Part shown: positions 1 to 64,000 of the stretch, piece by piece
How the letters are laid out: each line of letters begins with the position of its first letter
Position numbering within the stretch: position 1 is the first letter of the stretch
Source: Eledone cirrhosa
Taxonomy: Eukaryota
Direction: 5' to 3'
Assembly: GCA_964016885.1 (NCBI GenBank)
Contig: OZ024742.1
Span: 6,262,001-6,326,000 of the forward strand
DNA: 64,000 bases
Program-made: the position numbers and the translations under genes
Notes under the pieces: model-generated
Seen by the model: the letters and a program-made list of their open reading frames with translations, nothing else
Database searches by the model: none
What the model was told of the DNA's origin: nothing

Positions 1-3000
1 CACTACACCACACCACACCACACCACACTATACTCCACACCACACCACACCACACTATACTCCACACTACACCACACCACACCACACAACACTATATACC
101 ACACTACACCACACCACACCACACCACACTATACTCCACACCACACCACACCACACTATACTCATCACTACACCACACCACACCACACAACACTATACTC
201 CACACTACACTACACCACACCACACCACACCACACTATATACCACACTACACCACACCACACCACACCACACTATATACCACACTACACCACACCACACC
301 ACACCACACCACACCACACTATATACCACACTACACCACACCACACCACACCACACTATATACCACACTACACCACACCACACCACACCACACCACACTA
401 TATACCACACTACACCACACCACACCACACCACACCACACCACACCACACCACACTATATACCACACTACACCACACCACACCACACTATATACTACACT
501 ACACCACACCACACCACACTACACCACACCACACCACACCACACTATACTCCACACCACACCACACCACACAACACTATACTCCACACTACACTACACCA
601 CACCAGACCACACAACACCACACTACACCACACCACACCACACTACACCACACCACACCACACCACACCACACTACACCAAACCACACCACACTACACCA
701 CACTACACCACACACCACTACACTACACCACACCACACACCACTATACTATATACTACACTTCACCACACCACACCACACTATATTCCACACTACACTAC
801 ACCACACAACACTATACTCCACACTACACTACACCACACAACACTATACTCCACACTACACTACACCACACACCACTACACTACACCACACCACACAACA
901 CTATACTCCACACTACACTACACCACACCACACTACACTATATACCACACTACACCACACCACACCACACTATACTCCACACTTCACTACACCACACCAC
1001 ACCACACTATATACCACACTTCACTACACCACACCACACCACACTATACTCCACACTTCACTTCACCACACCACACCACACTTCACTACACCACACCACA
1101 CTTCACTACACCACACCACACTACACCACACCACACCACACTATACTCCACACTTCACTACACCACACCACACCACACCACACTATACTCCACACTACAC
1201 CACACCACACCACACTATACTCCACACTTCACTTCACCACACCACACCACACTATACTCCACACTTCACCACACCACAGCACACCACACTATACTCCACA
1301 CTACACCACACCACACAACACTATACTCCACACTTCACTTCACCACACCACACCACACTATGCTCCACACTTCATTTCACCACACCACACTATACTCCAC
1401 ACTTCACTTCACCACACCACACCACACTATACTCCACACTTCACTTCACCACACCACACTATACTCCACACTTCACTTCACCACACCACACCACACTATA
1501 CTCCACACTTCACTTCACCACACCACACCACACTATACTCCACACTTCACTTCACCACACCACACCACACTATACTCCACACTTCACCACACCACACCAC
1601 ACTATACTCCACACTTCACCACACCACACCACACTATACTCCACACTTCACCACACCACACCACACTATACTCCACACTACACCACACCACACCACACTA
1701 TACTCCACACTTCACTTCACCACACCACACCACACTATACTCCACACTTCACTTCACCACACCACACCACACTATACTCCACACTTCACTTCACCACACC
1801 ACACCACACTATACTACACACTTCACTACACCACACCACACCACACTATACTACACAACACTATACTACACACTTCACTACACCACACCACACAACACTA
1901 TACTACACAACACTATACTACACACTTCACTACACCACACCACACCACACTATACTCCACACGTCACTTCACCACACCACACCACACTTCACTACACCAC
2001 ACCACACTTCACTACACCACACCACACTACACCACACCACACCACACTATTTTCCACACTTCACTACACCACACCACACCACACCACACTATACTCCACA
2101 CTACACCACACCACACCACACTATACTCCACACTTCACTTCACCACACCACACCACACTATACTCCACACTTCACCACACCACACCACACCACTCTATAC
2201 TCCACACTTCACTCCACCACACCACACTATACTCCACACTTCACCACACCACTCCACACTATACTCCACACTTCACCACTCCACACTTCACCACTCCACA
2301 CTTCACCACACCACACCACAGCACACCACACTATACTCCACACTACACCACACCACACAACACTATACTCCACACTTCACTTCACCACACCACACCACAC
2401 TATACTCCACACTTCACTTCACCACACCACACTATACTCCACACTTCACTTCACCACACCACACCACACTATACTCCACACTTCACCACACCACACCACA
2501 CTATACTCCACACTTCACCACACCACACCACACTATACTCCACACTTCACCACACCACACCACACTATACTCTACACTACACCACACCACACCACACTAT
2601 ACTCCACACTTCACTTCACCACACCACAGCACACTATACTCCACACTTCACTTCACCACACCACACCACACTATACTCCACACTTCACTTCACCACACCA
2701 CACCACACTATACTCCACACTTCACCACACCACACCACACTATACTCCACACTACACCACACCACACTATACTCCACACTACACCACACCACACCACACA
2801 ACACTATACTCCACACTACACTACACCACACCACACCACACTATATACTACACTACACCACACCACACCACACCACACCACACTATATACCACACTACAC
2901 CACACCACACCACACCACACCAAACTATATACTACACTACACCACACCACACCAAACCACACCACACTATATACTACACTACACCACACCACACCACACT

Positions 3001-6000
3001 ATATACTACACTACACCACACCACACCACACAACACTATATACCACACTACACCACACCACACCACACCACACTATACTCCACACCACACCACACCACAC
3101 TATACTCCACACTACACCACACCACACCACACAACACTATATACCACACTACACCACACCACACCACACCACACTATACTCCACACCACACCACACCACA
3201 CCACACTATACTCATCACTACACCACACCACACCACACAACACTATACTCCACACTACACTACACCACACCACACCACACTATATACCACACTACACCAC
3301 ACCACACCACACCACACTATATACCACACTACACCACACCACACCACACCACACCACACCACACTATATACCACACTACACCACACCACACCACACTATA
3401 TACCACACTACACCACACCACACCACACCACACCACACTATATACCACACTACACCACACCACACCACACCACACTATATACCACACTACACCACACCAC
3501 ACCACACCACACCACACCACACCACACCACACTATATACCACACTACACCACACCACACCACACCACACTATATACTACACTACACCACACCACACTACA
3601 CCACACCAAACCACACCACACTATACTCCACACCACACCACACCACACCACACTATAATCCACAACACACCACACCACACAACACTATACTCCACACTAC
3701 ACTACACCACACCAGACCACACCACACCTCACTACACCACACCACACCACACTACACCACACCACACCACACCACACTACACCACACCACACCACACTAC
3801 ACCACACTACACCACACACCACTACACTACACCACACCACACACCACTATACTATATACTACACTTCACCACACCACACCACACTATATTCCACACTACA
3901 CTACACCACACAACACTATACTCCACACTACACTACACCACACAACACTATACTACACACTTCACTACACCACACCACACTACACCACACCACACCACAC
4001 TATATACCACACTACACCACACCACACCACACTATACTCCACACTTCACTACACCACACCACACCACACTATATACCACACTTCACTACACCACACCACA
4101 CTATACTCCACACTTCACTTCACCACACCACACCACACTTCACTACACCACACCACACTTCACTACACCACACCACACTACACCACACCACACCACACTA
4201 TACTCCACACTTCACTACACCACACCACACCACACCACACTATACTCCACACTACACCACACCACACAACACTATACTCCACACTTCACTTCACCACACC
4301 ACACCACACTATACTCCACACTTCACTTCACCACACCACACCACACTATACTCCACACTTCACTTCACCACATCACACCACACTATACTCCACACTTCAC
4401 CACACCACACCACACTATACTCCACACTTCACCACACCACACCACACTATACTCCACACTTCACCACACCACACCACACTATACTCCATACTACACCACA
4501 CCACACCACACTATACTCCACACTTCACTTCACCACACCACACCACATTATACTACACACTTCACTACACCACACCACACAACACTATACTACACAACAC
4601 TATACTACACACTTCACTACACCACACCACACAACACTATACTACACAACACTATACTACACACTTCACTACACCACACCACACAACACTATACTACACA
4701 ACACTATACTACACACTTCACTACACCACACCACACTATACTACACAACACTATACTACACACTTCACTCCACCACACCACACAACACTATACTACACAA
4801 CACTATACTACACACTTCACTACACCACACCACACAACACTATACTACACAACACTATACTACACACTTCACTACACCACACCACACAACACTATACTAC
4901 ACAACACTATACTACACACTTCACTACACCACACCACACAACACTATACTACACAACACTATACTACACACTTCACTACACCACACCACACCACACTATA
5001 CTACACAACACTATACTACACACTTCACTACACCACACCACACAACACTATACTACACAACACTATACTACACACTTCACTACACCACACCACACCACAC
5101 TATACTCCACACGTCACTTCACCACACCACACCACACTTCACTACACCACACCACACTTCACTACACCACACCACACTACACCACACCACACCACACTAT
5201 TTTCCACACTTCACTACACCACACCACACCACACCACACTATACTCCACACTACACCACACCACACCACACTATACTCCACACTTCACTTCACCACACCA
5301 CACCACACTATACTCCACACTTCACCACACCACACCACACCACTCTATACTCCACACTTCACTACACCACACCACACTATACTCCACACTTCACCACACC
5401 ACTCCACACTATACTCCACACTTCACCACTCCACACTTCACCACTCCACACTTCACCACACCACACCACAGCACACCACACTATACTCCACACTACACCA
5501 CACCACACAACACTATACTCCACACTTCACTTCACCACACCACACCACACTATACTCCACACTTCACTTCACCACACCACACCACACTATACTCCACACT
5601 TCACTTCACCACACCACACTATACTCCACACTTCACTTCACCACACCACACCACACTATACTCCACACTTCACTTCACCACACCACACCACACTATACTC
5701 CACACTTCACCACACCACACCACACTATACTCCACACTTCACCACACCACACCACACTATACTCCACACTTCACCACACCACACCACACTATACTCTACA
5801 CTACACCACACCACACCACACTATACTCCACACTTCACTTCACCACACCACAGCACACTATACTCCACACTTCACTTCACCACACCACACCACACTATAC
5901 TCCACACTTCACTTCACCACACCACACCACACTATACTCCACACTTCACCACACCACACCACACTATACTCCACACTACACCACACCACACTATACTCCA

Positions 6001-9000
6001 CACTACACCACACCACACCACACAACACTATACTCCACACTACACTACACCACACCACACCACACTATATACTACACTACACCACACCACACCACACCAC
6101 ACCACACTATATACCACACTACACCACACCACACCACACCACACCAAACTATATACTACACTACACCACACCACACCAAACCACACCACACTATATACTA
6201 CACTACACCACACCACACCACACTATATACTACACTACACCACACCACACCACACAACACTATATACCACACCACACCACACTATACTCCACACTTCACC
6301 ACACCACACCACACTATACTCCACACTTCACCACACCACACCACACTATACTCCACACTTCACCACACCACACCACAATATACTCCACACTACACCACAC
6401 CACACCACACTATACTCCACACTTCACTTCACCACACCACACCACACTATACTCCACACTTCACTTCACCACACCACACCACACTATACTCCACACTTCA
6501 CTTCACCACACCACACCACACTATACTACACACTTCACTACACCACACCACACTATACTACACAACACTATACTACACACTTTACTACACCACACCACAC
6601 AACACTATACTACACAACACTATACTACACACTTCACTACACCACACCACACCACACTATACTCCACACGTCACTTCACCACACCACACCACACTTCACT
6701 ACACCACACCACACTTCACTACACCACACCACACTACACCACACCACACCACACTATTTTCCACACTTCACTACACCACACCACACCACACCACACTATA
6801 CTCCACACTACACCACACCACACCACACTATACTCCACACTTCACTTCACCACACCACACCACACTATACTCCACACTTCACCACACCACACCACACCAC
6901 TCTATACTCCACACTTCACTACACCACACCACACTATACTCCACACTTCACCACACCACTCCACACTATACTCCACACTTCACCACTCCACACTTCACCA
7001 CTCCACACTTCACCACACCACACCACAGCACACCACACTATACTCCACACTACACCACACCACACAACACTATACTCCACACTTCACTTCACCACACCAC
7101 ACCACACTATACTCCACACTTCACTTCACCACACCACACCACACTATACTCCACACTTCACTTCACCACACCACACTATACTCCACACTTCACTTCACCA
7201 CACCACACTATACTCCACACTTCACTTCACCACACCACACCACACTATACTCCACACTTCACCACACCACACCACACTATACTCCACACTTCACCACACC
7301 ACACCACACTATACTCCACACTTCACCACACCACACCACACTATACTCTACACTACACCACACCACACCACACTATACTCCACACTTCACTTCACCACAC
7401 CACAGCACACTATACTCCACACTTCACTTCACCACACCACACCACACTATACTCCACACTTCACTTCACCACACCACACCACACTATACTCCACACTTCA
7501 CCACACCACACCACACTATACTCCACACTACACCACACCACACTATACTCCACACTACACCACACCACACCACACAACACTATACTCCACACTACACTAC
7601 ACCACACCACACCACACTATATACTACACTACACCACACCACACCACACCACACCACACTATATACCACACTACACCACACCACACCACACCACACCAAA
7701 CTATATACTACACTACACCACACCACACCAAACCACACCACACTATATACTACACTACACCACACCACACCACACTATATACTACACTACACCACACCAC
7801 ACCACACAACACTATATACCACACTACACCACACCACACCACACCACACTATACTCCACACCACACCACACCACACTATACTCCACACTACACCACACCA
7901 CACCACACAACACTATATACCACACTACACCACACCACACCACACCACACTATACTCCACACCACACCACACCACACCACACTATACTCATCACTACACC
8001 ACACCACACCACACCACACTATATACCACACTACACCACACCACACCACACCACACCACACTATATACCACACTACACCACACCACACCACACCACACCA
8101 CACCACACCACACCACACTATATACCACACTACACCACACCACACCACACCACACTATATACTACACTACACCACACCACACCACACTACACCACACCAA
8201 ACCACACCACACTATACTCCACACCACACCACACCACACCACACTATAATCCACAACACACCACACCACACAACACTATACTCCACACTACACTACACCA
8301 CACCAGACCACACCACACCTCACTACACCACACCACACCACACTACACCACACCACACCACACCACACCACACTACACCACACCACACCACACTACACCA
8401 CACTACACCACACACCACTACACTACACCACACCACACACCTCTATACTATATACTACACTTCACCACACCAAACCACACTATATTCCACACTACACTAC
8501 ACCACACAACACTATACTCCACACTACACTACACCACACAACACTATACTACACACTTCACTACACCACACCACACTACACCACACCACACCACACTATA
8601 TACCACACTACACCACACCACACCATACTATACTCCACACTTCACTACACCACACCACACCACACTATATACCACACTTCACTACACCACACCACACCAC
8701 ACTATACTCCACACTTCACTTCACCACACCACACCACACTTCACTACACCACACCACACTTCACTACACCACACCACACTACACCACACCACACCACACT
8801 ATACTCCACACTTCACTACACCACACCACACCACACCACACTATACTCCACACTACACCACACCACACCACACTATACTCCACACTTCACTTCACCACAC
8901 CACACCACACTATACTCCACACTTCACTTCACCACACCACACCACACTATACTCCACACTTCACTTCACCACACCACACCACACTATACTCCACACTTCA

Positions 9001-12000
9001 CCACACCACACCACACTATACTCCACACTTCACCACACCACACCACACTATACTCCACACTTCACCACACCACACCACACTATACTCCACACTACACCAC
9101 ACCACACCACACTATACTCCACACTTCACTTCACCACACCACACCACATTATACTACACACTTCACTACACCACACCACACAACACTATACTACACAACA
9201 CTATACTACACACTTCACTACACCACACCACACAACACTATACTACACAACACTATACTACACACTTCACTACACCACACCACACAACACTATACTACAC
9301 AACACTATACTACACACTTCACTACACCACACCACACTTCACTACACAACACTATACTACACACTTCACTCCACCACACCACACAACACTATACTACACA
9401 ACACTATACTACACACTTCACTACACCACACCACACAACACTATACAACACAACACTATACTACACACTTCACTACACCACACCACACAACACTATACTA
9501 CACAACACTATACTACACACTTCACTACACCACACCACACCACACTATACTACACAACACTATACTACACACTTCACTACACCACACCACACAACACTAT
9601 ACTACACAACACTATACTACACACTTCACTACACCACACCACACCACACTATACTCCACACGTCACTTCACCACACCACACCACACTTCACTACACCACA
9701 CCACACTTCACTACACCACACCACACTACACCACACCACACCACACTATTTTCCACACTTCACTACACCACACCACACCACACCACACTATACTCCACAC
9801 TACACCACACCACACCACACTATACTCCACACTTCACTTCACCACACCACACCACACTATACTCCACACTTCACCACACCACACCACACCACTCTATACT
9901 CCACACTTCACTACACCACACCACACTATACTCCACACTTCACCACACCACTCCACACTATACTCCACACTTCACCACTCCACACTTCACCACTCCACAC
10001 TTCACCACACCACACCACAGCACACCACACTATACTCCACACTACACCACACCACACAACACTATACTCCACACTTCACTTCACCACACCACACCACACT
10101 ATACTCCACACTTCACTTCACCACACCACACCACACTATACTCCACACTTCACTTCACCACACCACACTATACTCCACACTTCACTTCACCACACCACAC
10201 CACACTATACTCCACACTTCACTTCACCACACCACACCACACTATACTCCACACTTCACCACACCACACCACACTATACTCCACACTTCACCACACCACA
10301 CCACACTATACTCCACACTTCACCACACCACACCACACTATACTCTACACTACACCACACCACACCACACTATACTCCACACTTCACTTCACCACACCAC
10401 AGCACACTATACTCCACACTTCACTTCACCACACCACACCACACTATACTCCACACTTCACTTCACCACACCACACCACACTATACTCCACACTTCACCA
10501 CACCACACCACACTATACTCCACACTACACCACACCACACTATACTCCACACTACACCACACCACACCACACAACACTATACTCCACACTACACTACACC
10601 ACACCACACCACACTATATACTACACTACACCACACCACACCACACCACACCACACTATATACCACACTACACCACACCACACCACACCACACCAAACTA
10701 TATACTACACTACACCACACCACACCAAACCACACCACACTATATACTACACTACACCACACCACACCACACTATATACTACACTACACCACACCACACC
10801 ACACAACACTATATACCACACTAGACCACACCACACCACACCACACTATACTCCAAACCACACCACACCACACTATACTCCACACTACACCACACCACAC
10901 CACACAACACTATATACCACACTACACCACACCACACCACACCACACTATACTCCACACCACACCACACCACACAACACTATACTCCACACTACACTACA
11001 CCACACCACACCACACCACACTATATACCACACTACACCACACCACACCACACCACACTATATACCACACTACACCACACCACACCACACCACACCACAC
11101 CACACCACACTATATACCACACTACACCACACCACACCACACTATATACCACACTACACCACACCACACCACACCACACCACACTATATACCACACTACA
11201 CCACACCACACCACACCACACCACACTATATACCACACTACACCACACCACACCACACCACACCACACCACACCACACCACACTATATACCACACTACAC
11301 CACACCACACCACACCACACTATATACTACACTACACCACACCACACCACACTACACCACACCAAACCACACCACACTATACTCCACACCACACCACACC
11401 ACACCACACTATAATCCACAACACACCACACCACACAACACTATACTCCACACTACACTACACCACACCAGACCACACCACACCTCACTACACCACACCA
11501 CACCATACTACACCACACCACACCACACCACACCACACTACACCACACCACACCACACTACACCACACTACACCACACACCACTACACTACACCACACCA
11601 CACACCACTATACTATATACTACACTTCACCACACCATACCACACTATATTCCACACTACACTACACCACACAACACTATACTCCACACTACACTACACC
11701 ACACAACACTATACTCCACACTACACTACACCACACACCACTACACTACACCACACCACACAACACTATACTCCACACTACACTACACCACACCATACTA
11801 CACCACACCACACCACACTATATACCACACTACACCACACCACACCACACTATACTCCACACTTCACTACACCACACCACACCACACTATATACCACACT
11901 TCACTACACCACACCACACCAAACTATACTCCACACTTCACTTCACCACACCACACCACACTTCACTACACCACACCACACTTCACTACACCACACCACA

Positions 12001-15000
12001 CTACACCACACCACACCACACTATACTCCACACTTCACTACACCACACCACACCACACCACACTATACTCCACACTACACCACACCACACTATACTCCAC
12101 ACTTCACTTCACCACACCACACCACACTATACTCCACACTTCACCACACCACAGCACACCACACTATACTCCACACTACACCACACCACACAGCACTATA
12201 CTCCACACTTCACTTCACCACACCACACCACACTATGCTCCACACTTCATTTCACCACACCACACTATACTCCACACTTCACTTCACCACACCACACCAC
12301 ACTATACTCCACACTTCACTTCACCACACCACACCACACTATACACCACACTTCACTTCACCACACCACACTATACTCCACACTTCACTTCACCACACCA
12401 CACCACACTATACTCCACACTTCACTTCACCACACCACACCACACTATACTCCACACTTCACCACACCACACCACACTATACTCCACACTTCACCACACC
12501 ACACCACACTATACTCCACACTTCACCACACCACACCACACTATACTCCACACTACACCACACCACACCACACTATACTCCACACTTCACTTCACCACAC
12601 CACACCACACTATACTCCACACTTCACTTCACCACACCACACCACACTATACTCCACACTTCACCACACCACACCACACTATACTCCACACTTCACCACA
12701 CCACACCACACTATACTCCACACTTCACCACACCACACCACACTATACTCCACACTACACCACACCACACCACACTATACGCCACACTTCACTTCACCAC
12801 ACCACACCACACTATACTCCACACTTCACTTCACCACACCACACCACACTATACTCCAGACTTCACTTCACCACACCACACCACACTATACTCCACACTT
12901 CACTTCACAACACCACACCACACTATACTCCACACTTCACCACACCACACCACACCATACTCCACACTTCACCACACCACACCACACCACACTATACTCC
13001 ACACTTCACCACACCACACCACACTATACTCCACACTTCACCACACAACACCACACTATACTCCACACTTCACTTCACCACACCACACCACACTATACTC
13101 CACACTTCACCACACCACACCACACTATAATCCACACTTCACTTCACCACACCACACCACACTATACTCCACACTTCACCACACCACACCACACTATACT
13201 CCACACTTCACTTCACCACACCACACCACACTATACTCCACACTTCACTTCACCACACCACACCACACTATACTCCACACTTCACCACACCACACCACAC
13301 TATACTCCACACTTCACCACACCACACCACTCTATACTCCACACTTCACCACACCACACCACACTATACTCCACACTTCACTTCACCACCCACACTATAC
13401 TCCACACTTCACTTCACCACACCACACAACACTATACTCCACACTTCACCACACCACACCACACTATACTCCACACTTCACTTCACCACACCACACCACA
13501 CTATACTCCACACTTCACCACACCACACTATACTCCACACTTCACTTCACCACACCACACCACACTATACTCCACACTTCACTTCACCACACCACACCAC
13601 ACTATACTCCCCACTTCACCACACCACACCACACTATACTCCACACTTCACCACACCACACCACACTATACTCCACACTTCACTTCACAACACCACACCA
13701 CACTATACTCCACACTTCACCACACCACACCACACTATACTCCACACTTCACTTCACCACACCACACCACACTATACTCCACACTTCACCACACCACAAC
13801 ACACTATACTCCACACTTCACTACACTACACCACACCACACTATACTCCACACTTCACTACACCACACCACACCACACTATATACCACACTTCACTACAC
13901 CACACCACACTATACTGCACACTTCACTTCACCACACCACACCACACTATACTCCACACTACATCACACCACACCACACTATACTCCACACTTCACTACA
14001 CCACACCACACTATATACCACACTTCACTACACCACACCACACTATACTCCACACTACACCACACCTCACCACACTATACTCCACACTACTCCACACCAC
14101 ACCACACTATACTCCACACTTCACTACACCACACCACACTATACTCCACACTTCACTACACCACACCACACAACACTATACTCCACACCTCACTACACCA
14201 CACAACACTATACTCCACACTTCACCACACCACACTATACTCCACACTTCACTACACCACACCACACCACACTATACTCCACACTTCACTACACCACACC
14301 ACACTATACTCCACACTTCACTACACCACACCACACTATACTCCACACTTCACTACACCACACCACACTATACTCCACACTACACCACACCACACCACAC
14401 TATACTCCACACTTCACTACACCACACCACACTATACTCCACACTTCACTACACCACACCACACTATATACCACACTTCACTACACCACACTACACCACA
14501 CCACACAACACCACACCACACTATATACTACACTACACCACACCACACCACACCGCACCACACTATATACTACACTACACCACACCACACCACACCACAC
14601 CACACTACACCACACCACACAACACTATACTCCACACTACACTACACCACACCACACCACACCACACCACACTACACCACACCACACTACACCACACCAC
14701 ACCACACTACACCACACCACACTACACCACACCACACCACACCACACTATACTACACCACACTTCACTACACCACACCACACCACATTATACTCCACACT
14801 TCACTACACCACACCACACTATACTCCACACTACACTACACCACACCACACCACACTATACTACACACTTCACCACACCACACCACACTATACTCCACAC
14901 CACACCACACCACACCACACCACACTATATACCACACTACACCACACCACACCACACTATATACCACACTACACCACACCACACCACACTATACTCCACA

Positions 15001-18000
15001 CTTCACTACACCACACCACACCACACTATACTACACAACACTATACTACACACTTCACTACACCACACCACACAACACTATACTACACAACACTATACTA
15101 CACACTTCACTACACCACACCACACAACACTATACTACACAACACTATACTACACACTTCACTACACCACACCACACAACACTATACTACACAACACTAT
15201 ACTACACACTTCACTACACCACACCACACAACACTATACTACACAAGACTATACTACACACTTCACTACACCACACCACACAACACTATACTACACAACA
15301 CTATACTACACACTTCACTACACCACACCACACAACACTATACTACACAACACTATACTACACACTTCACTACACCACACCACACAACACTATACTACAC
15401 AACACTATACTACACACTTCACTACACCACACTATACTACACAACACTATACTACACACTTCACTCCACCACACCACACAACACTATACTACACAACACT
15501 ATACTACACACTTCACTACACCACACCACACAACACTATACTACACAACACTATACTACACACTTCACTACACCACACCACACAACACTATACTACACAA
15601 CACTATACTACACACTTCACTACACCACACCACACAACACTATACTACACAACACTATACTACACACTTCACTACACCACACCACACCACACTATACTAC
15701 ACAACACTATACTACACACTTCACTACACCACACCACACAACACTATACTACACAACACTATACTACACACTTCACTACACCACACCACACAACACTATA
15801 CTACACAACACTATACTACACACTTCACTACACCACACCACACAACACTATACTACACAACACTATACTACACACTTCACTACACCACACCACACAACAC
15901 TATACTACACAACACTATACTACACACTTCACTATCCACACCACACAACACTATACTACACAACACTATACTACACACTTCACTACACCACACCACACAA
16001 TACTATACAACACAACACTATACTACACACTTCACTACACCACACTACACAACACTATACTACACAACACTATACTACACACTTCACTACACCACAACAC
16101 ACAACACTATACTACACAACACTATACTACACACTTCACTACACCACAACACACAACACTATACTACACAACACTATACTACACACTTCACTACACCACA
16201 CCACACAATACTATACAACACAACACTATACTACACACTTCACTACACCACACTACACAACACTATACTACATAACACTATACTACACACTTCACTACAC
16301 CACACCACACTACACCACACCACACCACACTATATACCACACTACACCACACCACACCACACTATACTCCACACTTCACTACACCACACCACACCACACT
16401 ATATACCACACTTCACTACACCACACCACACCACACTATACTCCACACTTCACTTCACCACACCACACCACACTTCACTACACCACACCACACTTCACTA
16501 CACCACACCACACTACACCACACCACACCACACTATACTCCACACTTCACTACACCACACCACACCACACCACACTATACTCCACACTACACCACACCAC
16601 ACCACACTATACTCCACACTTCACTTCACCACACCACACCACACTATACTCCACACTTCACCACACCACAGCACACCACACTATACTTCACACTACACCA
16701 CACCACACAACACTATACTCCACACTTCACTTCACCACACCACACTACACTATGCTCCACACTTCATTTCACCACACCACACTATACTCCACACTTCACT
16801 TCACCACACCACACCACACTATACTCCACACTTCACTTCACCACACCACACCACACTATACTCCACACTTCACTTCACCACACCACACTATACTCCACAC
16901 TTCACCACACCACACTATACTCCACACTTCACTACACCACACCACACCACACTATACTCCACACTTCACTACACCACACCACACTATACTCCACACTTCA
17001 CTACACCACACCACACTATACTCCACACTTCACTACACCACACCACACTATACTCCACACTACACCACACCACACCACACTATACTCCACACTTCACTAC
17101 ACCACACCACACTATACTCCACACTTCACTACACCACACCACACTATATACCACACTTCACTACACCACACTACACCACACCACACAACACCACACCACA
17201 CTATATACTACACTACACCACACCACACCACACCGCACCACACTATATACTACACTACACCACACCACACCACACCACACCACACTACACCACACCACAC
17301 AACACTATACTCCACACTACACTACACCACACCACACCACACCACACTACACCACACCACACTACACCACACCACACCACACTACACCACACCACACTAC
17401 ACCACACCACACCACACCACACTATACTACACCACACTTCACTACACCACACCACACCACACTATACTCCACACTTCACTACACCACACCACACTATACT
17501 CCACACTACACTACACCACACCACACCACACTATACTACACACTTCACCACACCACACCACACTATACTCCACACCACACCACACCACACCACACCACAC
17601 TATATACCACACTACACCACACCACACCACACTATATACCACACTACACCACACCACACCACACTATACTCCACACTTCACTACACCACACCACACCACA
17701 CTATACTACACAACACTATACTACACACTTCACTACACCACACCACACAACACTATACTACACAACCCTATACTACACACTTCACTACACCACACCACAC
17801 AACACTATACTACACAACACTATACTACACACTTCACTACACCACACCACACAACACTATACTACACAACACTATACTACACACTTCACTACACCACACC
17901 ACACAACACTATACTACACAAGACTATACTACACACTTCACTACACCACACCACACAACACTATACTACACAACACTATACTACACACTTCACTACACCA

Positions 18001-21000
18001 CACCACACAACACTATACTACACAACACTATACTACACACTTCACTACACCACACCACACAACACTATACTACACAACACTATACTACACACTTCACTAC
18101 ACCACACTATACTACACAACACTATACTACACACTTCACTCCACCACACCACACAACACTATACTACACAACACTATACTACACACTTCACTACACCACA
18201 CCACACAACACTATACTACACAACACTATACTACACACTTCACTACACCACACCACACAACACTATACTACACAACACTATACTACACACTTCACTACAC
18301 CACACCACACAACACTATACTACACAACACTATACTACACACTTCACTACACCACACCACACCACACTATACTACACAACACTATACTACACACTTCACT
18401 ACACCACACCACACAACACTATACTACACAACACTATACTACACACTTCACTACACCACACCACACAACACTATACTACACAACACTATACTACACACAT
18501 CACTACACCACACCACACAACACTATACTACACAACACTATACTACACACTTCACTACACCACACCACACAACACTATACTACACAACACTATACTACAC
18601 ACTTCACTATCCACACCACACAACACTATACTACACAACACTATACTACACACTTCACTACACCACACCACACAATACTATACAACACAACACTATACTA
18701 CACACTTCACTACACCACACTACACAACACTATACTACACAACACTATACTACACACTTCACTACACCACAACACACAACACTATACTACACAACACTAT
18801 ACTACACACTTCACTACACCACAACACACAACACTATACTACACAACACTATACTACACACTTCACTACACCACACCACACAATACTATACAACACAACA
18901 CTATACTACACACTTCACTACACCACACTACACAACACTATACTACATAACACTATACTACACACTTCACTACACCACACCACACTACACCACACCACAC
19001 CACACTATATACCACACTACACCACACCACACCACACTATACTCCACACTTCACTACACCACACCACACCACACTATATACCACACTTCACTACACCACA
19101 CCACACCACACTATACTCCACACTTCACTTCACCACACCACACCACACTTCACTACACCACACCACACTTCACTACACCACACCACACTACACCACACCA
19201 CACCACACTATACTCCACACTTCACTACACCACACCACACCACACCACACTATACTCCACACTACACCACACCACACCACACTATACTCCACACTTCACT
19301 TCACCACACCACACCACACTATACTCCACACTTCACCACACCACAGCACACCACACTATACTCCACACTACACCACACCACACAACACTATACTCCACAC
19401 TTCACTTCACCACACCACACTACACTATGCTCCACACTTCATTTCACCACACCACACTATACTCCACACTTCACTCCACCACACCACACCACACTATACT
19501 CCACACTTCACTTCACCACACCACACCACACTATACTCCACACTTCACTTCACCACACCACACTATACTCCACACTTCACTTCACCACACCACACCACAC
19601 TATACTCCACACTTCACTTCACCACACCACACCACACTATACTCCACACTTCACCACACCACACCACACTATACTCCACACTTCACCACACCACACCACA
19701 CTATACTCCACACTTCACCACACCACACCACACTATACTCCACACTACACCACACCACACCACACTATACTCCACACTTCACTTCACCACACCACACCAC
19801 ACTATACTTCACACTTCACTTCACCACACCACACCACACTATACTCCAGACTTCACTTCACCACACCACACCACACTATACTCCACACTTCACTTCACCA
19901 CACCACACCACACTATACTCCACACTTCACCACACCACACCACACTATACTCCACACTTCACCACACCACACCACACCACACTATACTCCACACTTCACC
20001 ACACCACACCACACTATACTCCACACTTCACCACACAACACCACACTATACTCCACACTTCACTTCACCACACCACACCACACTATACTCCACACTTCAC
20101 CACACCACACCACACTATAATCCACACTTCACTTCACCACACCACACCACACTATACTCCACACTTCACCACACCACACCACACTATACTCCACACTTCA
20201 CTTCACCACACCACACCACACTATACTCCAAACTTCACTTCACCACACCACACCACACTATACTCCACACTTCACCACACCACACCACACTATACTCCAC
20301 ACTTCACTTCACCACACCACACCACACTATACTCCACACTTCACCACACCACACCACACTATACTCCACACTTCACCACACCACACCACACTATACTCCA
20401 CACTTCACCACACCACACCACACTATACTCCACACTTCACTTCACCACACCACACCACACTATACTCCACACTTCACTTCACCACACCACACAACACTAT
20501 ACTCCACACTTCACCACACCACACCACACTATACTCCACACTTCACTTCACCACACCACACCACACTATACTCCACACTTCACCACACCACACCACACTA
20601 TACTCCACACTTCACTTCACCACACCACACCACACTATACTCCACACTTCACTTCACCACACCACACCACACTATACTCCACACTTCACCACACCACACC
20701 ACACTATACTCCACACTTCACCACACCACACCACACTATACTCCACACTTCACTTCACCACACCACACCACACTATACTCCACACTTCACCACACCACAC
20801 CACACTATACTCCACACTTCACTTCACCACACCACACCACACTATACTCCACACTTCACCACACCACACCACACTATACTCCACACTACACTACACTACA
20901 CCACACCACACTATACTCCACACTTCACTACACCACACCACACCACACTATATACCACACTTCACTACACCACACCACACTATACTGCACACTTCACTTC

Positions 21001-24000
21001 ACCACACCACACCACACTATACTCCACACTACACCACACCACACCACACTATACTCCACACTTCACTACACCACACCACACCACACTATATACCACACTT
21101 CACTACACCACACCACACTATACTCCACACTACACCACACCACACCACACTATACTCCACACTACACCACACCACACCACACTATACTCCACACTTCACT
21201 ACACCACATCACACTATACTCCACACTACACCACACCACACAACACTATACTCCACACCTCACTACACCACACAACACTATACTCCACACTTCACCACAC
21301 CACACCACACTATACTCCACACTTCACTACACCACACCACACCACACTATACTCCACACTTCACTACACCACACCACACTATACTCCACACTTCACTACA
21401 CCACACCACACTATACTCCACACTACACCACACCACACCACACTATACTCCACACTTCACTACACCACACCACACTATACTCCACACTACACCACACCAC
21501 ACCACACTATACTCCACACTTCACTACACCACACCACACTATATACCACACTTCACTACACCACACTACACCACACCACACAACACCACACCACACTATA
21601 TACTACACTACACCACACCACACCACACCACACCACACCACACTATATACTACACTACACCACACCACACCACACCACACTACACCACACCACACAACAC
21701 TATACTCCACACTACACTACACCACACCACACCACACCACACCACACCACACTACACCACACCACACTACACCACACCACACCACACCACACTACACCAC
21801 ACCACACTACACCACACCACACCACACCACACTATACTACACCACACTTCACTACACCACACCACACCACACTATACTCCACACTTCACCACACCACACC
21901 ACACTATACTCCACACTACACTACACCACACCACACTATACTACACACTTCACCACACCACACCACACTATACTCCACACCACACCACACCACACTATAT
22001 ACCACACTACACCGCACCACACCACACTATATACCACACTACACCACATCACACCACACCACACTATACTCCACACTTCACTACACCACACCACACCACA
22101 CTATACTACACAACACTATACTACACACTTCACTACACCACACCACACAACACTATACTACACAACACTATACTACACACTTCACTACACCACACCACAC
22201 AACACTATACTACACAACACTATACTACACACTTCACTACACCACACCACACAACACTATACTACACAACACTATACTACACACTTCACTACACCACACC
22301 ACACAACACTATACTACACAACACTATACTACACACTTCACTACACCACACCACACAACACTATACTACACAACACTATACTACACACTTCACTACACCA
22401 CACCACACAACACTATACTACACAACACTATACTACACACTTCACTACACCACACCACACAACACTATACTACACAACACTATACTACACACTTCACTAC
22501 ACCACACCACACTATACTACACAACACTATTCTACACACTTCACTACACCACACCACACAACACTATACTACACAACACTATACTACACACTTCACTACA
22601 CCACACCACACAACACTATACTACACAACACTATACTACACACTTCACTACACCACACCACACAACACTATACTACACAACACTATACTACACACTTCAC
22701 TACACCACACCACACAACACTATACTACACAACACTATACTACACACTTCACTACACCACACCACACCACACTATACTACACAACACTATACTACACACT
22801 TCACTACACCACACCACACAACACTATACTACACAACACTATACTACACACTTCACTACACCACACCACACAACACTATACTACAGAACACTATACTACA
22901 CACTTCACTACACCACACCACACAACACTATACTACACAACACTATACTACACACTTCACTACACCACACCACACAACACTATACTACACAACACTATAC
23001 TACACACTTCACTACACCACACCACACAACACTATACTACACAACACTATACTACACACTTCACTACACCACACCACACAATACTATACAACACAACACT
23101 ATACTAAACACTTCACTGCACCACACTACACAACACTATACTACACAACACTATACTACACACTTCACTACACCACAACACACAACACTATACTACACAA
23201 CACTATACTACACACTTCACTACACCACAACACACAACACTATACTACACAACACTATACTACACACTTCACTACACCACACCACACAATACTATACAAC
23301 ACAACACTATACTACACACTTCACTACACCACACTACACAACACTATACTACATAACACTATACTACACACTTCACTACACCACAACACACAACACTATA
23401 CTACACAACACTATACTACACACTTCACTACACCACACCACACAACACTATATACTACACAACACTATACTACACACTACACTACACCACACCACACAAC
23501 ACTTTATACTACACAACACTATACTACACACTTCACTACACCACACCACACAACACTGTACTACACAACACATACTACACACTTCACTACACCACACTAC
23601 ACAACACTATACTACACAACACTATACTACACACTTCACTACACCACACCACTCAACACTGTACTACACAACACATACTACACACTTCACTACACCACAC
23701 AATACTATACAACACAACACTATACTACACACATCACTACACCCCACCACACAACACTATACTACACACTTCACTACACAACACTATACTACACACGTCA
23801 CTACACCACACTACACAACACTATATACTACACAACATTATACTACACACTTCACTACACCACACCACACCACACTATATAATACACAACACTATACTAC
23901 ACACTTCACTACACCACACCACACAACACTATATACTACACAACACTATACTACACACCTCACTACATCACACCACACCAGACAACACTATATACTACAC

Positions 24001-27000
24001 AACACTATACTACACACTTCACTACACCACACCACACAACACTATACTACACAACACTATACTACACACTTCACTACACCACACTACACAACACTATACT
24101 ACACACTTCACTACACCACAACACACAACACTATACTACACAACACTATACTACACACTTCACTACACCACACCACACAACACTATATACTACACAACAC
24201 TATACTACACACTACACTACACCACACCACACAACACTTTATACTACACAACACTATACTACACACTTCACTACACCACACAACACTATATACTACACAA
24301 CACTATACAACACACTTCACTACACCACACCACACAACACTATATACTACACAATACTATACTACACACTTCACTACACCACACAACACTGTACTACACA
24401 ACACTATACTACACACTTCACTACACCACACCACACAACACTATACTACACAACACTATACTACACACTTCACTACACCACACCACACAACACTATACTA
24501 CACAACACTATACTACACACTTCACTACACCACACCACACAATACTATACAACACAACACTATACTACACACTTCACTACACCACACTACACAACACTAT
24601 ACTACACAACACTATACTACACACTTCACTACACCACACCACACAACACTATACAACACAACACATACTACACACTTCACTACACCACACTACACAACAC
24701 TATACTACACAGCACTATACTACACACTTCACTACACCACAACACACAACACTATACTACACAACACTATACTACACACTTCACTACACCACACCACACA
24801 ACACTATATACTACACAACACTATACTACACACTACACTACACCACACCACACAACACTTTATACTACACAACACTATACTACACACTTCACTACACCAC
24901 ACAACACTATATACTACACAACACTATACTACACACATCACTACACCACACCACACAACACTATATACTACACAACACTATACTACACACTTCACTACAT
25001 CACACAACACTTTATACTACACAACACTATACTACACAACACTATACTACACACTTCACTACACCACACCACACAACACTATATACTACACAACACTATA
25101 CTACACAACACTATACTACACACTTCACTACACCACACTACACAACACTATATACTACACAACACTATACTACACACTTCACTACACCACACAACATATT
25201 ATACTAGACATCACTATACTACACACTTCACTACACAACACTATACTACACACGTCACTACACCACACTACACAACACTATATACTACACAACATTATAC
25301 TACACACTTCACTACACCACACCACACCACACTATATAATACACAACACTATACTACACACTTCACTACACCACACCACACAACACTATATACTACACAA
25401 TACTATACTACACACTTCACTACACCACACAACACTGTACTACACAACACTATACTACACACTTCACTACACCACACCACACAACACTATACTACACAAC
25501 ACTATACTACACACTTCACTACACCACACCACACAACACTATACTACACAACACTATACTACACACTTCACTACACCACACCACACAATACTATACAACA
25601 CAACACTATACTACACACTTCACTACACCACACTACACAACACTATACTACACAACACTATACTACACACTTCACTACACCACAACACACAACACTATAC
25701 TACACAACACTATACTACACACTTCACTACACCACACCACACAACACTATACTACACAACACTATACTACACACTTCACTACACCACACCACACAACACT
25801 ATACAACACAACACATACTACACACTTCACTACACCACACTACACAACACTATACTACACAGCACTATACTACACACTTCACTACACCACAACACACAAC
25901 ACTATACTACACAACACTATACTACACACTTCACTACACCACACCACACAACACTATATACTACACAACACTATACTACACACTACACTACACCACACCA
26001 CACAACACTTTATACTACACAACACTATACTACACACTTCACTACACCACACAACACTATATACTACACAACACTATACTACACACATCACTACACCACA
26101 CCACACAACACTATATACTACACAACACTATACTACACACTTCACTACATCACACAACACTTTATACTACACAACACTATACTACACAACACTATACTAC
26201 ACACTTCACTACACCACACCACACAACACTATATACTACACAACACTATACTACACACTTCACTACACCACACTACACAACACTATATACTACACAACAC
26301 TATACTACACACTTCACTACACCACACAACATATTATACTAGACATCACTATACTACACACTTCACTACACAACACTATACTACACACGTCACTACACCA
26401 CACTACACAACACTATATACTACACAACATTATACTACACACTTCACTACACCACACCACACCACACTATATAATACACAACACTATACTACACACTTCA
26501 CTACACCACACCACACAACACTATATACTACACAACACTATACTACACACCTCACTACATCACACCACACCAGACAACACTATATACTACACAACACTAT
26601 ACTACACACTTCACTACACCACACCACACAACACTATACTACAAAACACTATACTACACACTTCACTACACCACACTACACAACACTATACTACACACTT
26701 CACTACACCACAACACACAACACTATACTACACAACACTATACTACACACTTCACTACACCACACCACACAACACTATATACTACACAACACTATACTAC
26801 ACACTACACTACACCACACAACACAACACTTTATACTACACAACACTATACTACACACTTCACTACACCACACAACACTATATACTACACAACACTATAC
26901 AACACACTTCACTACACCACACCACACAACACTATATACTACACAATACTATACTACACACTTCACTACACCACACAACACTGTACTACACAACACTATA

Positions 27001-30000
27001 CTAGACACTTCACTACACCACACCACACAACACTATACTACACAACACTATACTACACACTTCACTACACCACACCACACAATACTATACAACACAACAC
27101 TATACTACGCACTTCACTACACCACACTACACAACACTATACTACACAGCACTATACTACACACTTCACTACACCACAACACACAACACTATACTACACA
27201 ACACTATACTACACACTTCACTACACCACACCACACAACACTATATACTACACAACACTATACTACACACTACACTACACCACACCACACAACACTTTAT
27301 ACTACACAACACTATACTACACACTTCACTACACCACACAACACTATATACTACACAACACTATGCAACACCCTTCACTACACCACACCACACAACACTA
27401 TATACTACACTTCACTACACCACACAACACTTTATACTACACAACACTTTATACTACACAACACTATACTACACAACACTATACTACACACTTCACTACA
27501 CCACAACACACAACACTATACTACACACTTCACCACACCACACCACACTATACTCCACACTACACTACACCACACCACACTATACTACACACTTCACCAC
27601 ACCACACCACACCACACCACACTATATACCACACTACACCACACCACACCACACTATATACCACACTACACCACACCACACCACACCACACTATACTCCA
27701 CACTTCACTACACCACACCACACCACACTATACTACACAACACTATACTACACACTTCACTACACCACACCACACAACACTATACTACACAAAACTATAC
27801 TACACACTTCACTACACCACACCACACAACACTATACTACACAACACTATACTACACACTTCACTACACCACACCACACAACACTATACTACACAACACT
27901 ATACTACACACTTCACTACACCACACCACACAACACTATACTACACAACACTATACTACACACTTCACTACACCACACCACACAACACTATACTACACAA
28001 CACTATCCTACACACTTCACTACACCACACCACACAACACTATACTACACAACACTATACTACACATTTCGCTACACCACACCACACAACACTATACTAC
28101 ACAACACTATACTACACACTTCACTACACCACACCACACTATACTACACAACACTATTCTACACACTTCACTACACCACACCACACAACACTATACTACA
28201 CAACACTATACTACACACTTCACTACACCACACCACACAACACTATACTACACAACACTATACTACACACTTCACTACACCACACCACACAACACTATAC
28301 TACACAACACTATACTACACACTTCACTACACCACACCACACAACACTATACTACACAACACTATACTACACACTTCACTACACCACACCACACCACACT
28401 ATACTACACAACACTATACTACACACTTCACTACACCACACCACACAACACTATACTACACAACACTATACTACACACTTCACTACACCACACCACACAA
28501 CACTATACTACACAACACTATACTACACACTTCACTACACCACACCACACAACACTATACTACACAACACTATACTACACACTTCACTACACCACACCAC
28601 ACAACACTATACTACACAACACTATACTACACACTTCACTACACCACACCACACAACACTATACTACACAACACTATACTACACACTTCACTACACCACA
28701 CCACACAATACTATACAACACAACACTATACTAAACACTTCACTGCACCACACTACACAACACTATACTACACAACACTATACTACACACTTCACTACAC
28801 CACAACACACAACACTATACTACACAACACTATACTACACACTTCACTACACCACAACACACAACACTATACTACACAACACTATACTACACACTTCACT
28901 ACACCACACCACACAATACTATACAACACAACACTATACTACACACTTCACTACACCACACTACACAACACTATACTACATAACACTATACTACACACTT
29001 CACTACACCACAACACACAACACTATACTACACAACACTATACTACACACTTCACTACACCACACCACACAACACTATATACTACACAACACTATACTAC
29101 ACACTACACTACACCACACCACACAACACTTTATACTACACAACACTATACTACACACTTCACTACACCACACAACACTATATACTACACAACACTATAC
29201 AACACACTTCACTACACCACACCACACAACACTATATACTACACTTCACTCCACCACACAACACTTTATACTACACAACGCTTTATACTACACAACACTA
29301 TACTACACAACACTATACTACACACTTCACTACACCACAACACACAACACTATACTACACAACACTATACTACACACTTCACTACACCACACCACACAAC
29401 ACTGTACTACACAACACATACTACACACTTCACTACACCACACTACACAACACTATACTACACAACACTATACTACACACTTCACTACACCACACCACAC
29501 AACACTGTACTACACAACACATACTACACACTTCACTACACCACACAATACTATACAACACAACACTATACTACACACTTCACTACACCCCACCACACAA
29601 CACTATACTACACAACACTATACTACACACTACACTACACCACACCACACTACACTATATACTACACAACACTATACTACACACATCACTACACCACACC
29701 ACACAACACTATATACTACACAACACTATACTACACACTTCACTACATCACACAACACTTTATACTACACAACACTATACTACACAACACTATACTACAC
29801 ACTTCACTACACCACACCACACAACACTATATACTACACAACACTATACTACACACTTCACTACACCACACTACACAACACTATATACTACACAACACTA
29901 TACTACACACTTCACTACACCACACAACATATTATACTAGACATCACTATACTACACACTTCACTACACAACACTATACTACACACGTCACTACACCACA

Positions 30001-33000
30001 CTACACAACACTATATACTACACAACATTATACTACACACTTCACTACACCACACCACACCACACTATATAATACACAACACTATACTACACACTTCACT
30101 ACACCACACCACACAACACTATATACTACACAACACTATACTACACACCTCACTACATCACACCACACCAGACAACACTATATACTACACAACACTATAC
30201 TACACACTTCACTACACCACACCACACAACACTATACTACACAACACTATACTACACACTTCACTACACCACACTACACAACACTATACTACACACTTCA
30301 CTACACCACAACACACAACACTATACTACACAACACTATACTACACACTTCACTACACCACACCACACAACACTATATACTACACAACACTATACTACAC
30401 ACTACACTACACCACACCACACAACACTTTATACTACACAACACTATACTACACACTTCACTACACCACACAACACTATATACTACACAACACTATACAA
30501 CACACTTCACTACACCACACCACACAACACTATATACTACACAATACTATACTACACACTTCACTACACCACACAACACTGTACTACACAACACTATACT
30601 ACACACTTCACTACACCACACCACACAACACTATACTACACAACACTATACTACACACTTCACTACACCACACCACACAACACTATACTACACAACACTA
30701 TACTACACACTTCACTACACCACACCACACAATACTATACAACACAACACTATACTACACACTTCACTACACCACACTACACAACACTATACTACACAAC
30801 ACTATACTACACACTTCACTACACCACACCACACAACACTATACAACACAACACATACTACACACTTCACTACACCACACTACACAACACTATACTACAC
30901 AGCACTATACTACACACTTCACTACACCACAACACACAACACTATACTACACAACACTATACTACACACTTCACTACACCACACCACACAACACTATATA
31001 CTACACAACACTATACTACACACTACACTACACCACACCACACAACACTTTATACTACACAACACTATACTACACACTTCACTACACCACACAACACTAT
31101 ATACTACACAACACTATACTACACACATCACTACACCACACCACACAACACTATATACTACACAACACTATACTACACACTTCACTACATCACACAACAC
31201 TTTATACTACACAACACTATACTACACAACACTATACTACACACTTCACTACACCACACCACACAACACTATATACTACACAACACTATACTACACAACA
31301 CTATACTACACACTTCACTACACCACACTACACAACACTATATACTACACAACACTATACTACACACTTCACTACACCACACAACATATTATACTAGACA
31401 TCACTATACTACACACTTCACTACACAACACTATACTACACACGTCACTACACCACACTACACAACACTATATACTACACAACATTATACTACACACTTC
31501 ACTACACCACACCACACCACACTATATAATACACAACACTATACTACACACTTCACTACACCACACCACACAACACTATATACTACACAATACTATACTA
31601 CACACTTCACTACACCACACAACACTGTACTACACAACACTATACTACACACTTCACTACACCACACCACACAACACTATACTACAAAACACTATACTAC
31701 ACACTTCACTACACCACACCACACAACACTATACTACACAACACTATACTACACACTTCACTACACCACACCACACAATACTATACAACACAACACTATA
31801 CTACACACTTCACTACACCACACTACACAACACTATACTACACAACACTATACTACACACTTCACTACACCACAACACACAGCACTATACTACACAACAC
31901 TATACTACACACTTCACTACACCACACCACACAACACTATACTACACAACACTATACTACACACTTCACTACACCACACCACACAACACTATACAACACA
32001 ACACATACTACACACTTCACTACACCACACTACACAACACTATACTACACAGCACTATACTACACACTTCACTACACCACAACACACAACACTATACTAC
32101 ACAACACTATACTACACACTTCACTACACCACACCACACAACACTATATACTACACAACACTATACTACACACTACACTACACCACACAACACTTTATAC
32201 TACACAACACTATACTACACACTTCACTACACCACACAACACTATATACTACACAACACTATACTACACACATCACTACACCACACCACACAACACTATA
32301 TACTACACAACACTATACTACACACTTCACTACATCACACAACACTTTATACTACACAACACTATACTACACAACACTATACTACACACTTCACTACACC
32401 ACACCACACAACACTATATACTACACAACACTATACTACACACTTCACTACACCACACTACACAACACTATATACTACACAACACTATACTACACACTTC
32501 ACTACACCACACAACATATTATACTAGACATCACTATACTACACACTTCACTACACAACACTATACTACACACGTCACTACACCACACTACACAACACTA
32601 TATACTACACAACATTATACTACACACTTCACTACACCACACCACACCACACTATATAATACACAACACTATACTACACACTTCACTACACCACACCACA
32701 CAACACTATACTACACAACACTATACTACACACTTCACTACACCACACTACACAACACTATACTACACACTTCACTACACCTCAACACACAACACTATAC
32801 TACACAACACTATACTACACACTTCACTACACCACACCACACAACACTATATACTACACAACACTATACTACACACTACACTACACCACACCACACAACA
32901 CTTTATACTACACAACACTATACTACACACTTCACTACACCACACAACACTATATACTACACAACACTATACAACACACTTCACTACACCACACCACACA

Positions 33001-36000
33001 ACACTATATACTACACAATACTATACTACACACTTCACTACACCACACAACACTGTACTACACAACACTATACTAGATACTTCACTACACCACACCACAC
33101 AACACTATACTACACAACACTATACTACACACTACACCACACCACACAATACTATACAACACAACACTATACTACACACTTCACTACACCACACTACACA
33201 ACACTATACTACACAGCACTATACTACACACTTCACTACACCACAACACACAACACTATACTACACAACAGTATACTACACACTTCACTACACCACACCA
33301 CACAACACTATATACTACACAACACTATACTACACACTACACTACACCACACCACACAACACTTTATACTACACAACACTATACTACACACTTCACTACA
33401 CCACACAACACTATATACTACACAACACTATACAACACACTTCACTACACCACACCACACAACACTATATACTACACTTCACTACACCACACAACACTTT
33501 ATACTACACAACACTTTATACTACACAACACTATACTACACAACACTATACTACACACTTCACTACACCACAACACACAACACTATACTACACACTTCAC
33601 TACACCACACCACACAACACTGTACTACACAACGCATACTACACACTTCACTACACCACACCACACAACACTATACTACACAACACTATACTACACACTT
33701 CACTACACCACACCACACAACACTGTACTACACAACACATACTACACACTTCACTACACCACACAATACTATACAGCACAACACTATACTACACACTTCA
33801 CTACACCCCACCACACAACACTATACTACACAACACTATACTACACACTACACTACACCACACCACACTACACTATATACTACACAACACTATACTACAC
33901 ACATCACTACACCACACCACACAACACTATATACTACACAACACTATACTACACACTTCACTACATCACACAACACTTTATACTACACAACACTATACTA
34001 CACAACACTATACTACACACTTCACTACACCACACCACACAACATTATATACTACACAACACTATACTACACACTTCACTACACCACACCACACAACACT
34101 ATATACTACACAACACTATACTACACACTTCACTACACCACACAACATATTATACTAGACATCACTATACTACACACTTCACTACACAACACTATACTAC
34201 ACACGTCACTACACCACACTACACAACACTATATACTACACAACATTATACTACACACTTCACTACACCACACCACACCACACTATATACTACACAACAC
34301 TATACTACACACTTCACTACACCACACCACACAACACTATATACTACACAACACTATACTACACACCTCACTACATCACACCACACCAGACAACACTATA
34401 TACTACACAACACTATACTACACACTTCACTACACCACACCACACAACACTATACTACACACTTCACTACACCACACCACACAACACTGTACTACACAAC
34501 ACATACTACACACTTCACTACACCACACCACACAACACTATACTACACAACACTATACTACACACTTCACTACACCACACCACACAACACTGTACTACAC
34601 AACACATACTACACACTTCACTACACCACACAATACTATACATCACAACACTATACTACACACTTCACTACACCCCACCACACAACACTATACTACACAA
34701 CACTATACTACACACTTCACTACACCACAACACACAACACTATACTACACAACACTATACTAAACACTTCACTACACCACACCACACAACACTATACTAC
34801 ACAACACTATACTACACACTTCACTACACCACACCACACAACACTATACAACACAACACATACTACACACTTCACTACACCACACTACACAACACTATAC
34901 TACACAGACCTATACTACACACTTCACTACACCACAACACACAACACTATACTACACAACGCTATACTACACACTTCACTACACCACACCACACAACACT
35001 ATATACTACACAACACTATACTACACACTACACTACACCACACCACACAACACTTTATACTACACAACACTATACTACACACTTCACTACACCACACAAC
35101 ACTATATACTACACAACACTATACTACACACATCACTACACCACACCACACAACACTATATACTACACAACACTATACTACACACTTCACTACATCACAC
35201 AACACTTTATACTACACAACACTATACTACACAACACTATACTACACACTTCACTACACCACACCACACAACACTATATACTACACAACACTATACTACA
35301 CAACACTATACTACACACTTCACTACACCACACTACACAACACTATATACTACACAACACTATACTACTCACTTCACTACACCACACAACATATTATACT
35401 AGACATCACTATACTACACACTTCACTACACAACACTATACTACACACGTCACTACATCACACTACACAACACTATATACTACACAACATTATACTACAC
35501 ACTTCACTACACCACACCACACCACACTATATAATACACAACACTATACTACACACTTCACTACACCACACCACACAACACTATATACTACACAATACTA
35601 TACTACACACTTCACTACACCACACAACACTGTACTACACAACACTATACTACACACTTCACTACACCACACCACACAACACTATACTACACAACACTAT
35701 ACTACACACTTCACTACACCACACCACACAACACTATACTACACAACACTATACTACACACTTCACTACACCACACCACACAATACTATACAACACAACA
35801 CTATACTACACACTTCACTACACCACACTACACAACACTATACTACACAACACTATACTACACACTTCACTACACCACAACACACAACACTATACTACAC
35901 AACACTATACTACACACTTCACTACACCACACCACACAACACTATACTACACAACACTATACTACACACTTCACTACACCACACCACACAACACTATACA

Positions 36001-39000
36001 ACACAACACATACTACACACTTCACTACACCACACTACACAACACTATACTACACAGCACTATACTACACACTTCACTACACCACAACACACAACACTAT
36101 ACTACACAACACTATACTACACACTTCACTACACCACACCACACAACACTATATACTACACAACACTATACTACACACTACACTACACCACACCACACAA
36201 CACTTTATACTACACAACACTATACTACACACTTCACTACACCACACAACACTATATACTACACAACACTATACTACACACATCACTACACCACACCACA
36301 CAACACTATATACTACACAACACTATACTACACACTTCACTACATCACACAACACTTTATACTACACAACACTATACTACACAACACTATACTACACACT
36401 TCACCACACCACACCACACAACACTATATACTACACAATACTATACTACACACTTCACTACACCACACTACACAACACTATATACTACACAACACTATAC
36501 TACACACTTCACTACACCACACAACATATTATACTAGACATCACTATACTACACACTTCACTACACAACACTATACTACACACGTCACTACACCACACTA
36601 CACAACACTATATACTACACAACATTATACTACACACTTCACTACACCACACCACACCACACTATATAATACACAACACTATACTACACACTTCACTACA
36701 CCACACCACACAACACTATATACTACACAACACTATACTACACACCTCACTACATCACACCACACCAGACAACACTATATACTACACAACACTATACTAC
36801 ACACTTCACTACACCACACCACACAACACTATACTACACAACACTATACTACACACTTCACTACACCACACTACACAACACTATACTACACACTTCACTA
36901 CACCACAACACACAACACTATACTACACAACACTATACTACACACTTCACTACACCACACCACACAACACTATATACTACACAACACTATACTACACACT
37001 ACACTACACCACACCACACAACACTTTATACTACACAACACTATACTACACACTTCACTACACCACACAACACTATATACTACACAACACTATACAACAC
37101 ACTTCACTACACCACACCACACAACACTATATACTACACAATACTATACTACACACTTCACTACACCACACAACACTGTACTACACAACACTATACTACA
37201 CACTTCACTACACCACACCACACAACACTATACTACACAACACTATACTACACACTTCACTACACCACACCACACAACACTATACTACACAACACTATAC
37301 TACACACTTCACTACACCACACCACACAATACTATACAACACAACACTATACTACACACTTCACTACACCACACTACACAACACTATACTACACAACACT
37401 ATACTACACACTTCACTACACCACAACACACAACACTATACTACACAACACTATACTACACACTTCACTACACCACACCACACAACACTATACTACACAA
37501 CACTATACTACACACTTCACTACACCACACCACACAATACTATACAACACAACACTATACTACACACTTCACTACACCACACTACACAACACTATACTAC
37601 ACAGCACTATACTACACACTTCACTACACCACAACACACAACACTATACTACACAACACTATACTACACACTTCACTACACCACACCACACAACACTATA
37701 TACTACACAACACTATACTACACACTACACTACACCACACCACACAACACTTTATACTACACAACACTATACTACACACTTCACTACACCACACAACACT
37801 ATATACTACACAACACTATACAACACACTTCACTACACCACACCACACAACACTATATACTACACTTCACTACACCACACAACACTTTATACTACACAAC
37901 ACTTTATACTACACAACACTATACTACACAACACTATACTACACACTTCACTACACCACAACACACAACACTATACTACACACTTCACTACACCACACCA
38001 CACAACACTGTACTACACAACACATACTACACACTTCACTACACCACACCACACAACACTATACTACACAACACTATACTACACACTTCACTACACCACA
38101 CCACACAACACTGTACTACACAACACATACTACACACTTCACTACACCACACAATACTATACAGCACAACACTATACTACACACTTCACTACACCCCACC
38201 ACACAACACTATACTACACAACACTATACTACACACTACACTACACCACACCACACTACACTATATACTACACAACACTATACTACACACATCACTACAC
38301 CACACCACACAACACTATATACTACACAACACTATACTACACACTTCACTACATCACACAACACTTTATACTACACAACACTATACTACACAACACTATA
38401 CTACACACTTCACTACACCACACCACACAACACTATATACTACACAACACTATACTACACACTTCACTACACCACACCACACAACACTATATACTACACA
38501 ACACTATACTACACACTTCACTACACCACACAACATATTATACTAGACATCACTATACTACACACTTCACTACACAACACTATACTACACACGTCACTAC
38601 ACCACACTACACAACACTATATACTACACAACATTATACTACACACTTCACTACACCACACCACACCACACTATATACTACACAACACTATACTACACAC
38701 TTCACTACACCACACCACACAACACTATATACTACACAACACTATACTACACACCTCACTACATCACACCACACCAGACAACACTATATACTACACAACA
38801 CTATACTACACACTTCACTACACCACACCACACAACACTATACTACACAACACTATACTACACACTTCACTACACCACACCACACAACACTATACTACAC
38901 AACACTATACTACACACTTCACTACACCACACCACACAATACTATACAACACAACACTATACTACACACTTCACTACACCACACTACACAACACTATACT

Positions 39001-42000
39001 ACACAGCACTATACTACACACTTCACTACACCACAACACACAACACTATACTACACAACACTATACTACACACTTCACTACACCACACCACACAACACTA
39101 TATACTACACAACACTATACTACACACTACACTACACCACACCACACAACACTTTATACTACACAACACTATACTACACACTTCACTACACCACACAACA
39201 CTATATACTACACAACACTATACAACACACTTCACTACACCACACCACACAACACTATATACTACACTTCACTACACCACACAACACTTTATACTACACA
39301 ACACTTTATACTACACAACACTATACTACACAACACTATACTACACACTTCACTACACCACAACACACAACACTATACTACACACTTCACTACACCACAC
39401 CACACAACACTGTACTACACAACACATACTACACACTTCACTACACCACACCACACAACACTATACTACACAACACTATACTACACACTTCACTACACCA
39501 CACCACACAACACTGTACTACACAACACATACTACACACTTCACTACACCACACAATACTATACAGCACAACACTATACTACACACTTCACTACACCCCA
39601 CCACACAACACTATACTACACAACACTATACTACACACTACACTACACCACACCACACTACACTATATACTACACAACACTATACTACACACATCACTAC
39701 ACCACACCACACAACACTATATACTACACAACACTATACTACACACTTCACTACATCACACAACACTTTATACTACACAACACTATACTACACAACACTA
39801 TACTACACACTTCACTACACCACACCACACAACACTATATACTACACAACACTATACTACACACTTCACTACACCACACCACACAACACTATATACTACA
39901 CAACACTATACTACACACTTCACTACACCACACAACATATTATACTAGACATCACTATACTACACACTTCACTACACAACACTATACTACACACGTCACT
40001 ACACCACACTACACAACACTATATACTACACAACATTATACTACACACTTCACTACACCACACCACACCACACTATATACTACACAACACTATACTACAC
40101 ACTTCACTACACCACACCACACAACACTATATACTACACAACACTATACTACACACCTCACTACATCACACCACACCAGACAACACTATATACTACACAA
40201 CACTATACTACACACTTCACTACACCACACCACACAACACTATACTACACAACACTATACTACACACTTCACTACACCACACCACACAACACTGTACTAC
40301 ACAACACATACTACACACTTCACTACACCACACCACACAACACTATACTACACAACACTATACTACACACTTCACTACACCACACCACACAACACAACAC
40401 ATACTACACACTTCACTACACCACACAATACTATACATCACAACACTATACTACACACTTCACTACACCCCACCACACAACACTATACTACACAACACTA
40501 TACTACACACTTCACTACACCACAACACACAACACTATACTACACAACACTATACTAAACACTTCACTACACCACACCACACAAGACTGTACTACACAAC
40601 ACATACTACACACTTCACTACACCACACAATACTATACAACACAACACTATACTACACACTTCACTACACCCCACCACACAGCACTATACTACACAACAC
40701 TATACTACACACTACACTACACCACACCACACTACACTATATACTACACAACACTATACTACACACTTCACTACATCACACAACACTTTATACTACACAC
40801 CACTATACTACACAACACTATACTACACACTTCACTACACCACACCACACAACACTATACACTACACAACACTATACAACACACTTCACTACACCACACC
40901 ACACAACACTATATACTTCACAACACTATACTACACACTTCACTACACCACACCACACAACACTATATACTACACAACACTATACTACACACTTCACTAC
41001 ACCACACTACACAACACTATATACTACACAATATTATACTACACACTTCACCACACCACACCATATACTACACAACAGTATACTACACACTTCACTACAC
41101 CACACCACACAACACTATATACTACACAACACTATACTACACACCTCACTACACCACACCAGACAACACTACATACTACACAACACTATACTACACACTT
41201 CACTACACCACACCACACAACACTATATACTACACAACACTATACTACACACTTCACTACACCACACAACACTGTACTACACAACACTATACTACACACT
41301 TCACTACACCACACCACACAACACTATACTACACAACACTATACTACACACTTCAGTACACCACACCACACAACACTATACTACACAACACTATACTACA
41401 CACTTCACTACACCACACCACACAATACTATACAACACAACACTATACTACACACTTCACTACACCACACTACACAACACTATACTACACAACACTATAC
41501 TACACACTTCACTACACCACAACACACAATACTATACAACACAACACTATACTACACACTTCACTACACCACACTACACAACACTATACTACACAACACT
41601 ATACTACACACTTCACTACACCACACAACACTCTATACTACACAACACTATACTACACACTACACTACACCACACCACACAACACTTTATACTACACAAA
41701 ACTATACTACACACTTCACTACACCACACAACACTATATACTACACAACACTATACAACACACTTCACTACACCACACCACACAACACTATATACTACAC
41801 AATACTATACTACACACTTCACTACACCACACAACACTGTACTACACAACACTATACTACACACTTCACTACACCACACCACACAACACTATATACTACA
41901 CAACACTATACTACACACTTCACTACACCACACCACACAACAGTATATACTACAAAAAACTATATTACACACTTCACTACACCACACAACACTATATACT

Positions 42001-54050: not shown

Positions 54051-56486
54051 ATGGAAAAACAATACTTGGGAACCTCTTTAAAGAACATACCAATACCTTC
54101 TAAGGATGACTTCTTACTCCTTATGATTCAAAAAACTAACCAATTTATCAGAAGAGTTAGATGGAGGGCCTACCACTTCGATAAAAAATCTAAATATGCA
54201 GATAGGAAATATATGTATGATTTCAATACTTACCAGAATCCACCACACAACTCTTTGCTTAAAGACTTTGAGAAAGACCTTTTTAATTTAATTAAACACC
54301 TCAAATTTAAGAAGTATAAATCTGTCTTTCAAAAGGACCTTGATTCTACCCTATTGGACCTAAAAAAGTCTAAAAAAATCCATGTCCACTCGGACAAAAC
54401 TGGTAACTTGTATCACATGGATATTGAAGATTATAATGAGTTCATATATAAAGAACTCAGGAAAAATTATAAAAAATCTAATAATGCGTCACTCACCAAC
54501 ATCAACAACAAAACACACAACATAGTAAAAAAACTAAACATTGAAGATAGAACTGAACCCTTGGCATTGAAAAGACCACACTTCAACCTGAAGGATCATA
54601 AATCAAACTTTAACTCAAATCCTTCTATAAGACTTATATGTCCCTCCAAATCTGATATTGGAATAATTAGCAAAACAATTTTGGATAGAGTCATCCCACA
54701 AATAAGAAAACACGTTAATTTACCACTCTGGGAAAACACTTCCCAGGTAATTAACTGGTTTAAAAATATTAGATGTAAATCTTCTGCTTCATTTCTACAA
54801 TTTGATATAGATAATTACTATTCTTCTATATCACCTATACTCCTGAACAAAGCATTGATATTTGCTAAAAATAGATCTAACTTAACTTTGGATGACATTA
54901 ATATTATTACACATGCTAGACTAACACTTATTGAATTTCAGAATGAATACTGGACCAGAAACACATATAGTAATCTATTTGATATTACTATGGGTTCAAG
55001 CGATTCCGCCCAAATTACTGATCTTGTGGGCCTCTTTCTCCTTTTCAACATAAATGCCTCCTTTCCCCACCTTAAAGGTGGTTTATATCGTGATGACTGT
55101 CTTCTTCTTTCCAACAACCTTAGCCTTTCAGAAATAGAAAAAAACAAAAAGCATATTAGAACTTTCCTTAAAGACTATTATAGTCTTCATATTACTTTTG
55201 AAAAAACAAGTAAAGTAGTAAATTTCCTAGATATAACTTTAGACTTAGCTACGGGTATCTACCAACCTTACCATAAACCCAACCAAAACTTACACTACAT
55301 ACACTCACAATCTAATCACCCTAAATCTATCCTTAAAAACCTTGCATATAATATATCACTTAGAATTTCTAACCTTTCTTCTAACCAAGATGTATTTGAT
55401 AAAAATGCGACCTTCTATAACGAAGCTCTAGATAGAAGTGGCCACAAAAATAGATTAGAATATATACCTTCTACTAAAAATACTATAAACATACAACCTA
55501 ATATTACCAACAAACACCAAATGAAAAGTACACACCTAAATGCCACCCACACTATACCCCAAAATACCAACAACTCTTCTAATATAAAGTAGAGTAACTC
55601 TCAAAAAACTACTCATCATACAACTCTAATAAATGTTAATAATAAAACTCCTAATAAACAAGATAAAACACCTAAATCTATAAATCTAACTAAAAATGTG
55701 CGTGGTGAGATCATTAACATTAATCCTCCTAGTAAACATCACGATACAACCTATAAAAATAATAAACAACATAGAAACCGTAATAGACGAGTTACTTGGT
55801 ATAATGCTCCATTTAATTTACAAATTAAGGATAATATTGCTAAAAATTTTTTTTATATCCTAGAGAAAAACTTCCCGCCAAACCACAAATACCATCAAAT
55901 CTTAAATAGGTCTACAGTTAAATTCTCATACTCAACAACCAATAACATAAAACAAAATATAAGTGCCTATAATGCATATAAATGTAAGAATACCATAAGT
56001 ATACCACCAATACATCAAACTAACCATAATATCTCCTCAAATACAGATTTAACGAAAGGTTGTAACTGTACAAACAAAGCAAACTGCCCATTAAAAGGAA
56101 ATTGTCTTGTTAACAACATAGTTTATAAATGTAATGTTAAAACTAAAAATTCTATATGCTCATATATAGGAGCTACTTCTAACAATTTTAAGGTAAGGTT
56201 TAATACCCACAAACATAGTTTTAAAAATGCCGCACTGGCTAATACAACATCTCTAGCAGAAAAAATCAATAGTTATAAAAATAAGAATATAGAATATGAT
56301 ATGACCTGGAGTGTGCTCAAAAGAGCCACCCCTTATCAAAATAATAGAAATGAATGTAGATTATGTTCCCAAGAACTATTTGAAATAATGAAATCTAAGG
56401 ATATCTTATTAAATAAACGACAGGAATTAATTATATCGTGTAATCATAAACTAAGAAAAACATTTAAATATTATAAACCTAATTAA
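54051..56486 (+). CDS. PLE polyprotein: reverse transcriptase + Cys-rich linker + GIY-YIG endonuclease, interrupted by one in-frame TAG at 55590-55592
   Basis: RT motifs SDKTGNLY, LKDHK, FDIDNYYSSI, FDITMGSSDSAQITDLVG, GLYRDD, FLDITL. EN motifs CNC..CPLKGNC, NIVYKC..SYIG, CRLC..E, LLN. The two listed ORFs are in the same frame and no other stop lies between them. Confidence 0.92.
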
Positions 56487-56956
56487 TAACATTATTTTAG
56501 AAATTAATATATAATTTAATTTAAATGTTAGTTAACCTATAAATTTAATTTAATTAAAATTCTACTACAGATGAGATTATAAAATATTGTGTAATCATAA
56601 ATTGTGAAAAACTTTTAAATATTACTAATATATACTTCGTAAATTAATTTATAGATTCATTTTAATTTATTTAACCTTTTATTAAAATTCCTTTACAGAT
56701 AAAATATAACAAAATATCGTGTATTCAATGACAGAGAAATATTTTTTAATATTATAGACCTAATTATTGTACATTTTAGAAATATATTTATAATTTGGTT
56801 TTAATTTGGTTAACCTAAAAATTTAATTTTAATTGGCTTAAAATTAAAATCCTAATACAGATGGATTGCAGAGTGTCATGTAATCATAGGTTTTGGATGT
56901 ATACCTAGTTAATATATTCTTTGCAATTTTTGAAAAAATATGTATATATATATATA

Positions 56957-57005
<49 letters not shown>

Positions 57006-57480
57006 GTATATATATATGTGTATATATTGATTTTAATTTCTGTTTACCTATAATTATATTCTACTATAGATAAAATACAATATCTGTTTTAATTATTATA
57101 AACCTAATTAACATATACTATAGAAATTAATATATAATTTTTAATTTAGTTAACCTATAATTTATATTCTACTACCGATATAATACTTTATTTGGTTTTT
57201 TTCCCTATTACTAAATTCATTTCCTAATATTGATACCATAACGTTAATAATTTTAATTTAGTTATACTATAATTAATACTCTACTACTATTTAACTTCAA
57301 AATTCCGCTTCAAATATTATAAACCTAAGTAGTATACACCTTAGAAATCAATATATTAACTATCTTTAATTTAATTAACCTATAATTAATAGTCTACTTA
57401 TATTAAAATGCATAATTTTGCCTTCTTTCTTACATTTCCTAATACTGAAACTACTATGTAAACACATATTATGATCTAAA
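56469..57480. repeat. Degenerate AT-rich tandem repeats in the PLE 3' UTR
   Basis: TATTATA(A/G)ACCTAA recurs at 56469, 56750, 57094 and 57315, each followed by TTAGAAAT..TTAACCTA blocks. Confidence 0.7.
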
Positions 57481-57555
57481 TGCAGATTAATATTCTATGT
57501 TTCTTGAAACCTATATTTACTATAATCCTCTCCCCACCATTCCCCCCGCCTATTA

Positions 57556-57672
57556 TTATTTGTATTTGTAAGCGTGGATGTATGTATGTATATGTAGGTA
57601 GGTATGTATGTTTGGGTGTTTGTATGTGAGTATAAAAATACATATGTGCGCATGTAAATAAGGGTGTATGAT

Positions 57673-57719
<47 letters not shown>

Positions 57720-57853
57720 ATATATGTATGTATATGTATGTATCTATGTATTTATGTGGGTATATGTGTGTATGTATATGTATGCGCATATATACGTCTA
57801 TGTGTATATGTGTGTATGTGTATATATGTACGTATGTGCGCATGTATATGTGA

Positions 57854-57888
<35 letters not shown>

Positions 57889-58267
57889 CGATATGGAATG
57901 AATGGAGGCTGTATTTGTAGGGCCATGTTTGTTTCATTATATATGTTTCAGGGATGTCATATTGACGATGTGTTGTGCCTTCTTCAGACAAAATACAATA
58001 TAGACAGTTTTATAAATAAATAGATTTGACATACCGTTCAACATCGACTTGTATTTGAAAAGTTGATTTGGCAGTATTTTGTCTGAGGAAGGCATAGCAT
58101 ATTGTTAGTGTGATGTCCCTGAGGTATGTATGATGAAATAGATATGGTTTTGTAGATGTAGTTTCCATTTATTTAGTATCGTAAATATACTCCAAATACT
58201 TGTTGAGTGCTTTTATATCAGTTATAAATATTTACTAGTTGTAACCCAACAATTTAAATATAACTTT

Positions 58268-58313
<46 letters not shown>

Positions 58314-58353
58314 AGTTGATGTGTGTATGTGTATATATATATGTATGTATATG

Positions 58354-58406
<53 letters not shown>

Positions 58407-58487
58407 ATATATGTGTATATGTATGTGTGTGCATATTTGTCTGACTGTGTGTATTAATTTATTTATTTATTTATTTATTTTATTTAT

Positions 58488-58553
<66 letters not shown>

Positions 58554-58845
58554 ATGTGTGTGTATATATATGTATGTGTATATGTATGTGTATGTATATG
58601 TGTGTGTGTGTGTATGTGTGTATATATTTATATGTGTATATGTATCTCTATTTATATATGTATATATGTGTGTGTATATCCCTTTATTTATGTATGTCTG
58701 AGTTGTGTGAGCGTGTGGTTGTGTTTGTATATGTATACGCATACATGGATGTGTATGTATGTGTATATATGCGTATATGTATGTGTGTGTGTGTATATAT
58801 GTATGTCTATGTATGAGTATGTATATGTATGTATGTGTATATATA

Positions 58846-58906
<61 letters not shown>

Positions 58907-58975
58907 TATATTATATGTGTGTGTGTATATATATATATCTTTGTATGTGTGTATGTGTATATGTGTGTGTATGTA

Positions 58976-59019
<44 letters not shown>

Positions 59020-59073
59020 GGTATGTATGTGTATGTGTGTATATACATGAGTGTGTTTATATATGTGTATAGA

Positions 59074-59154
<81 letters not shown>

Positions 59155-59352
59155 TGTGAATGTATATATGTATGTATGTGTGTATATATATATATATATA
59201 TGTGTGTGTATATATGTATATGTCTATGTATTTTTATGTGTATATGTATGTGTCTCTATATGTATGCGTGTTGTATGTGTATGTGTATTTATATGGAGTG
59301 TGTATGTATATGTATGTGTATGTATGTGTTTATGTATATGTGTATGTATATG

Positions 59353-59393
<41 letters not shown>
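57556..59393. repeat. Mixed (TA)/(TG)/(TATG) microsatellite region inside the PLE 3' region
   Basis: Alternating T-purine repeats, with G abundant and C rare on the + strand. Confidence 0.9.
57887..58183 (+). other. 110-bp G-U-rich RNA hairpin (arms 57887-57996 and 58074-58183, 77-nt loop) derived from an inverted hammerhead-containing segment
   Basis: Manual gap-free alignment gives 78 Watson-Crick pairs, 31 G-U pairs and 1 mismatch on the + strand. Confidence 0.9.
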
Positions 59394-59396
<3 letters not shown>

Positions 59397-59430
59397 CTTA
59401 ATATTTTTCTTTTTTCTTTTTCTTTTTATT

Positions 59431-60185
59431 TCTAAATTTATAGATACATTTATAAATAGGCAGTTTGCTGACACCAGTAAATACTGACCTTTCCCCCCCA
59501 CCTACTTTCTGTATCTGGATCTAAATATGTGTGGCAGTGTTTATGTGCGCGCATTAATGTCCATATGCTTATGATAATAGTATATACACATATATGTGTG
59601 TGGGGGTGTGTGTGTGTATGTATGTTCGTGGTTGTGTGTATGTTTATGCGTATACGCGCGTGTGTGTGTGAATGTATGTATATGTGTGAGTATATGAATG
59701 TGTATATATTTATTTTTATATTTATATGTTTATATGCGTATACGTATTTTATCTGTAGATTATAAACATACAGAGACATTAGCCCTGAATTTTTGTATTT
59801 ACATACATCTTTTCGGCATGCGTATACATGTGAACATATATTTTTATGCATATCTGTGAACGAAGTTACTTACATATATACATACACCTAACTGTATAAA
59901 CTTTTTGTGTTTTCATTGGTCAATTTGAACTCTGTTCCCAAACAGACCTGTAATTTTGAATTGTTGTTATTATCAATAAATATATTTCATTATTTCTGAA
60001 GACGGCATATGTATGTGTTGGTATGTATATTTAATTTTGATAGTTTGTATAATTTTGTATAATTTTGTACATAGATCTGTTGAATATGCATGCCAATTCT
60101 AACACATATATATCCTAGAAACGATCGTTAAATAATGAACGTTTTTTGTTTAATATAAGGAACTGTTTCATTCATTATTTTTTTA

Positions 60186-60193
<8 letters not shown>
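59431..60193 (+). repeat. 3' pseudo-LTR
   Basis: Reverse complement of ~52910-53720 with few differences; ends in (TA)n. Confidence 0.92.
59986..60139 (+). ncRNA. Hammerhead ribozyme with extended stem II and palindromic stem III
   Basis: TTCATTATTT-CTGAAGA(59996)-long hairpin-GAAA(60118)-CGATCG-TT^AAATAATGAA. ACGATCGT is a perfect palindrome. Cleavage is predicted after 60129. The base of stem II is non-canonical. Confidence 0.75.
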
Positions 60194-60284
<91 letters not shown>

Positions 60285-60335
60285 ATTTATATATATATAT
60301 ATTTATATATATATATATTTATATATATATATATT

Positions 60336-60372
<37 letters not shown>

Positions 60373-60391
60373 ATTTATATATATATATATT

Positions 60392-60473
<82 letters not shown>

Positions 60474-60475
60474 TA

Positions 60476-60523
<48 letters not shown>

Positions 60524-60533
60524 TATATATATA

Positions 60534-60612
<79 letters not shown>
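60194..60612. repeat. (TA)n/TTTA microsatellite
   Basis: Direct reading. Confidence 0.95.
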
Positions 60613-60617
<5 letters not shown>

Positions 60618-61744
60618 ATACAATAACAGAGATAGTTTAAAGCTAAACTCTGACTGGTAACCATCTCACTCAACAAACATTAGGTTATATTAAAATATAA
60701 ACCCAATTTAAGTGTTTGGGGTGCTAACAATATGTATAATGTGGAAAAACCAGTTGTATTATTTTATGAGATATAATTAAAGTTAAAGTATATCTCTCTT
60801 TCCAAACAATTGTTTCATTATAAGTTTTCTACAAGTTTGGGAGAATGTTTCCAGTTTATGTAGAAGCCTAATATATATTCATTTAAGAATATATTTAGGT
60901 GGGCACTTATAAATCATCAGTGGAAGCCCATTAAACATTGATATAAGAAAACAATTTCTTACCGCTGTCAAAAATCATGTCCGTAAAGTTGCTCTCTCTC
61001 ACCTCGAATGACCGCCAAATTTGAAATTCCAGCAGTTTTTGACTGAGGAAGTATCATAGCGACACGAAGCGGGAAGGCGAGACAACCCACGATCCACGAA
61101 ATGAGGAAAAAAAATAATATACACGCGGGTTAATTAGTTTTTTTGAAAACATTATCGATCCAACGTGTTTAAGAACTCAATTGAAAATAAAAAAATAAAT
61201 ATATGCTTGTATAAATTACACACGCATATAGATATTTTCTTAGGCTAAATCAGAGGTTGTACCCGAATAAGAATCGCTTCTCATAACTGCAGTAAATGCA
61301 GAAAGTTATGCTATAAAGAGCAAATGGGAATATAATTCTCCGGCCGAATTATTAAGAGTAAAATATAAAACACACGCGGGTTAATTAGTTATTTCAAAAC
61401 CAATATTAATTCCTCGTGTAAAGAACTCAATTAATAAAAGAAAATAAATACATATATGCATGTAATTATATACGTAGGCATATATATATATATTTTCCTA
61501 GGCTAAAAAACAGAGAAGTTACAACCAAAAAAAGCCACAATATTTCACAACAGTAATAAATACGGAAAGTCAAATTCATAAGGTACCTGGAAATAAACAC
61601 CTCTGGCCAATCAAGAGTAAATATTTAATACAATAAGAGAGATAGTTTAAAGCTAAACTCTGACTGGTAACCATCTCACTCAACAAACATTAGGTTATAT
61701 TAAAATATAAACCCAACTTAAGTGTTTGGGGTGCTAACAATATA
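60613..61744. mobile_element. Non-coding ~1.13-kb element with ~120-bp terminal direct repeats and an internal ~250-bp tandem duplication, flanked by (TA)n
   Basis: TTTAATACAATAA.AGAGATAG...GGGGTGCTAACAATAT at ~60613-60733 and ~61623-61743, with 2 substitutions seen. ACACGCGGGTTAATTAGTT at 61121 and 61372. Confidence 0.6.
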
Positions 61745-61761
61745 TTTATATATATATATAT

Positions 61762-63203
61762 TCCAATAACACAACACTGTTGTACAGTCTCTTGCGTGAG
61801 GTTTATGGACCGTCTTCTTCTCTGGTGACACCGATTCGCAGCAAGGATGGCAAAATACTTCTTCGTGACTCACAAGGAATTCTACGAAGGTGGCGAGAGA
61901 ACTTTGATGATCTTTTGAATTAGCCGTCTGTCGTCAGTGAAGATTTCCTCAATCTCATTCCAGAAAGCCCTGTGAAAGTAGCTCTCGCAGAACCTCCAAC
62001 GCTTGTGGAGGTTGCAGTGGCTATTTCGAAGCTGAACAGTGGAAGATCTCCAGGTATGGATGGCATACATGCTGAGCCCCTACAATATGGTGGTGAGAGA
62101 CTCCTGCAACATCTTCACTCTTTGTTTGGCAGGATATGGGCTAATGAATCCGTACCTGAGGACTGGAGAGATGCAGTAATGGTGGTCTTGTTCAAGGGAA
62201 AGGGTAACAGGAACGATTGTGGGAACTACAGAGGTATATCATTGCTTTCTGTCGTAGGGAAAGTTTTATGTAGGGTGCTTCTGGACCGTCTGCTGACACT
62301 GTGTTCTTCCTGAAAGTCAATCTGGTTTTCGTGCTGGACGCGGCACTACTGATATGATCTTCTCAGCTAGACAGCTCCAGGAGAAGTGCATGGAACAAGG
62401 CTTGTATCTGTATCAGGTTTTTGTCGATCTGACAAAAGCTTTCGATACTGTTAACAGAGTTGCATTATGGAAGGTTCTCCAGAAACTTGGTTGCCCTGAT
62501 AAGTTCCTTGCTTTAGTTAGGTCTTTCCATGACGACATGAAGGCTTGGGTTAATGTCGGGGGTAACATGTCGGAGCCTATCTCAGTAAAAAATGGAGTGA
62601 AACAGGGGGATATTCCAGCACCGACCCTGTTTGCCATATACTTTGCAATGGTTTTCTGTATTGCATTCAGGAATTGCGAGCATGGTGTTTACATCCGATA
62701 TCGAACCCCAGGCAGCATATTTAACATCAGGCGCTTTGCTGCGAAGACAAAAGTATTTACATCAATCATAAGAGATCTCTTGTATGCAGATGATTGCGAT
62801 CTTGTAGAGCACACAGAGAGTGATATGCCGCACATTTTGAATGCATTTTCTGACGCTTGCACTGCCCTAGGTCTGACTGTCAGTCTCAACAAAACCTGCC
62901 CCTGGTTAGCAGTACACTGAACCAAACATCTATGTGTATGGCAAACGACTTGGAGTGGTTGATCAGTTTGTCTACCTGGGAAGCACTGTCAATCGATACG
63001 GCAACCTTGACAGTGAAATCTCACTTAGGATTAGGAAAGCAAGTGATGCTTTAGGAAAGCTAGAAAGGCGACTCTGGGGTCGGCGAGACATATGCAGGAG
63101 GACAAAGGTAAAGGTGTACAAGGCATGTGTGCTCTCTTGTCTTCTTTATGCCTGCGAGACCTGGGTCACATATCGACACCAGCTTAAGCAATTGGAGCGT
63201 TTC
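61762..63203 (+). pseudogene. Decayed RTE-clade (BovB-like) LINE ORF2 reverse transcriptase
   Basis: SPGMDGI, NYRGISLLS, FVDLTKAFDTV, GVKQG, LLYADD, FVYLGS, LLYACETW across three pieces separated by stops and frameshifts. Both ends are truncated. Confidence 0.92.
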
Positions 63204-64000
63204 AGGAACTAGAGAAAAACACAATGGAAAGCATCCAGCAAATAGCAAACTCCATCCACCAGAGCATTAGAGTTACTATAGACTACCCAAGTAGACACCC
63301 CAATCATCGATTACCTGTACTAGACACAGAGCTCTGGTTAGATACCATTAACAACAAAAAACAAATCCTCCATTTCCATTATGCCAAACCCATGACTTCC
63401 AAACATCTGATCCACCGAAACTCGGCCATTTCGGACCATACCAAAATCAACATACTGATTGCGGATTTGGTACGGGTGATGAGAAATGTGTCCCGCATGT
63501 GCAACCCCGAAGAACTAGAGAGACACATACAACACTTCCTCCACCGTATGCAGTTCTCTGGCTACAATCAGAGAGATAGAATCAGAGTGTATAGAGGAGC
63601 CAGAACCAAATGGGAAAAAATGGTAAATAATGACATAAATGGGACCTGCCCCTTGTATAGGAGCAAATTTTGGAATAGAATAGAAAGAACTAGGAACAAG
63701 GCTAATAGAATAAACTCATGGTATGATAGCAATAAATACCAGAGTGTAATGTTCATCGATACAACCCCTAGAGGTGAATTAGCTTACAAATTTAGAAGGG
63801 CCCTAAATAAACATAAACTCAATATTAAGATAGTAGAAAGACCAGGTACCTCCGTAAAAACACTTATTAGCAAGACATACCCTTTTCAAAGACCCTCATA
63901 TATAGATAAGAAATGTATAACCTTTAAAATAAGCCCCCATATTAACTGTAAAACTAGAAATGTAGTGTATAGCATAAGATGTACTGAAGGACAATGTAGA
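63204..64000 (+). mobile_element. 5'-truncated PLE of a different clade (RT thumb, linker and start of GIY-YIG); open to the window edge
   Basis: My translation in the frame of the ATG at 63224 gives MESIQQIANSIHQSIRVTIDYPSRHPNHRLPVLDTELW..HYAKPM..RMQFSGY..VMFIDTTPRGEL..KIVERPG..CKTRNVVYSIRC with no stop. This ORF is absent from the provided track. Confidence 0.85.

What the first reader, a model, noticed from the sequence alone, without database searches (positions are those of the whole stretch)
58074..58145. De-editing the hairpin resurrects a canonical hammerhead that the edits destroyed
Seen: the right arm reads CTGAGGA-AGG...CCT-GAGG, which is a dead core. Taking A-U at every wobble position gives TATTTTGT-CTGAAGA-AGG[CATAACATATTGTTAATATGATATC]CCT-GAAA-TATATA-TA^ATGAAATA. 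This has an 8-bp stem I (two G-U), an internal TAACA/TGTTA hairpin and a palindromic ATATATAT stem III. Neither present-day arm folds this well, which independently supports the A>G polarity. Inference: an inverted-pLTR junction from a related PLE was captured in the 3' UTR. Antisense pairing plus editing (GAAA>GAGG) silenced its self-cleavage, so the long RNA could still be copied.
Basis: inference. Interest (0 to 1): 0.8.

Follow-up and report, generated by a model that had tools for sequence, protein, structure and literature searches.

The report
RNA editing written into retrotransposon DNA
A jumping gene carries a short inverted insert from a related jumping gene, and the paired part of that insert is full of A-to-G changes, likely made by the RNA-editing enzyme ADAR and copied back into the genome over several rounds; these changes likely broke the insert's self-cutting ribozyme, probably as a side effect.

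Summary
The core observation is confirmed. 58075-58140 is a hammerhead remnant in the right arm of a 108-bp hairpin (76 Watson-Crick, 31 G:T, 0 A:C). The predicted 'de-edited' core exists in 2,760 exact genomic matches, in the pLTR of an autonomous Hydra-clade Penelope-like element (PLE). The hairpin is an ordinary inverted insertion of that donor into a (TA)n tract of a second PLE's 3' UTR. Against real donors, 28 of 85 paired As are fixed as G and 0 of 62 unpaired ones; none follows a G. About 42 host copies carry it, and sub-lineages added A>G at 26 more paired sites. An independent insertion at the same host site was edited separately. Two free-standing insertions with the identical junction are unedited. 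Best reading: ADAR hyper-editing of retrotransposon RNA, fixed by reverse transcription. Corrections: CUGAGGA is not dead (2,812 native donor matches). Selection for silencing is not shown: the duplex had to exist before the editing, and core As were hit no more often than others. Side finding: A17>G is a hot spot in ordinary donor copies.

The parts
58075..58140 (+). Edited type I hammerhead remnant: stem I 58075-82/58133-40, CUGANGA 58083-89, stem II 58090-92/58118-20, GAAA box 58121-24 (now GAGG), palindromic stem III 58124-31, cleavage-site base 58132 (A in donors, G here)
   Evidence: activity untested
57889..57996 (+). Left arm: inverted copy of the donor pLTR; 17 A>G on the + strand
57997..58073 (+). 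Unpaired loop (inverted donor sequence); no fixed A>G
58074..58181 (+). Right arm: forward donor pLTR holding the hammerhead; 14 A>G
58182..58270 (+). Unpaired donor 3' tail; no fixed A>G
57861..57888 (.). (TA)n target tract (continues at 58271-58310); empty in most host copies
54051..56486 (+). Host PLE ORF (RT plus C-terminal GIY-YIG, Hydra-clade motifs); one stop at 55590-55592 in this copy
59400..60193 (+). Host 3' pLTR with its own intact hammerhead motif (about 59986-60142; boxes at 59996 and 60118)
52781..53900 (-). Host inverted 5' pLTR (52781-53620) plus short direct pLTR piece; shows no G:T bias against the 3' pLTR (690 WC, 1 G:T, 1 A:C, 9 other of 701)

Best explanation
A donor Penelope-like element left a 382-bp inverted-plus-forward pLTR fragment in a (TA)n tract of another element's 3' UTR; the host RNA would fold this into a 108-bp duplex that ADAR likely hyper-edited, and reverse transcription likely fixed the inosines as G, with further edits in later copying rounds and loss of the hammerhead probably as a by-product. 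Shown: the insertion, its donor, the strand, region and context of the A>G changes, their spread among about 42 copies, an independent repeat, and unedited free-standing controls. Inferred: transcription and folding of the host RNA, ADAR as the enzyme, germline or early-embryo timing, loss of cleavage, and that the duplex alone already blocked the ribozyme.
For: Polarity: 14 of 14 differences from donors in the right arm plus tail are A>G; left arm plus loop shows 17 A>G and 2 others. Duplex dependence: fixed A>G at 28 of 85 paired versus 0 of 62 unpaired As (p=4e-8). Context: 5' T 16/38, A 11/28, C 1/10, G 0/9, matching the upstream-G depletion of ADAR sites (PMC5625713, passages). Later rounds in 42 copies: A>G at 26 of 57 remaining paired As versus 2 of 62 unpaired (p=3e-8) and versus T>C at 6 of 85 paired Ts (p=9e-8); copies carry 0-10 extra edits in partly nested sets that follow host-flank SNP groups. 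Independent repeat: L153, same (TA)n site, sister host lineage, different donor alleles, 33 G:T versus 1 A:C, again on the host sense strand. Controls: five free-standing inverted donor insertions found with edit-tolerant patterns (L150, L151, L154, L199, L200) have 0 G:T in 108 pairs; L199 and L200 have the identical junction. None of 40 sampled other host copies has this hairpin. 4 of 20 long loci hold a 741-828 aa ORF spanning RT and endonuclease motifs.
Against: No RNA data were available, so transcription and inosines were not seen. The presence of an ADAR gene in this genome was not searched. No unedited founder in host context is in the assembly (43 junction matches: 41 at edited host copies, 2 free-standing). 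Later edits show no upstream-G avoidance (8 of 16 after G) and some recur across host clades (58090, 58137; L011 and L022 are mosaic), so gene conversion or template switching contributes and round counts are rough. All three independent hyper-edited events hit A17, which slightly favours a selection component.
Confidence: 0.8

Rival explanations
1. Same ADAR origin, but the edits were selected or required because they silenced the passenger ribozyme and let the full host RNA be copied.
For: All 42 copies have a damaged core or cleavage site. A17 is G in all three independent hyper-edited events. A17>G is enriched in donor copies. G at this position is not cleaved, and inosine slowed an engineered hammerhead about 30-fold (PMC3923133, passages).
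Against: Core As are not enriched for edits (6/18 versus 34/105). Context rates alone give about an 84% chance of hitting at least one core A. The duplex is far more stable than the hammerhead before and after editing (-156 and -145 kcal/mol). Single metazoan PLE hammerheads showed no detectable monomer cleavage in vitro (PMC4209133).
Confidence: 0.13
2. DNA-level process: C>T deamination of a G:C-rich ancestor, or hairpin/cruciform mutagenesis, made the G:T pairs.
For: A G:T-only pattern on one strand is formally also what C>T would leave.
Against: Real donors carry A:T at these pairs. There is no CpG or other context signal under the C>T model (p=1.0). Free-standing hairpins with the same DNA structure are unedited.
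Confidence: 0.02
3. A>G arises from reverse-transcriptase error on structured template, or from another deaminase acting on an RNA:DNA or cDNA intermediate, not from ADAR on double-stranded RNA.
For: The changes appear only on passage through retrotransposition. ADAR can edit DNA in heteroduplex model substrates (PMC12925331, passage).
Against: A third of paired As are changed with almost no other substitution, confined to the intramolecular duplex and avoiding 5' G. An RNA:DNA hybrid would cover the loop and tail as well.
Confidence: 0.05

Closest known systems
A-to-G hyper-editing in avian retroviruses (Rous-associated virus, avian leukosis virus), as summarised in PMC12925331 (passage seen)
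   Same: ADAR-type A>G clusters in an LTR region and an inverted repeat, with up to about half of the As changed, carried through a reverse-transcribing life cycle.
   Different: Here the element is an endogenous non-viral retrotransposon. The edits are inherited in about 42 genomic copies, accumulate over rounds, recur independently, and hit a ribozyme.
APOBEC DNA editing of LTR retrotransposons (PMC4866542, passages seen)
   Same: Deaminase footprints fossilised in genomic retroelement copies, strand-biased and context-biased.
   Different: G>A on the sense strand from cDNA editing, not tied to a duplex; that screen found none in 19 invertebrate genomes and filtered against A>G.
ADAR hyper-editing of inverted repeats in animal transcriptomes (PMC5625713, passages seen)
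   Same: Long near-perfect duplex, clustered A>G, depletion of upstream G.
   Different: Normally seen only as RNA-versus-DNA differences; here it is in the DNA. A 2016 review states that a role of ADAR editing in Alu subfamily evolution was not determined (PMC4982230, passage).
Hammerheads in PLE pLTRs and Hydra-clade PLEs (PMC4209133 parts 1-2 of 4 read; PMC8557442 section 11 and passages)
   Same: Type I hammerhead with short palindromic helix III in the pLTR; inverted 5'-truncated copies; (TA)n targets; C-terminal GIY-YIG.
   Different: Nested passenger copy, antisense-paired and edited; the donor has A rather than the usual G at 10.1 and a 3-bp base of helix II.

Membership tests
Type I hammerhead (donor state) | CUGANGA and GAAA boxes with NUH cleavage triplet | tested here: met
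   2,760 plus 2,812 exact donor matches; triplet AUA
Type I hammerhead (donor state) | Helices I and II, short palindromic helix III, with covariation | tested here: met
   All stems pair in L062; related families in the fetched loci change helix II together (AGG/CCT, GGA/TCC, AAG/CTT, AAA/TTT); 0 motif hits in 682 kb of block-shuffled loci
Type I hammerhead (donor state) | Match to an Rfam hammerhead model | tested here: not met
   No hit at gathering score in the window; none among 150 of 174 rows shown at E<=10 on five loci
Type I hammerhead (donor state) | Self-cleavage | not testable with these tools
   Needs an in vitro assay; the hammerhead fold is not the predicted lowest-energy state (-2.6 versus -6.9 kcal/mol)
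Type I hammerhead (present-day 58075-58140) | Intact GAAA box and non-G at position 17 | tested here: not met
   GAGG at 58121-24 and G at 58132
Hydra-clade PLE (host and donor) | RWK-like motif, DKT, CxCx5C linker, CxxC and CxH around E/N, C-terminal GIY-YIG | tested here: met
   Read in both translations (RWR rather than RWK) against the description; Pfam gave no significant hit
Hydra-clade PLE (host and donor) | (TA)n insertion, pLTR with hammerhead, inverted 5' copy | tested here: met
Hydra-clade PLE (host and donor) | Placement in an RT phylogeny with reference PLEs | not tested
   No reference set was fetched
ADAR A-to-I hyper-editing | Clustered A>G confined to a long duplex, on the transcribed strand | tested here: met
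   28/85 versus 0/62; both host-embedded hairpins are biased on the host sense strand
ADAR A-to-I hyper-editing | Depletion of upstream G | tested here: met
   0 of 9 in the founding round; not met for later edits (8 of 16)
ADAR A-to-I hyper-editing | Inosine in RNA and dependence on ADAR | not testable with these tools
   Needs RNA reads or a knock-down

The most novel reading that the evidence does not exclude
ADAR edits PLE template RNA in the germline often enough to drive sequence evolution of these families, and it edits the donor hammerhead selectively at its cleavage-site adenosine, acting as an editing switch on self-cleavage. About 60 otherwise near-unedited donor matches carry A17>G, against 4 with A17>C/T and 6 with A>G at a nearby control A. 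Hairpins inside PLE RNAs then act as natural recorders of the number of retrotransposition rounds.
Probability: 0.3. Interest if true: 0.82.

Novelty: new variant of a known kind. Interest (0 to 1): 0.68.

Why it matters
It is a clean, internally controlled case of RNA editing becoming heritable DNA change through retrotransposition, which a review lists as undetermined for Alu elements. It gives sequence-level support that Hydra-clade PLEs move through a sense RNA that includes the whole 3' UTR, that this RNA meets ADAR in cells that pass insertions on, and that heavy editing does not stop copying. The G:T-only hairpin signature can be screened for in any genome. The A17>G hot spot offers a direct test of whether PLE hammerheads cleave in vivo, which is still open.

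Tried and rejected
Rfam scans: no hammerhead hit. Pfam: no significant family for the host ORF. RNA runs: no RNA holder listed, so nothing is concluded on expression; laying contigs only showed presence. C>T polarity rejected. I first read L126/L153 as the undeleted ancestor of the window's hairpin; rejected, because it sits on a sister host lineage with different donor alleles and the short junction forms independently elsewhere. Chimeras ending at the donor end: L147 is a later insertion into the (TA)n and L137 a second donor insertion; the host continues in both. One row (L137:5001) was that unedited donor and was dropped before the counts. A mistyped host motif found nothing, and its corrected form proved private to the window copy. 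Enrichment of edits in the catalytic core: not found. Earlier scan notes: none. Literature: nine full-text searches; the listings showed no report of ADAR edits fixed in PLE copies. Most hits were seen as listings only, subscription papers are not covered, and supplements were not read.

Full report
Observation. The quoted bases are at 58074-58145. They form the right arm of a gapless inverted repeat, 57889-57996 against 58074-58181: 76 Watson-Crick pairs, 31 G:T, 0 A:C and 1 G:A. A G:T-only pattern fits either A>G or C>T on the + strand, so polarity needed outside copies.

Donor. A motif from the predicted de-edited core has 2,760 exact matches in the own genome and 0 for the reversed control. 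These lie in the pLTR of an autonomous element of about 3.8 kb; L061 holds a 748-aa ORF, 46% identical to the host RT region. Host and donor both show RWR, DKT, CxCx5C and the CxxC/CxH motifs described for Hydra-clade PLEs (PMC8557442 section 11); no tree with reference PLEs was made. Against real donors the right arm plus tail differs by 14 A>G and nothing else; the left arm plus loop by 17 A>G and 2 others. Polarity is therefore A>G on the host sense strand. The hammerhead layout is supported by paired helix II variants in related families and by 0 hits in shuffled loci. Rfam models do not score it, and cleavage is untested.

Insertion. The 382-bp piece is an inverted pLTR fragment followed by a forward fragment and tail, inside (TA)n. 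A host 3' UTR motif has 844 matches. None of 40 sampled copies, chosen from those not already known as edited, has this hairpin; most show the empty tract. The exact junction has 43 matches: 41 coincide with edited host copies; the other two (L199, L200) are free-standing insertions with 108 of 108 Watson-Crick pairs. Of 26 other loci tested for inverted donor pairs, 22 have at most 1 G:T, 2 are out of register and 2 gave no pair. Most of these were found with patterns that require an unedited core, so only L150, L151, L154, L199 and L200 are unbiased controls.

Editing signature. Among the copies, 28 A>G are fixed, all in the arms: 28 of 85 paired versus 0 of 62 unpaired As; by 5' neighbour T 16/38, A 11/28, C 1/10, G 0/9. 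Upstream-G depletion is the shared ADAR preference across animals (PMC5625713 passages). After dropping one row that was an unedited donor, 42 copies show further A>G at 26 of 57 remaining paired As, against 2 of 62 unpaired As and 6 of 85 T>C. Copies carry 0-10 extra edits. All 8 copies sharing host SNP 57356A have 58097G and 7 have 57893G; L027, L028, L029 and L130 share 9 edits. Against a simple ladder: some sites recur across clades, L011 and L022 are mosaic, and later edits do not avoid 5' G. Four of 20 long loci keep a 741-828 aa ORF; the window copy has one stop.

Independent events. L153 has a longer donor hairpin at the same host tract, on a sister host lineage (98/96 support with empty-site copies), with 33 G:T and 1 A:C. 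Its edits overlap the window's at 7 of 11 sites (p=0.03), consistent with shared hot spots. L128/L129 is a free-standing donor whose two arms carry nearly the same 17-18 A>G on the donor sense strand, as expected if the template RNA was edited before copying.

The ribozyme. CUGAGGA is native to 2,812 donor matches. The damaging changes are 58123 and 58124 (GAAA box) and 58132, the cleavage-site base; G is excluded there by the NHH rule (PMC3923133 passages). A later edit at 58086 occurs in 10 copies. Selection for silencing is not shown: core As were edited in 6 of 18 cases versus 34 of 105 others, and chance alone would hit a core A about 84% of the time. The arm duplex is -156 kcal/mol unedited and -145 edited, against -2.6 for the hammerhead fold. 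Editing itself implies the duplex existed first (inference). Single metazoan PLE hammerheads were inactive in vitro (PMC4209133).

Side finding. Forcing G at position 17 gave 100 matches. By my count of that listing, 37 are the edited host family, 3 are the hyper-edited L153 and L128/L129, and 60 are near-unedited donors on several backgrounds. Forcing C or T gave 4; forcing G at 58126 gave 10, of which 6 are near-unedited donors. In the CUGAAGA subtype alone the counts are 18 versus 5 and 2 of about 2,760 (p=0.01 and 0.0004; patterns differ slightly and inverted pairs are not independent). A17 is predicted paired in the donor RNA's lowest-energy fold. Selective editing, selection for uncleaved templates, or a few A17G master copies could each explain this; not resolved.

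Comparison and verdict. ADAR-type A>G in an inverted repeat is known from avian retroviruses, and APOBEC footprints from vertebrate LTR elements. Nine searches listed no report of ADAR edits inherited in PLE copies, within the library's limits. The host organism was not identified.

Noticed in passing
donor family, position matching window 58132; e.g. L160-L175, L181-L186: A>G at the hammerhead cleavage-site base in about 60 near-unedited donor matches versus 4 for C/T; in L182 and L185 only one of the two arms has it.
   Followed up: partly
L126/L153 (G000:C13, about 18.7405 Mb): Independent donor hairpin at the same host (TA)n site, separately hyper-edited (33 G:T), GAAA intact, A17 changed to G.
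   Followed up: yes
L128:1340-1835: Free-standing donor insertion whose two arms share 17-18 A>G; next to it (about 1120-1290) is an inverted hammerhead pair of another family.
   Followed up: partly
L097 (about 210-550 nt after the host UTR motif): Unedited, nearly perfect 170-bp inverted repeat from a third hammerhead-bearing family in another (TA)n of the host 3' UTR.
   Followed up: partly
L116: Single-orientation donor-like hammerhead fragment at the same host (TA)n site, not hyper-edited.
   Followed up: partly
L137:4950-5200: A second, unedited donor fragment inserted into the tail of an edited copy.
   Followed up: yes
window 59986-60142: Host's own hammerhead motif with a 10-bp helix I, very long helix II insert and palindromic helix III; the palindrome is broken in the inverted 5' copy.
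   Followed up: partly
window 1-43266: 43-kb C/A-rich satellite with 32-37 bp units, giving very long stop-free frames on the + strand.
   Followed up: no
L150, L151, L152, L153: Separate donor insertions share the same inversion apex, and L199, L200 and the window share another: inversion points recur.
   Followed up: partly
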